DNA from: Candidatus Methylomirabilota bacterium | GTDB lineage: Bacteria; Methylomirabilota; Methylomirabilia; Rokubacteriales; CSP1-6 | DNA: 64,000 nt | Assembly: GCA_035281625.1 (NCBI GenBank) | Contig: DATEDO010000238.1 | Span: 35-64,034, forward strand | Direction of reading: 5' to 3' | Shown: positions 1 through 64,000 of the stretch, one piece after another | Layout: the number at the start of each line of letters is the position of its first letter | Position numbering within the stretch: position 1 is the stretch's first letter | Translations under genes and position numbers: made by a program | The notes under the pieces: model-generated | Database searches by the model: none | Told to the model about the DNA's origin: nothing | The model's input: only the letters and a program-made list of their open reading frames with translations

Positions 1-623
1 TGGTCGCCGCCTTCGAGGCGGTGGCGCCCCGGCCGGACTGGTGGGACGCCGTCACCACGCCCTATCGGATCAACAGCCTCGGCGACCTCCTCGCTGCCTG
101 GCAGGGCTTCCCGCGCGGAGAGCTGGGGGAGCGCCAATTCTTCAAGGCCGCCTACCAGGGCATCCTGGACCACCCCGACGACGACCACATCGTGGCCACC
201 GCCATCATGCTGCTGGACAACGTGGCCTCCGACTATCCCCAGCGCCTGGGCCTGGCCCAGCTCGGCTACGAGCGGTTCCTCCGCTACCGCGCCCGCACCG
301 ACAACTGCGCCAACTGCATGATCGGCGATACCTCCCAGACCCTCGCCCTGAATCTGGGCGCGCGCTACATCGCCGCGGGCCGCTTCGACGACGCCATCGC
401 GGTGGGCAAGCGCCTCATCGAGGAGCGGGGCGCGGACGTGAGCCCCTACAAGCTGGCCGAGACAGTGAACCAGATCGCCTGGGCGCACTGGAGAAAGGGC
501 GAGCGGGACCGCGCGTTCGAGGTGATCCGGGACGCGCTGGCGCGCTATGGGAACACCGTTCGAGCCGATGAGCTGCGCCGCACGCTGGCGACGTTCGAGC
601 GGGAGGCGCCGGGGGCCCGGTAG
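1..623 (+). CDS. hypothetical protein; the frame is open to the window edge, so the 5' end may lie upstream (first in-window start is GTG 21)
   Basis: Long frame-3 ORF with GC3-rich codon usage like its neighbours and a TAG stop at 621-623. No family motif recognised. Confidence 0.45.
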   Translation, partial: VAAFEAVAPRPDWWDAVTTPYRINSLGDLLAAWQGFPRGELGERQFFKAAYQGILDHPDDDHIVATAIMLLDNVASDYPQRLGLAQLGYERFLRYRARTDNCANCMIGDTSQTLALNLGARYIAAGRFDDAIAVGKRLIEERGADVSPYKLAETVNQIAWAHWRKGERDRAFEVIRDALARYGNTVRADELRRTLATFEREAPGAR

Positions 624-691
624 CGGGGGGCCGTCCATCCTGCTAGACTCGGTCCTCGGAGCCCACACCTTCACAGGAGGCAGCGATCCCG

Positions 692-1612
692 ATGGCCGAC
701 TTCAAGATCTGGATGAACGGCAAGCTCGTCCCGCAGGCGGAGGCCGTCCTGCCCGTCAACAGCGCGGCGGTGTTCTACGCCACCAACGTGTTCGAGGGGC
801 TGCGGGCGTACTGGAATGCCGCCGACGGCGAGCTCTACGCCTTCCGGCTGGCCGAGCACTTCGCGCGGCTGCGCGAGTCCATGAAGATGATGCGCTTCAC
901 CGTGCCCTACTCCGACATGGACCTCTACGATGCGGTGCGCGACGTCCTGCGGGGGAACGAGGTGCAGGAGGACGTGCACATGCACCTCGTCGCCTACGTG
1001 GGCGGCGCCGGGCTGGACGCGACCTCCCCCACCGGGCTCTACATCAACCCGCGGCGCCGCGGCCGCATCACCGAGGGCGCGGGCCTGCGCTGCTGCGTGA
1101 CCTCCTGGCAGCGCACGTCGGACAATGCGATTCCCATCCGGCTCAAGTCCGGCTCGAACTACCAGAACGGCCGGCTCGCCACGCTCCAGGCCAAGGCCGA
1201 CGGCTACGATGCGCCCATCTTCCTGAACCAGCACGGGACGGTGGCCGAGGGCTCCGGGGCCACGTTCTTCATGATCCGGCGCGGCCAGCTCCTGACCCCG
1301 CCGCTGACCAGCGACATCCTGGAGTCCATCACCCGCACCACGCTGCTGGAGTCCATCGCGCCCGCCCTGGGCATCGAGGTGGTGGAGCGACACATCGCGC
1401 GCACTGAGCTCTACGTGGCCGACGAGGCCTTCTTCTGCGGCTCGGGCTACGAGATCACGCCCATTCTCTCCATCGACCGCTTCAACCTGGGCGGCGGCGG
1501 GGTGGGGCCCATCACCCAGCGGCTGATGACGGCCTACATGGACGTGGTGCGCGGCGTGGACAAGCGGTTCCCGGAGTGGCGCACCCCGATCTACAAGCCC
1601 GTCACGGTCTGA
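692..1612 (+). CDS. ilvE: branched-chain amino acid aminotransferase (PLP fold type IV)
   Basis: 306 aa. The sequence is class IV aminotransferase-like throughout (NVFEGLRAY, SGSNYQNGRLA, EGSGATFF, ADEAFFCGSGYEITP). AGGAGG lies upstream of the ATG. Confidence 0.8.
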   Translation: MADFKIWMNGKLVPQAEAVLPVNSAAVFYATNVFEGLRAYWNAADGELYAFRLAEHFARLRESMKMMRFTVPYSDMDLYDAVRDVLRGNEVQEDVHMHLVAYVGGAGLDATSPTGLYINPRRRGRITEGAGLRCCVTSWQRTSDNAIPIRLKSGSNYQNGRLATLQAKADGYDAPIFLNQHGTVAEGSGATFFMIRRGQLLTPPLTSDILESITRTTLLESIAPALGIEVVERHIARTELYVADEAFFCGSGYEITPILSIDRFNLGGGGVGPITQRLMTAYMDVVRGVDKRFPEWRTPIYKPVTV

Positions 1613-1616
1613 TCGT

Positions 1617-2984
1617 CTAGGGAATCAGCGGCCACTTCGGCCGCGCGCTGACGCCCGCCCGGCCGAGATACGGCCGGGCGAGGCGCTCGGCGCGAGACAG
1701 CACCTCGTCCTCGTCCACCGTCGTCACCCGTCGCGCGTCCAGCACGATGCGGCCGTCGATCACCACGGTATGGACGCTGGCCCCGGTGGCGCTGTAGACC
1801 AGATTCGACACCGGATCCAGGAGCGGCCGCCACTCCGGGCGGTCGAGGTCGAACAGCACGAGATCCGCCCGCTTCCCGGGCTCGATCGAGCCGATCTCGG
1901 CCTCGAGCCCCAGCGCCCGCGCGCCCCCGAGCGTGGCCATCTCCAGCATGCGCTCCGGCGGCAGGAGCCCGGGGTCCAGGCGGGCGTCCTTGGCGGCCAG
2001 GGTGGCGAGGTACATCAGGCGCAGCATGTCGAAGTGGTTGGAGCCATTGGCGCTGTCCCCGCCCAGCGAGACCGTGATGCCGGCCTCCACCATCTCCGCG
2101 AAGCGTCCGTGCGTGACGAGGCCCTTCACGTGCTTGAGGGCGGCGGAGGGGCAGTGGGCGACCTTGACATCGAGACGAGCCAGCCGCGCCACGTCGCCGG
2201 GCGTCACGTGCACCATGTGGGCGAGCTTGGTGCGGGGGCCCAGCACGCCCCAGTTCTCCAGCGTGGCGAGGGGCAGCGTGTCCGTGGTCTTTCGCGAGGG
2301 ATGCGAGGCGAACTGCATCATGCCCCAGCCGGTGCCGCGCCGCTCGGCGAGGGCTTGGGCGCCGAGGATGAGCGCCTTGGACGCCGTGCCGAACCCGATC
2401 AGCAGCGGCCACACGCTCAGGAGCGGGCTCCGGAGCGCACGCACGGCGTCCATCGCGGCTTCGGTGTGGGCGAGCGCCCGCTCGGTGGACTGCGCCAGGG
2501 GACCGGGCCCGCTCGCGAGGTCCCAGGACCAGCGGCCCAGCACCGCCCGCATGCCCAGCGCATCCACCGCGCGCGCCACCGCGGCCACGTCGAAGAGCGT
2601 GCCCGCCTCGCAGAAGGTGGTGGTGCCGGTGCGGAGCATCTCGAGCCCGGCGAGCTGCGCCGCCACCGCTTCCTCCTCGGGGGCGATGGTGGCGTAGAGC
2701 GGCACGTACCAGTCGGGCACGTAGCGGTCCACCGGCACGTCGTCCGGCATCACCCCGCGCGAGAGATGCTCGGAGAGGTGGACGTGGGTGTCCACGAAGC
2801 CGGGGATCATGAGGCGCCCGCGCCCGTCGATGACCTGGAGGCGCTCCGGTCGGCCCGTGGGGCGCACCTCCGCCGCGCGCCCGACCTGGACGATGCGGCT
2901 GCCGTCGATCAGCACGGAGCCGTCCGCGAACACCCGGCGGGCGCTGTCCATGGTGATGACGAGCGTGTGCTCGATCAGGAGCAT
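1617..2984 (-). CDS. amidohydrolase, ATZ/TRZ or cytosine/guanine-deaminase-like
   Basis: 455 aa with an N-terminal GFVDTHVHL metal-binding HxH motif, as in chlorohydrolase/deaminase amidohydrolases. Lies 18 bp downstream of the dehydrogenase gene on the same strand. Confidence 0.8.
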   Translation of the reverse strand: MLLIEHTLVITMDSARRVFADGSVLIDGSRIVQVGRAAEVRPTGRPERLQVIDGRGRLMIPGFVDTHVHLSEHLSRGVMPDDVPVDRYVPDWYVPLYATIAPEEEAVAAQLAGLEMLRTGTTTFCEAGTLFDVAAVARAVDALGMRAVLGRWSWDLASGPGPLAQSTERALAHTEAAMDAVRALRSPLLSVWPLLIGFGTASKALILGAQALAERRGTGWGMMQFASHPSRKTTDTLPLATLENWGVLGPRTKLAHMVHVTPGDVARLARLDVKVAHCPSAALKHVKGLVTHGRFAEMVEAGITVSLGGDSANGSNHFDMLRLMYLATLAAKDARLDPGLLPPERMLEMATLGGARALGLEAEIGSIEPGKRADLVLFDLDRPEWRPLLDPVSNLVYSATGASVHTVVIDGRIVLDARRVTTVDEDEVLSRAERLARPYLGRAGVSARPKWPLIP

Positions 2985-3002
2985 GGGTGAAGCGGCCGCC
3001 CG

Positions 3003-4091
3003 CTACTGCGCGGCGCGGTAGGCGTCGAGCACCGCCGCCGACATCTCCTTGGTGCTGGCCGTCCCGCCCTGATCGGGCGTGAGCCGCTTCCCGTCACGAT
3101 ACACGCGGGCCACCGCGGCCTCGAGCCGCTGCGACTCGGTGGCGAGCCCCAGGTGATCCAGGAGCAGCACGCAGGAGAGCAGCGTCGCGGTGGGATTGGC
3201 GATGCCACGGCCGGCGATGTCCGGCGCGGAGCCGTGGACGGACTCGAAGTAGGCCCAGCCCCCGTCGCCGTGATTGGCGGAAGGGGCCACCCCCAGCCCG
3301 CCCGCCACCTCGCCGGCCACATCGGACAGGATGTCGCCGTACTGGTTCAGCGTGACGAGCACGTCGATGGCCTTGGGGAAGCGGATGAGCCGCCGGGCGG
3401 CGTCGTCCACGTGGAAGTGCTCGAAGCGGAGATCGGGGCAGCCCCGAACGACCGCTTCCGCGATCTCATGGAAGAGCGCGTCGGACTGGCGCAGCACGTT
3501 CGACTTGGTGGCGCAGGTCACCACGCCCCTCCCGCCGCGGGCCTTGCGCGTGCGCGCCACCTCGCACGCGAAGCGGGCAATGCGCTCGGCGCCCTTTTCC
3601 GTCACCAGCTTCACCGCGTAGCGGCCCTCACCGAACGCATCGAGGGGCCGCCCGAGCCGATCCCGTGAGCCGGGCATGGCGCGCTTCAGCTCGGCCAGAT
3701 CACCCTCGCGCCCCGGGTACATGCCCTCGGAGTTCTCGCGGATCACCACCAGGTCGATGCCCTCGGGATCGGCCAGCGGCGAGCGCATGCCGGCGTAGAA
3801 CTTCGCCGGCCGCACGCCGCCCCATGCCGCCATCTCCCAGCGGAGCCATGCCACCACGCCGGAGGTGGACGGGCCGGCCGCGCCGAAGAGCACCGCGTCC
3901 GCCTCCCGCGCCGCGCGCTTGGTCGCCTCGGGCAGCGCATGGCCGCCGGCGGGGCTCGGCGCGGGGCTCCCGTCGCGCTGGGGCGGGGTGAGGATCTTCA
4001 CCGGCATGCCCGCGGCGGTCATCAGCTCGCAGGCGGCGTCCACGACCTCCATGCCGATCCCCTCTCCCGGAAGCGCGACGATGGTGTTCAT
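3003..4091 (-). CDS. isocitrate/isopropylmalate/tartrate dehydrogenase family oxidoreductase
   Basis: 362 aa. N-terminus IVALPGEGIGMEV, IRENSEGMY, and C-terminal SANHGDG..FESVHGSAPDIAGRGIANP are typical of beta-decarboxylating dehydrogenases. Confidence 0.8.
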   Translation of the reverse strand: MNTIVALPGEGIGMEVVDAACELMTAAGMPVKILTPPQRDGSPAPSPAGGHALPEATKRAAREADAVLFGAAGPSTSGVVAWLRWEMAAWGGVRPAKFYAGMRSPLADPEGIDLVVIRENSEGMYPGREGDLAELKRAMPGSRDRLGRPLDAFGEGRYAVKLVTEKGAERIARFACEVARTRKARGGRGVVTCATKSNVLRQSDALFHEIAEAVVRGCPDLRFEHFHVDDAARRLIRFPKAIDVLVTLNQYGDILSDVAGEVAGGLGVAPSANHGDGGWAYFESVHGSAPDIAGRGIANPTATLLSCVLLLDHLGLATESQRLEAAVARVYRDGKRLTPDQGGTASTKEMSAAVLDAYRAAQ

Positions 4092-4150
4092 GGGCGAATG
4101 TTACACTACCGGCCGGCGTCCATCCCCCCGCCGTCGACTGGAGGCTCGCG

Positions 4151-5179
4151 ATGATGCGCAGACTGATGTCCCTCGCCCTGCTCGGTCTCAGCGTCCTGCT
4201 CCTGGTCGCGCCGCCCGCCGGGGCGCAGACCACGCTCACCATGTCGTCCTGGGTGTCGCCGCAGCATCACCTCACCGCGGTGGTGCTGCAGGGCTGGGCC
4301 AACGAGGTCGAGAAGGCCACGCAGGGCCGCGTGAAGCTCACCATGCTGCCCAAGCACCCCTCGGCGCCTCCGGGCACCTTCGACGCCGTGCGTGATGGGC
4401 TCGTGGACGTGTCCTACGTCACCGCCAGCTACACCCCGGCGCGCCACATCCTGCCGCTGATGGCGGAGCTGCCCGGGTCCGGCGACACCGCGCTGGTGAA
4501 CTCGGTGGCCTTCTCCCGCATCCACTGGAAGTACTTCGACAAGGTCGGCGAGTACAAGGGCGTGAAGCTGCTCGGCGTCTTCACCCACGGCCCCGGCCAG
4601 ATGTTCACACGCAAGTCGGTGAACGGCATCGGCGACGTGCAGGGCCTCAAGATCCGCACCGGCGGCGGCGTCGCGGAGGCGGTGGCGAAGGCCCTGGGGG
4701 CCTCCGCGTTCGTGAAGCCCGCACCCGAATCCTACGAGCTCCTCAAGGGCGGCGTGGCCGACGGCGTCTTCTTCCCCATGGAGTCCATCGTCTCGTTCAA
4801 GCTCGACACGGTGCTCGAGCAGGCCACGCTGTTCCCCGGCGGCATGTACAGCTCGGCCTTCGGCTTCTTCATGAACGAGGACAAGTGGAACAAGCTGGCC
4901 AAGCCCGACCAGGAGGCCATCGCCAAGCTCTCCGGCGAGCACATCGCCCGGCTGGCCGGCAAGTCCTGGGACGAGGCGGACAAGAAGGGACTGGAGGCCT
5001 TGCAGAAGTCGGGGGTGAAGATCGTCAACGCGAACCCCGCCTTCGTGGCCGAGGTGCAGAAGCGCTCCGCGCCCATCGTGGACGACTGGATCACCAAGGT
5101 GAGCGCCAAGGGTATCGACGCCGCCAAGATCCTGGCGGAGTTCCGCGCCGAGCTGAAGAAGGTCGCCGCGGAGAAGTGA
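4151..5179 (+). CDS. TRAP transporter substrate-binding protein (DctP family)
   Basis: 342 aa with a signal peptide (LLLVAPPAGAQT) and DctP-like body. Followed directly by DctQ and DctM genes. Confidence 0.85.
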   Translation: MMRRLMSLALLGLSVLLLVAPPAGAQTTLTMSSWVSPQHHLTAVVLQGWANEVEKATQGRVKLTMLPKHPSAPPGTFDAVRDGLVDVSYVTASYTPARHILPLMAELPGSGDTALVNSVAFSRIHWKYFDKVGEYKGVKLLGVFTHGPGQMFTRKSVNGIGDVQGLKIRTGGGVAEAVAKALGASAFVKPAPESYELLKGGVADGVFFPMESIVSFKLDTVLEQATLFPGGMYSSAFGFFMNEDKWNKLAKPDQEAIAKLSGEHIARLAGKSWDEADKKGLEALQKSGVKIVNANPAFVAEVQKRSAPIVDDWITKVSAKGIDAAKILAEFRAELKKVAAEK

Positions 5180-5652
5180 GCGCGGCCGAGCGCGGGTGGG
5201 AGCGGCGGACCGAGGGCCTCCTCGGCATCGCCGCGTCCGCCATCCTCCTGTCCATGACGCTGCTCACCTTCGTGGACGTGGTGGCGCGCTACGTGTTCAG
5301 CCGCCCCTTGCGCGGCGCGTTCGAGGTGACCGAGCTGCTGCTCCTGGTCCTGATCTTCGCCGGGCTGCCGCTCGTCTCCTACGCCAACGAGCACGCCCTC
5401 ATGGATTTCATCGACCGCGTCCTGCCCGCGCCCCTCCAGCGCAGTCTCGTGCGCGCCGTCGAGGCCGTGTGCGCGGCCACCATGTTCCTCCTCACCTGGC
5501 TGGTCTGGCTCAAGGCGGACCGGATCTGGGCCTACCGGGACGCCACCGACGTCCTCCGCATCGTGTACGGCCCGTTCGTCTACTTCATGGCGGTGATGAT
5601 CGGCCTGGCCGGGCTGATCCACCTGTATCGCGCCGTCGCCCGGCCCGCATGA
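5176..5652 (+). CDS. TRAP transporter small permease (DctQ family)
   Basis: GTG start overlaps the dctP stop (GTGA). 158 aa with four hydrophobic segments. Its ATGA stop overlaps the DctM start. The ORF track shows it fused to a longer out-of-frame N-terminus. Confidence 0.8.
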   Translation: MSAAERGWERRTEGLLGIAASAILLSMTLLTFVDVVARYVFSRPLRGAFEVTELLLLVLIFAGLPLVSYANEHALMDFIDRVLPAPLQRSLVRAVEAVCAATMFLLTWLVWLKADRIWAYRDATDVLRIVYGPFVYFMAVMIGLAGLIHLYRAVARPA

Positions 5653-6947
5653 TCGAGGGTCTGGTCGGCCTGGCCGCCATGATGCTGCTCGCCTTTCTCC
5701 GCGTGCCCATCTCCTATGCCATGGGCATCGTGGGCGTGATCGGCTACGCCTACATGCGCGACTGGAACTGGACGGTCGCGTTCGCCATGACCCAGACCAA
5801 GGTCTACGAGACCGGCCGCAACTACACGCTCTCGGTGGTGCCGCTCTTCATCTTGATGGGCAACTTCGTGACCCGTGCCGGCATGTCGCAGGAGCTGTTC
5901 CGCGCCGCCTACGCCTTCATCGGCCATCACCGCGGCGGCCTCGCCATGGCCACGGTGTGGGCCTCCGCGGGCTTCGGCGGCATCTGCGGCTCGTCCATCG
6001 CCACCGCCGCCACCATGGCGAAGGTGGCCTATCCCTCCATGAAGCGCTTCGGCTACTCGGATACGCTCGCCGCGGGAACGGTGGCGGGGGCGGGCACGCT
6101 GGGCATCATGATTCCGCCCTCCACCATCATGGTGATCTACGGGGTCTTCACCGAGACCAATATCGGCCGGCTCTTCATGGCCGGCATCCTGCCCGGTCTG
6201 CTGGGGGCGTTCCTGCTCTGCGGCGCCATCGCCTACACCACGTGGCGCCATCCCACATGGGGGCCGCGGGGCGAGCGCTCGAGCTGGCGTGAACGATGGG
6301 CCGCGCTGCAAGACGTGTGGGCGGTGGCGGCGCTGTTCGCCTTCGTGATAGGCGGCATCTACGTGGGCTTCTTCACCGCCACCGAGGGGGCGGGCATGGG
6401 CGCCATGGGCGCGCTGGCCTTCGCCTTCTGGCGCCGGGCGCTCACCTGGGGGACCCTCTACGCCTCGCTCCTCGAGAGCGCGCGCACCACCGCCATGCTC
6501 TTCCTCATCCTCATCGGCGCTCTCATGTTCGCGGAGTTCATCAACATCACCACCATGCCCGCCGACCTCAAGAGCTTTGTCTCGCGCTTCTCGGTGCATC
6601 CCTTCATGGTGGTCGGCGCCATCTGCGCCGTCTACGTGGTGCTGGGCACCGCCATGGAGGAGTTGTCGATGATCCTCCTCACCATGCCGGTGTTCTTCCC
6701 CGTCATCGTCCACCTTGGCTTCGACCCCGTGTGGTTCGGGATCGTCATCGTCTGCGTGGTGGAGATCGGGCTCATCAGCCCGCCGGTGGGCATGAACATG
6801 TTCGTGCTGAAGACGCTCTTGCCGCACGTGCCCACCGGCACCGTGTTCCGGGGCGTCATGCCCTTCATGTGGGCCGACGTGATCCGCCTGGCCTTGCTGG
6901 TCGCCTTTCCCGTCATCTCGCTGTGGCTGCCGAGCTTGATGCGCTAG
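5649..6947 (+). CDS. TRAP transporter large permease (DctM family)
   Basis: 432 aa polytopic membrane protein starting MIEGLVGLAAMMLLAFLRVPISYAMG, typical of DctM. Coupled to DctQ. Confidence 0.9.
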   Translation: MIEGLVGLAAMMLLAFLRVPISYAMGIVGVIGYAYMRDWNWTVAFAMTQTKVYETGRNYTLSVVPLFILMGNFVTRAGMSQELFRAAYAFIGHHRGGLAMATVWASAGFGGICGSSIATAATMAKVAYPSMKRFGYSDTLAAGTVAGAGTLGIMIPPSTIMVIYGVFTETNIGRLFMAGILPGLLGAFLLCGAIAYTTWRHPTWGPRGERSSWRERWAALQDVWAVAALFAFVIGGIYVGFFTATEGAGMGAMGALAFAFWRRALTWGTLYASLLESARTTAMLFLILIGALMFAEFINITTMPADLKSFVSRFSVHPFMVVGAICAVYVVLGTAMEELSMILLTMPVFFPVIVHLGFDPVWFGIVIVCVVEIGLISPPVGMNMFVLKTLLPHVPTGTVFRGVMPFMWADVIRLALLVAFPVISLWLPSLMR

Positions 6948-6988
6948 GTCGCTCGCCCGTGGTCACGCCGGCGCGGTTCGGCGCCGGC

Positions 6989-7663
6989 ATGACGTTTCCC
7001 CAGTACCTCGACTACATCGGGACACCCGAGAACCTCGCGCGCGAGTCGGGCTGGTGGCTCGGACGGGAGCGCAAGGATCTGAGCGCGCTCGTCCGCGGCT
7101 GGTACGAGCGCCTCCGGCTCACCGAGGCTCAGGCGGCGGCCATGCGCTGGCTCGCCGCGCAGCCCGCCGGCCCCGCCAAGATCCTGGCGATCTCGGAGGA
7201 ATGGTCGTCGGACTGCCGCCGTGACGTCTGCATCGTCGCGCGCCTCGCCGAGGCGGCCGGCCTCGAGCTCCGCATCTTCAATCGCGACGGTCCGCGTCTG
7301 GCGACTGGTCCACGTGCAGATCCCGCCGAGTCGCCCAACGCCGATCTCGTGAACGCCCATCTCCACGAGCGGGACGGGCAGACCTTTCAGTCCATTCCCG
7401 TGGTGGTGGTCTACACCGCGGACTTCGTGGAGCTGCACCGCCACATCGAGCGGCCCGCGCTCTACCGCCGCCACCGCGACCGCATCGTCCCCGCCATGCA
7501 AGCTCCGCGGCCGGGGGAGACGCGCGAGCAGGCGTGGAGCCGCTTCATGGCCGACTGGCGCGCGATCCAGGACGGCCCCTTCTTCCCCATCTGGGCCTCG
7601 GCCACCGCCGACGAGATCCTCTCCGCCCTGCACGAGCGGCTGCTCGGCGCCGCGCCTCGCTAG
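6989..7663 (+). CDS. thioredoxin-fold family protein (tentative); alternative GTG start at 6959
   Basis: About 224 aa, the C-terminal part of ORF 6296..7663. The region ILAISEEWSSDCRRDV resembles the degenerate CxxC region of thioredoxin-family proteins. Assignment from memory only. Confidence 0.45.
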   Translation: MTFPQYLDYIGTPENLARESGWWLGRERKDLSALVRGWYERLRLTEAQAAAMRWLAAQPAGPAKILAISEEWSSDCRRDVCIVARLAEAAGLELRIFNRDGPRLATGPRADPAESPNADLVNAHLHERDGQTFQSIPVVVVYTADFVELHRHIERPALYRRHRDRIVPAMQAPRPGETREQAWSRFMADWRAIQDGPFFPIWASATADEILSALHERLLGAAPR

Positions 7664-8886
7664 AGGGACCGGGGCTTCCGCAAGCGCGGGTAGATTCGCG
7701 AGGTCGCGCCCGCCACCGCCACCAGCGCCACGCCGCTCACCGCCAGGGCCCCGCTCACGCCGATGAGCGAGCCCAGGGCGCCGATCTGGAGCTGCCCGAG
7801 CGGAGCCAGTCCGATGGCCACCACCCACGCCCCGCCGGCCCGGCCGCGCAGGTGCGGCGGCGAGGTGAGCTGCAGCAGGCTCTGGGCGAGGAGGTCGGTG
7901 AGGGCGCCCAGCGCGTTGGCGACGACCAGCACCAGGACCACGCCCGCGAATCCCACCACGTGGGGCGCCGCGCCGAGGCCCACCAGGCTCAGCCCGAAGC
8001 CGACCAGCACGGCGAGGAAGAGCCCGCCGCCCCCGCCCACCGCGGCCATGACCCCGCCGTGCATGGAGGCGAGGAGTCCCACGATGCCGCCGACCGAGCG
8101 CGCCGCGTTCAGCACCCCGAGCCCCTCGGGGCCCGTCTTCAGCACGTCCCGGGCGAGGCTCGGCAGCAGCGTCTGATGCGAGAAGCCCAGCACCTCCGCG
8201 CCGGCGGTGAGGATCATCAGCGCGAGCAGCATGGTATCGGTCCGCAGGAGCGTCGCGAAGCCCACCACGTTGCGCCACACGGATTCGCCGCTGGGCGCCG
8301 CGGAGACGGGCGGGGAGGACACCGGCAGCAGCACGAGCGCGCTCGCCAGATAGGACGCCGCGACGGCCAGGTACGCCGGCCCCGCGCCCAGCTCGGCCAG
8401 GAGCACGCCCCCGCCCAGCGCGCCGACCAGCCAGCCCGCGCGCATGGCGAGCCCCAGCACCGCCAGGCCGCGCACGAGGGCGCCCCCGCCCACCACGTCG
8501 TGGGCATAGCTCTGCCGGGTGGCGTGCTCGAGACCCCGGAAGGCGCCCGAGGCCAGCGTGAACACGAGCAGATGCGGGAGCCGAAGTGTTCCGGTCATGA
8601 TGATCGCGCCGAGACCGCCCATGGTGAGCGTCTGGCCCAGCGCGGTCACGATGAGGAGGCGGTGCCGCGGCCAGCGATCGGCGAGGACGCCCGCGGGCAC
8701 GCCCACGAAGAAGAGCGGCAGCGCCCGCGCCCCCATGGCGAGTCCGACGAGGAACGGCGAGTCCGTCAGCTCCAGCGCCAGCCAGCCCAGCAGCACGACC
8801 TCGCCCATCATGCCAATGGAGGCGAGAAGCATGTTGGCGGAGAGCAAGCGGAAGTCCGGCAGCCGGAGGAGCGAGCGCTCGGTCAC
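7660..8886 (-). CDS. MFS transporter
   Basis: 408 aa with about 12 hydrophobic helices. It is the lower part of the 1033-aa track ORF. Its GTG start overlaps the stop of the upstream lipoprotein gene (GTGA). Confidence 0.8.
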   Translation of the reverse strand: MTERSLLRLPDFRLLSANMLLASIGMMGEVVLLGWLALELTDSPFLVGLAMGARALPLFFVGVPAGVLADRWPRHRLLIVTALGQTLTMGGLGAIIMTGTLRLPHLLVFTLASGAFRGLEHATRQSYAHDVVGGGALVRGLAVLGLAMRAGWLVGALGGGVLLAELGAGPAYLAVAASYLASALVLLPVSSPPVSAAPSGESVWRNVVGFATLLRTDTMLLALMILTAGAEVLGFSHQTLLPSLARDVLKTGPEGLGVLNAARSVGGIVGLLASMHGGVMAAVGGGGGLFLAVLVGFGLSLVGLGAAPHVVGFAGVVLVLVVANALGALTDLLAQSLLQLTSPPHLRGRAGGAWVVAIGLAPLGQLQIGALGSLIGVSGALAVSGVALVAVAGATSRIYPRLRKPRSL

Positions 8887-9854
8887 GAGCGCTGGTGGCA
8901 GCCCACGCAGGCGTAGCGCGACCGGATCATCATGGACGGCCCGTCCGGCGGCGGCTCGGCGCGGCGGAACGCCTCCACGTTGCGGGCGGCGTCCGCGATG
9001 CGCCGCTCCAGCACGTTCCGATAGGGCCAGCCGGTGTATTCGGCGGCGAGCCGGGCATTGCCGTACATCACCACCGCGCGCGCGGGATCGCCCGCCTTCA
9101 CCAGCATGTCGCCGAAGTGGAGGAAGAAGCCCTCGAAGTTGTGGGGGGCGATCCAGGAGTTCCAGCACACGCGCTTGGGCCCCTCCTGGGTCTCGAGCGG
9201 CATGTAGCGCGCGTAGTCGGGATGCTCCCGACCGAGCCGTCCGCCGATGCACGCGTCCGCGTTGGCCCACAGGGCCTCGAGCCCGTCGCGGAACCGCGGC
9301 GAATCGTGAGGCTCCCGCCCCGCGATGTAGCCCGCGGTGAAGAGGTTGAACTCGGGCCAGGCCGCGACGGCGTCCTTCAGGGTGAAGAATCCCCGCCGGA
9401 TCAGCGCCTGGTCTCCGTGGATGGCGCCCTCGGCCATCAGCGCGGAGGCGTAGAAGCCCAGATAGCGGGCCTCCCCGGGATGGAGGTGTACCGCCTCCGC
9501 GAAGTAGCGGCGCGCCAGCACCGCGTGGTCGGTGATGAGGGCGCCGCCGGCGGCGGGCAGGCGCGCGCGCTCGGACAGCCGCCAGAAGTGGAGCCATGCG
9601 ATGTGGGCCGCGGTGACCGCATCGCGCGGATCGGCGAGGTACGCGGCGGTCAGCGCGCTCAGCGCGGCGGGAACGCCGTCGTAGTCCCCGGTGTGGAGCG
9701 TCCGCCAGAAGAGCTCGTCCGCGCGCGCGGCCTGCGGCAGGCGCTGGGGGCTCGGCTGCTTCGTCGGCGCGAACCACACGGCGAGGGTGCCGCAGCCGGC
9801 CGCGCCCAGCAGCGCGGCGGCCAGCGCGAGGCGCGTGAGGGCGCCGCGATTCAT
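8883..9854 (-). CDS. hypothetical lipoprotein or secreted protein
   Basis: 323 aa with a signal peptide and lipobox-like LLGAAGC. No recognised domain. Translationally coupled to the MFS gene. Confidence 0.55.
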   Translation of the reverse strand: MNRGALTRLALAAALLGAAGCGTLAVWFAPTKQPSPQRLPQAARADELFWRTLHTGDYDGVPAALSALTAAYLADPRDAVTAAHIAWLHFWRLSERARLPAAGGALITDHAVLARRYFAEAVHLHPGEARYLGFYASALMAEGAIHGDQALIRRGFFTLKDAVAAWPEFNLFTAGYIAGREPHDSPRFRDGLEALWANADACIGGRLGREHPDYARYMPLETQEGPKRVCWNSWIAPHNFEGFFLHFGDMLVKAGDPARAVVMYGNARLAAEYTGWPYRNVLERRIADAARNVEAFRRAEPPPDGPSMMIRSRYACVGCHQRS

Positions 9855-9927
9855 GATAGCCTCCGGGCGCCGAGGAGAGCGGCCACGCCCTGCACGCTAA
9901 CACGCGACGACGAGGGAAAGGATAGCC

Positions 9928-10323
9928 ATGAAGAAGACCGCGGCACGCAGCAAGGCCAACGGCAAGGACCGAGGTGCCCGGGCGGACGCCCTCATCGCGC
10001 GCATGACCGCGGCGCGCGGCTACATCTACCCCGAATGGGAGTTCGCGGCGCGCCAGGACCCCGATTTTGTCGACGCGTACAATCACATCTACGAACTGAG
10101 CCTCGGCGAGGGCCGGCACGTGTCCGCGAAGGTGCGCGAGTTCGTGGCCATCGCGCTCCTGTGCTTCCGGGGCGCGGACAAGAGCGGGCTCGTCGCCCAC
10201 ATGAAGCGCGCGATGCGGCTGGGCGCCACCCGCGAGGAGCTGTTCGAGGTGCTGGAGACGTGCCTCGTGCCGGGCGGCGCGCCCACGTTCCACCGCGGGC
10301 TCACTGCGCTCCGGGAGGTCTGA
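9928..10323 (+). CDS. carboxymuconolactone decarboxylase (AhpD-like) family protein
   Basis: 131 aa. Helical CMD-like core (REFVAIALLCFRGADKSGLVAHMKRAMRLGATREELFEVL). Confidence 0.7.
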   Translation: MKKTAARSKANGKDRGARADALIARMTAARGYIYPEWEFAARQDPDFVDAYNHIYELSLGEGRHVSAKVREFVAIALLCFRGADKSGLVAHMKRAMRLGATREELFEVLETCLVPGGAPTFHRGLTALREV

Positions 10324-10324
10324 C

Positions 10325-11272
10325 ATGGCGACCCAGTTCGGCGTGCTGATTCCCACCCGCGAAGCCATCATGTCGGGCCGGCCCGAGACGGGACCGCTGC
10401 TCGCCATGGCCGATCGCGCGGAGGCGGCGGGCTTCGACTCCGTGTGGATCGGCGACTCCATCACCGCGCGGCCGCGCCACGAGCCGCTCACCCTCATGGC
10501 CGCCATCGCCGGACGCACCAGGCGCGTGCGCCTCGGCACCGGCGTGTTGCTCCCCGCGCTGCGCCCGCCCGTGGTCCTGGCCCACATCGTCGGCACCCTC
10601 GACCGCGCCGCCGAGGGGCGGGTGATCCTCGGCGTGGGCATCGCGACCGATGCGCCGCCCATCCGGAAGGAGTTCGCCTCGGTGGGCGTGCCCTTCGAGC
10701 GGCGCGTGGGCCGCTTCCTCGAGACGCTGGAGATCTGTCGCGCGCTCTGGAGCCGGGACAACGTGTCCTACTCCGGCAAGCACTTCTCCCTCGACGGCAT
10801 CACCGTCGAGCCCAAGCCGCATCGTCCCGGCGGGCCGCCCGTCTGGATCGGGGGCAGCGGCCCGACCGCGCTCCGCGAGGCGGCGCGCTTCGACGCCTGG
10901 TTCCCCACCGGCCCCAGCGTGGAGGACTTCGCGGCCAAGTTCCCCGGCGTCCTGGCGGCCGCGAAGGCGGCGGGCCGCGCCGCCGACGCCGTCACCGGCG
11001 CCGCCTACGTGACCCTCGCCCTCGATCCCGACCGCGCCGCCGCGGAGCGGCGTCTCCACGAGTTCCTGGAGACCTACTACGGGACGACCGCGAAGGTGAT
11101 CATGGCGCGCCAGGCCACCTATGCCGGGCCCCTCGAGGGCGGCGCGGAGTGGCTGCAGCGCTGGATCGACGCGGGGGCCCGGCACCTCTGCCTGCGCTTC
11201 GCGGGTGGCGACCAGCTCGCCCAGGTGGACGAGACGGCCACGAAGCTCCTGCCGCGGCTCAACCGCCGCTGA
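10325..11272 (+). CDS. LLM-class (luciferase-like) flavin/F420-dependent oxidoreductase
   Basis: 315 aa. Has GFDSVWIGDS, LGTGVLLPALRPP and GRVILGVGIA, typical of the LLM TIM-barrel family. Starts 1 nt after the CMD stop. Confidence 0.8.
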   Translation: MATQFGVLIPTREAIMSGRPETGPLLAMADRAEAAGFDSVWIGDSITARPRHEPLTLMAAIAGRTRRVRLGTGVLLPALRPPVVLAHIVGTLDRAAEGRVILGVGIATDAPPIRKEFASVGVPFERRVGRFLETLEICRALWSRDNVSYSGKHFSLDGITVEPKPHRPGGPPVWIGGSGPTALREAARFDAWFPTGPSVEDFAAKFPGVLAAAKAAGRAADAVTGAAYVTLALDPDRAAAERRLHEFLETYYGTTAKVIMARQATYAGPLEGGAEWLQRWIDAGARHLCLRFAGGDQLAQVDETATKLLPRLNRR

Positions 11273-11280
11273 GGGGCGCG

Positions 11281-11451
11281 GTGGAAGGGTCCGCGACCGG
11301 TCTCTGCGCCACGTGCGTGCACGCCAGGCGCGTGGAGTCGGATCGCGGCTCGCTCTTCATCCGCTGCGCGCTGAGCGAGACGGACCCGCGCTTCGCCAAG
11401 TACCCGCGGCTCCCCGTGCGGGAGTGCGCGGGATACCAGGCTACTCGATGA
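11281..11451 (+). CDS. small conserved-looking 4-Cys protein (hypothetical)
   Basis: 56 codons from a GTG start. Cys pattern is CxxC..C..C (CATCVHARRV...IRCALSE...ECAG). Lies 8 nt after the LLM stop. Below the ORF-track length cutoff as an independent gene. Confidence 0.35.
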   Translation: MEGSATGLCATCVHARRVESDRGSLFIRCALSETDPRFAKYPRLPVRECAGYQATR

Positions 11452-11526
11452 CTCGCGTCGCGAGCAGCAAGGTCGGCGGCGGGATGGTGAGGCCGAGGGC
11501 GTTCGCCGCCCACCAGGCGGATCGAC

Positions 11527-12375
11527 TCAGCTCTTCGCCAGCGGCCAGCCCAGCCACTCGCATACGCCGCGGCCCATCACCCACTCGAGCTCCTCGCCCT
11601 TGAGCCAGGGCAGGTGCTGGGTGAAGAGCGTGATGCATTCGTAGTACGTGCAGGGCATGCGCGTGAGGTCGGTGCCCCAGAACACGCGGCGCGGGCCGAA
11701 GGCGTCCACCATCCGCCTGATCGCGTCGTGGAGATCGGGGAAGGGGTAGGGCTGGGCGGAGAGCGACGGCATGCCCGACGCCTTCACCGCCACGTTCGGG
11801 TGCTTGGCCAGCGCGAGCACCTTCGGCAGCTCTTCGAACACCTGGGGCGCCTTGCCGCGCACCGCGATGCCCACGTGGTCGATCACGAGCTTGAGTCCCG
11901 GATGCTTGCCCGCGATGCGGTCGAGATGATCGAGAGCGCCCGGCACCAGGACCATCAGGGGCACGCCCGCCTTCTCCGCCGCCGGCCACAGCCAGTCCGT
12001 CGTGCCGTCGGTGAGGAAGTGACGGTAATGCTCGTTGTGGAAGGTGAAGCGCATGCCGAGCATACCGTTCTGCCGGCGCCAGCCGGCCACCAGGTCGCGG
12101 CTCGCCGGGTCGCCGAGCGCCAGCCGGCCCATGACCGCGAAGCGATCCGGATACGAGCGCGCGGCCTCCAGCGCGGCGTCGTTTCGGTCGCCCTCCCAGG
12201 ACGGCGGCACCAGCACCATGCGGCTCACGCCGGCGAGATCCATCTGGAACAGCAGCGTCTCCTTCACGATCTGATAGGGCTTCTGCGCCTCCTTGGCGCG
12301 GCCGGGCGGCCAGGGGCGCGCGGGGGACTCCGCCAGCCAGAGATGCACCTGCGAGTCGACGATCTGGAGAGCCAC
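11527..12375 (-). CDS. amidohydrolase_2 (ACMSD/LigW-like metal-dependent hydrolase/decarboxylase) family protein
   Basis: 282 aa. N-terminal IVDSQVHLW and VIDHVG are typical of amidohydrolase family 2. Starts 1 nt after the DJ-1 gene stop. Confidence 0.8.
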   Translation of the reverse strand: MALQIVDSQVHLWLAESPARPWPPGRAKEAQKPYQIVKETLLFQMDLAGVSRMVLVPPSWEGDRNDAALEAARSYPDRFAVMGRLALGDPASRDLVAGWRRQNGMLGMRFTFHNEHYRHFLTDGTTDWLWPAAEKAGVPLMVLVPGALDHLDRIAGKHPGLKLVIDHVGIAVRGKAPQVFEELPKVLALAKHPNVAVKASGMPSLSAQPYPFPDLHDAIRRMVDAFGPRRVFWGTDLTRMPCTYYECITLFTQHLPWLKGEELEWVMGRGVCEWLGWPLAKS

Positions 12376-12376
12376 G

Positions 12377-12994
12377 CTAGACCTCCACGCCGACGCGGCG
12401 ATACTCGATGTAGTGCGCAGTCTCGTCGGCGACCGCCTTGCCGTGCCGGCGCTCGACCACGTAGAACGCCATGTCGATGCCGGACGCGACGCCCGCGGAC
12501 GAGACGATGCCGTCGTCCACCACGCGCCGGTCGCGCTCCACCTTCACCCCCGCGTCCAGCGTCTCGAGCAGATCCAGCGCGCCCCAGTGGGTGGTGGCGC
12601 GCTTGCCCTGGAGCAGCCCCGCCTTGGCGTAGAGCAGTGAGCCCGTGCAGACGCTGGTCGCCTGCCGCGCCGCCGCCGCGGTACGGCGGATCCAGTCCAG
12701 CGTCTCGCGATCGTCCATCAGCGGGCGCGTGCCGAACCCGCCGGGAACTACCAGGAGGTCGATCTTCGGGCAGTCGGCGAACCCGTAGGTCGGCCGCACC
12801 CGGAGCCCGCCGGTGGCCGCGATCTCGTCCCTGGTCTTGGCCACGGTGAACACGTTGAACGGCGCCGAGTCGTCCGTGCGGCGGGAGGCCGAGCCCGGCT
12901 CGAGGCGCGTGCGCGAGAACACCTCGAAGGGCCCCGCGAAGTCCAGGACTTCCACGTTGTCGAAGATCAGGATGCCGACGTTCCAGCGTTCCAT
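12377..12994 (-). CDS. DJ-1/PfpI family protein
   Basis: 205 aa from the internal ATG (MERWNVGILIFDNVEVLDFAGP), preceded by GAGGAGGAG. Has the nucleophile-elbow Cys motif SVCTGS. Confidence 0.8.
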   Translation of the reverse strand: MERWNVGILIFDNVEVLDFAGPFEVFSRTRLEPGSASRRTDDSAPFNVFTVAKTRDEIAATGGLRVRPTYGFADCPKIDLLVVPGGFGTRPLMDDRETLDWIRRTAAAARQATSVCTGSLLYAKAGLLQGKRATTHWGALDLLETLDAGVKVERDRRVVDDGIVSSAGVASGIDMAFYVVERRHGKAVADETAHYIEYRRVGVEV

Positions 12995-13084
12995 GGCGGG
13001 TCTCCTCCTCTGGCCGGCTATCCTACCCCGATGGCGCCGGCCGCGTGTGGGCGATATCATGCACGGGCGGAGGATCCCCCCAAC

Positions 13085-14815
13085 ATGCGAAAGACCGTGA
13101 CCGGCACCGGCGGCATGCTCCTCATCCAGGCCCTCAAGGACGCGGGGGTCGAGTACCTATTTACGAACCCGGGCTCGGCCGAGACCGGCATCTTCGCGGC
13201 ATTGGCGGAGACCGAAGAGCCACGTCTGGTCGTCGCCAAGCACGAGGGCCTGGTCGCCGCCATGGCCGACGGCTATCACCGCCTGAGTGGCAAGGTCGGC
13301 GTGGCCATCGCGCACGTGATGGGCGGCTCGTATCAGCTCGCCGGGCAGCTCTTCAACGCCCAGGTCGCGGGCTCGTCGCTGCTGGTGATCGCCGGCGACT
13401 GGATGTCGGAGCTCCAGGACTATCGAGGGCTCGCGCCCTTTCCCGGCCTGAGCCAGGCCGAGTCCATGCGCCCGCTGATGAAGGAGGCGCGCTGCGCGTA
13501 CCAGGTCGGCGCGGATCCCGCCGCCATCACCGTGGCCACTGCGCGCGCGCTGCGCGAGGCCACCACGTATCCCACCGGCCCCGTGTACCTCTCCATCAGC
13601 GCGGCGCTCCTGAACCAGGAGGGGCTCGAAGCGCAGATCGGCGAGGAGGCCGGCTATCGGATCGAGGGCGTGGCGCCGGCGCGCATGGAGAGCGTGGAAG
13701 GCATCGCGCGCCGGCTCGGCGCGGCGAAGTGCCCCGTGCTCATGTTCGGCGACGACGTGTGGCGGCAGGGCGCCCAGACGGAAGCCATCGCGCTCGCCGA
13801 AGCGCTGGAGGCGCCGGTGTTCGCGAGCCGACAGATCTTCCCCAACTTCCCCGCGCGGCATCCGCTCTTCTGCGGCGGCTACCCGGTGTCCGCGGAGTTC
13901 AAGAAGGTGACGGGGCTCACGCCCGATCTCATCTTCCTCGTGGGCTGCCAGGGTGTGCACGGGGCGGTGGGCGAGCCGAGCGTGATGCAGATCGGCCCCA
14001 ATCCGCTTCTCATGGGCCGGCACTATCCGCTGGACGTGGCCGTGCAGTGCGAGCTTCGCGGGACGTTGCGCGCGCTCGTCGAGGCCCTCCCGCGGGTGAG
14101 CGCGTCGGCGGCCGCCGGCGGGAAGCAGCAGCGCGGCAAGGTGCGGACCTACGCGGCGAATCTGATCAACAGGGAAGAGGACCTGGTGCGCGAGCACGAG
14201 CACGACGCGGTGGTGCATCCCGCGGTGCTCGAGGCGCACCTGGCCGAGATCCTGCCGCGCGACACCGCGATGGTGCAGGAGAGCTCGACCGCGCGCGCCA
14301 CGCTCCTGCCGCTGGGACACGGCGGCATGTGGTGGACGCGGAGCGGCGGAGGCTCGCTGGGCTTCGGGGTGGGGGCGGCCATCGGCGCCAAGATCGCGGC
14401 CGGGCGCGAGCGGCCGGTGATGCTGCATCTGGGCGACGGCGCGCTCACCTACAGCGCGGCCGGCTTCTGGACCATGGCGCGCTACAACACCGCCGTCCTC
14501 ACCGTGGTGTCCAACAACGACACCTACCAGATCGTACGCCACAACTGGGCGCGGCAGATGCCGGACACCAAGATGGTGCGCGAGGGGAAGTACCCGGGCC
14601 TCCAGCTCGGCGGCCCTGCCACCGACTACGTGGCGCTGGCGCGCGCCCAGGGCGTGGACGGCGAGCGCGTCACCACCGTCAAGGAGCTGGAGCCGGCCCT
14701 GCGCCGCGGCGTGGACAAGACCACCAGGGAGAACAAGCCCTATCTCCTGGACGTGAAGGTGGCCCAGGAGGGCGTGGGCGCCGATTCCGCCTGGACGGAA
14801 GCCTGGCAGATGTAG
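13085..14815 (+). CDS. thiamine-diphosphate-dependent enzyme (acetolactate synthase / benzoylformate decarboxylase-like)
   Basis: 576 aa from ATG 13085, with GGAGGA upstream. N-terminal ThDP pyrimidine-binding domain (LLIQALKDAGVEYLFTNPGS) and C-terminal GDGALTYS...VVSNND ThDP-Mg motif. Confidence 0.85.
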   Translation: MRKTVTGTGGMLLIQALKDAGVEYLFTNPGSAETGIFAALAETEEPRLVVAKHEGLVAAMADGYHRLSGKVGVAIAHVMGGSYQLAGQLFNAQVAGSSLLVIAGDWMSELQDYRGLAPFPGLSQAESMRPLMKEARCAYQVGADPAAITVATARALREATTYPTGPVYLSISAALLNQEGLEAQIGEEAGYRIEGVAPARMESVEGIARRLGAAKCPVLMFGDDVWRQGAQTEAIALAEALEAPVFASRQIFPNFPARHPLFCGGYPVSAEFKKVTGLTPDLIFLVGCQGVHGAVGEPSVMQIGPNPLLMGRHYPLDVAVQCELRGTLRALVEALPRVSASAAAGGKQQRGKVRTYAANLINREEDLVREHEHDAVVHPAVLEAHLAEILPRDTAMVQESSTARATLLPLGHGGMWWTRSGGGSLGFGVGAAIGAKIAAGRERPVMLHLGDGALTYSAAGFWTMARYNTAVLTVVSNNDTYQIVRHNWARQMPDTKMVREGKYPGLQLGGPATDYVALARAQGVDGERVTTVKELEPALRRGVDKTTRENKPYLLDVKVAQEGVGADSAWTEAWQM

Positions 14816-14830
14816 GGAGGGCCGCCGGTC

Positions 14831-15658
14831 ATGGAGATCAAGCGGCTCGCCCCGCAGGTCGGCGCCGAGATCCGCGACGTCGACGTGAAGGGGCTCGACG
14901 ACGGGAGCTTCGCCCGGATCTATGAGGCGTGGCTCGACGCCAACGTGGTGATCGTGCCCGGCCAGGCGCTGGAGATTCCGGACTTCCTCCGCTACAGCCG
15001 CCGCTTCGGCCTGGTGGTGCCGCATCCGTCCAAGTCCACGCGCCATCCCGACTATCCCGAGATCACCCTGCTGGGCGTCGGGAAGTTCGGCCCCGACGGC
15101 GCGCTCGACATGGCCATCTACCGCCGCGGCGCCGAGGGCTGGCACACCGACGGCGCCTACGACGACCAGCCCTTCAAGGCCACCCAGCTCTACTCGCTGG
15201 CGGTGCCGAGCCGGGGCGGCGACACGTTCTTCGCCAGCATGTACGCGGCGTACGACGCCCTCCCGGCGCGGCTGAAGGACAAGCTCGCAGACAAGCGGGG
15301 CGCGTTCACCTACGGCGGGCGCAAGAAGGCGCAGGCGCTGCTGAACGAGGAGGATCGCAATCGGCCGCCCGCGTATCATCAGATCCTGCGCCCGCATCCG
15401 GAAACGGGCCGCGTGGCGCTCTATTTCGACCCGGGGAAGATCCTGAAGATCGAGGGCGTGGAGCCGGCGGAGAGCGACGATCTCATCGACGAGCTGACGG
15501 AGGTGATGATCCGTCCCGAGGGCGAGTATCGCCACAAGTGGCGCACGGGCGACATCGTCATCTGGGACAACCGCTGCACCTATCACCGGGCCGCCGGCGA
15601 CTATCCCCCCGAGGAAGACCGCATCCACTGGCGCGTGTCCATCAAGGAGCGTCCATGA
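14831..15658 (+). CDS. TauD/TfdA family Fe(II)/2-oxoglutarate dioxygenase
   Basis: 275 aa. HxD facial-triad motif WHTDGAY, and a late H in WDNRCTYHRA. Confidence 0.85.
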   Translation: MEIKRLAPQVGAEIRDVDVKGLDDGSFARIYEAWLDANVVIVPGQALEIPDFLRYSRRFGLVVPHPSKSTRHPDYPEITLLGVGKFGPDGALDMAIYRRGAEGWHTDGAYDDQPFKATQLYSLAVPSRGGDTFFASMYAAYDALPARLKDKLADKRGAFTYGGRKKAQALLNEEDRNRPPAYHQILRPHPETGRVALYFDPGKILKIEGVEPAESDDLIDELTEVMIRPEGEYRHKWRTGDIVIWDNRCTYHRAAGDYPPEEDRIHWRVSIKERP

Positions 15659-16371
15659 CCATCGTGGCCCGTATGGTGACCCAGGAGTCCGACGGCATTC
15701 CCGGCTACATGGCCCATCCCGGAGACCCCGCCGGACGTCCCGGCGTCTTGATGGTCCATCACGCCCACGGCGTGACCGCCGACTACAAGATCGACGCCTA
15801 CCGCCTGGCCCAGCTCGGCTTCAACGTGCTGGTGCCCGACCTCTTCAACATGTTCGGGATCGGCGGCACCAATCACATTGGCATGGGCGCCGATCTCCAG
15901 GCCAAGCACGGCGACGAGGAGTTCCTGGGCAAGATGGACGAGGCGTGGCAATATCTGATCAACCGCCTCCAGACCGACCCGAAGCGGACCGCGTGCATCG
16001 GGCACTGCATGGGCGGCCGGCTCCTCATCCCCTTCGCCGCCGATCATCCGCAGGTGAAGGCGATCGTGCTCTACTACCCCTCCGTGCGCGACGAGCCGGA
16101 GACGTCGCACCGGCCGCGCCATGCCTTCAAGCTGGCGCCCACGCTCAAGTGCGCGACCTTGGTGTTCGCGGGCGGGCTCGACTACATCGCGACGCCGGCC
16201 ATCCAGGCGCCCCTGTGGGAGGCATTCCGCGGCAACAACCAGCCCGTGGAGTGGCACTACTTCTCCGACGCCAATCACGGCTTCCGGCACCCGGACAATG
16301 CCGGCTTCCAGCCGCACTACGCCGACGTGGCGTGGCCGCTGGTGACGGAGTTCCTGCAGCGGCGGGTCTAG
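15655..16371 (+). CDS. dienelactone hydrolase family protein
   Basis: 238 aa with an ATGA overlap onto the TauD stop. GxCxG nucleophile motif IGHCMGG and a C-terminal HGF. Confidence 0.8.
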   Translation: MTIVARMVTQESDGIPGYMAHPGDPAGRPGVLMVHHAHGVTADYKIDAYRLAQLGFNVLVPDLFNMFGIGGTNHIGMGADLQAKHGDEEFLGKMDEAWQYLINRLQTDPKRTACIGHCMGGRLLIPFAADHPQVKAIVLYYPSVRDEPETSHRPRHAFKLAPTLKCATLVFAGGLDYIATPAIQAPLWEAFRGNNQPVEWHYFSDANHGFRHPDNAGFQPHYADVAWPLVTEFLQRRV

Positions 16372-16380
16372 CGGCTGCGT

Positions 16381-17628
16381 CTACGGGGCTTTGTGCAGCG
16401 CCCCGTCCTTCATGATCATGAGCAGCGCGTCCTGACGTTGTAGCCGCTTGATGTCGGTGAGGGGGTCGCCGTCGACCAGGAGCAGATCGGCGAGATAGCC
16501 CGGCTTGACCTGCCCCAGCTCGTGGCCGCGCCCCATGATCTCGCCGCCCATCTTCGTGGCCGCCACCAGGGTCTCCATGGGCGTGAAGCCCAAGTAGTCC
16601 ACGAAGAGGAGGAGATCCCGCGCGTAGGTTCCGTGCGGGTTCCACGCGAAGCCGTAGTCCCCGCCGGGCAGCACGCGGATGCCGCGCTTGCGCATCTTGC
16701 CCATGGTCTCCACCGCCACCGCCAGCTCGTGGGTGAGGCCCTGGGCGCGCGCCATCTCCGGCGTGATCCCCCACTCGCTCGCGGCGTGGCAGGTCTGGTA
16801 GGTGAGGCCGAGCGCCGGGCCGATGAAGACGCGATCGCGCCGGGCCTCGAGGAGATCCAGCGCCTCCTCGTCGGCGAACGTGGCGTGGTAGATGATGTCG
16901 ATGCCATGGCGCAGGCACATCTTCACCGACTCCGCGCTCCGCGCGTGCGCGCACATCCGCACGTCCGCCGCGCGCGCGACCTCCATGGCCGCCGCCACCT
17001 CCGCGTCGGTCATGATCGATCGTTCATACCTGCTGTTTCTAGGGCCGGTGTCCCCGGACACGTTCAATTTCAGGAGGTCCACGCCCTCGCGGACGAGGAT
17101 GCGGCAGGCGCGACGGATCTCATCCGGCCCATCCGCCACCCAGGAGAACGTCGGGGTCTCGTGATGCGGCCGATGAAGCTGATTCTCGTCGCCGAGGCCT
17201 CCGCTCACCGTGATCTCCGGGCCGTTGGCGAGGTAGCGTGGCCCGGGCACGCGCCCGGCATTGATCTCGTTGCGGATCACCACGTCCAGGCGCGGCTTCG
17301 CCGCGGCCGCCGAGAGCACGCTCGTGTAGCCGCAGTCGAGCATGAGCTTGGCGTTGCGCATGGTGACGAGGATGTGCTCCTCCGGCGGCAGCCGGGTGAA
17401 GTCGGCGTTCCGTGCCGCGTCGGGGTAGCTCACGTGACCGTGGGACTCGATGAGGCCCGGCATGCACGTGGCGCCGGCGCCGTCGATGACGCGTGCGCCG
17501 TCGCGCGGCAGGCCGCCCCCGCGCTGCACGGCGAGAATGCGCGGGCCGTCCACGAGCACGTCGCCCGCGAAGGGCGGGGCGCCGCTGCCGTCGAGGATCA
17601 TGGTGTTCGGGATCAGGGTCCTGGCCAT
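16381..17628 (-). CDS. amidohydrolase family protein (metal-dependent hydrolase)
   Basis: 415 aa from ATG 17628, with GGAGG upstream. Has PGLIESHGHV (HxH). It is the lower part of the fused 800-aa track ORF. Confidence 0.8.
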   Translation of the reverse strand: MARTLIPNTMILDGSGAPPFAGDVLVDGPRILAVQRGGGLPRDGARVIDGAGATCMPGLIESHGHVSYPDAARNADFTRLPPEEHILVTMRNAKLMLDCGYTSVLSAAAAKPRLDVVIRNEINAGRVPGPRYLANGPEITVSGGLGDENQLHRPHHETPTFSWVADGPDEIRRACRILVREGVDLLKLNVSGDTGPRNSRYERSIMTDAEVAAAMEVARAADVRMCAHARSAESVKMCLRHGIDIIYHATFADEEALDLLEARRDRVFIGPALGLTYQTCHAASEWGITPEMARAQGLTHELAVAVETMGKMRKRGIRVLPGGDYGFAWNPHGTYARDLLLFVDYLGFTPMETLVAATKMGGEIMGRGHELGQVKPGYLADLLLVDGDPLTDIKRLQRQDALLMIMKDGALHKAP

Positions 17629-17648
17629 GGCCGCCTCCGTCGCGTCCG

Positions 17649-18692
17649 CTATGCGGAGATTCCGAGGAGCGCGGCCGCGGTGCCACCCAGCATGGCCGCC
17701 CGCTCGCCGTCGGAGAGCCCCGGCGTGTCGAGGATGTGATCCACCGACGTGCTCGTCCAGGGATACGGGTAGTCCGTCCCCATGACGACGCGATCCGACC
17801 CCACCTCCGCCGCCAGGTGCCGCAGCGCCTCGGGCGTGAACACGATGGAGTCGTAGTACATCTGGCGGAGGTACTCCGTCGGCTTCTTCTTGAGCGTCTT
17901 CGTGATCCGCTGCGGGAAGGTGGTCATGATCGCGTCCGAGCGCGCGCCGTAGGACGGCAGATACCCGCCGCCATGGGCCGCGCAGATCTTGATCCCGGGG
18001 AAGCGGTCCAGCGTGCCCTCGAAGATCAGGTGGGAGAGCGCGATGGTCGTCTCGAGGGGATTGCCGATGGTGTTGGTCAGCACCCCGTTGCCCTTGAGCC
18101 GGCTCGTCGCCTCCAGCTCTGCCGTGCCCTGGGGATGAACGAAGACGAGGGCCCCCATCGCCTCGGCCTTGGCCCAGAAGGGATGGAAGCGCGGATCGGA
18201 CAGCTCCGCCCCGTCCACGCTGCCGCCGATGGCGGCGCCGCGCAGCCCGTACTTTCGCAATCCCTCCTCGAGCTGCTGGGCGGCGAGCTCGGGGTGCTGG
18301 AGCGCCACCGAGGCGAAGGCCACGAAGCGGTCGGGATGCGCGGCGCAGGCCTCGGCCAGCGACTCGTTCTGCATGCGGATGAGCTTCTCGGCGACGTCGC
18401 GCGGGGCCTTGTACCAGAAGGGGTTGATGCTGAGCGCCTCCACGTCGATGCCCTGCTCGTCCATGGCGCGGAGGCGGTCCTCGGGCTTGGACATGAGGAG
18501 CGCCTCGGCGGTGAACTCGAGCCCCAGCAGCGCCATCGCCGCGGGCAGGCCGCAGTGGGCGTGCACGTCGACCGTCTTCACCCGGCGCCCGCCCACCACG
18601 ACCTCGCGTCGCCGGCCCCGCGCCTGGGTCTGCGCGCCCGATGCCCCGCAGCCCACGAAGGCCACGCCGCCGGCCGGCCCGCTCCCGCTCAT
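17649..18692 (-). CDS. amidohydrolase_2 (ACMSD-like) family protein
   Basis: 347 aa. Has VDVHAHC near the N-terminus, plus AAHGGGYLP and MGTDYPYP. The ATG overlaps the racemase stop (ATGA). Confidence 0.8.
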   Translation of the reverse strand: MSGSGPAGGVAFVGCGASGAQTQARGRRREVVVGGRRVKTVDVHAHCGLPAAMALLGLEFTAEALLMSKPEDRLRAMDEQGIDVEALSINPFWYKAPRDVAEKLIRMQNESLAEACAAHPDRFVAFASVALQHPELAAQQLEEGLRKYGLRGAAIGGSVDGAELSDPRFHPFWAKAEAMGALVFVHPQGTAELEATSRLKGNGVLTNTIGNPLETTIALSHLIFEGTLDRFPGIKICAAHGGGYLPSYGARSDAIMTTFPQRITKTLKKKPTEYLRQMYYDSIVFTPEALRHLAAEVGSDRVVMGTDYPYPWTSTSVDHILDTPGLSDGERAAMLGGTAAALLGISA

Positions 18693-19819
18693 GCGCTCCT
18701 CCGGTAGACGCGGGCCACGCGCGGGCCGATGGTGGTGGCGATCTGATGCACGCCCACGTTGCGCCGGCGCGCGACCTCGGCAAGCGTGATCTCCGCCTCG
18801 CCCTGGCGGCCGATCACGACCACCTCGTCGCCGACCTGCGCGTCGGGGATCCCGGTGAGGTCGATGCGGGTGTGCTCGAGCGAGGGCGAGGCCACGATGG
18901 GAGCGGAGCGGCCCCGCACGAGGACGCGATCGGCGTGGAGCCAGAGAAGCCCGTCGGCCAGGCCCATGGGGATGATCCCGAGCCGCATCGGCGCCGTCAC
19001 CGGGAAGGGGGCCACGTCGGCGAAGCGCTCGCGCGGCGCTATGTCCTTCAACGCAATCAGCCTGGTGGTGAGGGCCTGGAAGGTCCGCCGGAGCGGCTCG
19101 GGCGGATGCTCGTCGGGGGTCGTGATCCCGTAGAGCATGCGCCCCGGGTCGACGGCGTTCAGATAGCTATGCGGGTAGCGCAGCACGAAGGGCGACGCCG
19201 CGAGCAGGCGGATCGGGACGGTCACCCCGCGGGCCTCGAGCTCGTCCACCACGCCGGTGAAGCGCCCGAGCTGCCAGTCGGCGTAGGCGGGCGGGCCGTC
19301 GACCGGGGCGTGCGGATGCGCGCAGAGCCCGCCCAGCCGGAGATGCGGCAGCTCGAGCATCGCGGCGACCAGCTTCACCGCCTGCTCGGGGGCCACGCCG
19401 AGGCGCTCGAGCCCCACGTCGATCTTCACGAACACCTCGCACGGGCCCTCGGCCGCGTCGGACAGGGCGCGCGCGCCCTCGAGATCCACCACCGTCGGGG
19501 TCAGCCCGTGGGCCAGCGCCTCCGAGGCCGCCTCCGGCAGGGAGTTCGGATACACGAGGATGGGCGCGCCGATGCCGCGCTTGCGGAGGCGAATGCCCTC
19601 GCCGAGATCGGCCACGGCGAGCGCGTCCGCGCCGGCGGTGAGAAAGGCGTCGCCCATCTCCACCGCGCCGTGCCCATAGCCGTCGGCCTTGATGACGGCG
19701 TAGAGCTTCCGATAGGGCCCCACCATCTGGCGCACCACGCGGACATTGTGGGCGGCGGCGTCGAGGTCGATCTCGAACACGGTGGGCCGTGGCGCCAGGA
19801 GCGCCGAGCGCGGGAGCAT
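18689..19819 (-). CDS. alanine racemase family PLP enzyme
   Basis: 376 aa. PLP-lysine motif AVIKADGYGHG. N-terminal barrel plus C-terminal beta domain of typical length. Confidence 0.8.
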   Translation of the reverse strand: MLPRSALLAPRPTVFEIDLDAAAHNVRVVRQMVGPYRKLYAVIKADGYGHGAVEMGDAFLTAGADALAVADLGEGIRLRKRGIGAPILVYPNSLPEAASEALAHGLTPTVVDLEGARALSDAAEGPCEVFVKIDVGLERLGVAPEQAVKLVAAMLELPHLRLGGLCAHPHAPVDGPPAYADWQLGRFTGVVDELEARGVTVPIRLLAASPFVLRYPHSYLNAVDPGRMLYGITTPDEHPPEPLRRTFQALTTRLIALKDIAPRERFADVAPFPVTAPMRLGIIPMGLADGLLWLHADRVLVRGRSAPIVASPSLEHTRIDLTGIPDAQVGDEVVVIGRQGEAEITLAEVARRRNVGVHQIATTIGPRVARVYRRSA

Positions 19820-19896
19820 GGGGGCATGATGAACCTTCGCGCGATGTTTCTCAAGGCTGCTTTCTCCCGGCGGGCCTTCATGTTAACGTCCCCGCC

Positions 19897-20637
19897 ATGA
19901 CGACCACACCGTCCGCCGCCGCCAAGTCCGAGCTGACGCCGACCGGAACGCTCCGGGTCGGCCTGAACCACGGTAATTTCCTTCTCGTCACCCCGGGCTC
20001 GTCCGCGACGGACCCGAAGGGCGTGGCGCCGGACATCGCGCGCGAGCTCGCCCGGCGGCTCGGTGTGGCCATCGAGTTCAGCAAGTTCGACACCGCGGGC
20101 AAGCTGGGCGACGCGGTGCGCGAGGGCGTGTGGGACGTGGCGTTCCTGGGAGCGGAGCCCCAGCGCGCAGCGGAGATCGCCTTCACCGCCGCGTACCTCG
20201 AGATTCCCGCGACCTACCTCGTGCCCGCGGGATCACCCATTCAATCCGTCGCGGAGGTGGACCGCCCGGGCGTGCGCATCGCGGTGGCCGACAAGAGCGC
20301 CTACGAGCTCTGGCTCTCCCGCAACATCAAGCACGCCACGCTCATGAAGACGCAGGGCATCGACGCCTCGTTCGACCTCTTCGTGAAGGAGAAGCTCGAA
20401 GCGCTCTCGGGCCTCCGGCCCCGGCTCATCGCTGACGTGAAGAAGCTGCCCGGCGCGCGCATCCTCGACGGCGTGTTCACCGCCGTCCAGCAGGCCGTCG
20501 GCACCGCGAAGAAGAACACCGCGGCCGCGCCCTTCCTCGCCGCCTTCGTGGAGGACGTGAAGGCCTCGGGCTTCGTGGGCGAGGCGATCGCGCGCAACAA
20601 GTCCGAAGGCGTGAACGTCGCCCCGCCCGCCCGCTAG
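19897..20637 (+). CDS. family-3 (amino-acid/opine type) solute-binding domain protein, with no obvious signal peptide
   Basis: 246 aa from the internal ATG. PBP type 2 fold signature (LRVGLN...GVAPDIARELARRLGV..EF). No permease or ATPase genes adjacent. Confidence 0.65.
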   Translation: MTTTPSAAAKSELTPTGTLRVGLNHGNFLLVTPGSSATDPKGVAPDIARELARRLGVAIEFSKFDTAGKLGDAVREGVWDVAFLGAEPQRAAEIAFTAAYLEIPATYLVPAGSPIQSVAEVDRPGVRIAVADKSAYELWLSRNIKHATLMKTQGIDASFDLFVKEKLEALSGLRPRLIADVKKLPGARILDGVFTAVQQAVGTAKKNTAAAPFLAAFVEDVKASGFVGEAIARNKSEGVNVAPPAR

Positions 20638-20649
20638 CGCGGCCCGGCG

Positions 20650-21852
20650 CTACGCGCGCCGGTACCGCTCCGGCACGTCGAACTTGAAGAAGCGGGCGGC
20701 GTTGAGCCCCAGCACCTTCGCCCGGGCCACGTCCGAGAGTCCGCTCATCGTCCGCTCGATGGCCTCCGCGGAGTGCGGCCACGTGCCCTCGTGATGGGGG
20801 TAGTCGTTCCCCCACATGAAGCAATCGGTGAGGTTGAAGGGCTGCGCGAGCTGTAGCCCCACCGGGTCCTCCTGGAACGAGGCGAAGCCGTGCATGCGGA
20901 AGTACTCGCTGGGGAGGTGCTTGAGCTTGGGGCGGACCCAGAAGTGATGCTTCCGGTACGCCTCGTCCATGGCCTCGAGCGCCCACGGCAGCCAGCCGAT
21001 GCCGGCCTCGATGGTGGCGAAGCGCAGGCCGGGGAAGCGCTCGAGGAGCCCCGAGGCGCAGAAGTTGGCCACCGGCTCCACCGTCGGCGCCAGCGAGTGC
21101 GACACGTAGTTGATGACGGCGCCGCCGTTGCCGCGTGAGGCGCGCGGATCGCGCCCGGTGGAGATGTGGAAGGTGATGGGGAGCCCCGTGTCCTGGATGA
21201 CCGCCCACAGGGGATCGAACGCCGGCAGGTTGTAGTTGGCGTGGTCGATGTCGTGGGCGCCCCACACCGGCTTGCAGGGCAGGGTCAGCGCGCGAAAGCC
21301 CACCTTGGCCACGCGCTTCACCTCGGCGATGGAGCCCTCGAGATCGGCGGTGGCGATGGCGGCCACCGGTGAGAGGCGATCATTGTAGGGACCGAAGGTC
21401 TCCCACGCCCACTCGTTCCACACCCGGCACTGCGCCTGGGCGAACACGGCATCCGGCGTGGCCCACATCGAGAGGCCCTTGTTGGGAAAGATCACCTCGG
21501 CGTCGATGCCGTCCCGGTCGTGGTCGCGGAGGCGGTCCTTCGGGTCGGCGCCGGCGAGCTGGCGGAGGCGATCCTCGCCCTCCATCTCGTCCACGCGCAG
21601 CCGATCGGGGCGATGGCCCTCGGACACCCGCCACTTCACGCCCTTCTCGTCGACGATGACGCGGGGCAGGCGGTCGCGGTATTTCGCGTCGATGCGCTCG
21701 GCCCAGAGATTCGAAGGCTCGTTGGCGTGGCAGTCCGCGGAGACGATGAAGTACTTGTTGGGATCGGTCGGCCGCGCGGTGCGCGTCCAGCCGGCATGTC
21801 CGGGCGATTCCAGCCGCCACAGGTTCGGCGCATTGATCTCGATCTGGCTCAT
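20650..21852 (-). CDS. amidohydrolase_2 family protein
   Basis: 400 aa from ATG 21852, with GGAGG upstream. Has SADCHANEP, ITFHISTG and WGNDYPHHEG. It is the lower part of the 508-aa track ORF. Confidence 0.8.
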   Translation of the reverse strand: MSQIEINAPNLWRLESPGHAGWTRTARPTDPNKYFIVSADCHANEPSNLWAERIDAKYRDRLPRVIVDEKGVKWRVSEGHRPDRLRVDEMEGEDRLRQLAGADPKDRLRDHDRDGIDAEVIFPNKGLSMWATPDAVFAQAQCRVWNEWAWETFGPYNDRLSPVAAIATADLEGSIAEVKRVAKVGFRALTLPCKPVWGAHDIDHANYNLPAFDPLWAVIQDTGLPITFHISTGRDPRASRGNGGAVINYVSHSLAPTVEPVANFCASGLLERFPGLRFATIEAGIGWLPWALEAMDEAYRKHHFWVRPKLKHLPSEYFRMHGFASFQEDPVGLQLAQPFNLTDCFMWGNDYPHHEGTWPHSAEAIERTMSGLSDVARAKVLGLNAARFFKFDVPERYRRA

Positions 21853-21863
21853 GTCGTGGCCTC

Positions 21864-22313
21864 CTAGGCGGTCTTCCAGTGAACGAGGCTGAAGGGAATC
21901 TTGGCGTCGTCGTGGGGCTCGAACACGGCCTCGACGGGCGCCCCGATGGTCACGTCCTGTCGCGGATCCCCGATCAGGTTGCCGAGCATGCGGATGCCGC
22001 CGGCCTCCGGCAGCTCCACCAGCACCACGATGTAGGGGCCATGGGTCTTGAGCGCGGGGTGCACGGGATGCCAGGCGCGCTCCCACGAATAGATGACGCC
22101 GCGGCCCGCCACGCGCTCCCAGCCCACCTCGAACGAGCGGCACGCGTGGCACATCCACTCCGGCCCCCACTGCCACGCCCGGCAGGACTGGCAGCGCTGC
22201 ACCCAGAGCTCGCGCCGACGCGTGCCCTCCCAGTAGGGCGTGTCGAGGCCGTCGGGCTCGGGCACCGGCGCCGGCAGCCCGGCGGGCAGGTAATAGGCGC
22301 GGGCGGTCGTCAC
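21864..22313 (-). CDS. DUF35 zinc-ribbon/OB-fold protein (thiolase or aldolase partner)
   Basis: 149 aa. GTG start overlaps the thiolase stop (GTGA). Has a CxxC..CxxC ribbon (CQSCRAWQWGPEWMCHAC) followed by an OB fold. Confidence 0.8.
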   Translation of the reverse strand: MTTARAYYLPAGLPAPVPEPDGLDTPYWEGTRRRELWVQRCQSCRAWQWGPEWMCHACRSFEVGWERVAGRGVIYSWERAWHPVHPALKTHGPYIVVLVELPEAGGIRMLGNLIGDPRQDVTIGAPVEAVFEPHDDAKIPFSLVHWKTA

Positions 22314-23491
22314 CGCGTGGCCTCCGCCCCCAGGATCAGGCTCGACACCGGCGTCACCATGGGCCCCGAGATCACCATGGACACGTCCGCGTCCGGCACC
22401 TGGGCGGTGGATTCGCCCCGGAGCTGGCGCACCGCCTCGATGATCAGCTCGAGCCCGTGCATGTAGCACTCGGCGAGGTTGCCGCCGCTGGTGTTCAGCG
22501 GCAGCCGCCCCGACGGGGCCAGGAGATTCTCGACCACGAGGAAATCGTTGGCCTCGTCCGCGGTGAAGAAGCGGTGCTCCACCAGGCTCATGAGGACACC
22601 GCCGGTGAAGTTCTCGTAGCTCTGCACCACGTCCACGTCGGCGGGGCCGAGGTCGGCCATCTCGTAGAGCTGCGGCGCCACCGTGGTGAAGGACGACGTG
22701 GCGTAGAGCGGCGCGTTGTGCACGCGCGCGGCGTTCCGGTGCTCCGAGCCCTGCGCGGCCCCGAGGAGATAGGCCGGGCGGGGCCTGAGATCGCGCGCCC
22801 GCTCCGCGGAGACGATCACCAGCGCGGCGGCCCCGTCGTTCTCCATGCAGCAGTCGAAGAGCCGGAAGGGCTCCACGATCCAGCGCGAGGCGTCGTACGC
22901 CTCGGCGGTCAGCGGGCGGCCGTGCATGATTGCCCGTGGGTTTGTCTGCGCGTGGTGATAAGAGGCCATTGCAATCGCCCGCTGTGCGTCGGCGCGAACG
23001 CCGTGCTCGTGCATGAAGCGCATCACGCGCATGGCGAAGCGCTGGGCGGGGGAGATGAGGCCGTAGGGGAAGGTCATGGCCTGCTCGCCCGATACCGTGG
23101 CCACGGGCGGCGCGGCGCCGAAGCGCTGGAACTGACCCTGGGCGAGGGCGCGGAACACCACCACGCAGTCGGCGATCCCGCCGGCCACCGCCGCCGCGGC
23201 ATTGGCCACCGCCGCCGCGCCGCCGCCCCCGCCGCCGCCCCATTGCATGTTGGAGAAGCGCAGCGCGGGCAGCCCGAGCGCCGCGGCGATGCGCGAGGGA
23301 TCGTTCCGGTCATTGCTGTAGGACGCGAAGCCGTCCACCTGCCGCGGGTCGATGCCGGCGTCGGCGCATGCGGCGAGGATGGCCCGCAGCGCCAGCTTGA
23401 ACTCCGACTCCGGCGCCTGCCCGTGCTTGTAGTACGCGGTCTCGCCGATGCCGGCGATGGCCGCCTTGCCCCGTAGCGTGCGCTCTTTCAT
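22310..23491 (-). CDS. thiolase-like protein, SCP-x / nonspecific lipid-transfer type
   Basis: 393 aa. N-terminus AAIAGIGETAYYKHG, a Gly-rich loop and C-terminal NTSGGNLAECYMHG are typical of SCPx-type thiolases that pair with DUF35. Confidence 0.85.
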   Translation of the reverse strand: MKERTLRGKAAIAGIGETAYYKHGQAPESEFKLALRAILAACADAGIDPRQVDGFASYSNDRNDPSRIAAALGLPALRFSNMQWGGGGGGGAAAVANAAAAVAGGIADCVVVFRALAQGQFQRFGAAPPVATVSGEQAMTFPYGLISPAQRFAMRVMRFMHEHGVRADAQRAIAMASYHHAQTNPRAIMHGRPLTAEAYDASRWIVEPFRLFDCCMENDGAAALVIVSAERARDLRPRPAYLLGAAQGSEHRNAARVHNAPLYATSSFTTVAPQLYEMADLGPADVDVVQSYENFTGGVLMSLVEHRFFTADEANDFLVVENLLAPSGRLPLNTSGGNLAECYMHGLELIIEAVRQLRGESTAQVPDADVSMVISGPMVTPVSSLILGAEATR

Positions 23492-23501
23492 GCGCGGGCC
23501 G

Positions 23502-24290
23502 TCACTTCACGAAGTCCGCGACCATGCGCGCCACCGCCTGGGGCTGCTCGGCCTGCGGGGCATGGCCCGCGTCCGCCACGGTCTGGAGCCGCGCGCCCGG
23601 GATTCGTTGGGTGAACTCGTCCGCGTACACCGGTGGCAGGATGCGATCGTCCTTGCCCCACACGAGCAGCGTGGGCGCGGTCACGCGGTGGATGCGCTTC
23701 TTGAGGCCCTTGTCGGGAATGGGCCAGAGGAACTTGCCCGTGGCGCCCATGGCCCACATGAGCTTGACGCGCGCGGCCGCCGCCGCGTCGGGCGGCTCGG
23801 CGGGGCCGATCAGCTGCCGGGCCGCCTCGCCCTTGGGATCACGGAAGACGTAAGCCGGCATGTCGACGGGATTCACCATCATCCAGTTCTTCACCGGCTC
23901 GGCGTCGCGCCAGAACCCGAGCGGCGCGATGAGGGCCAGGCGCTTCACCCGACGCGGATAGGCCGCCGCGATCTCGCACGCCACCATGCCGCCGAACGAG
24001 TGGCCCACCATCGCCACCTCGTCGAGCTTGAGCGCGGTCAAGAGCTCCTCGTGGCAGAGGACGAGATCCCACAGATTGTCGAGATGATAGATGTCGTCGT
24101 GCGCGCTCGGCGCGGTGCCCGGATGCTCGGGCGCGTACACCGTGAAGGACTCGGCCAGGGCCTGGAGGAAGGGATCCCAGGTGAGGCCCCACGGCCCGTG
24201 GTAGTAGACGAGCGGCGGGCCCGCCCCGTCCGAGATGACGCGCATGCGCACGCGGTTCTGCCAGACCGAGAGCGTCTGCTCGCGCTTCAT
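23502..24290 (-). CDS. alpha/beta hydrolase (meta-cleavage-product/C-C hydrolase-like)
   Basis: 262 aa. ATG overlaps the LLM stop (ATGA). GxSxG motif GHSFGG and a C-terminal DAGHAPQ catalytic His region. Confidence 0.8.
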   Translation of the reverse strand: MKREQTLSVWQNRVRMRVISDGAGPPLVYYHGPWGLTWDPFLQALAESFTVYAPEHPGTAPSAHDDIYHLDNLWDLVLCHEELLTALKLDEVAMVGHSFGGMVACEIAAAYPRRVKRLALIAPLGFWRDAEPVKNWMMVNPVDMPAYVFRDPKGEAARQLIGPAEPPDAAAAARVKLMWAMGATGKFLWPIPDKGLKKRIHRVTAPTLLVWGKDDRILPPVYADEFTQRIPGARLQTVADAGHAPQAEQPQAVARMVADFVK

Positions 24291-25540
24291 GCCCGGCTCG
24301 CCGCGCCCGCGGGCGCCGCGGCGGGCGCCGCCTCGCGGAGCCCGGCCGGCCACCAGTGATTCACCCAGCCCTCGTCGTTCCAGCAGCCGCGCAATTCCGG
24401 CAGCACCTTCTTGGCGAACAGATCCATGTTCTCGAGCGTCAGCTCGTGCGGCATGGAGCCGATCTGGAGCAGCACCATGAGATTGCCCACGTTGAGGCCC
24501 TTCACGACCTCTTCCTTCAGGCGGTCGCGCACCGTGGCCGGGCTGCCCGAGATCACGTAGCCCTTCTCCACGAAGTCGCGATACGTGAGCGTCTTCGGAT
24601 CCACGGCGTGGCGAATGGGCTTGGCCACCGCGGACACGAGGCTCCGGTAATCCTGATTGCCCGGCGGCGAGAGGTACTGGGGCGGCCAGTGCAGGCACTT
24701 GTGATAGAAGTACTCGACGTGCTTGGCGTACTTCTCCTCGGCCTTGGAGTCCGTCTCCGCCACGGTGACGAGCTGGAGGAAGCCCGCGCGATACGGGTTG
24801 GCGTCCTTCCCGCGATCCGTCACCACCTGCCAGTAGCCGTCCATCATCGACTTCGCCGCCTTCGCCCCCGAGTAGGAGAGGAAGCAGTAGCAGACATTGT
24901 GCTCGACGGCGAAGTCGAAGGTGCTGATGCTGCCCGACCCCGGCACCCATACCGGCGGATGCGGCTGCTGGATGGGCCTCGGCCAGAGGTTCACGTTGGC
25001 GAGCTGGAAGTAGCGCCCGTTCCAGGCGAAGATCTCGCGCGACTGCCAGGCCTTCAGCGTGAGCGCGAAGGCCTCGCGGTAGCGCTCGCGATGCTCCATG
25101 GGGGTGATGCCGTAGCAGAAGTTCACGTCCATGGGGCTGCCGAGCGGCAGGCCGGCCACGAGCCGCCCGCCGCTGATGCAGTCGAGCATGGCGTACTCCT
25201 CGGCCACGCGGATCGGGGGGTTCGACGTGGGCAGAGTCGCGCCCATCTGCACGATGGCGACGTTCGACCCGTTCGTGGCTTTTGCCATCACCGCGCCCAT
25301 GATGTTCGGGCTCGGCATGAAGCCGTAGGCGTTCTGGTGATGCTCGTTGGTGCAGACGCCGTCGAAGCCCGCGCGCGCCGCGAAGAGCAGCTCGTCGAGC
25401 GTCCAGTTGTAGTACTGGCCCACGCGCGTCGGCTCGGCCAGCTCGTGCCACGGCGGCGTCACCCATACCGACTCGTACGTCTTCTCGAAGTCCTGGGGCA
25501 GCTCCCGGTGCGGCATCAGGTGGAACGCGCTGATCTTCAT
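24287..25540 (-). CDS. LLM-class flavin-dependent oxidoreductase (long form)
   Basis: 417 aa. Has FDGVCTNEHHQNAYG and IVQMGATLP, typical of luciferase-like monooxygenases. Confidence 0.8.
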   Translation of the reverse strand: MKISAFHLMPHRELPQDFEKTYESVWVTPPWHELAEPTRVGQYYNWTLDELLFAARAGFDGVCTNEHHQNAYGFMPSPNIMGAVMAKATNGSNVAIVQMGATLPTSNPPIRVAEEYAMLDCISGGRLVAGLPLGSPMDVNFCYGITPMEHRERYREAFALTLKAWQSREIFAWNGRYFQLANVNLWPRPIQQPHPPVWVPGSGSISTFDFAVEHNVCYCFLSYSGAKAAKSMMDGYWQVVTDRGKDANPYRAGFLQLVTVAETDSKAEEKYAKHVEYFYHKCLHWPPQYLSPPGNQDYRSLVSAVAKPIRHAVDPKTLTYRDFVEKGYVISGSPATVRDRLKEEVVKGLNVGNLMVLLQIGSMPHELTLENMDLFAKKVLPELRGCWNDEGWVNHWWPAGLREAAPAAAPAGAASRA

Positions 25541-25556
25541 CGATCTCTCCTGGCGG

Positions 25557-26306
25557 CTAGACGCCGCGGGCGGGCGCAGCGAAGAGCTGCACCGTGTAGC
25601 GGTAGCGCTCGGGGTGATAGCGGATGATGTCGGTCTTCACCGGCATGCCCTCGACGGTGAAGTAGGTGCGCACGACCTTGAGGAGCGGCGCCCGCGGCTT
25701 CACGCCGAGGTAGCCGGCCACCGCGCGGTCGGCGATGACGGGCTCCACCGTCTGATGAGCACTCGTGATTCGACGCCCCAGCCGCCGCTCGATGGCGCGG
25801 AGGACCGGCACATGGGCCTGGAGGTCCGCGTCGGCGAAGAGCGCGCTCACCGCCGCGGGGAGGAAGTACTCCGCGTGGGCGAAGGGCTCGCCCTCGGAGT
25901 AGGCGACGGCCTCGAGGCGCCGCACCCGCTCGCCCGCGGCCAGGCCCAGCGCCTGGATCACCAGCGGCGAAGGGCGCACCTCGGCGGTGGACAGGAGCTT
26001 CAGCGAGAGATTGGCGCCGTAGGACAGGGCCTCGTCCAGCGAGCCGGTGAGGGCCACCGACTTCACCGGAGCCTCCACCACGAAGGTGCGTACGCCGCGC
26101 CGCCGCGAGATGAGCCGCTCGTCGGCGAGGGCGTCGAGGGCCCGGCGCACGGTGATGCGACTGACTCCATATTGCTCGCACAGCTCCATCTCGGTGGGGA
26201 GCGGGGTGGCCGGCCCGAACTCCCCCGCCCGGATCCGGTCCACCAGGTGCTGGTGGAGCTGGAAGTAGAGGGACCCCGACCCCGGCTCGAGCCTGTGGAC
26301 GGCCAT
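25557..26306 (-). CDS. GntR family transcriptional regulator, HutC subfamily (UTRA effector domain)
   Basis: 249 aa from ATG 26306. Winged HTH LPTEMELCEQYGVSRITVRRALDALADERLI followed by a UTRA-like C-terminus. First gene of the minus-strand operon. Confidence 0.85.
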   Translation of the reverse strand: MAVHRLEPGSGSLYFQLHQHLVDRIRAGEFGPATPLPTEMELCEQYGVSRITVRRALDALADERLISRRRGVRTFVVEAPVKSVALTGSLDEALSYGANLSLKLLSTAEVRPSPLVIQALGLAAGERVRRLEAVAYSEGEPFAHAEYFLPAAVSALFADADLQAHVPVLRAIERRLGRRITSAHQTVEPVIADRAVAGYLGVKPRAPLLKVVRTYFTVEGMPVKTDIIRYHPERYRYTVQLFAAPARGV

Positions 26307-26313
26307 GGTGGAC

Positions 26314-26327
26314 CTTGTTATAACAAG
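26314..26327. promoter_or_regulatory. perfect 14-bp palindrome CTTGTTATAACAAG, a candidate GntR/HutC operator
   Basis: Read directly. It sits in the 27-bp spacer between the divergent GntR (26306) and MmcQ (26334) start codons. It contains the GT-N-AC symmetric core typical of GntR-family operators. Confidence 0.45.
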
Positions 26328-26333
26328 TGTCCT

Positions 26334-29003
<2,670 letters not shown>

Positions 29004-29052
29004 CCGCTCGCCGCCGTCTACGTGATCCGCAACCCGGACACGCTCCCGCGCC

Positions 29053-29436
29053 CTACAGGCGCGTGACGTTCGCCGCCACGCACACCCAGCGGCCGCCCCG
29101 CCGCGCCCACACGTCGGTGTAGCGCCCCGCGCCGGGCTGCCCGTCCGCCTTCACGTAGGTGGTGCGCGCGTGGATCAGGGCCACGTCGCCGAGCACCCGG
29201 ATCAGCACGTCCTCGATGGCGAGGTGCTTCACCGAGGAGCCGCGGCCGATCTGGGCGAGGAACGCCGCGCGGTCCAGCAGCGTGCAGTCCGGGTTGCTGT
29301 TCACGAAGTCGCCGGCGAGGTTCGCGTCGAACCAGCGCACATCCGCCTCGCTGACGGAGCGGATGTACTCGCGGTTGAGCGCCTCCAGGGTCGCCTCGTC
29401 GGTCGCGGTGGCCGTCGTGGTCGTCGTCATGGGCAT
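29053..29436 (-). CDS. NTF2-like / DUF4440 (SnoaL-like) protein
   Basis: 127 aa. C-terminal GRYTDVWARRGGRWVCVAANVT is typical of DUF4440. Paralogous to the next gene. Confidence 0.7.
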   Translation of the reverse strand: MPMTTTTTATATDEATLEALNREYIRSVSEADVRWFDANLAGDFVNSNPDCTLLDRAAFLAQIGRGSSVKHLAIEDVLIRVLGDVALIHARTTYVKADGQPGAGRYTDVWARRGGRWVCVAANVTRL

Positions 29437-29440
29437 GCCC

Positions 29441-29806
29441 TCAGCAGCGGGTGAAGTGAGCGGAGATGCAGAGCCACCGCCCGTTCCGCTTCTGCCAGAT
29501 GTCGGTGTAGCGGCCCCGGCCGTGGCTGCCGTCGGGGCGCGTGTCCTCGAAGGACGCGTGGATCAGGGCCGCGTCGGCCACGAGCTGGATCTGCACCTCG
29601 GGCGCGCGGAGATCGGTCATGGTGTGGGGCTCGGCGAAGCGCGCCAGGAAGCCCGCCTTGTCCACGAAGGAGCCGTCGGGGTTGGTGGCGCGGTAGTCCT
29701 CGCTGAGATGCTCCGCGTACCACGCCACGTCCCGCTTTTCCGCGGCGAGAAGATAGCCGCGGTTGAGCGCTTCCAGGGTCTCCCGATCCTCGGTCTGCGA
29801 CGCCAT
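29441..29806 (-). CDS. NTF2-like / DUF4440 (SnoaL-like) protein
   Basis: 121 aa from the internal ATG, preceded by AGGAGGAAA. Has GRYTDIWQKRNGRWLCISAHFT. Tandem paralog of 29053..29436. Confidence 0.7.
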   Translation of the reverse strand: MASQTEDRETLEALNRGYLLAAEKRDVAWYAEHLSEDYRATNPDGSFVDKAGFLARFAEPHTMTDLRAPEVQIQLVADAALIHASFEDTRPDGSHGRGRYTDIWQKRNGRWLCISAHFTRC

Positions 29807-29906
29807 GGTGATTTCCTCCTTTCGCCGTCGTTCGACGGAGGCTATCCTAGCCCCGACCCTGGCCCTATGAAAGAGCCAGTTCTGGACGGTTTGAAGGAGC
29901 CAGATC

Positions 29907-31367
29907 ATGCTGCTCAATCTTCGGGAAGCGAGCGGGCCGCTCTATCGCCGCGTGTACCACGCGCTCAAGTTGAAGATCCGCGCGGGGGGCCTCGGGCCCG
30001 CCGCGCGGCTGCCATCGTCGCGGGCGCTCGCCCGCGACCTGCGCGTCTCGCGCAACACCGTCACGCTCGCCTACGAGCAGCTCGCCGCCGAGGGCTATCT
30101 GGTGAGCCGGCGCCGGGGCGCCACGTCTGTGGTCGGAGTGGCACCGAGTCCCGCTACTGCCCCCCGCCCGAGCCGCGCTCCCGCCCGTCCCGAGACGCCC
30201 GCGCGGGTCTCCGCCTACGCGCGTCGCCTGACTGACCGCCTCCACGTCGGCCCCGAGCGACCGGGGCCGCGCCCAGCCCTCCGCTACGACTTCCGCTACG
30301 GGCGCCCCGGCGTGGACGAGTTCCCCCGCGAGATCTGGCGCCGCCTGCTCGCCGCCCATGCGCGCCGCGCCTCCTCCGACGCGCTCGGCTACGGCGCCCC
30401 GGTCGGCCATCGGCCCCTGCGCGAGGCGCTCAGCGAGTACCTCGGTCGGGCCCGCGGCGTGGTGAGCGACCCGGATCGCATCCTGATCGTCAACGGGACG
30501 CAGCAGGCGCTCGACTTGATCGCCCGCGTCTTGCTCGACCCCGGCGACGGCGCGGTGGTGGAGGAGCCCCACTATCCCGGCGCCACCATTCCCTTCGAGG
30601 CCGTGGGCGCGCGGCTCCTCCGGGTGCCCGTGGACGCGGGCGGCCTCGACACGGCCAAGCTGCCGGCCGCGGGCCAGCGCCCGCGCCTGGCCTATGTCAC
30701 CCCCTGCCATCAGTTCCCCACCGGCGTGATCATGCCGCTGGAGCGGCGGCTGGCGCTCCTCCGATGGGCCACCAAGATGGATGCATGGCTGGTCGAGGAC
30801 GACTACGTGAGCGAGTTCCGCTACGAGGGCCACCCGCTGGAGGCGCTCCAGTCACTGGGCCACGGCGAGCGAACCATCTATCTGGGCTCGTTCTCGAAGA
30901 CGCTGTTTCCGGCGCTCCGCGTGGGCTATCTCGTCCTGCCGCGGGCGCTCGTGCGGCCGTTCATGGCCGCCAAGTGGGCGGCGGACCGCTTCTCCGCCCC
31001 GCTCTATCAGCAGGCGCTGGCGGAGCTCATCAGCAGCGGCCAGTTCGAGCGCTACCTCCGCCGCGCGGGGGCGCGAAACGCCGCGCGCCGCCGCGCGCTG
31101 ATCGCGGCGCTGGCGGAGCATTTCGGGCCGCGCGTCGAGATCGCGGGGGAGAACACCGGCGTACACCTGGTCGTCTGGCTGAACGACGTGCGCCCGCGGG
31201 ACCTCGACGCGCTCATCGTCCGCGCGGCCAGGGCCGGCGTGGGCATCTACTCCGTGGCCCCCTCGTACGTGGAGCCCCCGCGGCGCGCGGGGCTCCTCTT
31301 CGGCTACGCCGCGCTCACCGAGGCCGAGATCCGCGCCGGGATCCGGCGGCTGGCGGAGATCGTCTAG
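29907..31367 (+). CDS. MocR/PdxR-type regulator (GntR wHTH fused to an aminotransferase-fold domain)
   Basis: 486 aa. N-terminal LPSSRALARDLRVSRNTVTLAYEQLAAEGYL, a Pro/Ala-rich linker, and a fold-type-I domain with the PLP-lysine motif SFSKTL. Confidence 0.85.
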   Translation: MLLNLREASGPLYRRVYHALKLKIRAGGLGPAARLPSSRALARDLRVSRNTVTLAYEQLAAEGYLVSRRRGATSVVGVAPSPATAPRPSRAPARPETPARVSAYARRLTDRLHVGPERPGPRPALRYDFRYGRPGVDEFPREIWRRLLAAHARRASSDALGYGAPVGHRPLREALSEYLGRARGVVSDPDRILIVNGTQQALDLIARVLLDPGDGAVVEEPHYPGATIPFEAVGARLLRVPVDAGGLDTAKLPAAGQRPRLAYVTPCHQFPTGVIMPLERRLALLRWATKMDAWLVEDDYVSEFRYEGHPLEALQSLGHGERTIYLGSFSKTLFPALRVGYLVLPRALVRPFMAAKWAADRFSAPLYQQALAELISSGQFERYLRRAGARNAARRRALIAALAEHFGPRVEIAGENTGVHLVVWLNDVRPRDLDALIVRAARAGVGIYSVAPSYVEPPRRAGLLFGYAALTEAEIRAGIRRLAEIV

Positions 31368-32308
31368 GCCACCGTGCCCTCGAAGAGGGCCCGAGGGTTC
31401 CGCACCAGCATCTGATCGACCTGCTCCTCTTTCACGCCGGCCTTCCGGAGCGCGGGGAGGATGTCGTCCGAGATGTGGTTGTAGTGCCAGAGGGGGCGCG
31501 TGCGGGCCTTGGCCTCTTCCGTCAGCATGTCCGACCAGCAGTTGGCGTCGTGGGAGAGCACCATCTTCGGCGCATAGCCCTCCGCGCAGAGCGTGGCCAC
31601 CACCTCCACGCGCTTCGCCGTCGGCAGGAAGCTCTCCAGCCCGAAGCGGTCCATGCCGATGGTGCTGCCGCGCTCCATGAGCCCGCGGAGGTACTTCAAG
31701 TCGGCGCTGTCGCCCGAGTGGCCGATGATCACGCGCCGGAGGTCCACACCCTCCTGCGCGAAGATGGCCTGCTGCGCCTCGCCGGTGCGCCCCGCCGCCC
31801 AGGTGTGGGTGGAGATGGGCACGCCGGTGGCCTTCTGGGCCCGCGCGCAGGCGCGCAGGACGTTCTCGATCACCTGCGTCACGCCGGCGGTGTCGGTGGC
31901 GCACTTGATGATGGCGGCCTTCACGCCGCTGTCGCCGATGCCCTGGGTGATGTCGCGGATGAAGAGGGCCGCCACCTCGTCGGTGCCGTGGGCGGTGAAG
32001 TAGCGCTGGGGCATCCACCAGACGCCGGTGGCCACGATCACGTGCACGCGCGAGCGTCGCGCCACGTTCCGGATCAGCTCGATGTCGCGCCCGAGGTCGA
32101 CGGTGGTGAGGTCCACGATGGTGCGGACGCCGCGCCCGTAGAGCTCGGCCATCTTCCGCTCGCCGATGGCGTAGATCTGCTCGCGGTCCCAGAGATGCGG
32201 CCAGTTCTCCTGCACGCCGGGCGAGCGCGTGACGATGTGCTCGTGCATGAGAGTGGGGCCGAGCTGGCTCGTGTCGATGGGGCCGAGGGCGGTCTCTACC
32301 GTGGCCAT
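31364..32308 (-). CDS. phosphotriesterase-family (PTE/Php-like) metal hydrolase
   Basis: 314 aa. Has GPTLMHEHI near the N-terminus and IIKCAT, ISTHT, IGHSGD, SHD motifs of the PTE TIM barrel. Confidence 0.85.
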   Translation of the reverse strand: MATVETALGPIDTSQLGPTLMHEHIVTRSPGVQENWPHLWDREQIYAIGERKMAELYGRGVRTIVDLTTVDLGRDIELIRNVARRSRVHVIVATGVWWMPQRYFTAHGTDEVAALFIRDITQGIGDSGVKAAIIKCATDTAGVTQVIENVLRACARAQKATGVPISTHTWAAGRTGEAQQAIFAQEGVDLRRVIIGHSGDSADLKYLRGLMERGSTIGMDRFGLESFLPTAKRVEVVATLCAEGYAPKMVLSHDANCWSDMLTEEAKARTRPLWHYNHISDDILPALRKAGVKEEQVDQMLVRNPRALFEGTVA

Positions 32309-32326
32309 GGGGCTCTCCTGAGGGGG

Positions 32327-33100
32327 TCAGCGGCGAAAGATCTCGAGAACGGGCTCGGCGTCGCGAACGGACGTGAGGAGCACGGCGTCGATGGCGGGCT
32401 CGCGCAGCAGGCGCTCGGCCGTTTCGCGTGCCGGCGAGGGATCGGGCAGGCTCGCCACCTTGTTGATGAGCACGCAGACCCGCGCGCCGGGCGGCACACC
32501 CTTGCGCCCGCCCTCCGGATGAGCGAGGACGCGGGCCACGATCTCCGGCGTGATGGCCACCCCGAGCGCCGCTCCCGACAGCATCGCTACCCGCTCGGGG
32601 CGATGCACGCGGTCCTCGGTCAACGGCTTGCCGAAGATGTCGGCGCCCACCACGGGCAGGACGAGGGTGGTCTCGGCCGGGATCGCCGGCTCGTGCGCGG
32701 CCGGCGCCTTGAACGGCAGCGTGCGCGAGCCGTCGGCCTCGTTGATCACGCACGCGTCCGGGCACCAGCGCCGGAGCTCGCTGAAGCGCTCGAGGGAGAG
32801 TCCGGCCACCCGGCGGTTCTGGGGATTCTCGGGCCCGGTGACGAGCACCTGCCGGTGCGCCTCCAGCGCGGCGCGGAGGTCGTCGGGCTTGGCCTCGTCC
32901 ACCAGGAGATGCGCCGGCGCCAGCCCCACCTGGGTGGCGAAGATGTGCGTCGTCGTGGTGATGATGACGCGGCCGCCCGCCGCCGCCACCTCGCGCGCCA
33001 GCCGGAACATCGCGGTGGTCTTCCCGCCGCCGCCCACCAGCGCCACCACCTCGTCGGGCGCCACGCCCAGCGCGGCGCGGAGCGTCGGGCCCCCCGTCAC
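32327..33100 (-). CDS. yqeC: YqeC-like P-loop protein (putative selenium-dependent hydroxylase accessory protein family)
   Basis: 257 aa. GTG start overlaps the upstream SBP stop (GTGA). Has VVALVGGGGKTT followed by VIITTTTHI, a pattern I recognise from the YqeC family. Confidence 0.65.
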   Translation of the reverse strand: MTGGPTLRAALGVAPDEVVALVGGGGKTTAMFRLAREVAAAGGRVIITTTTHIFATQVGLAPAHLLVDEAKPDDLRAALEAHRQVLVTGPENPQNRRVAGLSLERFSELRRWCPDACVINEADGSRTLPFKAPAAHEPAIPAETTLVLPVVGADIFGKPLTEDRVHRPERVAMLSGAALGVAITPEIVARVLAHPEGGRKGVPPGARVCVLINKVASLPDPSPARETAERLLREPAIDAVLLTSVRDAEPVLEIFRR

Positions 33101-34086
33101 TGAATCACTTCGTCCGCCCGCGTGAGCAGCGACGGCGAGATGGTCAGCCCGAGCGCGCCGGCGGTCTTCAAGTTGAGGGCGAAGTAAGGCTGGCTGAGCT
33201 GCTCCACCGGGAGATCGCCCGCTTGGGCGCCCTCGAGGATGCGGCGCACCTGCTTGGCGGAGAGCTGCCCCGCCGCCCGGTAGCTGACGCCGTAGCTGGC
33301 GAGCGCGCCCTTGGCCACGCTCTCCTGCTCCTGGAAGAGCGCGGGCAACCGCTTGGCCCGCGCCACCTCGATCACGTGATCGATCTGGCTCACCACGAGG
33401 GCGTCGCCCACGTAGAGGATCGCGTCCGCCTCGTCGGGGCGCAGCGCCTGAAGGCTCTTGTGCAGCTCGTCCACCGAGGCGACGCGACGCTCCACGAGCT
33501 CGACCTTGAGCTGGGCCGCGGCCCCGCGCGCCGCCTCCACGGACTGGACCGCGGCGGCGTTGTCCGGCCGGTAGAACACGGCCATGCGGCGCGCCTTGGG
33601 CACGAGGGCCTTGAGCAGCTCCACCCGCTTCGCGCTCAGCTCGTTGAGCTGGCCGTGCACGCCGGTGAGCCGCCCGCCGGGCTTCGGGAAGCTCCCCACG
33701 AGGCCCAGCGCGACCGGATCCGCGCCGGCGTAGAAGACGATGGGCACGCGCTCGGTGGCTTGACGCGTAGCCGTGGCCGCGGTGGTGGAGACGGCATAGA
33801 TCAGATCGACCCGCTGGGCCTCCAGCTCGCGCGCCGCCTTCTTGAGGGTCTCGACATCGCCCTTGGCGTCGCGCACGTGCAGCTTGACTCGTTTGCCCTC
33901 CTCGAGCCCTTGCTCCTTGAGCCCGGCCCGGAGCCCGTCCACGGCGAGCTGATACGTGCCCCCGAGGTGCACGACGCCGACCTGATACACACGGCTCGAC
34001 TGAGACTCCGCGGCCCCCGCCGCGCCCAGGGTCAGCGCGCCGACGAATGCCCAGCAGCCCACACGTCCGGCGGCCCACACGCTCAC
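33097..34086 (-). CDS. COG2984-type ('ABC transporter substrate binding protein') periplasmic binding protein, copy 1
   Basis: 329 aa with a signal peptide. Has VPIVFYAGADPVALGLV...PGGRLTG and ends LTRADEVIQ. Paralogous to 34083..35048 and 43785..44753. Confidence 0.8.
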   Translation of the reverse strand: MSVWAAGRVGCWAFVGALTLGAAGAAESQSSRVYQVGVVHLGGTYQLAVDGLRAGLKEQGLEEGKRVKLHVRDAKGDVETLKKAARELEAQRVDLIYAVSTTAATATRQATERVPIVFYAGADPVALGLVGSFPKPGGRLTGVHGQLNELSAKRVELLKALVPKARRMAVFYRPDNAAAVQSVEAARGAAAQLKVELVERRVASVDELHKSLQALRPDEADAILYVGDALVVSQIDHVIEVARAKRLPALFQEQESVAKGALASYGVSYRAAGQLSAKQVRRILEGAQAGDLPVEQLSQPYFALNLKTAGALGLTISPSLLTRADEVIQ

Positions 34087-35048
34087 TGGATGACCTCATC
34101 CGCCCGGGTCAGCACCGCTTGCGGAATCGTCACCCCGATGGCCTTCGCGGTCTTCAGGTTGATGGCGAGGTAGATCCGATCGACGAGCTCCACCGGGAGA
34201 TCGCCGGGGCGCGCGCCGAGAAGGATGCGGTGGACGTACTTCGCGGTCTGATGTCCGATGGCACGGAAGCTCACACCGTAGCTCGCGAGCGCTCCCATCA
34301 TCACCGTTCCCGAATCATGGAACATGGTGGGCAGGCGTTTCGCCAGTCCCGCCTCGACGACCGCCTGGGCCTGGCTGCTCACCATGGAGTCGCCGATGTA
34401 GAAGATCGCGTCCGCATCCTCGTGTCGGAGCGCGCGCAGCCCGGCGTTGAGCTCGGCGACGGACCGAACCTGGCGCTCGATGAGCTGGATCTTCAATCGG
34501 CGGGCGGCTTCGCGCAGTGCCGGCACGGCGTTCCGCGTCGGATTGTCGGGGTTGTAGAAGCCGACGACGCGGCGTGCGCTCGGCACGATCTCCTTCAGCA
34601 GCTCCAAGCGCTTCGGGCCGAGGTCACGTGACTGGCTGCCCACCCCGGTGAGGCGCCCGCCCGGCTTCCGGAAAGTCTCGACGAGTCCGACCTCAGCCGG
34701 GTCCGCCCCCGTGTGGAAGACGATGGGCACCGTCTTGGTGGCCTCCATGACGGTGAAGGTGACCGAGGAGCCCACCGCGAAGATAACGTCGACGCCGTCC
34801 GCCTCGAGGCCCTTTGCCGCTACCCCCGCGGCCTTCCGATCCCCTTTGGCATCGCGGACGAGGAACGCGTACTGCTTGCCTTCCTCGAAGCCCAGCTCGC
34901 GCAGACCATCGCGGAGCCCATCGATCGACTGCGCGCCCGGCCCGCCCAAGAGGACCACCCCGATCCGGTGCACGCGGGGTTGGGCGGCGGCAACCGAGGT
35001 GCCGAGGAGCACGAGCAGCGCCAGCAGCGCGAGCCCCGCCCGCCTCAC
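34083..35048 (-). CDS. COG2984-type periplasmic binding protein, copy 2
   Basis: 321 aa from GTG 35048 (VRRAGLALLALLVLLGTSVAAAQ). That start sits in the same GTGA arrangement as the other copies. The track's ATG 35087 would add an Arg-rich extension read from a relic sequence. Confidence 0.75.
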   Translation of the reverse strand: MRRAGLALLALLVLLGTSVAAAQPRVHRIGVVLLGGPGAQSIDGLRDGLRELGFEEGKQYAFLVRDAKGDRKAAGVAAKGLEADGVDVIFAVGSSVTFTVMEATKTVPIVFHTGADPAEVGLVETFRKPGGRLTGVGSQSRDLGPKRLELLKEIVPSARRVVGFYNPDNPTRNAVPALREAARRLKIQLIERQVRSVAELNAGLRALRHEDADAIFYIGDSMVSSQAQAVVEAGLAKRLPTMFHDSGTVMMGALASYGVSFRAIGHQTAKYVHRILLGARPGDLPVELVDRIYLAINLKTAKAIGVTIPQAVLTRADEVIQ

Positions 35049-35070
35049 TGGATGACCTCGTCCGCCGGTC
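35044..35070 (-). pseudogene. relic 3' end of a further COG2984 binding-protein gene (..ADEVIQ stop)
   Basis: CTCACTGGATGACCTCGTCCGCC is near-identical to the 3' ends of the two downstream paralogs (34081.. and 33095..) and keeps the GTGA overlap. Similarity stops after about 25 nt. Confidence 0.4.
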
Positions 35071-35093
35071 CGGCGACGCCGGCGCATCGCCTG

Positions 35094-35852
35094 TTACCCC
35101 TTGGCCCCCTTCGCGGCCCGCTCCATGAGGTCCTTGGCCCCCGCCTGAATCCAGGGGAAGAACGGCGACATCAGGCAGCGCACGCCCAGCTTCGTGTAGC
35201 GCTCCACGTTGCCCGCGTTGACGAGGGTGCCCGCGGTGCGGCCGGCCGCGACGATCTTCCCGATCGACTCGTCGATCACCTCCTGCACGTCGGGGTGGGC
35301 CATCTGGCCGATGTGGCCCATGGAGGCGGCGAGATCGCCCGGGGCCACGAAGAAGACGTCGATGTGATCGACCTTCACGATCTCGTCCAGCTGCCTGGTG
35401 GCCGCGATGTCCTCGATGAGGATGATGAGCGCGCTCTGGTCATTGGCGGTCTTGAGATAGTCCTCCACGCCGAAGCCCTGGCGGCTCGTGTACATGCCGC
35501 GCTTGCCGATGGGCGCGAACTTGGCCGCCTCCACCACCGCCTCCGCTTCCCGCCGGTTGTTCACGTGCGGCACGACGATGGCCTGGGCGCCGCGGTCCAG
35601 CGTGCGGTAGATGGTGGCGTAGTCGTTGTCCTGGACGCGCACCACCGACGTCTTCCCCCAGAGGTCGCAGGCCCGCGTGAGGTTGCCCAGATCGCCGAAG
35701 TCCACGCCGCCGTGCTCGCCCTCGAGCCAGATGCCGTCCACGTCGAGCGTGCCGAGCTGATCGATCAGGTCCGGCTCGTTGGTGCCGGCGATGATGGTGG
35801 CGACCTGCCCGGCGGCGAGCCGTTCCTTCACGCGATTGGGTCGGATCTTCAT
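35094..35852 (-). CDS. HpcH/HpaI family aldolase (2-keto-3-deoxy-acid aldolase-like)
   Basis: 252 aa. Has DGIWLEGEHG, IVVPHVN and LIILIEDI, typical of the class II pyruvate aldolase/citrate-lyase-beta fold. Confidence 0.8.
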   Translation of the reverse strand: MKIRPNRVKERLAAGQVATIIAGTNEPDLIDQLGTLDVDGIWLEGEHGGVDFGDLGNLTRACDLWGKTSVVRVQDNDYATIYRTLDRGAQAIVVPHVNNRREAEAVVEAAKFAPIGKRGMYTSRQGFGVEDYLKTANDQSALIILIEDIAATRQLDEIVKVDHIDVFFVAPGDLAASMGHIGQMAHPDVQEVIDESIGKIVAAGRTAGTLVNAGNVERYTKLGVRCLMSPFFPWIQAGAKDLMERAAKGAKG

Positions 35853-35876
35853 GGCGTCTCCTTCGTGAGTGGGCTC

Positions 35877-36782
35877 CTACGCACGGCGGATTCTAGCACC
35901 CGCGCGCTTGCCCGCGGCGGCGAGGAGATCGGCCAGGCGGGTGAGCGCGGGCTGCCGCCGGGCCGCCGCGCGCCACACCAGCGCCACCGGCAGGGCGGGC
36001 ACGCGCGCGGGCTCCACGACGATGCGCCCCGGCGGCGCCTCCGCCAGCGCCAGCGCCGGCACGAGCCCGATGCCGAGCCCGCCGGAGACGTAGGAGAGGA
36101 GCAGCGACACGCTCGGCACGTCGATGGTGGACACCGGGCGGATGCGGTGGTCGGCGAGGTATTGATCGAGCAGCGCGCGTCCCCGGCTCTCCGCGGCCAG
36201 CCGCAGGGCGGGCTCACGCCGGAGGCGCTCGGTGAGCGGGGCGCGCTCGCGGCCGCGGCGCGGGCCCACCCACACGAAGGGCTGATCGAAGAGGTGCCGA
36301 TCCTCCAGCCCGCGCGGAATGTCCTGGCCCGTCACCACCGCGAGGTCCACGTCGCCCGCCGCGACCAGGCGGACGCCCGCGCGCGAGTGCGCGGTGACGA
36401 TCTCGAAGCGCAGGGGCGGATCCTCGTCGAGGAGATCGCGCAGCACCGGGGCGAGCAGGCCCTTGCCCAGGTAATCGCTCACTGCCATCCGAATGGTCAC
36501 CGCCGAGCGCCCGGCCAGCGCGGCGAGCTGGGCGAAGGCGGTCTCCGCCTCCGTCCAGAGGCCGCGGACCACCGGCAGGGCCGCCTCGCCGGCGGCGGAG
36601 AGGCGCACGCCGCGCCCGGCGCGCTCGAAGAGCTTGAGCCCGAAGTGGGCCTCGAGGCGGCGGATCTGCTGGCTCACCGCCGAGGAGGTGATGTGGCGCT
36701 GCCGCGCGGCCGCGGCCACCGAGCCCGTGCGAGCCACGGCGAGCAGGGTCTCCAGCGCGGGGAACAGCGCGGCGTCGATCAT
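35877..36782 (-). CDS. LysR family transcriptional regulator
   Basis: 301 aa. N-terminal [37 protein letters not shown]. Divergent from leuC. Confidence 0.9.
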
Positions 36783-36889
36783 GGGGACGGCCCGATCATG
36801 TAGCGCAGCTTACCATTCAACCAAGAACGTTTCACTGGACTACACGGTGCCGGCTGGGGCACGATGAGCCTCCCGAAGGAGGCGTCGCC

Positions 36890-38293
36890 ATGGCACGCAC
36901 GCTGCTCGACAAGGTGTGGGAAGCGCACGCGGTGCGGACGCTGCCGTCCGGCCAGACCCAGCTCCTGATCGGCCTCCACCTCATCCACGAGGTGACGACG
37001 CCGCAGGCCTTCCAGATGCTCAAGGAGCTGAAGCTCAAGGTGCGCATGCCCGAGCGCACGTTCGGCACGCTGGACCACATCATCCCGACGACGGATCAGA
37101 CGCGACCCTACGCCGATCCCATGGCGGAGGAGATGGCCGCGCACATGTACAAGAACATGAAGGACTTCAATCTGAACCTCTTCGACATGGCCACGGGCAA
37201 GCAGGGCATCGTGCACGTGATCGGGCCGGAGCAGGGGCTGACCCAGCCGGGCATGACCATCGCCTGCGGCGACAGCCACACGTCCACCCACGGCGCGGTC
37301 GGCGCCATCGCCTTCGGCATCGGGACGACTCAAGTTCGCGACGTGCTGGCGACCCAGTGTCTGTCCATGGCCAAGCCGAAGCTCCGCCAGGTGCGCGTGG
37401 AGGGCGCCCTCGCCAAGGGCGTCTACGCCAAGGACGTGATCCTCGCCATCATCAATCAGCTCGGCGTCAAGGGCGGCGTGGGCTACGCCTACGAGTACGC
37501 GGGCCCCGTCATCGACCGCATGACGATGGAGGAGCGCCTCACCGTCTGCAACATGTCCATCGAGGGCGGCGCGCGCTTCGGCTACGTCAATCCGGATCAG
37601 ACCACCTACGACTACCTCCGCGGCAAGCCCTATGCGCCGCAGGGGGCGGCCTTCGACCGCGCGCTCGCCTGGTGGAAGTCCGTGGCCACGGAGACGGGCG
37701 CGAAGTTCGACGACGTGAGGACGATCGACGGCTCGGCCCTGGAGCCCGTCGTCACCTGGGGCATCAATCCCGAGATGTCGGTGGGCGTCGGCCAGCGCAT
37801 TCCCTCGCCCGACTCCAAGCCCGAGGCGGAGCGGCCGACCTATCGCGAGGCCCTCGCCCATATGGGCTTCGAGGTGGGCCAGGCCATCAAGGGCACGAAG
37901 ATCGACGTGGCGTTCGTGGGCTCCTGCACCAATGGGCGGCTGTCCGACCTCCGCGTGGCCGCCGAGGTCGCGAAGAAGGGCAAGGTCGCCAAGCACGTGC
38001 GGGCCCTCATCGTGCCCGGCTCGCAGGTGGTGGCCAGGGCCGCCGAGGCCGAGGGGCTTCACGAGATCTTCCAGGCCGCGGGCTTTCAGTGGCGCAAGGC
38101 CGGGTGCTCCATGTGCCTCGGGATGAACGACGACAAGCTTCAGGGGCGCGAGATGAGCGCCTCCTCCAGCAACCGCAACTTCATCGGCCGCCAGGGCAGC
38201 CCCACCGGGCGCACGCTCCTCATGAGCCCGGCCATGGTCGCCGCCGCCGCCATCAACGGGGTGGTGACGGACGTCAGGGAGGTGTTGAGATGA
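36890..38293 (+). CDS. leuC: 3-isopropylmalate dehydratase (aconitase-family) large subunit
   Basis: 467 aa. Fe-S ligand motifs CGDSHT, GSCTNGR and [13 protein letters not shown] lies upstream. Confidence 0.9.
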
Positions 38294-38357
38294 TTGGCGA
38301 GGTGCAGCCGAAGGCGAGCCGAGCGAACATGGTAAGTCCGGCCGAGCGGAGCGAGGC

Positions 38358-38951
38358 ATGACCGACTACAAGCGCAAGCAGATCGCCGGCCGCGGCATTC
38401 CGGTTTCCGGCAACGACATCGACACCGACCGCATCATCCCCGCGCGCTTCTTGAAGGCCGTCACCTTCGAAGGCATGGGCGAGCACGCCTTCGAGGACGC
38501 GCGCAGGCAGAACCCCGAGCACCCGTTCAACTCGCCCGCCTACCAGGGCGCTTCCGTGCTCGTGGTCGGGCAGAACTTCGGCTGCGGGTCGTCCCGGGAG
38601 CACGCGCCGCAGGCCCTCATGCGCTGGGGCATCAGCGCCATCGTGGGCGGCTCCTTCGGCGAGATCTTCTTCGGCAATTGCGTGATGCTCGGCATCCCCT
38701 GCCTGGTCGCCAGCCAGGCCGACCTCGAGTGGCTGCAGAAGGCGGTCGAGCGCGATCCCCAGGGCGTGGTCAGCGTGGACGTGGACCAGCAGGAAGTGCG
38801 CTTCGGCGGCCGCACGATCAAGGCCACCGTGCCCGACGGCCCGCGCAATCAGCTCGTGAACGGGACGTGGGACTCCACCGCCGTGCTCCTGGACGCGGGT
38901 GCGGCGATCGAGGCGACGGCGGGGAAGCTGCCCTACGTGAAGGGGTTCTAG
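38358..38951 (+). CDS. leuD: 3-isopropylmalate dehydratase small subunit
   Basis: 197 aa. Has DTDRIIPARFL and NFGCGSSREHAPQAL, typical of LeuD. Confidence 0.9.
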   Translation: MTDYKRKQIAGRGIPVSGNDIDTDRIIPARFLKAVTFEGMGEHAFEDARRQNPEHPFNSPAYQGASVLVVGQNFGCGSSREHAPQALMRWGISAIVGGSFGEIFFGNCVMLGIPCLVASQADLEWLQKAVERDPQGVVSVDVDQQEVRFGGRTIKATVPDGPRNQLVNGTWDSTAVLLDAGAAIEATAGKLPYVKGF

Positions 38952-38967
38952 CGCCCGTCCTCGTCGG

Positions 38968-40098
38968 TCAGCCGTTCACGTCGAGCCCGAGCGCCACGCG
39001 CCCCGTGAACAGCGCCTGCGGCTTCTCCTGCAGCGGGTGGAAGCGCGCGGCCTGCGCGTCGCGGAAGAGGCGCTCGAGCCCGGCGGCGCGGTAGAAGCCG
39101 GCGCCGCTCGCGACCTCCATCGCCTTGTCGCAGGTGCGGAGCACCGCCTTGCCCGCCAGCGTGCGGCACATCGCCACGGTGTTCGTCGTATCGACGTCGA
39201 TGTGGCCCGTGTCGGCGGCGTCGATCATGGCCTTGACGGCCAGGCGCGCCGCGGTCAGCTCCGTGTCCAGCTCGCCCAGCAGGAGCTGAGTGGTGGCGTC
39301 CCCCCGCCGGCGCCCCGCCTCGCGCACGGCGAGGTCGCGCGCGGACTCCGCCACCCCCAGATACACCGAGTACACGAGCGGGAACGCGACCGAGAAGATC
39401 ACGTAGAACACCGGCACCCATCGCCCGGGCGGACGCCGCACCCCCACCGCCGCGTCGGGCACGAAGACGTTCTCCAGCAGGACGTCGTTGGAGCCGGTGC
39501 CGCGCATGCCGAGCGTCCGCCAGTTGTCGCACACCTTCACGCCCGTCGCGTCCATCGGGACCGGGAAGTGGAGCACGGTGGGACCGTCCTTGGGGTCCTC
39601 GTAGATGGCCATGGTCATCAGGAGATCGCCGCCCGGGGAGCCGCTCCCGAAGATCTTGCGCGCGGTGACCAGGTAGCCGCCCTCCACCTTCTTGGCGACC
39701 CCTGACCCGGCGAGGAAGTCGGACCCGCCGGTCGAGACGAGGACCAGCTCCTCGGCGGCCACCCGGCGGAGGAAGGGCTCGACCGGCGCGCTCTGATGGC
39801 GCCAGCGCCAGACGGTGCTGGCGAGGATGTGCGTGTGCATCGACAGGGCGAGCGCGGTGGAGCCGCACGAGCGGGCGAGCAGCCGCAGCATCTCGCAGAG
39901 CTCTCGGTAGGTGGCCCCGCCGCCGCCCAGCTCGGCGGGCACGCCGGCCGAGAACGCGCGGTGTGCCCGCAGGTCGGCGTAGTTCTCTGCCACGAAGGTG
40001 TCATCGGCATCGTGGCCGGCGGCGCGCGCGGCAAAGCGGGGCCCAAGCTCGCGGGTCAGGGCCAGGCAGTCGAAAGGACGCGTCTCCATAGTGGGCAT
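38968..40098 (-). CDS. acyl-CoA dehydrogenase family protein
   Basis: 376 aa from ATG 40098, with AAGGAGG upstream. Three-domain ACAD-like layout (GGG..Y.E, middle beta domain WRTLGMRGTGSNDV, C-terminal helical bundle). Confidence 0.75.
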   Translation of the reverse strand: MPTMETRPFDCLALTRELGPRFAARAAGHDADDTFVAENYADLRAHRAFSAGVPAELGGGGATYRELCEMLRLLARSCGSTALALSMHTHILASTVWRWRHQSAPVEPFLRRVAAEELVLVSTGGSDFLAGSGVAKKVEGGYLVTARKIFGSGSPGGDLLMTMAIYEDPKDGPTVLHFPVPMDATGVKVCDNWRTLGMRGTGSNDVLLENVFVPDAAVGVRRPPGRWVPVFYVIFSVAFPLVYSVYLGVAESARDLAVREAGRRRGDATTQLLLGELDTELTAARLAVKAMIDAADTGHIDVDTTNTVAMCRTLAGKAVLRTCDKAMEVASGAGFYRAAGLERLFRDAQAARFHPLQEKPQALFTGRVALGLDVNG

Positions 40099-40200
40099 GG
40101 TGAGGTCCTCCTTGGCTCCCAACCTTGCCAGCGTCGCGCGGGGCCGCCAAGACCATAAAATGGACTTGCTCCCCCGCCTTGCCGCTCCTAGCATCTGGCC

Positions 40201-40902
40201 ATGCGGGGCTATGGCCAGTTCTGCCCGGTCGCCGTGGCGTCTCAGATATTTGCGGAGCGCTGGACGCCCATCATCCTGCGCGAGCTCCTGTCCGGCAGCC
40301 ACCGCTTCAACGACATTCGCAACGGCATGCCCCTCATCTCCCGCTCGCTCCTGGCCCAGCGCCTGCGCGAGCTCGAGGACGCCGGCGTGATCGCGAGCCG
40401 TCCGCTCCCCGGCGGCCGAGGCCGGGACTATCGGCTCACCAAGGCGGGCGAAGCGCTGCGCGAGGTGGTGGACCGCCTCGGCGAATGGGGCCAGCGGTGG
40501 GCGAACTGGCAGTTCGCGCCGGACAACCTCGAAGTGAGCCTGCTCATGTGGGCGATGAAGAACGGGATCGCGCTGGACCGACTGCCGGATCGCCGGGTCG
40601 TGGTGCGCTTCGACTTTCGCGGGATTCCGGCGCGATTCCGCCATCAGCGCACGTGGTGGCTGGTGCTCGAGCGCGCCGGCGTCGACCTGTGCTACCGCGA
40701 TCCGGGACACCCGGTCGACCTCGAGGTCGACGCGGATCTCGTCGCGCTGGGCCGCGTGTGGACCGGGCACCTCACCTTCGCCCAGGCCCTGCGTGGAGGC
40801 GGCGTGCGGATCGCAGGGGATCGGGCGCTCGCGCACGCCTTCCCGAACTGGCTCCTGTTGAGCCCGTTCGCACCCTTCGGCCGCGCCGGGGCCCGCGCCT
40901 AG
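40201..40902 (+). CDS. HxlR family transcriptional regulator with a C-terminal SCP2-like extension
   Basis: 233 aa. N-terminal CPVAVASQIFAERWTPIILREL is the HxlR wHTH signature. Divergent from the ACAD gene. Confidence 0.8.
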   Translation: MRGYGQFCPVAVASQIFAERWTPIILRELLSGSHRFNDIRNGMPLISRSLLAQRLRELEDAGVIASRPLPGGRGRDYRLTKAGEALREVVDRLGEWGQRWANWQFAPDNLEVSLLMWAMKNGIALDRLPDRRVVVRFDFRGIPARFRHQRTWWLVLERAGVDLCYRDPGHPVDLEVDADLVALGRVWTGHLTFAQALRGGGVRIAGDRALAHAFPNWLLLSPFAPFGRAGARA

Positions 40903-40913
40903 CCAGCGCTCGG

Positions 40914-41786
40914 CTACTCGCCCTTCAAGAACTCGAGGACGACCTCGGCCAGCTCGTCCGGCGCCTCCTCGGGCAGGAAGTGGCCGGACGGGAGCGCGTG
41001 GCCCCGCAGGTCGCTCGCCCAGCGTTGCCAGATCGGCAGTGGGCCGTCGGCCGGCGCGTCCTCTTTGTCGCCCCAGAGCACCAGCAGCGGGCGCGTGATT
41101 CGCCGCCCCGCGGCGCGGTCCGCTTCGTCGATCGGTCGGTCCAGGTGAAGGGCCGCGCGATAGTCCGCGCAGATCCCGGGGAGGGTGGTCGGATTGACCG
41201 CGCGCACGTAGGCGTCCGCCGCCTCGGGCTCGATGGCGCCCGGCGTGCCGCACCACGTGTCGAGCGCGTGCCGCACGAACACCTCGGCGCTCGGGGCGAG
41301 CAGCCGCTCGGGCAGGGGCGCCGGCTGCGCGAGGAGGAACCACGGCAGATAGCCGAGCGCCGTCTCGGGCGTCATGCGTTCGAACTGATCCACCGTCGGC
41401 ACCACGTTGAGCACGGCCACGCGCAGAACACGCGACGGGTGATCGAGCGCCATGCGATACGCCACCCGTCCGCCGCGGTCGTGCCCCACGACCGCGAACT
41501 GCTCGAATCCCAGCGCCCGCATCAGCCCGACGAACTCGCTCGCCATCTCGCGCTTGCTGTAGCCCTCGCCCCGTGGACCCCCGGGGGGCGCGAGTGTCGC
41601 CCCGTAGCCCCGCAGGTCGGGCGCGACCACGGTGTGCGTTCGCGCGAGCCGCGGCGCCACCTTGCGCCAGCAGTGGTGCGTCTCGGGAAAGCCGTGCAGG
41701 AGCAGCACCGGCGGCCCTTCGCCAGTCATCACCAACTGGTAGTCGGCATCCCCAGCCAGGACCCGGCGCTGTTCCATGCGGCTCAT
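40914..41786 (-). CDS. alpha/beta hydrolase, epoxide hydrolase / haloacetate dehalogenase-like (Asp nucleophile)
   Basis: 290 aa from ATG 41786, with GGAGCAGGAG upstream. Has the HGFP oxyanion motif (LLLHGFPETHHCW) and GHDRGG nucleophile elbow. Confidence 0.8.
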   Translation of the reverse strand: MSRMEQRRVLAGDADYQLVMTGEGPPVLLLHGFPETHHCWRKVAPRLARTHTVVAPDLRGYGATLAPPGGPRGEGYSKREMASEFVGLMRALGFEQFAVVGHDRGGRVAYRMALDHPSRVLRVAVLNVVPTVDQFERMTPETALGYLPWFLLAQPAPLPERLLAPSAEVFVRHALDTWCGTPGAIEPEAADAYVRAVNPTTLPGICADYRAALHLDRPIDEADRAAGRRITRPLLVLWGDKEDAPADGPLPIWQRWASDLRGHALPSGHFLPEEAPDELAEVVLEFLKGE

Positions 41787-41863
41787 GGTGCTCCTGCTCC
41801 GGTGATCGCGCCAGCGGGAGCGGGGATTGCCCACACCGCGCCCGGCATGAGAGAAGAGACACG

Positions 41864-42496
41864 ATGATCGCCCCGCCCGCCCGCTGCATCCTCCTGATCC
41901 GTCACGGCGAGACCGCGGGCAATGCCTCGCGGATCGTCCAGAGGCCGGACGTCCCGCTCTCGCCGCGCGGTGAGGCCCAAGCCGAGGCGTTGGCCCGACG
42001 GCTCGCGAGCGACGGGGGCGTGGCGCGGATTCTCTCCAGCGACCTCGCGCGTGCCGTCGCCACCGCCGAGCGCCTACGCATCGCCACCGGGGCCCCGATC
42101 GAGTTCGACGCGCTCCTCCAGGAGCGCAACTTCGGCGATGTGCGCGGCACGCCGTATGACCAGCTCGACTTCGACCTCTTCGAGCCCGGCTATGCCCCGC
42201 CCAACGGCGAGACGTGGGAGGTGTTCCACGCGCGGGTGGACCAGGCGTGGGATCGCATCCGCGCCCTCTCCGCGGCCACGCCCGGCACCCTCGCCGTCGT
42301 CACGCACGGGCTGGTCTGCCGCTCCATCGCCGCGCGCCACGTAGCGCTCGGCGACGGCATGCGGGTGCCCGAGAAGTGGGACAACACCTCGGTCACCATC
42401 GTCGATGCGCGAGCGCCGTGGCGGGTGAGCCTGCTCAACTGCATCGCGCATTTGGACGGGACCGGCGCGATGCCGACGCGAGGCTCGGCCGTCTAA
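41864..42496 (+). CDS. histidine phosphatase (phosphoglycerate mutase-like) family protein
   Basis: 210 aa. RHG motif LIRHGETAGN, with a later THG. Confidence 0.8.
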   Translation: MIAPPARCILLIRHGETAGNASRIVQRPDVPLSPRGEAQAEALARRLASDGGVARILSSDLARAVATAERLRIATGAPIEFDALLQERNFGDVRGTPYDQLDFDLFEPGYAPPNGETWEVFHARVDQAWDRIRALSAATPGTLAVVTHGLVCRSIAARHVALGDGMRVPEKWDNTSVTIVDARAPWRVSLLNCIAHLDGTGAMPTRGSAV

Positions 42497-42587
42497 GGCC
42501 GGCGATCGTCCGGCGCCTCCCGCCGTCCACCCGGAATTCCATCTGGCGTTCGGAAAAGCGAAAAAAGCGCTTGAAAAGACGCTATAG

Positions 42588-42602
42588 TGGCCCACCCGGT
42601 GC
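42588..42602 (+). promoter_or_regulatory. candidate sigma-54 type -24/-12 element TGGCCC-N5-GTGC
   Basis: GG and GC are spaced as in the TGGCAC-N5-TTGC consensus. It lies 44 nt upstream of ATG 42646 and just downstream of three phased GAAAAGCG-like A-tracts (42553-42581). Weak match, and no enhancer-binding protein in the window. Confidence 0.25.
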
Positions 42603-42645
42603 CGGGGTGGGGCAATGGCCGGGGCGCAAAGGAGGCGTTCACGGG

Positions 42646-43788
42646 ATGGAGACCATCGTCGATCCGAGCGAATCGGCCCCGAGACCCCAGACGCCGCGGC
42701 GCCGCTTCCTGGTACGGGCAGGCGGCGCACTGACCGCCGCCGCCGCCGGCGCCGTCGTGGCCGCCCCCGCCGTCATCGCCCAGCCGAAGGTGAAGTGGCG
42801 GCTCTCCACCGCCTATCCCGCGTCGCTCGACACGCTGCACGGGGCCGCCGAGCGCCTCGCCGCCATCGTGAACGAGATGAGCGGCGGGCGCTTCGTCATC
42901 GAGGTCTACCCCGGCGGCCAGCTCATGCCGCCCTTCGAGGTCTTCGACGCGACCTCCCAGGGCCGGATCGAAGCCTTCATGTCGGTGCCGTACTACTTCA
43001 CGGAGCGCAAGAAGGAGTCCGCCTTCGAGTGGTTCACGACGGTGCCGTTCGGGATGAACCCTCAGGGCATGGCCGCCTGGTACCACTACGGCGACGGCTT
43101 CAAGCTCCTGGAAGAGAGCTACGCCGCGTTCAACCTCGTGCCGAAGCCCGGGCCCGCCTTCGCCCCGCAGATGGGCGGGTGGTTCCGGAAGAAGATCAAC
43201 TCGCTGGCCGACTACAAGGGCCTTCGCATGCGCATCGGCGGGCTCGGCGGCCGGATCATCGGGCGGGCCGGCGCCACCGCCATCCTGACGCCGGCGGCCG
43301 AGATCTTCGGCGCCCTCGAGCGCGGTGTGATCGACGCGGGCGAATGGGTGGCGCCTCACGACGACATGAAGCTCGGCCTCCACAACACCGCCCCCTACTA
43401 CTACTACCCTGGCTGGCACGAGCCCGGCACGATGCAGGGCTTCGGCTTCAATCGAAAGGCCTACGAGGCGCTTCCCGCCGAGCTCCGGCAGACGCTCGCG
43501 CATGCGGCCGCCGCCACCGAGGTGTACGGGATCAGCGGCTATCACCAGAAGAACGCCGTTGCGCTGGCGCGGATGCGGACGGAGTTCAAGGGCAAGATCG
43601 AGCTCATCCAGTTCCCGGCGCCCGTGCTGCGCGAGCTGAAGAAGATCGCGGTCGACGTCCTCCGGGAGGAGTCGGAAAAGACCCCGATGGCGAAGAAGGT
43701 GTACGCGTCCTTCACGAAGTTCCAGGAGCTGGTGGGGCCCTGGGACACGGTCACCGAGGGAGCGGCTCACCAGCACGTGATCCGGTGA
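42646..43788 (+). CDS. TRAP-type (DctP family) substrate-binding protein with a twin-arginine signal, no DctQM partner
   Basis: 380 aa. Tat motif RRRFLVRAG followed by AxA. DctP-like body. AAAGGAGG lies upstream. Confidence 0.8.
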   Translation: METIVDPSESAPRPQTPRRRFLVRAGGALTAAAAGAVVAAPAVIAQPKVKWRLSTAYPASLDTLHGAAERLAAIVNEMSGGRFVIEVYPGGQLMPPFEVFDATSQGRIEAFMSVPYYFTERKKESAFEWFTTVPFGMNPQGMAAWYHYGDGFKLLEESYAAFNLVPKPGPAFAPQMGGWFRKKINSLADYKGLRMRIGGLGGRIIGRAGATAILTPAAEIFGALERGVIDAGEWVAPHDDMKLGLHNTAPYYYYPGWHEPGTMQGFGFNRKAYEALPAELRQTLAHAAAATEVYGISGYHQKNAVALARMRTEFKGKIELIQFPAPVLRELKKIAVDVLREESEKTPMAKKVYASFTKFQELVGPWDTVTEGAAHQHVIR

Positions 43789-44753
43789 CGAGGCGCGCCG
43801 CCCTCCTCGGGCTCGCGCTGCTCCTCGGGGCTCCCCTCGCGGCGGCGGCGCAGGAGGCGCGCCGCCCCGTGCGCATCGGTGTCCTGAATGCCGCGTGGGC
43901 GGCCAGCCATCCCACCGTGGAGGGGCTCAAGGCCGGCCTCCGCGAGCTGGGCCTCGAGGACGGCCGCGACGTGGCGTTCGACATCCGCTTCACGGAGGGC
44001 CGGGTCGACGCCATGCCGGCCGCCGCCGCCGCGCTGGTCACGACGGGTGTCGATCTCATCGTCACGAGCGAGGAGGCCGCGACCAAGGCGGCCCGGGAGG
44101 CGACGAGCAGCATCCCCATCGTGTTCACCCTGGTGGGCGACCCCGTCGGCGCGCAGCTCGTCCGCTCACTCGCCCGGCCGGGCGGCAACGTGACGGGCGT
44201 GTCGAGCCTCCAGACCGAGCTGATGGCCAAGCGTCTGGAGGTCCTGCGTACGCTCGTACCCACGGTGCGCCGCGTCTGGCTGGTCTATTACGGCGCCGAC
44301 CTCGGCTCCACCCCCATGATCCGCCGGGCCCTCGAGGCGACCCAGGCCATGGGGATCGAGGTCGTGCCGAGGGGAGTGCTCGACGCCGCGCAGCTCGAAG
44401 GCGCCTTCCGCCAGGTGCGGCCCGGCGACGCGATACTCGTCCCCGAGGGATCGAATCCCGAGCTCGTGATCGCGATCATCGGGCGCGCGCTCGCGCTCCG
44501 CCTGCCCACCGTGTTCGGCACCGCCCTCTGGGTGGGTCACGGCGGCCTCATCTCCTACGGCCCCGACTACTACGCGCAGGGCGTTCAGGCGGCCGGCCTC
44601 GTGGTCCGGATCCTGCGTGGCGCCGCGCCGCGCGACCTCCCCGTGGTCGGCGCGGAGAAGATCGACCTCGCGGTGAACCTCAAGACTGCCGAGCTGCTCG
44701 GCGTCACCGTGCCGCGCAAGATCCTCCTCCGGGCCGACGCCTTCCGGCGGTGA
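43785..44753 (+). CDS. COG2984-type periplasmic binding protein, copy 3
   Basis: 322 aa. GTG start overlaps the TRAP-SBP stop (GTGA). Has a signal peptide, IPIVFTLVGDPVGAQLV and PGGNVTG. Paralogous to 33097..35048. Confidence 0.8.
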   Translation: MTRRAALLGLALLLGAPLAAAAQEARRPVRIGVLNAAWAASHPTVEGLKAGLRELGLEDGRDVAFDIRFTEGRVDAMPAAAAALVTTGVDLIVTSEEAATKAAREATSSIPIVFTLVGDPVGAQLVRSLARPGGNVTGVSSLQTELMAKRLEVLRTLVPTVRRVWLVYYGADLGSTPMIRRALEATQAMGIEVVPRGVLDAAQLEGAFRQVRPGDAILVPEGSNPELVIAIIGRALALRLPTVFGTALWVGHGGLISYGPDYYAQGVQAAGLVVRILRGAAPRDLPVVGAEKIDLAVNLKTAELLGVTVPRKILLRADAFRR

Positions 44754-47188
44754 GAAGTCCCTTCCCACGCAGCCCGCTGGTCCGCAAGTACGTCGTCGTC
44801 CTGCTCGTCCTCGTGGGCGGCGTGCTGATGGCCTCGAGCCTGGTCGAGCTCTACTTCGTCTATCGCGAGACCCAGCGCGCCATCGTCCGGGTCGAGCGGG
44901 CCAAGGCGGTGGCGGCGGCCGGACGCATCGAGCAGTTCCTGAAGGAGGTCGAGCTCCAGGTGCGTGAGACGACCCGGACGGCGTCCGACGATCCGGACGC
45001 GAGCCAGACCGGCCCCGCCCGGCTGGGCTTCCGCCAGGGGCTCGGCGCCGCCCTCGTCGAGCAGCGCGAGCTCGACTTCCTCCGCGTACTGCGCAACGTG
45101 CCCGCCGTGACCGCCTTGCGGCACGCGGACCTCGCCGGCCGGGAGCAGCTGCGGGTGTCGCGTCTGGATCCCGATGTGCTCGGCAGCGGAGCCGATCTCT
45201 CCAGCGCCCCCGAGTTCGTGGCCGCGCGCGGGGGCAAGACCTACTGGAGCCCCGTCTACCTCAAGAACGAGTGGGAGCCATACGCCACGCTGGCCGTGCC
45301 CGCGGGGAAATACGCCATCGAGGTCACGACGGCGGAAGTGAATCTCGCCGCCGTCGTGCGTATCGTCAGTCAGATCGAGGCGGGCCCCGGCGGCTATGCC
45401 TACGTCGTGGACGCGCGCGACCATCTGGTCGCCCATCCGGACCACCGGGTCCTCCAGACCCGGCGGGATCTCTCCGCCGCGGTGCAGGTGAAGGCCGGGC
45501 GCGCCGAGGAGCGCGCCGCTGCCGGCGGGGAGCCCATCGCCCATGTCGCCGAAGGGCTGAGCGGCGGACGCGTGCTCGCCGCTCACGCGGCGATCGGCAA
45601 TCTCGGCTGGATGGTGTTCGTGGAGCGGCCCGCGGCGGACGCGTATGCACCGCTGCGCGCCCCCATCGCGCGCAGCGCGGTGATCTTCGTGTTGGGCCTG
45701 GGGCTCTCGGTCCTCGCGAGCGTGCTCCTCGCGCGCCGCATGGTGGCGCCCATCCGCACGCTTCAGGAGGGGGCGGCGCGCATCGGCGCGGGCGAGCTGG
45801 GGCATCGCATCACCCTTCGGACGGGCGACGAGCTCGAGGCCCTGGGGGACGAGCTCAACCGCAGCGCCGCCCAGCTTGCCGAGTCCTACGCGAACCTGGA
45901 GCAGAAGGTGGAAGCGCGCACGCGCGAGCTGGCCACCGCCAATGCCGGGCTCACCGAGGCCCTGCAGGAGCTCCAGGCGCTGGGCGAGGTGAGCCGCGCG
46001 CTCAGCTCGACCCTGGATCTCGAGACCGTGCTCAGCACCATCGTGACCCGGGCGAGCGAGCTCGCCCACACCGACTCGTGCACCGTCTACGAGTACGACG
46101 AGGGCACGGAGCAGCTCCTGCTCCGGGCGACCCACGATCTGGACGAAGCGGTGGTCGCGGTCGCCAAGCGTTCGCCCATCCGGCGTGGCGAGGGTGTGGC
46201 GGGCCGACTGGCGCTGACCCGCGAGCCCATCGAGATCCCCGACATGGCGGAAGCCGGCGCCTACACGGGACCGCTGCGCGACGTGCTGCTGCGCACCGGC
46301 ACCCGCGCGCTTCTCGGTGTGCCGCTGCTCCACGAGGATCGGCTCGTGGGCGCCCTCACCGTGAATCGGAAGACACCGGGCGCCTTCGCGCCGGAGATCG
46401 TCGCACTCCTCCGCACCTTCGCCAGCCAGTCGGCGCTCGCCATCCAGAACGCCCGGCTCTACCGGGAGATCGCCGAGAAGAGCCGCGAGCTGGAGGCGGC
46501 GAGCCGCCACAAGAGCGAGTTCCTCGCCAACATGTCGCATGAGCTCCGCACGCCGCTCAACGCCATCCTGGGCTTTTCCGAGGTGCTGCACGAGGGCATG
46601 TTCGGCGAGGTCAACGAGAAACAGGCCGAGTACCTGCGGGACATCCTGGAGTCGGGCCGGCATCTGCTTTCGCTGATCAACGACATCCTCGATCTTTCCA
46701 AGATCGAGGCCGGCCGCATGGAGCTGGATTCCGCCGACTTCGACCTGCCCAGCGCCATCGAGAACGCCTTGACCCTGGTGCGCGAGCGCGCCGGGCGGCG
46801 AGGCATCCAGCTCGGCCACGCCACCGATCGCGCCCTCGGGGTGGTCCACGCGGACGAGCGCAAGCTCAAGCAGGTGCTGCTGAATCTCCTGTCCAACGCG
46901 CTGAAGTTCACCCCCGAAGGCGGTCGGGTCGACGTGCGCGCGGTGAGCCGGGGCGACCACGCCGAGATCTCGGTGGCCGACACCGGCGTCGGCATCGCCC
47001 CTGAAGATCAGGAGACCATCTTCGAGGAGTTCCGGCAGGTGGGCGCGTCGGAGAAGAAGGTCGAGGGCACCGGCCTGGGCCTGGCCCTCTCCCGCCGGTT
47101 CATCGAGCTCCACGGCGGGCGCATGTGGGTGACGAGCGAGGTGGGGAAGGGCTCCGTCTTCAGCTTCACGCTGCCGTTGCGGCAGTGA
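44750..47188 (+). CDS. sensor histidine kinase: TM, periplasmic Cache-like domain, TM, HAMP, coiled coil, GAF, HisKA, HATPase_c
   Basis: 812 aa. GTG start overlaps the SBP stop (GTGA). H-box SHELRTPLNAI, with N, G1 and G2 boxes (LLSNALKFT, DTGVGI, GTGLGLALS). No receiver domain and no adjacent response regulator. Confidence 0.9.
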   Translation: MRSPFPRSPLVRKYVVVLLVLVGGVLMASSLVELYFVYRETQRAIVRVERAKAVAAAGRIEQFLKEVELQVRETTRTASDDPDASQTGPARLGFRQGLGAALVEQRELDFLRVLRNVPAVTALRHADLAGREQLRVSRLDPDVLGSGADLSSAPEFVAARGGKTYWSPVYLKNEWEPYATLAVPAGKYAIEVTTAEVNLAAVVRIVSQIEAGPGGYAYVVDARDHLVAHPDHRVLQTRRDLSAAVQVKAGRAEERAAAGGEPIAHVAEGLSGGRVLAAHAAIGNLGWMVFVERPAADAYAPLRAPIARSAVIFVLGLGLSVLASVLLARRMVAPIRTLQEGAARIGAGELGHRITLRTGDELEALGDELNRSAAQLAESYANLEQKVEARTRELATANAGLTEALQELQALGEVSRALSSTLDLETVLSTIVTRASELAHTDSCTVYEYDEGTEQLLLRATHDLDEAVVAVAKRSPIRRGEGVAGRLALTREPIEIPDMAEAGAYTGPLRDVLLRTGTRALLGVPLLHEDRLVGALTVNRKTPGAFAPEIVALLRTFASQSALAIQNARLYREIAEKSRELEAASRHKSEFLANMSHELRTPLNAILGFSEVLHEGMFGEVNEKQAEYLRDILESGRHLLSLINDILDLSKIEAGRMELDSADFDLPSAIENALTLVRERAGRRGIQLGHATDRALGVVHADERKLKQVLLNLLSNALKFTPEGGRVDVRAVSRGDHAEISVADTGVGIAPEDQETIFEEFRQVGASEKKVEGTGLGLALSRRFIELHGGRMWVTSEVGKGSVFSFTLPLRQ

Positions 47189-47241
47189 AGGACGACGTCC
47201 GCGCCGAGGCCGCTATCGTCGCCGTCGCCGGCTTCGCGCCC

Positions 47242-47727
47242 TCAAGCCGTGGTCTGCCCGAGCGCCGCCCGGAGATCGGCCCGCGCGCTTGGCCAGCCGG
47301 GCAAGGTGGCCCAGCTGAAAGCGTCGCCGCCGATGCTCACCACGCTGGGGTCCTGGGCCACCACGGTGAAGCGCTCCCACGGCGACAGGACCTCCTGATG
47401 CGGACCCACGGAGCCGCCGTCGCGCAGGAGATGCAGGACGATCTGCGCGCGCTGCGGCGCCTGCCCCGGCCACGGTGTGCTCAGCACCCACGCGCGGTCC
47501 CAGTCGTCCAGATACGGCCGCGAGGGCGGCCCCGGCGCGCCGTCGATCCGTCGTGGCCGGCGCTCGATCGTCCAGGTTCGCGGCAGCACCGTGCCGATGC
47601 GCCGCTCCAGTGCCTCGACCTCGTCGATCACGGGCGGGATGTCTGGGCCGGGCACGCCTCCGAACAGCACGCGGTGGAGCGCGCGCGCGGCGAGGAGGAG
47701 CGCGATGAGGCGAAGAAGCTGGCGCAT
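47242..47727 (-). CDS. hypothetical secreted protein
   Basis: 161 aa with an N-terminal signal-like MRQLLRLIALLLAARA. No recognised family. Lies 11 nt downstream of the preceding hypothetical gene. Confidence 0.4.
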   Translation of the reverse strand: MRQLLRLIALLLAARALHRVLFGGVPGPDIPPVIDEVEALERRIGTVLPRTWTIERRPRRIDGAPGPPSRPYLDDWDRAWVLSTPWPGQAPQRAQIVLHLLRDGGSVGPHQEVLSPWERFTVVAQDPSVVSIGGDAFSWATLPGWPSARADLRAALGQTTA

Positions 47728-47738
47728 GAGGGAAGCCG

Positions 47739-48368
47739 CTACGGGTACTTGAGCCGGACGAAGAGCTTGCTGATGGCGGACCGCCGGTTCCGGAGGCAGA
47801 CGCAGGTGACGTCGATGTCGAAGTTGAGCTCAAAGCTCCGGATCGCGCCGTCGTGGCCGGCCCGGAGGTCACGGACGGACATCCCGCTGCCACCCTCGAG
47901 CTCCTGACATTCCCACCGCAGGATCCAGCCACCGAGATGGGTGGGGTAGCGGTCCTGCAGCATGAAGTCCAGCTCTTCCTGCGTCCATTCGGTGCAGCGC
48001 TTCTCGAGGATTCGCTGGATGCGCTCCCATATGGATGGATCCGGCGAGCCCGAGATCCGGTCGAGCGCGGCGTCCACCTCGGCCCGGTCGAGCCGATGCC
48101 GACCGCCGCTGGCGTCCACGTACTCGACGAAGCCCGTCCCGGCATTGAAGGTCGTGCGGCAGGCCGCGGAGGAGCCGGCCAGCAGCGCCGGATCGGTGTA
48201 GGGCGGCGACGAGACCTGGCCGTCGAACGTGACCGACAGGTTGAGGATGTCGGCCATGCCGGGGATCTCGTCGTATCGCGCGCACACTCTGAACGAGCAG
48301 ACCCCCTGACAGGGCGGCCTGCGACCCGGACAGTCGATGCGCAAAGCCTGGGAGCAGAGCTCCGGCAT
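47739..48368 (-). CDS. hypothetical protein (alternative start ATG 48257)
   Basis: 209 aa ORF, or 172 aa from the alternative start. Codon usage is coding-like. Cys-rich N-terminal extension. No recognised family. Confidence 0.4.
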   Translation of the reverse strand: MPELCSQALRIDCPGRRPPCQGVCSFRVCARYDEIPGMADILNLSVTFDGQVSSPPYTDPALLAGSSAACRTTFNAGTGFVEYVDASGGRHRLDRAEVDAALDRISGSPDPSIWERIQRILEKRCTEWTQEELDFMLQDRYPTHLGGWILRWECQELEGGSGMSVRDLRAGHDGAIRSFELNFDIDVTCVCLRNRRSAISKLFVRLKYP

Positions 48369-48413
48369 GGCGCGGGCATTGTACGCCGCCGGCGTCCCAC
48401 GCGGCGGCGCCTT

Positions 48414-49643
48414 CTATGGCAAGGACGGGGGCGGCGGTCGCGTGGTGGCCTCCCGCCGCCGCGCAAGCAGCACCAGAGCCCCCACCGCGAGCGCGCCCGC
48501 GCTCCCCCCGATCGCGCACGCCGCCCGCACGCCGAGATGCTCGGCGAGCGTGCCCACCAGGAGCGATCCGAACGGCGTGACGCCCGCGAAGGCCATGGCG
48601 TAGAGGCCCATCACGCGCCCGCGCAGCGCCGGGGGCGTGATGAGCTGCAGCGTCGTGTTGCACGAGGTCGTGAAGTAGATCTGGAGCGCCCCGAGCACGG
48701 CCAGGGTCACGACGGCCAGCCCGAAGTGCGCGACCAGGCCGAGCGCGGCCACGCCCGCGCACAAGATCCCGGCCGCGCCGGCCAAGAAGGCCAGGGGCGG
48801 CCGGTCGGTACGCAGGAGGGCGATACCGCCCGCGCCCACCACCGCCCCGCCGCCCAGCGCCGACATGAGATAGCCGAAGCCCTGCGCGCCCTCGCGCAGC
48901 ACGTCGCGCGCGATCAGCGGCACCACCACGTTGAAGTTCAACCCGAGCAGGCTCACCACCACCAGGAGCGAGAGGATGAAGCCCACCGCCGGCGTGCCCG
49001 TCGCGTAGGTGAGCGCCCCCAGCACGCCCTGACGCAGGCCGAGCCGGCCCGCGGGATCGGGGTCGCCCTGGGTGCGCATGGCGAGGAGCGCCACCAGCAC
49101 CGCCACGAACGAGAGCGCGTTCAGGTAGAACGCCACCGCCACGTCGTAGCGGGCGATGAGGAGGCCGGCCACGCTCGGCCCCACGATGCGCGCGCCGTTG
49201 AACACCACGGAGTTGAGCGCCACCGCGTTGGGCAGATCGGCCCGCCCCACCACGTCGGTGATGAAGGCCTGCCGCGCGGGGATGTCGAGGGCGCGGCCGA
49301 GCCCGTAGATCGCGGCGAGGAGGGCGACGTGCCAGTAGCGCACGTGCCCGTGGCGCACCAGCACCGCCAGCACCAGCGCCTGGATCATCATCACGGCCTG
49401 GGTGACGAGGAGGATGTTCCGCTTACCGAGGCGGTCGCTGATGGCGCCGCCCACCGTGGAGAACAGCAGGATCGGCGTGAACTGGAGCGCGTTCACCACG
49501 CCCAGCGACAGCGGCGAGCCCGTCAGCTCGAGCACCAGCCACGACTGCCCCACGCTCTGCATCCACGTGCCGATGAGGGAGACGAGCTGCCCGCCCCAGA
49601 AGAGGCGGAAGTCGCGATGGCGAAACGCGCCGAGCCCGGGCAT
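48414..49643 (-). CDS. MFS transporter (EntS/MFS_3-like)
   Basis: 409 aa. N-terminus FRHRDFRLFWGGQLVSLIGTWMQ is typical of this MFS subfamily, with 12 predicted helices. Confidence 0.85.
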   Translation of the reverse strand: MPGLGAFRHRDFRLFWGGQLVSLIGTWMQSVGQSWLVLELTGSPLSLGVVNALQFTPILLFSTVGGAISDRLGKRNILLVTQAVMMIQALVLAVLVRHGHVRYWHVALLAAIYGLGRALDIPARQAFITDVVGRADLPNAVALNSVVFNGARIVGPSVAGLLIARYDVAVAFYLNALSFVAVLVALLAMRTQGDPDPAGRLGLRQGVLGALTYATGTPAVGFILSLLVVVSLLGLNFNVVVPLIARDVLREGAQGFGYLMSALGGGAVVGAGGIALLRTDRPPLAFLAGAAGILCAGVAALGLVAHFGLAVVTLAVLGALQIYFTTSCNTTLQLITPPALRGRVMGLYAMAFAGVTPFGSLLVGTLAEHLGVRAACAIGGSAGALAVGALVLLARRREATTRPPPPSLP

Positions 49644-49663
49644 ACCTCCTGACTATAAGCGCG

Positions 49664-50590
49664 CTACTTCGGGCGGGCCGCGACCTGGGGCGAGTCGTTC
49701 AGGATGATCGGCAGGCCCGTCTTGTCGCCCAGAATGACCACCTTGGTGTTCGGGCTCTTCGACAGCTCGTGCGCCACCTCGATGGCCTTCCACTTCAGGA
49801 GCTGATCCGAGATCCCCTGCATGACCGTCTTCTGGAAGTCGGCGATGCCCGTCGCCTCCACGCGCTTGCGCTCGGCCTCCTGCCGCTCCTTCTGCAGCAC
49901 GAAGCGCATCCGCTCGGCGTCCTGCTCGGCGGCCAGCTTGGAGTTGATGGCGTCCTCCACCATCTTGGGCAGCACGATCTTCCGCAGCAGCACCTTCTCC
50001 AGCACGATCCCGCGCTGGGTCAGCGTCTTCGAGAGCTCGTCCTGGATCTGCTGGGCGATCACCTCGCGCCCGGAGGTGTAGAGGTCCTTGGCCTCGTGGT
50101 TCACCGTGGCCCCTCTGATGGTGGAGCGGAGCTGCGGCAGGATGAACACCTTGGCGTACTGATCGCCGAGCGTCCGGTACACGCCGGGAGCGGACGTGCC
50201 GTCCAGGTGATAGAGCACCGAGACCTCCAGCCCCACCGTGAGACCTTCCTTGCTGGGGACGTCGGCGTGCTCGAACAGCTCGAGCGTGCGCACCGACATG
50301 AAGCGCACGTCCTTCAGCGGATTGATGAGGTTCAAGCCCTCGGTCAGCGGCGTGTCGACGATGCGCCCGAAGAGGATCTGCACCCCCACGGTGCCGCCCG
50401 GCACGACGCGGAACGAGGCCAGGAGCACGCCCAGGAGGATGACGGCCACGCCCACGAACGGCATGGCGGCGCGCACCTTGCGCACCTCCTCCACCTTGCG
50501 CCCCGCCACGTCCGGGGTCGGGCGCGGGACGGCCAGGCCGATGACGATGAGCGCCACGCCCACGATGATCGAGAGGACGAAGAAGGTCAT
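49664..50590 (-). CDS. SPFH/band-7 (prohibitin/stomatin-like) membrane protein
   Basis: 308 aa. Two N-terminal TM segments, then an SPFH core (VPGGTVGVQILFGRI..., coiled-coil AAEQDAERMRFVLQKERQEAERKRVEA). Confidence 0.85.
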   Translation of the reverse strand: MTFFVLSIIVGVALIVIGLAVPRPTPDVAGRKVEEVRKVRAAMPFVGVAVILLGVLLASFRVVPGGTVGVQILFGRIVDTPLTEGLNLINPLKDVRFMSVRTLELFEHADVPSKEGLTVGLEVSVLYHLDGTSAPGVYRTLGDQYAKVFILPQLRSTIRGATVNHEAKDLYTSGREVIAQQIQDELSKTLTQRGIVLEKVLLRKIVLPKMVEDAINSKLAAEQDAERMRFVLQKERQEAERKRVEATGIADFQKTVMQGISDQLLKWKAIEVAHELSKSPNTKVVILGDKTGLPIILNDSPQVAARPK

Positions 50591-50599
50591 CGGCGCCTC

Positions 50600-50833
50600 C
50601 TAGCGCAGCAGGGTCGGCGCGGGGATCGCCGCCGCGATGACGAGCGCGAAGGCGACGATGACCGCGCCCACGACGATGGCCACGGCCACGTTGCCCTGCC
50701 GGAGCTCCACCCATTCGTCCACCGGCGTGAGCCACGCGAACACCCGCAGCAGGATCGCCAGCGCGATCGCCATCGCGATCGCCCCGACCACCGCCCAGCC
50801 CAGCACGTTCAGATAGTCCGTGAGGATTCGCAT
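50600..50833 (-). CDS. DUF350-like small membrane protein
   Basis: 77 aa with two or three TM helices and the motif QGNVAVAIVVGA, typical of DUF350. Lies 9 nt upstream of the SPFH gene. Confidence 0.6.
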   Translation of the reverse strand: MRILTDYLNVLGWAVVGAIAMAIALAILLRVFAWLTPVDEWVELRQGNVAVAIVVGAVIVAFALVIAAAIPAPTLLR

Positions 50834-50956
50834 CGCCCCTCCCGCCGCGCGTGACGCGCGATCTCGGGACTACGCTAGCGCCATAGGTGCGCGAGACGGG
50901 CAGGAATTCGGCGGGTGCGCGTCTTGCAGCCGACCTCGGGTCAGGAGGTGCCGGAC

Positions 50957-52183
50957 ATGCCCAACCCGTACGACGCGATCGTCGTGGGGGCGCGCTGCGC
51001 GGGCGCGCCCACCGCCATGCTGCTCGCGCAGCACGGCCACCGCGTGCTCCTGGTGGACCGGGCCCGCTTTCCCAGCGACACGATGTCCACCCACATCATC
51101 CATCCGCCGGGCGTCGCCGCGCTCGAGCGGTGGAGCCTGGCCAAGCCGCTCACCGCCACCGGCTGCCCGCCCTTCACCCGATACGCCTTCGACTTCGGCC
51201 CCTTCACGATCTCCGGCCCGCTGCGCTCCGTGAACGGGACGAGCTACAGCCTCTGTCCCCGGCGCACCGTGCTGGACGGGATGCTCGTGGACGCCGCCGT
51301 TCGCGCCGGCGCCGAGCTGCAGGAAGGCTTCACGGTGGATGAGCTGCTGACCGAGCGCGGCGCGGTCGCCGGCATCCGCGGCCACCTAAAGAGCGGGAGC
51401 ACGGTCACGCATCGGGCCCGCGTGGTCGTCGGCGCGGACGGGCGACATTCCCTCGTCGCCAAGGCGGCTCGGGCAGAATGCTATGACGAGCGCCCGGTGC
51501 TCTCCGTCGGCTACTACGCCTACTGGAGCGGGCTCCCCGCGGACGGCTTCGAGGGCTTCATCCGCCCGCGCGCCGCGTTCGGCTTCATCCCGACCCACTA
51601 CGGCCAGACCATCAGCGTCCTGAGCTGGCCGCGCGCCGACTTCGATCTGATCCGCGCCGATGTCGAGAGCCACTTCCTCCGCTCGGTCAAGGAGGCGCCG
51701 CCCGCGCTCCAGGAGCGGGTGCGCGCCGCGAAGCGCGAGACCCGCTTCCTCGGCACGGCGGATCTCCCCAACTTCTTCCGCAAGCCCTATGGCCCCGGCT
51801 GGGTGCTGATCGGCGATGCCGGGCATCACAAGGACCCCATCACCGCTCAGGGCATCAGCGACGCCTTCCGCGACGCCGAGGCCATGGCGGCGGCGCTCCA
51901 CGATGTCTTCACCGGCCGCGAAGCGTTCGACGACGCCCTCGCCCGCTATCAGCGCGAGCGCGACGAGGGCGCGCGGGCGAAGTACGACCTTACCTGTCAG
52001 TTCGCGAACCTCGAGGATCCGCCGCCGCCCGACCTGCAGCAGCTCCTGCACGCGATGTCCACCAACCCCCGGGCGATGGGGGATTTCCTGAGCACGCTGG
52101 CGGGCATCGTGCCGCCCCCCGAGTTCTTCGCGCCGGACAATGTGGCGCGCATCCTCGCGCAGGCGGAAGGGCAGCCGGCCTAG
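50957..52183 (+). CDS. FAD-dependent monooxygenase / oxidoreductase (group A flavoprotein-like)
   Basis: 408 aa from ATG 50957, with AGGAGG upstream. Has the dinucleotide fold YDAIVVGARCAGAPTA and GDAGHHKDPITAQG. Confidence 0.8.
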   Translation: MPNPYDAIVVGARCAGAPTAMLLAQHGHRVLLVDRARFPSDTMSTHIIHPPGVAALERWSLAKPLTATGCPPFTRYAFDFGPFTISGPLRSVNGTSYSLCPRRTVLDGMLVDAAVRAGAELQEGFTVDELLTERGAVAGIRGHLKSGSTVTHRARVVVGADGRHSLVAKAARAECYDERPVLSVGYYAYWSGLPADGFEGFIRPRAAFGFIPTHYGQTISVLSWPRADFDLIRADVESHFLRSVKEAPPALQERVRAAKRETRFLGTADLPNFFRKPYGPGWVLIGDAGHHKDPITAQGISDAFRDAEAMAAALHDVFTGREAFDDALARYQRERDEGARAKYDLTCQFANLEDPPPPDLQQLLHAMSTNPRAMGDFLSTLAGIVPPPEFFAPDNVARILAQAEGQPA

Positions 52184-52197
52184 CGGGAGGCGGCGGG

Positions 52198-52776
52198 TCA
52201 GGGGAGGAGGTCGGCGACGCGGATCGCCGCGTGCGGCGCCGCGAGGGGCGCGACGGTCAGGGACGGGTCCAGCACCTCGCGACGCCCGTAGCGCCAGCCG
52301 AACGGCGCCTCGGGCTCGGGCACCGGCTCGCGATACACCTCGAGCACGCGGTCGATGAGGTTCAGCACCCAGTAGTCGGCCAGGCCGGCGCGCGCGTAGA
52401 GGCTGCCCTTGTGGGCACGGTCAGTCTCCAGGCTAGCCTCGGCTATCTCGACCGTCAGCACCGGACGCGACGGGTGCTCATGGAGGTAGTCTTGGATCGT
52501 TCCCGGGACAACAACGACATCGGGCTCGGGCTCGGACTCGTCGTCCAACGCGAGGGGTCCCTGTGGGCGGACATCCCACCCCGGCCCAAAGGCCGTCGCG
52601 ATCGCGCGGGTGACCATGACGGTCGCGACGCAGTGAGGCGGGGTCTTCCGCTCCGCCACCATCAGGCGCCCACCGACGAGCTCGATGGGGTCGTCGGGGT
52701 GGAAGAAGCCCGCGTCGATCAGGCGGTCGTATCCGGCTCGGGTGAGTCGCCGCGTGTGGGCGATGTACTCCGGCAT
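52198..52776 (-). CDS. Uma2 family (DUF820) PD-(D/E)xK-like endonuclease
   Basis: 192 aa from the internal ATG. Has YDRLIDAGFF...IELVGGRLMV, PDVVVVP, VEIAE.S...D...K...YARAGL.DYWVLNL, the Uma2 pattern. The longer track ORF (to 52890) would read into the repeat unit. Confidence 0.7.
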   Translation of the reverse strand: MPEYIAHTRRLTRAGYDRLIDAGFFHPDDPIELVGGRLMVAERKTPPHCVATVMVTRAIATAFGPGWDVRPQGPLALDDESEPEPDVVVVPGTIQDYLHEHPSRPVLTVEIAEASLETDRAHKGSLYARAGLADYWVLNLIDRVLEVYREPVPEPEAPFGWRYGRREVLDPSLTVAPLAAPHAAIRVADLLP

Positions 52777-53061
52777 GCCGTCATCGTAGAGGCCGGCCAC
52801 GTAAGCGTCAACGAGCGGCCGTTGATGCGCGTCGCCGTAGATGTATCCGAAGGGATACGTCTTGACGGCCGCATGGGCTGACGATTCCACACGCTCGGAG
52901 TGCCGAGATACGTCGCCCCTACGGGGCGAGGACGACGCCTCGTCTTGGGATCAGACGCGCACCCACCGAAAATCATCTCGTCCGCCACGATCGTGTCCCA
53001 CGCGCCCTCTCAGAGAGCGCGAAACTCGCGGTGTAGGGTGGCGCAACAGGGAGGATGCGCC

Positions 53062-53449
53062 ATGTCGATCGCCGCCCGCGCCGCCGTCGTCGAGCCGCCC
53101 AGCCCGATGTGGCTTCCCACCCACCCGCGCGTCGCCGAGCTGGAGCGCCTGGGCGACGAGATCGCCGAGCTCGCCGCCCATCTCGACGCGGCCACCGCCC
53201 GGCTCCTGGACTTGATCCGCGAGTTCGACGCCCGCGGCGGCTGGAACACCGGCTTCCGCTCCTGCGCCGAGTGGCTGGCGTGGCGGGTGGGGATGAACCT
53301 GGGCGCGGCCCGCGAGCGCGTGCGGGTGGTGCGCGCCCTCCCCCATCACCGCGCGCACCGGGCTCCCCCGCTGGCTGGGCAAGCGGCTCGACCTCGGCTG
53401 GGCGCTCGACGTGCTGCGTCCCGAGTCGAATCCGCGACCGCTGGCTTGA
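53062..53449 (+). pseudogene. DUF222/HNH endonuclease pseudogene (about 1 kb internal deletion plus frameshift)
   Basis: The first ~92 codons match the N-terminus of 58895..60289 (PTHPRVAELERLGDEIA.LAAHLDAATARLLDLIREFDAR.GWNTGFRSCAEWLAWRVGMNLGAARERVRV). The sequence then jumps to the last 34 codons (ITARTGLP.WLGKRLDLGWALD) in a different frame. The HNH motif is lost. Confidence 0.75.
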
Positions 53450-53465
53450 CGCTTGCCCCCTCACG

Positions 53466-53493
53466 GTTCCGCGGAAACGTTTCCGCGGAAACG
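53466..53493. repeat. tandem pair of the GTTTCCGCGGAAAC palindrome (one imperfect, one perfect 16-mer CGTTTCCGCGGAAACG)
   Basis: Read directly: GTTCCGCGGAAACGTTTCCGCGGAAACG, 17 nt after the pseudogene stop. Confidence 0.8.
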
Positions 53494-53848
53494 CGGGGGC
53501 GGTTCAGCCGAGTGGAGCCGATATCGCAGCGTCCTGCTGGCATGCGAGAATCCCCGGCCGATGGGCATGAACGCCCGATGTGCCGTCCGCACGGCCATCC
53601 TGATCTTGGAGGAGCGCTTCAAGGGGCACAGCGCGGGCGGCCGCGACGGCCCTTCTCGTTCCTATCGGTAGGTAGGCCGGCAGGAAGCTCCTACACGCTG
53701 GGAAAATCGATACCCACCATCGATCGCGGCTGACATCTGGCGTGACGCGTGGTTACGCCGGCCGGGCCTTCTGGCACATCTGATGCTCCTCCTGGGCCAT
53801 CCCCGCGCCGTACGGCGCTAGGGAGATTCGACCGTCAGGAGGTAACGC

Positions 53849-54334
53849 ATGACAGCGTATCGGATCTTCGCGCTTGCCCTCGCCCTCGTGGTCATGGTCG
53901 CGGGTCCCGCGTGGGCCAAGGGCGGTGGTGGCGGCGGCGGAGGCGCAGGCGGTGGTGGCGGCGCGGGTGGCGGCGCCGGTGATGGTGGCGGAGTTGCCGG
54001 CGGCAATGGCGGCGGGAACGGAAACGGTGGCGGCAATGGCAACGGCGGCGGCAACGGGAACGGCGTCGCCGGCGGGCCGGGGAACGGCAACGGTCCGTCC
54101 GTGAGCAGTGGCCACGGCCCGGCCGGGGAAGTCGGCCACTCGGGCCACTCCGGTCCCGTGGGCAACGGCCGCGGCACGGCGCTCACCGCGCCCGGCAGCG
54201 TGCATCGCTCCGATCAGGCCACCGCGAATCTGTCCGCCTCGCGGCCGGGCAACGCGAATCCAGCGAGCGGGGTCGTGCCCGGCTTCGGGCACATCGGCAC
54301 GGTGCCGACGACGCCGGGGCATCAGGCGCCGTAG
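53849..54334 (+). CDS. secreted Gly/Asn-rich low-complexity protein
   Basis: 161 aa. AGGAGG lies 6 nt upstream. Signal peptide MTAYRIFALALALVVMVAGPAWA, then poly-Gly and three GGGNGNG units. The C-terminal motif GTVPTTPGH is shared with the next gene. Confidence 0.6.
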   Translation: MTAYRIFALALALVVMVAGPAWAKGGGGGGGGAGGGGGAGGGAGDGGGVAGGNGGGNGNGGGNGNGGGNGNGVAGGPGNGNGPSVSSGHGPAGEVGHSGHSGPVGNGRGTALTAPGSVHRSDQATANLSASRPGNANPASGVVPGFGHIGTVPTTPGHQAP

Positions 54335-54360
54335 CCGTCCAGGCGTCGTAGCGAACAGGC

Positions 54361-54405
54361 TCGAGCGTGGCCGCGAGGGCTGTCTCGCCTCGCGGTCACG
54401 CTCGG
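54361..54405 (+). terminator. strong GC-rich hairpin (16-18 bp stem, one G-U pair), a candidate intrinsic terminator or attenuator without a U-tract
   Basis: GAGCGTGGCCGCGAGG (54363-54378) pairs with CCTCGCGGTCACGCTC (54388-54403). Lies 27 nt after the stop of 53849..54334. Confidence 0.4.
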
Positions 54406-54445
54406 GCGAAGGCCCCGGGCGATTCCACTCTCAAGGAGGCCCCGC

Positions 54446-54748
54446 ATGACAGCACGACGGATGTTCGCGCTCGCCCTCGCCCTCGCGGTGTGCTCGGCGG
54501 GCACGGCGGCCGCTCAGAATCCGAACCCCGGTTCCGGCAAGGGCACCTCGACCACGGCGCCCGGCAGCGAGAAGCGCCCCGACGCGACGAACGAGCGTCT
54601 CACCACGCCGCCGGAGGAAAAGAAGAGCGGCGTGACTCCGGGCGGCGGCAAGACCGGCACCGTGCCGACGACGCCCGGCCACGACACGACCGGTAAGAAG
54701 AAGACCGACGAGATGAAGGATCCCAAGACGACCGGTCAGAAGAAGTAG
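54446..54748 (+). CDS. secreted Pro/Thr/Lys-rich low-complexity protein, paralogous in its signal peptide and C-motif to 53849..54334
   Basis: 100 aa. AAGGAGG upstream. Signal peptide MTARRMFALALALAVCSAGTAAA, the GTVPTTPGH motif, and a Lys-rich tail. Confidence 0.55.
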   Translation: MTARRMFALALALAVCSAGTAAAQNPNPGSGKGTSTTAPGSEKRPDATNERLTTPPEEKKSGVTPGGGKTGTVPTTPGHDTTGKKKTDEMKDPKTTGQKK

Positions 54749-54780
54749 GCCAAGCCGAGCCCCTCGCGGCGCGGCGTGGG

Positions 54781-55434
54781 CTACCGCGGCAGCCCGCGCA
54801 CGGCCGCGAGGATCTCCTCGTCCGACGGGAACGAGCCAACCTCCCCGGGGCCGTTGGCGCACTCGATGCTCGCCCACCGGACGATGCCGTCGCGGTCGAT
54901 GAGGTACCGGGCCTTGAGCTGGGGGAACTGGCGCTCCATGTCCGCCTGGTCGGCCGGCGAGTTCACGTGCCCATCCAGCTCGCCGACCTTTGCCGCGGCC
55001 TCCATCACGGGGAGGGGCTTCGGCAGCTCGCCCGTCGGGTTGATGAGGACGGACTCCATTTCCTTGAAGAACTCGGGCCCCGCCACGGGCTTCGGCACGC
55101 GAAACGCGCGATGCGTGGTGAGAGCCGGATCGGCGCCCAGGCGCAGCCTGGACGGGCGAAACTTGAAGTAGAGCCGGGCGTTCTCCGGCGCCGTGGCGAC
55201 CACGCACACCGTCTCCACGCCCTCGGCCTTGAGCTTGGCTTCGGTCGTGCCGAGACGGGCGATCTGCCGCCGGCAGAACGGGCACCAGAGCCCCACCATG
55301 AGCGCGAGGAACACGGGGTTCTTGCCCCGGTAGTCGGCGAGGGTGACGTCCTTCGAGCCGTCCACGGCGGGCAGCGAGAAGTCTGGCGCGGCCTCACCGG
55401 GCGCGACGGGGGGGCGAGTGTCGACGGTTGTCAT
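54781..55434 (-). CDS. peroxiredoxin-like / AhpC-TSA thioredoxin-fold protein with a CxxC (WCPFC) centre and a long internal insertion
   Basis: 217 aa. APDFSLPAVDG...VFLALMVGLWCPFCRR and C-terminal YLIDRDGIVRW are redoxin-like. GGGAGGA upstream. Lies 34 nt downstream of the cyclase gene on the same strand. Confidence 0.75.
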   Translation of the reverse strand: MTTVDTRPPVAPGEAAPDFSLPAVDGSKDVTLADYRGKNPVFLALMVGLWCPFCRRQIARLGTTEAKLKAEGVETVCVVATAPENARLYFKFRPSRLRLGADPALTTHRAFRVPKPVAGPEFFKEMESVLINPTGELPKPLPVMEAAAKVGELDGHVNSPADQADMERQFPQLKARYLIDRDGIVRWASIECANGPGEVGSFPSDEEILAAVRGLPR

Positions 55435-55468
55435 GCGAAGGTCCTCCCTGGGGTGGTCTGAGACATGG

Positions 55469-58400
55469 TCAGCAGAGAAATGGCAGCACCATGAGCGCGT
55501 CGGGTTCCACGCCCGCCCGCTCGCACACGGCCTGGGCCTTGGCGAGGTAGCTCTCCGCCTTCGCCACGTCGCCGCTGTCGAGGTAGAGCGTGGCGAGCCC
55601 GTCGTAGCAGGGGAAGAGGAGCTGCGGCTCCCCCGCCTGCTCGGCCAGGCCCAGCGCCTCCTCGTAGCACGCGAAGGCGCGCGCGTGATCGCCGTGACAT
55701 TGCTCGATCTGGCCGAGCACGATGAGCGGCACCGCGAGATGGTCGATCAGGCCGAGGCGCCGGTCGAGCGCCACCGCGGCCTGGGCCGCCTCCACGCCCT
55801 CGGCCTCGCAGCGGTCGGTGAGGGCGCAGTAGGCCACGGCGAGGTTCGCGTAGAGGCGCGACTGGAAGCCGAGGTCGCCGACCCGCTTGGCCATGGCGAG
55901 GCCGCGCCGGCACGTCTCGATGCTGCGCGGCGGATCGAGCGAGGCGTAGAGCACGCTCAAGTTCGTGTAGCCCCGACAGGCGGCCTGCAGGAGATCGCGC
56001 GCCTCGGCGAGCGCCACGCTGCGCTCGATCTGCTCGACGGCCTCGGCGGGGCGGCCGGTACGCGCGAGGGCGACGCCCAGCGTGTTGTAGGCGTGCACCC
56101 GCACCGCGGCGGCCTCGCGGGCGCGCTCGGCCGCAGCGGCCGCGCCGGGCTCAGCCGTCGCGGCCTCGCCGGTGGCCTCGGCCAGCGCCTTCTCCGCCCA
56201 CTCGATGGCGGCGGCATTGTCCCCGCCGCGGAAGGCCAGCCGGCCCATCTCCTGGAAGAGGTGCGCCCGCTCGATGGCGTCGCCATCGGTGGCGAGGCGC
56301 TGGAGCCCGGCGGCGAAGCACGCGCCCGCGCGCTCGCGATCCCCCGCGTCCCAGTGCAGCCCCCCGATCTTCCGGTGGAGACGCGCGGTGGCCGCGCCGT
56401 CGCTCCTCGCCTCCGCTGCGGCGCGCACCGCCTCGTAGTGCGCGAGCGCCTCGGCCCGCCGGCCGGTGAGGCCCAGCAGGTCGCCCAGCCGCTCGCGCGC
56501 GGCGAGGGTATCCGCCTCGCCGCCGGGAGAGTCGGCGAGGATGCGCCGCGCGCGGTCGTAGTGGCGGATGGCGTCCTCGTTCGCGTACACGCCGCGAGCC
56601 CAGTCGCCCGCGGCGAGGAGATAGCGGGCGCCGCGGAGCCTGTCGGCGCTGAGGCTCCAGTGATGGCCGAGGGCTTCCAGATCGCTCAGGCGCTCCGGGC
56701 GCGGGCCCGCCGCGCGCTCCAGCGCCCGCGCCGCCCGCTCGTGCATCTCCGTCCGCCGCGCGAGCAGGAGGTTCTGGTACACGACATCGTGCACGAGGGC
56801 GTGGGTGAAGCGGAAGCGCGCGCCCTCGCGCCCGCGCCCCGCCGGCTGGAGGAGATCGGCCGCGACCAGGCGCTCCAGCGCCTCCCGCGGCACGGCGGCC
56901 ACCGCGCGCAGCAGCGGCTCGTCGAAGTCCACCCCGAGCACGGCGGCCTCCTGCAGGAGGCGCCGCTCCTCGGCGCCGAGCTTGTCGATGCGGGAGAGGA
57001 GGAGCCCCTGGAGGGTGGGCGGCACGTCCACCTCCTGGCACGAGGCGGGGCTCGCCCACCGATCGCCCTCGCGCACGAGGACGCCGCGCGCGACCAGCAT
57101 GCGGACGATCTCTTCGACGAAGAGGGGATTGCCGCCCGCGCGGCTCACCACGATGTCGCCGATCTGCCCGAGCGGGTCGCCGATCACCTCGCCGAAGAGG
57201 CCGTCCACCAGGGCACGCGAGTCGGCCGGAGAGAGCGGCCCCAGGCGGATGACCGTCTGCTCGGCGCGGGCCACCAGCGGGGGCGTGGCATCGGGCCGAT
57301 GGGTCAGCAGGAACATCAGGGGCCGGTCGGCAAGCTGATCGGCCGCGTTGCGGAGGAGATCCACGGAGGCCGTGTCCGCCCAGTGGAGATCCTCGATCAG
57401 CAGCAGCAGCGGCGCCTGCGAGAGGCGCCGCTCGAGCAGGGTGCGCGCGGCGAGGGCGATCTGGCGCTGCAGCTGCTCGGGCTCCACGTCGCGGGGCTTC
57501 GCCTCCTCCACCCCCAGCACGTAGCTCAGCACCGGCGCGACCGCTTCCGCCTCCTCGTCGCGCGCCCCCATCGCCCGCAGCCCGGTGACGAGCTTCTCGC
57601 GCGCCACGTCCAGCGAGTCGCCCGGCTCCACGCGGTAGGCGTCGCGGAAGAGGGCGCCGAACACGCCGTAGGTCGGCTCGCCGAGCGACGAGCAGACGGC
57701 GCGCCGAATCACCACGCCCTCCAGGCGGCCGTCCGCGCCGAGGCGCGCGAAGAGCTCCTTGATCAGGCGCGACTTGCCCGTGCCGGTCTCGCCCACCAGG
57801 CTCACCATCTGCGCGCGGCCCTCGCGCATTCGCCCGAACGCGCCCTCGAGCTGGGCGAGCTCGTCCGCGCGCCCCACCAGCGGCGCGGCCAGGCCGAGGG
57901 TGCCCAGGCCGCGGGCGGAGCCGGGGTCGGCGAGCGCGCCCACCAGGCGATGCACGACGATCGGCGCGGCCTTGCCCTTCGCGGCGACCGGGTTCGCCGC
58001 CTCGAACGCGAAATGGTGCTGCGTGAGCGCGTAGGTCGCGTCGGAGACGAGGATGGTGTCCGCCGGCGCCGCGGAGAGGAGGCGCGCGGTCGTGTTCACC
58101 GTGTCGCCCGTCACGGCGTAGGCGCCCGCCGCGCCCGCGCCGCCGCCCAGGCTGCCCGCGACCACGGGGCCCGTATGCACCCCCACGTGCAGCGACACCG
58201 GCTGGCCCAGCCGCCGCTCCCACTGCCGGCTCAGCGCCGCGCCCCGCGCCAGCATGTCCAGCGCCGCCGCGAGCGCGCGCTGCGGGTCGTCCTCGTGCGC
58301 CACGGGCGCGCCGAACACCGCCATCACCGCGTCGCCCACGAACTTCTCCACGAAGCCGTCCCGGGCCTGGATGGCCTGCGCCAGCGTGCCGAAGAGCGCG

Positions 58401-58606
58401 TTCTGGAACTCGCGCACCTCCTCGGGATCGAGCCGCTCGGAGAGCGCGGTGAAGCCGGACAGATCGGCGAAGAGCACGCTGACCTGGCGGCGGTCGGCCT
58501 CGGGGGCGGGCGGTGGCGGGGCGGGGGCGGCCGCCAGCTTCTGCCCGCAGCGGGGGCAGAAGGCGAAGTCGGGCGGGGCCTCGAAGCGGCAGCCGGGGCA
58601 CGTCAT
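55469..58606 (-). CDS. multidomain signalling protein: zinc ribbon, class III adenylyl/guanylyl cyclase, STAND/AAA_16 P-loop NTPase, TPR array
   Basis: 1045 aa. Has CPGC..CPRC, cyclase metal-binding motifs VLFADLSGFT and KFVGDAVMAVFG, Walker A GETGTGKS, a Walker B-like LLLLIEDLHWAD, and a repetitive helical TPR-like C-terminal ~400 aa. Confidence 0.9.
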   Translation of the reverse strand: MTCPGCRFEAPPDFAFCPRCGQKLAAAPAPPPPAPEADRRQVSVLFADLSGFTALSERLDPEEVREFQNALFGTLAQAIQARDGFVEKFVGDAVMAVFGAPVAHEDDPQRALAAALDMLARGAALSRQWERRLGQPVSLHVGVHTGPVVAGSLGGGAGAAGAYAVTGDTVNTTARLLSAAPADTILVSDATYALTQHHFAFEAANPVAAKGKAAPIVVHRLVGALADPGSARGLGTLGLAAPLVGRADELAQLEGAFGRMREGRAQMVSLVGETGTGKSRLIKELFARLGADGRLEGVVIRRAVCSSLGEPTYGVFGALFRDAYRVEPGDSLDVAREKLVTGLRAMGARDEEAEAVAPVLSYVLGVEEAKPRDVEPEQLQRQIALAARTLLERRLSQAPLLLLIEDLHWADTASVDLLRNAADQLADRPLMFLLTHRPDATPPLVARAEQTVIRLGPLSPADSRALVDGLFGEVIGDPLGQIGDIVVSRAGGNPLFVEEIVRMLVARGVLVREGDRWASPASCQEVDVPPTLQGLLLSRIDKLGAEERRLLQEAAVLGVDFDEPLLRAVAAVPREALERLVAADLLQPAGRGREGARFRFTHALVHDVVYQNLLLARRTEMHERAARALERAAGPRPERLSDLEALGHHWSLSADRLRGARYLLAAGDWARGVYANEDAIRHYDRARRILADSPGGEADTLAARERLGDLLGLTGRRAEALAHYEAVRAAAEARSDGAATARLHRKIGGLHWDAGDRERAGACFAAGLQRLATDGDAIERAHLFQEMGRLAFRGGDNAAAIEWAEKALAEATGEAATAEPGAAAAAERAREAAAVRVHAYNTLGVALARTGRPAEAVEQIERSVALAEARDLLQAACRGYTNLSVLYASLDPPRSIETCRRGLAMAKRVGDLGFQSRLYANLAVAYCALTDRCEAEGVEAAQAAVALDRRLGLIDHLAVPLIVLGQIEQCHGDHARAFACYEEALGLAEQAGEPQLLFPCYDGLATLYLDSGDVAKAESYLAKAQAVCERAGVEPDALMVLPFLC

Positions 58607-58894
58607 GCTGAACCGCTACGATAGCACCCCGATCCTCCCGCCCGGCGACGTATCGCCGCGACGAACCGGCCCCATGTATCGGGCGAGATACGTCTTGACG
58701 GCCTCCCGAGCGGGCAGCCGCGCTGGGCCGACCACGTCGCGAAAGCGCCCCGCCGGCGCAGCCCGCCGCCTCACGGGCGCACCATCCCGCACGCGACCAC
58801 CGAAAATGTCATCGTGCCCTCCGATCGCGCTCCGTGGGCGCTCACAGACCGCACGAACACCGCGGTGTAGAGTCGGCGCAGCAGGAGGATGCCC

Positions 58895-60289
58895 ATGTCA
58901 CTCGCCGCCATGCTGCCCGCTTCCGTGTCCGTGGTCGAACCCCAGACGCGTGACGTCATCGTCATGCCCACGCACCCCCGGGTCGCCGAGCTGGAGCGGC
59001 TGGGCGACGAGATCGCCGCGCTCGCGGCCCACCTCGACGCCGCCACCGCCCGGCTCCTGGACCTCATCCGCGAGTTCGACGCGCGCGCGGGCTGGAACAC
59101 CGGCTTCCGCTCCTGCGCGGAGTGGCTGGCGTGGCGCGTGGGCATGAACCTGGGCGCCGCTCGTGAGCGCGTGCGGGTGGCGCGCGCCCTGGCGGGGCTG
59201 CCGCGCCTGGCCGCGGCGCTGGCGCGCGGCGAGCTCTCCTATGCCAAGGTGCGCGCGCTCACCCGGGTGGCCACCCCGGAGACGGAGGAGCGTCTGCTCG
59301 CCCTCGGCCGCGCGGGCACCGCCTCCCACGTGGAGCGCATCGTGCGCGGCTGGCGCCGGGTGGACCGGCAGGCGGAGGCGAAGGAGGCCAGGCTCCGGCA
59401 CCAGAACCGCGCCCTGCACGTCTTCCACGACGACGACGGCACGGTGGTGCTCCGCGGCCGCCTCGAGCCCGAGGTGGGCGCCTTGCTGGTCAAGGCCCTG
59501 GACGCCGCGCGCGAGGCCCTGTACCAGGGCGGCTTCACCCAATCGTTCACGGGGCCGCGCGATCCCCTCGGCGACCCGCCCACGCCGGCGCAGCAGCGCG
59601 CCGACGCTCTGGCGCTCCTCGCCGCCACCGCCCTCCAGCACGGGGTCGAGCCCACCGCCGCCGCCGACCGCTATCAAGTGGTGGTGCACGTGGACGCCCC
59701 GGTGCTGGCCGACCCCGACCGGCCCGGCCAGTCGGTGCTGGAGGACGGCACTCACGTTTCCGCGGAAACGTCGGCGCGCCTGGCCTGTGACGCCAGCCGC
59801 ACGGTGATGCACCACGACGATGCCGGGCGCATCGTGGAGGTCGCGGCCCGCAATCGCACCATTCCGCCCGCCCTACGGCGGGCGTTACAGGCCCGGGACC
59901 AGGGCTGCCGCTTCCCCGGGTGCGGCAGCCGCTACACCGAGGGCCATCACATCCGGCACTGGGCCCGCGGAGGGCCCACCACGCTGTCCAATCTGGCGCT
60001 GCTCTGCCGCCGCCACCACCGGGCCGTGCACGAAGAGGGCTTCCAGATCGCCCGCGGGTCGGACGACACCCTGCACTTTCATCGCCCGGACGGCGCGCGA
60101 GTGCCCGAGGCCCCCGTGCCGCCCGCGCTCGCCGCGGATCCCGTGGCGGCGCTGCGCACGCGGCACGCCGAGGCGGGCCTTTCCATCACCGCGCGCACCG
60201 GGCTCCCCCACTGGCTGGGCAAGCGGCTCGACCTCGGCTGGGCGCTCGACCTTCTGCGGTCGCAAGCGGAGCCGCGACCGCCGGCCTGA
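58895..60289 (+). CDS. DUF222 domain HNH endonuclease ('13E12 repeat'-type)
   Basis: 464 aa from the ATG conserved with copy A, with AGGAGGA upstream. N-terminal DUF222-like region and C-terminal HNH motif GHHIRHWARGGPTTLSNLALLCRRHHRAVH. Confidence 0.85.
   Translation: MSLAAMLPASVSVVEPQTRDVIVMPTHPRVAELERLGDEIAALAAHLDAATARLLDLIREFDARAGWNTGFRSCAEWLAWRVGMNLGAARERVRVARALAGLPRLAAALARGELSYAKVRALTRVATPETEERLLALGRAGTASHVERIVRGWRRVDRQAEAKEARLRHQNRALHVFHDDDGTVVLRGRLEPEVGALLVKALDAAREALYQGGFTQSFTGPRDPLGDPPTPAQQRADALALLAATALQHGVEPTAAADRYQVVVHVDAPVLADPDRPGQSVLEDGTHVSAETSARLACDASRTVMHHDDAGRIVEVAARNRTIPPALRRALQARDQGCRFPGCGSRYTEGHHIRHWARGGPTTLSNLALLCRRHHRAVHEEGFQIARGSDDTLHFHRPDGARVPEAPVPPALAADPVAALRTRHAEAGLSITARTGLPHWLGKRLDLGWALDLLRSQAEPRPPA
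59754..59771. repeat. 18-bp perfect palindrome ACGTTTCCGCGGAAACGT inside the HNH endonuclease CDS
   Basis: Read directly. Encodes ..HVSAETS.. in the gene frame. Confidence 0.85.
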
Positions 60290-60307
60290 CCCGCCTTGGC
60301 GCGAGCG

Positions 60308-60321
60308 GTTTCCGCGGAAAC
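60308..60321. repeat. 14-bp perfect palindrome GTTTCCGCGGAAAC, 19 nt after the HNH gene stop
   Basis: Read directly. Occupies the position equivalent to the copy at 53466-53493. Confidence 0.85.
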
Positions 60322-60338
60322 GTGCCCGGGCCGGGCGC

Positions 60339-60621
60339 TAGGCTGCACCCCTAGCGTGAGACCTACACCCACGCCGGCGAGGAAGACGCCCGCGATCGCG
60401 CTTGGTGGAGCTCCAGCGCAAGGTGGGGCAGCAGGCGCTGGAGCTCGATTTCTTCAAAACGGCCTTGCGGCACGTCGAGGCACCACCCCGGCCGAGCGCG
60501 CCAGCCGATTTTGAGGCAACGCTGGCGCCGGTCGGCAGGACGACGCTAAACGAGCTTGTCGTGAACCGTGCTCGGCAAGATTTTCCTTATTTTCGCTGTC
60601 TCACTTTAGGGGTGCACCTCA
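60339..60621 (+). mobile_element. internally deleted IS3-family element relic (~283 bp, MITE-like) with terminal inverted repeats and an OrfA C-terminal fragment
   Basis: Left end TAGGCTGCACCCCTAGCGTGAGAC versus the reverse complement of the right end TGAGGTGCACCCCTAAAGTGAGAC (about 20/23 matches). The internal frame VELQRKVGQQALELDFFKTALRHV resembles the leucine-zipper end of IS3-family OrfA. There is no intact transposase. Confidence 0.45.
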
Positions 60622-60633
60622 AGGGCAAGGAGC

Positions 60634-60655
60634 CGACGTTTCCGCGGAAACGTCG
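60634..60655. repeat. 22-bp perfect palindrome CGACGTTTCCGCGGAAACGTCG
   Basis: Read directly. This is the longest member of the palindrome family. It lies 12 nt beyond the IS relic and 41 nt from the hydrolase stop. Confidence 0.85.
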
Positions 60656-60696
60656 AACCGACTCAGCGAGTCGCCGGCGACCCGGCCGCCCGAGCC

Positions 60697-61885
60697 TCAG
60701 AGCGCCGCATACACCAGATCGATCAGCTCCCGCACGTGCCGGTGCTGCCAGCCCGGGCGGCCCTGGTTCATGGCGTAGCCGATGGCCACGCGCGCGTCGG
60801 GATCGGCGAAGCCCAGCGACCCGCCCGCGCCGAAGTGCCCGAAGGCGCGCGGCCCTGGGCCCAGCTTCCGCTCCGGCATGGTGAGCTGAAAGCCGAGCCC
60901 GTAGCGCGTGGGCCGCTCCAGCACCAGATCCGGCCCGTTCACCTGCTCGGCGATGGCGCGCGCCACCGTCTCCGGCGCCAGCACGTGCACGCCGTCGAGC
61001 GTGCCGTCCGTCGCCAGCGCCGAGTAGAGGCGCGCGACCGCCCGCGCCGTGCCGTGCCCGTTGGTCGACGGCACCTCCGCCGCCCGCCACGCGCGAGTGT
61101 TCACGATCTCCATGCCGGAGAGCGGCGGCGGGTTGCGATAGGCGTGCATCCGCATGAGCGCCAGCCCCTCGAGCGCGCCGCCATCCCCGTGCAGCCGCGC
61201 CTCGAAGGCATCCCGCTCGGGGCTGGGCAGCGGCGGGAGGTAGTCGGCGCAGCGCGCGTCATGCTCGGGCCCGAGCCCCCAGTGCCAGTCGATGCCCGCG
61301 GGCCCGCCCAGCTCGGTGCGGAAGTAGACGCCGATGGACCGGCCGGTGACGCGGCGGATCACCTCGCCGATCAGGAAGCCCTGCGTGTTGACGTGATAGC
61401 CGTGGCCCGTGCCTGGCTCCCACCAGGGCGCCTGCGCGGCGAGGGCCTCCGTCATCAGCGTCCAGTCGCCCCAGGCCTCGGGCGGCAGCACCCGGGCGAC
61501 GGCCGGGAGCCCCACCTGGTGGGTCAGGAGGTAGCGCACGGGGACGCGCGCCTTCCCCCGACTGCGCGAACTCGGGCCAGTAGCGCGCGACGGGGGCGTC
61601 CAGGTCGACCCGCCCGGCCTCGACCAGGCGGAGGAGGCACACCGCGCTGATCGCCTTGCCCACGGAGAAGAGGTTGACGAGGGTGTCGCTCTGCCAGGGC
61701 CGGGTGCGGGCGGCATCGGCGTGGCCGGCCCACAGATCCACCACCGGCTCCTTGTTGACGTAGACGGCGAGGGCGGCGCCCACCTCGGTGCCCGCCGCCG
61801 TGATGTCGGCGAGCGCCTGGCGCAGGGGCTCGAACTTCGGCGTGCAGACGCCGGCGACTACCGCTTCGGGGTGCCCGTCGATCAC
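60697..61885 (-). pseudogene. serine hydrolase (class C beta-lactamase/esterase family), split by a +1 frameshift in a C5/G5 run at 61555-61559
   Basis: The N-terminal ORF (61885 down) carries SxxK (FSVGK) and YWPEFAQSG. The C-terminal ORF continues GKARVPVRYLLTHQVGLP... in another frame. Removing one G restores QSGKARVPVRYLLTH. Confidence 0.75.
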
Positions 61886-61912
61886 GCGACGACCTTCACC
61901 GGCGGCTACGGC

Positions 61913-62185
61913 TCACAGACGCTCACAGATGATCTCGCGCGGATTTTTTACATCGCACAGGCAGGCAGTCGTACACCCCTTCCCGTTCCAGTACGAGCCG
62001 CCAGGACAGGTCAGCCCGCTCGGCGGAGCGACGCCGCGCTCCGCCAGGTACCGGGCTCGCTCCTCCGAGTCCCAGTCGCACTGCACGGTAACGACTTGGT
62101 CCTGTTGAGGCTGACCTTGGGCCTTGACCGAAGCTGGAGTGCAGAGCACGGGCCACAGCAACGGCAACAGGAGGAAGGTGTTCAT
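61913..62185 (-). CDS. small secreted cysteine-rich protein (hypothetical)
   Basis: 90 aa from the internal ATG, with AAGGAGAAG upstream. Signal peptide MNTFLLLPLLWPVLCTPASVKA. The mature part has 6 Cys (C..C..CxxxCxC..C). Lies in a lower-GC stretch. Confidence 0.55.
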   Translation of the reverse strand: MNTFLLLPLLWPVLCTPASVKAQGQPQQDQVVTVQCDWDSEERARYLAERGVAPPSGLTCPGGSYWNGKGCTTACLCDVKNPREIICERL

Positions 62186-62705
62186 TGGCTTCTCCTTCCC
62201 TTCGCGCGAGGGCGGCGCCCACCTGAACTTCGACACAATGCGCCGTTCAGGCAACGTCACGAATGGCATCCTAGCGCCGCCGCTCGGAATTCAGGAGCGC
62301 CGAGCATAGGGAAAACCCCGATTGTGGCCCTGGTGGAGCATGTCGCACTCTCCAAGCATTACAGAAACAGAAAGGGGGCCGGGAAGCTGTGGGCATAGAC
62401 ACGACGGCCGTCCGAGGCATTACCGCAGGTATTCTCGCGGGAGCCGCAATGTGGGGCGGAATACTGTTCCTCGTTTGGCTCGCGTGGAGGTTGATGGTGC
62501 GGTTCGCGTAGAGCTGACAGCGCGCGCGCCTGAAGCTATGACGTGGTGATCGCGCGCTCCGAGAGGGGCTTGTCCCTACATCGGTAGCCGATGATGGGGC
62601 CGACCGCCGACATGACGACAACCGGCATGCTTACTGGCATGTCGTTACGTCAGTGCTTCTTCTAGCCTGCCGGTCGGAGCCATTAGAACGGCGCGCCGGC
62701 TCGGA

Positions 62706-63815
62706 CTAGTCCAACCAGTCCTCGTCCTTCAGCTTCTTTGGCAGGTACGTTTTCGTCAGGTACCTGAAGTCTTTGTTCGCCAGCGCGTCCAGCTCGTACT
62801 TCAGCCCGCTGCCGAGCATGCGCTTGATCTCTTCCTGCCAGGGCTTCTTCTCGAACCAGCGGTACTTCAGGAGCTCCTTGGCGCGGCTGATGTCCTTGTC
62901 GTTGAGTTTGATGCCTACGTTGCGGGGGAGGCCGTAGGCGTCGGGGTCGGCGCTGGAGAGGCCGATGAACTTGGCCTTGGGGATGGCCATGCGCTCGCTC
63001 TCGAAGGCGAGGTTGATGGAGCCCTGCTTCACCACCGAATAGATGTAGTAGCCCCAGGGGTCGTTGTCGACCAGCACATAGACGGGGAGCTTGTACTCCT
63101 CGTGGAGGCGGCGGGCCAGGCGGCGGACGCCGCGCGGGGGCTGGCCGTTGCCGGTGAGGAGCACGCAGTTGTAGCGGCGCCAGAACTTGTCCTCGGAGAG
63201 GCGGTTCCACTGGGTGCCCTTCTCGACGAGGAGGACGAAGTCCGCGGTGCAGCGGCGGATCTCGAGGTACTCGGGCTCCACGATGGACGGCACGGAGTAG
63301 CCGCCCTTGCCCAGGCGCGCGCAGTCCACGCGGTCGCCGTCGTCGCCGAACACGACGGGGCCCACGATGCTGCCGGCGTTCTCCGCGCGCACGTGGAGCT
63401 CCTCGCGGAGGGCGGCGAGCGTCACCTCCAGATCCTCGATGAGGGGATCAGACTCGTTCTGGCCGTCGAAGGTGTTCTCGTGCGAGCCCTTCATGGTGTG
63501 CTTGGTGCGGTAGTAGATCTCGCGGAGCGAGGTGGTGAGGTTCTGCCGCTGGAGCTCGCTGAGCGCGTCCGCCACCAGCACGGTCTGCATGAACTTCTTC
63601 GCCATGCCGACGTTGAAGAAGGTGCGCGCCTGCTTGCGCTTGCCGAGCTGGATGAGGCCGCGCTTGGCGTCGAAGTTGACGTTGGCGAGGCTCCGCACGG
63701 GGATGGCGAGCGTCGGGTCCTTGCTCTTCTCCGCGGCGGTGATGACCGTGTCCGCCACGCTGATGAGCTTCTTTTCGACCGGGCCCGTCTTCTTCGCCGC
63801 CGCCGCTTTGGCCAT
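62706..63815 (-). CDS. top6A: DNA topoisomerase VI subunit A (Spo11/Top6A family)
   Basis: 369 aa. 5Y-CAP catalytic Tyr context SLREIYYRTKH. Toprim Glu in LLVEKGTQW, GNGQPPRGVRRLARRL, and the DxD motif VLVDNDPWGYYIY. Confidence 0.85.
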   Translation of the reverse strand: MAKAAAAKKTGPVEKKLISVADTVITAAEKSKDPTLAIPVRSLANVNFDAKRGLIQLGKRKQARTFFNVGMAKKFMQTVLVADALSELQRQNLTTSLREIYYRTKHTMKGSHENTFDGQNESDPLIEDLEVTLAALREELHVRAENAGSIVGPVVFGDDGDRVDCARLGKGGYSVPSIVEPEYLEIRRCTADFVLLVEKGTQWNRLSEDKFWRRYNCVLLTGNGQPPRGVRRLARRLHEEYKLPVYVLVDNDPWGYYIYSVVKQGSINLAFESERMAIPKAKFIGLSSADPDAYGLPRNVGIKLNDKDISRAKELLKYRWFEKKPWQEEIKRMLGSGLKYELDALANKDFRYLTKTYLPKKLKDEDWLD

Positions 63816-63817
63816 GG

Positions 63818-64000
63818 CTATCTCTTCTTCTTGCCCTTCGCGGGCTTTGCCTTCTTCTTGCCGGTCCTGGCCGTGCTGGTCACGGGCTTGGCTTTGGCCT
63901 TGGCGCTCTTGGCATTGGCCGCCTTGCCGGCCTTGGCCTTCCCGCGCGCCGGCTTCTCGGTCTCCGCCGCCTCAGCCAGAGCGGCGTCCCCCGCGGCCGC
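63818..64000 (-). CDS. 3' end of an upstream gene with a Lys/Ala-rich basic tail (possibly topoisomerase VI subunit B; partial, continues beyond the window)
   Basis: The frame is open from the window edge to a TAG stop at 63818-63820, only 2 nt before the top6A ATG. Translation ends ...KAKAGKAANAKSAKAKAKPVTSTARTGKKKAKPAKGKKKR. Identity is inferred from position only. Confidence 0.4.
   Translation of the reverse strand, partial: AAAGDAALAEAAETEKPARGKAKAGKAANAKSAKAKAKPVTSTARTGKKKAKPAKGKKKR

Follow-up and report, generated by a model that had tools for sequence, protein, structure and literature searches.

Diverged DUF222-HNH repeats bracket a variable block of resident genes in a Rokubacteria contig

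The segment lying between a Uma2-family endonuclease gene and a beta-lactamase-family (bla) gene on a contig of Rokubacteria (Methylomirabilota) contains an intact DUF222-HNH unit (58676-60321) and, in direct orientation with it, an internally deleted, out-of-frame copy (52843-53492). The ~5.2-kb block between the copies carries two secreted paralogs, an AhpC/TSA gene, and a cyclase-AAA_16-TPR gene. Our analysis of the window, by which we mean the whole 64,000-nucleotide stretch of DNA taken from this contig, suggests that the segment is probably a plasticity zone, in which diverged selfish HNH repeats bracket resident genes and have been rearranged by recombination or deletion. The features of the segment, in window coordinates, are as follows.

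52198-52776, minus strand: Uma2-family endonuclease gene, left neighbour outside the repeats (Pfam Uma2, E=7e-19)
52783-52811, minus strand: sigma70-like promoter of Uma2, TTGACG-17-TACGAT (promoter scan, 9/12 matches, 0.0 expected)
52843-52867, plus strand: left end of the short unit, where a GTC-TTGACG box comes after hairpin GTATCCGAAGGGATAC (subfamily comparison)
52868-53061, plus strand: leader of the short copy, with conserved blocks common to seven other leaders and 59-63% identity to each
53062-53449, plus strand: frameshifted DUF222-HNH pseudogene with an internal deletion (5' remnant 53062-53339, junction ~53340-53343, 3' remnant to the TGA at 53447-53449)
53465-53492, no strand: two tandem 14-nt palindromes, the first with one mismatch (motif count)
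53849-54334, plus strand: secreted low-complexity protein 1 (ORF with an N-terminal signal-like peptide; homologs in L083 and L168)
54446-54748, plus strand: secreted low-complexity protein 2 (ORF with a signal peptide; paralog of protein 1)
54781-55434, minus strand: AhpC/TSA (peroxiredoxin-like) gene, paired with the cyclase gene (Pfam AhpC-TSA, E=3e-16)
55469-58606, minus strand: adenylate/guanylate cyclase-AAA_16(STAND)-TPR gene (Pfam Guanylate_cyc, AAA_16, and TPR)
58676-58700, plus strand: left end of the full unit, where a GTC-TTGACG box comes after hairpin GTATCGGGCGAGATAC (subfamily comparison)
58701-58894, plus strand: full-copy leader (the orthologous copies in L081 and L164 have leaders 81-84% identical to it)
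58895-60289, plus strand: intact DUF222-HNH gene, 464 aa (Pfam DUF222 PF02720, E=5.6e-26; HNH PF01844, E=1.2e-9; both above gathering scores)
59756-59769, no strand: palindrome inside the HNH CDS, codons V-S-A-E-T (motif count)
60308-60321, no strand: trailing palindrome of the full copy (motif count)
60344-60616, no strand: IS-like relic of 273 nt, with 19-nt inverted ends (TGCACCCCTAGCGTGAGAC and its reverse complement) and a transposase-OrfA-like peptide remnant
60638-60651, no strand: second trailing palindrome; by collinearity with L081 and L172, it and the spacer after it represent the ancestral flank on the bla side
60697-61885, minus strand: bla gene, frameshifted, right neighbour outside the repeats (PF00144 in both of two overlapping ORFs)

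In agreement with the original prediction, the two copies share a homologous leader of ~220 nt, both ends of the CDS, and the trailing GTTTCCGCGGAAAC palindrome, and the repeats lie far above chance; the predicted gene content (DUF222+HNH, Uma2, AhpC/TSA, cyclase-AAA_16-TPR, secreted paralogs, and frameshifted bla) was also borne out. The core 5' CDS repeat (53116-53339 versus 58967-59190) is 91% identical, and with the proximal leader included (52963-53339 versus 58797-59190) identity is 80% over 396 nt (E=1.6e-95). The 3' repeat (53343-53480 versus 60183-60323) is 84% identical (E=8e-36), and a block at the leader start (52841-52870 versus 58674-58703) is 87% identical (E=9e-4 within the window). 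The intact protein is identical to recorded protein P0001, and its true start is the ATG at 58895, not position 58889 as proposed earlier. The short copy lacks ~990 nt present in the full copy (59191-60182), and in tblastn it matches the full protein at aa 3-99 and aa 431-462 in different frames; because its 5' and 3' parts do not share a reading frame, it is a pseudogene, one that would have been killed by a 990-nt deletion at a short imperfect microhomology. Exact blocks between the present-day copies measure only 40, 29, and 27 nt, making these repeats poor substrates for homologous recombination. The same figures bear on whether the contig might be a chimera joined at repeated HNH sequence, an arrangement present in no cell. 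The contig is of metagenome type, repeats can mis-join assemblies, and the junction of the dead copy with the first secreted gene is known from this contig only. Nevertheless, copies that are 80-91% identical over a few hundred nucleotides, and whose longest exact run is 40 nt, offer too little to mislead an assembler, and the dead copy is marked by a diverged leader of its own. Moreover, both junctions recur in assemblies made independently, the left one (Uma2-hairpin-HNH 5') in L001 and the right one (cyclase-HNH-bla) in L081 and L164-167, and we regard an artefact as highly improbable.

The two leaders are equal in length, counted between the hairpin and the start codon (ATG at 53062 or 58895), and 59% identical overall. 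They are homologous, not aligned by chance, because five conserved blocks appear in both and in six other subfamily loci; blocks conserved in the leader include CCACCGAAAAT, CGATCG, CGCGGTGTAG.GT, and GGAGGA. The first 16 nt of the common leader block form a palindromic, operator-like hairpin, GTATC-N6-GATAC, which adjoins the TTGAC box. The hairpin with GTCTTGACGG stands at the left end of all eight subfamily copies, in at least five different contexts, and a CTTGAC box lies 210-300 nt upstream in 85 of 90 units. The full-copy leader gave no Rfam match and no conserved RNA fold. The short-copy leader is no closer to the full copy than to any other subfamily member (59-63% identity throughout), which is at odds with a recent duplication of the unit. 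Judged by this divergence, the window copies are old paralogs, anciently diverged members of one subfamily.

The unit is a member of a very large multi-copy DUF222-HNH family equivalent to mycobacterial REP13E12, with more than 7,980 close matches, the best 120 of which are at least 68% identical, and 31,388 clusters when grouped at 50% identity. Related metagenome-assembled genomes each carry at least three to four loci among the best 80 of at least 487 matches, and paralog pairs share ~1.56-1.59 kb with sharp ends, reaching ~250 nt in front of the CDS and no more than ~40 nt past its end. By these counts and limits the unit, together with its leader, is a dispersed multi-copy repeat. No terminal inverted repeats or target duplication were found at unit ends in six paralog pairs, and fragments of TopoVIA lie on the unit flanks in L003, L011, and L032. 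The arrangement resembles composite transposons and IS26-type translocatable units in that direct repeats of a mobile-looking gene surround passengers and a one-copy relative exists, but the flanking genes encode only DUF222 and HNH domains and no transposase, the flanking elements show neither inverted repeats nor target duplication, and the passengers are resident chromosomal genes. An IS-bracketed composite transposon was therefore rejected.

Comparison with relatives supports the prediction that the segment is accessory. In L172 the Uma2-side hairpin is joined to the bla-side palindrome, so that ~38 nt stand where the window has ~7.8 kb, and in both L172 and L171 Uma2 lies directly next to bla, with no HNH gene and no block. 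In L171 a simple deletion has cut bla short, showing that deletions do occur at the locus. L001 has one HNH unit and no block between Uma2 and bla, exactly what recombination of one window copy with the other should yield. This would fit the proposed recombinational gain or loss, but the L001 leader is no nearer to one copy than to the other (62.7% to the short and 63.1% to the full copy), and L001 may be a one-copy deletion product or a pre-insertion state. L081 and L164-167 have the order cyclase-HNH-bla, and bla, frameshifted in the window, is intact in L164 (404 aa). The bla-side HNH diverges in step with bla (87-90% versus 90-97% in L164/L081, and 84% versus 84% in L001), which indicates vertical inheritance of the full copy. 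The block is thus genuinely polymorphic, present in some genomes and absent from others, and its limits fall at the unit ends.

The genes of the block had been read as cargo, and this reading fared poorly. The cyclase orthologs in L081 and L164 are 90-91% identical, the AhpC/TSA gene adjoins the cyclase gene in L081 and L084-L089, and the pair is kept down to 50% identity without HNH. The two secreted proteins are paralogous (E=3e-11), and homologs occur in the same neighbourhood in L083 and L168, adjoining Uma2/Band7, without flanking HNH pairs. The GC content of the segment (0.68-0.79) is similar to that of its flanks, with no compositional anomaly. By synteny, the block genes are ordinary chromosomal residents of the neighbourhood. 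As predicted, no integrase domain was detected by Pfam in the HNH, Uma2, two secreted, peroxiredoxin, cyclase, IS-relic, and bla ORFs, the window contains no tRNA, and no att site was found; with base composition also unremarkable, a classical genomic island was rejected.

An alternative account would have a circle carrying an HNH unit and the four genes enter a resident Uma2-bla HNH copy in an L001-like ancestor by a single crossover, giving HNH-block-HNH, after which one copy decayed. L172, L171, and L001 are about equally far from the window (TopoVIA 96-97%, bla 82-84%) and cyclase-HNH-bla is found in all members of the window's closer clade, so a single gain in that clade would be parsimonious; the duplication of both motifs, with a hairpin to the left and a palindrome to the right of either copy, also fits. 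The leaders, however, have diverged like any two subfamily members (59%), so that the donor would need to have carried an old paralog, and the secreted-gene homologs of L083 and L168 adjoin Uma2/Band7 without such a structure. There is also no compositional signal, and no circular form was observed. We consider this route rather unlikely, and favour rearrangement of resident genes between old repeats.

Outside the repeats, the 192-aa form of Uma2, starting at the ATG at 52776, agrees with 192-aa homologs, and in L172 both Uma2 genes are preceded by the same promoter layout as in the window. On the bla side, what had been called an IS3 relic does hold a transposase-OrfA-like remnant (its peptide matches 'transposase/HTH' ORFs at E ~1e-5) but is better defined as the 273-nt element with 19-nt inverted ends listed above. 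It lies between two palindrome copies, with an inverted repeat at 60308-60362 and 60598-60651, and is missing at the syntenic loci L081, L001, and L172.

The palindrome GTTTCCGCGGAAAC occurs five times in the window, against 0.01 expected, always within 53465-60651. It follows the CDS in only ~5 of ~90 units, which does not support it as a general part of the unit. Across 67 family VSAET motifs, the in-CDS palindrome is kept by rare codons (GTT in 63/67, GAA in 59/67), and to judge from this codon usage it is under nucleotide-level constraint. In structure prediction the DUF222 N-domain was modelled confidently, with a pLDDT of 92.6, and its top 15 PDB structural matches in Foldseek were all ParB/Noc/Spo0J DNA-binding domains, at E-values of only 0.07-0.84 (TM 0.42-0.59, probability 0.85-1.0). 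Neither Pfam, searched to E=10, nor PDB sequence and profile searches gave any ParB-family similarity. The window palindrome, GTTTCCG-CGGAAAC, has the same GTTTC/GAAAC arms as parS (GTTTCAC-GTGAAAC) and agrees at 5/7 half-site positions with NBS (ATTTCCC-GGGAAAT) (PMC7383237). DUF222-HNH differs from ParB and Noc in lacking the ParB N-terminal CTPase domain and in the fusion of its N-domain to a nuclease. The modelled fold suggests that the nuclease's own DNA-binding domain may recognise the conserved palindrome.

These motifs raise the question of whether the unit is a site-specific element that targets the junction of the GTATC-N6-GATAC hairpin with GTTTCCGCGGAAAC, sites before Uma2 and before the cyclase gene having been invaded independently and the block-less relatives being deletions. 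The empty hairpin-palindrome junction of L172 matches the unit flanks in the window and L001, lying exactly where these hold a unit, and L083 has a degenerate junction before its Uma2. In L081 and L168, as at both copies in the window, a hairpin lies to the left of the unit and a palindrome to the right. The window copies are also old paralogs, and the N-domain model resembles domains that bind similar palindromes. Against this, L085, with a cyclase ortholog at 72% identity, has neither hairpin nor palindrome upstream, the trailing palindrome is missing from most units in other contexts, and the hairpin lies within the unit in unrelated contexts (L082 and L168) and so is not necessarily a target. 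Free-standing HNH homing endonuclease genes (phage I-HmuI, mobE type) are similar in being stand-alone HNH genes with their own promoter, in having filled and empty alleles at one site among relatives, and, as in co-conversion, in the flanking DNA scraps that accompany some copies. They differ in occupying one allele-specific site, versus many ectopic copies per genome here, and insertion of the unit did not disrupt the putative recognition palindrome, intact copies of which lie beside and inside the HNH gene, unlike a classical homing site. Two independent site-specific invasions are, in our view, distinctly unlikely.

The preferred explanation remains that of old HNH repeats around resident genes. 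The selfish unit would be ~1.6 kb long, comprising the operator-like hairpin, TTGAC box, ~220-nt leader, and DUF222-HNH nuclease gene, and it would spread by nuclease-provoked break repair that copies the unit and flanking scraps, not by transposition. Homologous recombination of the RecA type, together with deletion, acting between HNH units and the palindromes beside them would account for the differences among relatives, a step modelled on the 13E12 repeats of Mycobacterium tuberculosis, which lie at inversion and structural-variant breakpoints and are gene-conversion hotspots (PMC13157036, PMC13061034). Most M. tuberculosis REP13E12 members are under LexA and/or RecA_NDp control (PMC3381160). 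REP13E12 and the window unit have the same DUF222+HNH Pfam architecture and an operator-like palindrome at the promoter; both are dispersed multi-copy repeats that reach past the CDS, with full and truncated copies side by side, and as M. tuberculosis copies lie at structural-variant breakpoints, so the copies here bound a variable block. The window unit differs in belonging to another phylum (Methylomirabilota), in its distant sequence relation to actinobacterial members (34% identity to the one homolog compared, from a Rhodococcus plasmid), and in having no known phage attachment role. To our knowledge, neither a parS-like palindrome within the CDS nor a hairpin-TTGAC left end has been described for REP13E12. 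The arrangement is thus a known kind of genome plasticity, recombination between REP13E12 copies being already known to rearrange genomes, and the new side result is that an HNH nuclease gene carries a strongly conserved palindrome, also inside its CDS.

An ORF list, a repeat search and the self-comparison called for by the original prediction (BLASTN, here of the whole window) bear out two related DUF222-HNH units in direct orientation. The right-hand unit (58676-60321) is intact and encodes a 464-aa protein (ATG 58895 to 60289) in which a domain search identified DUF222 (E=6e-26) and HNH (E=1e-9) domains; an identical protein entry is already on record. The left-hand unit (52843-53492) matches it in three stretches.

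Matches of the short (left) HNH copy to the full (right) copy, both in the same orientation
52963-53339, matching 58797-59190: 80% identity, E=2e-95; the coding core, 53116-53339, is 91% identical
53343-53480, matching 60183-60323: 84% identity
52841-52870, matching 58674-58703: start of the leader, 30 nt, 87% identity

About 990 nt of the full copy (59191-60182) is absent from the short one, the deletion junction has only imperfect microhomology of 4-5 nt, and the 3' remnant lies in a different frame from the 5' remnant; the short copy is a pseudogene. Its leader has 59-63% identity to each of the others, that of the full copy among them, and the full copy's leader has 81-84% identity to those of its orthologs; the two window copies are therefore old paralogs. 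The identity matrix gives no support to recent duplication, concerted evolution or recent conversion. The full copy was inherited vertically, since its divergence from its orthologs keeps pace with that of the adjoining Beta-lactamase-family gene (bla). The longest exact runs common to both copies are 40, 29 and 27 nt, which would make a marginal substrate for homologous recombination today. Dead HNH copies are common: a degraded, frame-broken copy (L171:17773-18995; 56-63% identity) lies about 8 kb from the Uma2-bla junction of one related locus, and two others (L019 and L024) contain additional C-terminal HNH fragments.

Domain and similarity searches found the genes between and around the repeats to be as first described, with two secreted paralogs (sec1 and sec2), an AhpC/TSA gene (Prx) and a cyclase-AAA16-TPR gene inside, a Uma2-family nuclease gene on the left and bla on the right. 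The proposed comparison of orthologous loci, recovered by exact-protein look-ups and locus scans, revealed presence and absence states across relatives.

Gene order at the window and at related loci
Window: Band7-DUF350-FADmono-Uma2, dead HNH, sec1-sec2-Prx-cyclase, HNH, IS relic, bla ... TopoVIA
L081 (HNH 90%): Prx-cyclase-HNH-palindrome-bla
L164-167 (HNH 87%): cyclase-HNH-(another Prx)-bla-TopoVIA
L001 (HNH 84%): FADmono-Uma2-HNH-bla-TopoVIA, nothing else
L172: TopoVIA-...-bla-Uma2; some 38 nt only, in place of the window's roughly 7.8 kb
L171: Uma2 overlaps a 3'-truncated bla (plain deletion)
L083: HNH at the opposite side of Uma2; homologs of sec1-sec2 at a distance of 4 kb
L168: sec1-like gene, 64-nt Uma2 scrap, HNH, near Band7-DUF350

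This series shows that the Uma2-bla interval is hypervariable in the window's clade, and the window segment at 52.8-60.65 kb is one state of it. L172 confirms that the segment is accessory; at its junction, the Uma2-side hairpin abuts the palindrome-spacer stretch found after the full HNH copy in the window. The segment begins exactly where the left unit begins, and it ends exactly at the palindrome that lies to the right of the right unit. Judged by TopoVIA and bla, L081 and L164 are closest to the window, and L001, L171 and L172 are about equidistant. A simple count of states favors gain of the block in the window's clade, whereas the secreted-gene homologs found in the same neighborhood in L083 and L168, together with the evident deletion in L171, favor its loss in other relatives. 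L001 has the organization expected of a one-copy product and is a candidate for it. Overall, the original interpretation is partly supported: the block is accessory and has genuine repeats of a mobile-looking unit on both sides, but it is not demonstrably their cargo. The block is ordinary rather than a new type of island; its GC content resembles that of the flanks, and no tRNA, Rfam family or compositional anomaly was found in the window. The Band7(SPFH)-DUF350 pair (window:49636-50956) is absent from the corresponding place in L001 (L001:2392-2519), and L171 and L168 lack the FAD-monooxygenase gene, which adds to the indels of this neighborhood.

Within the block, the cyclase and AhpC/TSA genes (window:54781-58606) are kept together in unrelated contigs (L084-L089) down to 50% identity for the cyclase and 32% for AhpC/TSA. 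One of these contigs, L085, has a 72% cyclase ortholog that lacks the upstream HNH gene, hairpin and palindrome alike, ruling out a preexisting hairpin or palindrome before this HNH-less gene. The best NCBIfam match of the cyclase protein is a TOMM kinase/cyclase fusion, well under cut-off, and PADLOC returned only generic PycC-like matches for the cyclase, the candidate family PDC-S03 for Uma2 and no match for HNH. In the window, bla (60697-61885) is split into two overlapping frames, making it a pseudogene unless the assembly is wrong here; L164 has an intact version of 404 aa, and in L172 the gene is split in another way. Between two palindrome copies lies a 273-nt IS-like relic with 19-nt inverted ends (60344-60616). 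A relic-related sequence, GGGGTGCACCCC, itself a palindrome, comes after GTTTCCGCGGAAAC just upstream of another HNH unit (L021:5739-5775), and may represent a second REP-like palindrome or an IS targeting this region.

The closest proteins to the window's HNH nuclease are annotated as Methylomirabilota/Rokubacteria, and 113 aligned proteins out of the best 120 are 68-89% identical to it. More than 7,980 proteins in a 90%-clustered collection match at E<=1e-10, as do 31,388 clusters at 50% identity at E<=1e-3, and a scan of one genome per species gave at least 487 loci. The unit is multicopy, as the proposed copy count bears out: several MAGs supply 3-4 loci each among the best 80 of these loci. 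Similarity between paralogs from the same MAG spans about 1.56-1.59 kb, beginning some 250-270 nt before the conserved coding region and ending 0-40 nt past the stop codon. Its ends are sharp, and these pairs show neither terminal inverted repeats nor target duplication. Units 65-72% identical to the window's (L009, L029, L061, L006, L014, L034, L040, L041, L075 and L076) come from bins labeled Acidobacteria, Dormibacterota, Acidimicrobiia, Actinobacteria, Gemmatimonadales, Limnocylindria and Verrucomicrobiia, indicating either horizontal spread or mis-binning of repeats. Fragments of the topoisomerase VI A gene (TopoVIA) flank HNH units at three loci, which come from two MAGs.

TopoVIA fragments flanking HNH units, around nt 890-965 of the window TopoVIA coding sequence
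L003: 5337-8327
L011: 5775-5820 and 7465-7495, short scraps only, on both sides
L032: 3892-4126 and 7259-7289

The L003 unit lies between nt 497-936 of the gene upstream and nt 793-1110 about 630 nt downstream, and a 144-nt TopoVIA segment is thus present on both sides of it. These flanks suggest that HNH units may be copied along with adjoining DNA.

The left end of the unit carries CTTGAC(A/G) in 85 of 90 units, in most cases with (A/T)TTTCCG immediately before it. In the window's subfamily, a perfect GTATC-N6-GATAC hairpin precedes the CTTGAC box, and the hairpin-GTCTTGACGG module and conserved leader blocks are found in all eight subfamily copies (the two in the window and those in L001, L081, L082, L083, L164 and L168), which occupy at least five different contexts. 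RNAalifold found no conserved RNA fold in the eight leaders; a structured leader RNA was rejected, with no Rfam match at E up to 1, a positive (unfavorable) covariation term and many broken pairs. A consensus scan detected no sigma70 promoter in the HNH leaders and only that of Uma2, which in the window is a clean TTGACG-17-TACGAT at some 31 nt from the Uma2 hairpin. In L172, the hairpin directly abuts the TTGACG box before both Uma2 copies. Because the hairpin beside a TTGACG -35 box also precedes Uma2 genes, it is best read as a putative operator common to divergent promoters, and the shared hairpin-TTGACG module suggests that the two nuclease families may be coregulated. Uma2-family nucleases form a very large multicopy family (7,050 matches at E<=1e-20, the best of them with about 65-70% identity), and their genes repeatedly adjoin HNH units (window:52198-52811; L172:5603-6233 and 8075-8705; L032; L042; L083). 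Just left of the hairpin, several copies have degenerate tandem repeats of the -35 box plus the hairpin left arm, exemplified in L001 by CGTCAACGTGTCG-CGTCGACGTATCG; these repeats resemble scars of slippage or repair at a palindrome.

Degenerate tandem repeats left of the hairpin
Window: 52790-52842 and 58640-58675
L001: 4340-4377
L083: 5750-5780

The palindrome shared by the two window copies, as originally noted, is the 14-nt GTTTCCGCGGAAAC; the window has five copies of it, where 0.01 would be expected.

Occurrences of GTTTCCGCGGAAAC in the window
Two in tandem after the short copy
One after the full copy
One 330 nt further on
One inside the full coding sequence

Across about 1.8 Mb of fetched loci, the palindrome (with at most one mismatch) was found 90 times inside HNH coding sequences; only 11 copies lie outside them (4 in the window and 7 in fetched loci), ten of them no more than about 650 nt from an HNH gene and one, in L172, before a Uma2 gene. 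The in-gene copy encodes V-S-A-E-T at one or two conserved positions, and codon choice was counted for 67 motifs in 90 distinct coding sequences.

Codon choice within the in-gene palindrome, with overall usage in these genes
Val: GTT in 63 of 67; overall 8.9%
Glu: GAA in 59 of 67; overall 18.8%
Ser: TCC in 60 of 67; overall 34%
Ala: GCG in 59 of 67; overall 48.5%
Thr: ACG in 65 of 67

Variants that keep the symmetry also occur (GTTTCTGCAGAAAC, n=5; GTTTCGGCCGAAAC, n=1). This codon choice reflects constraint at the nucleotide level, acting on a DNA (or RNA) element within the gene; alternatively to a protein-binding site, the palindrome may act as an mRNA hairpin. It may also be an attachment-type site for other elements, by analogy with REP13E12 and phiRv1. 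In most units, (A/T)TTTCCG and the C of the CTTGAC box together form TTTCCGC, one palindrome half-site; promoter half-site variants (TTTCTGC) accompany internal GTTTCTGCAGAAAC variants in L030 and L036 but do not do so consistently. As a general right end of the unit, a trailing palindrome or TTTCC motif was rejected (7 of 91 units against a 9% background), as was insertion at the palindrome center, the right flanks being without GGAAAC. A search of plasmids for actinobacterial relatives gave only two homologs. The distant DUF222-HNH gene (34% identity) on Rhodococcus erythropolis plasmid NZ_CP050126.1 (L173) lacks the palindrome in its coding sequence; a perfect, related 16-nt palindrome, CGTCCCCGCGGGGACG, lies 109 nt upstream of its start (L173:611-626), a single case in which the half-site differs at two positions from that of Rokubacteria.

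The full-length AlphaFold model of the window protein is poor save for residues ~25-165, and this N-domain modeled alone reached pLDDT 92.6 and pTM 0.81. All 15 of its top PDB matches are ParB/Noc/Spo0J DNA-binding domains (probability 0.85-1.0, E only 0.07-0.84, TM 0.42-0.59), and the full-length model gave the same picture. Sequence and profile searches detected no ParB-family link; by sequence, DUF222 gave only weak IscB/Cas8-HNH matches and spurious matches to ribosomal protein S5 among solved structures. The known sites parS (TGTTTCAC-GTGAAACA) and NBS (TATTTCCC-GGGAAATA) (PMC7383237) have TTTC/GAAA arms in common with the Rokubacteria palindrome. From these observations, we propose that the DUF222 N-domain may bind the palindrome. 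More broadly, and tentatively, as something possible that we would not yet expect to hold, DUF222 could be a ParB/Noc-like sequence-specific domain on an HNH nuclease with GTTTCCGCGGAAAC as its site, making REP13E12-type repeats self-recognizing, self-regulating nuclease genes that create plasticity zones. The element would keep its putative site in its own coding sequence through rare codons, as a TTTCCGC half-site abutting the TTGAC promoter box and in some flanks; the nuclease genes would regulate themselves through these sites, and the nucleases would cut or pair DNA there, giving recombination-prone zones such as that in the window.

DUF222-HNH (13E12) repeats are damage inducible and among the least understood repeats of M. 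tuberculosis, and we know of no mechanism for them. They correspond to REP13E12 of M. tuberculosis (PMC10589994), whose copies are gene-conversion hotspots with no defined function (PMC13061034) and breakpoints of recurrent large inversions (PMC13157036). The element described here is a new member of the REP13E12-type family, and in view of that association with inversions and gene conversion, a variable block between two units is a new instance of known behavior in a different phylum. In soil Rokubacteria, elements of this kind are very abundant and mark a hypervariable chromosomal zone. The combination of an in-gene palindrome and a ParB-like domain is worth following up, and it yields the hypothesis that this domain binds the gene-embedded palindrome. 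If true, such binding would explain recombination hotspots at DUF222-HNH genes and would give the large, functionally uncharacterized DUF222 domain (>31,000 clusters at 50% identity) a function.
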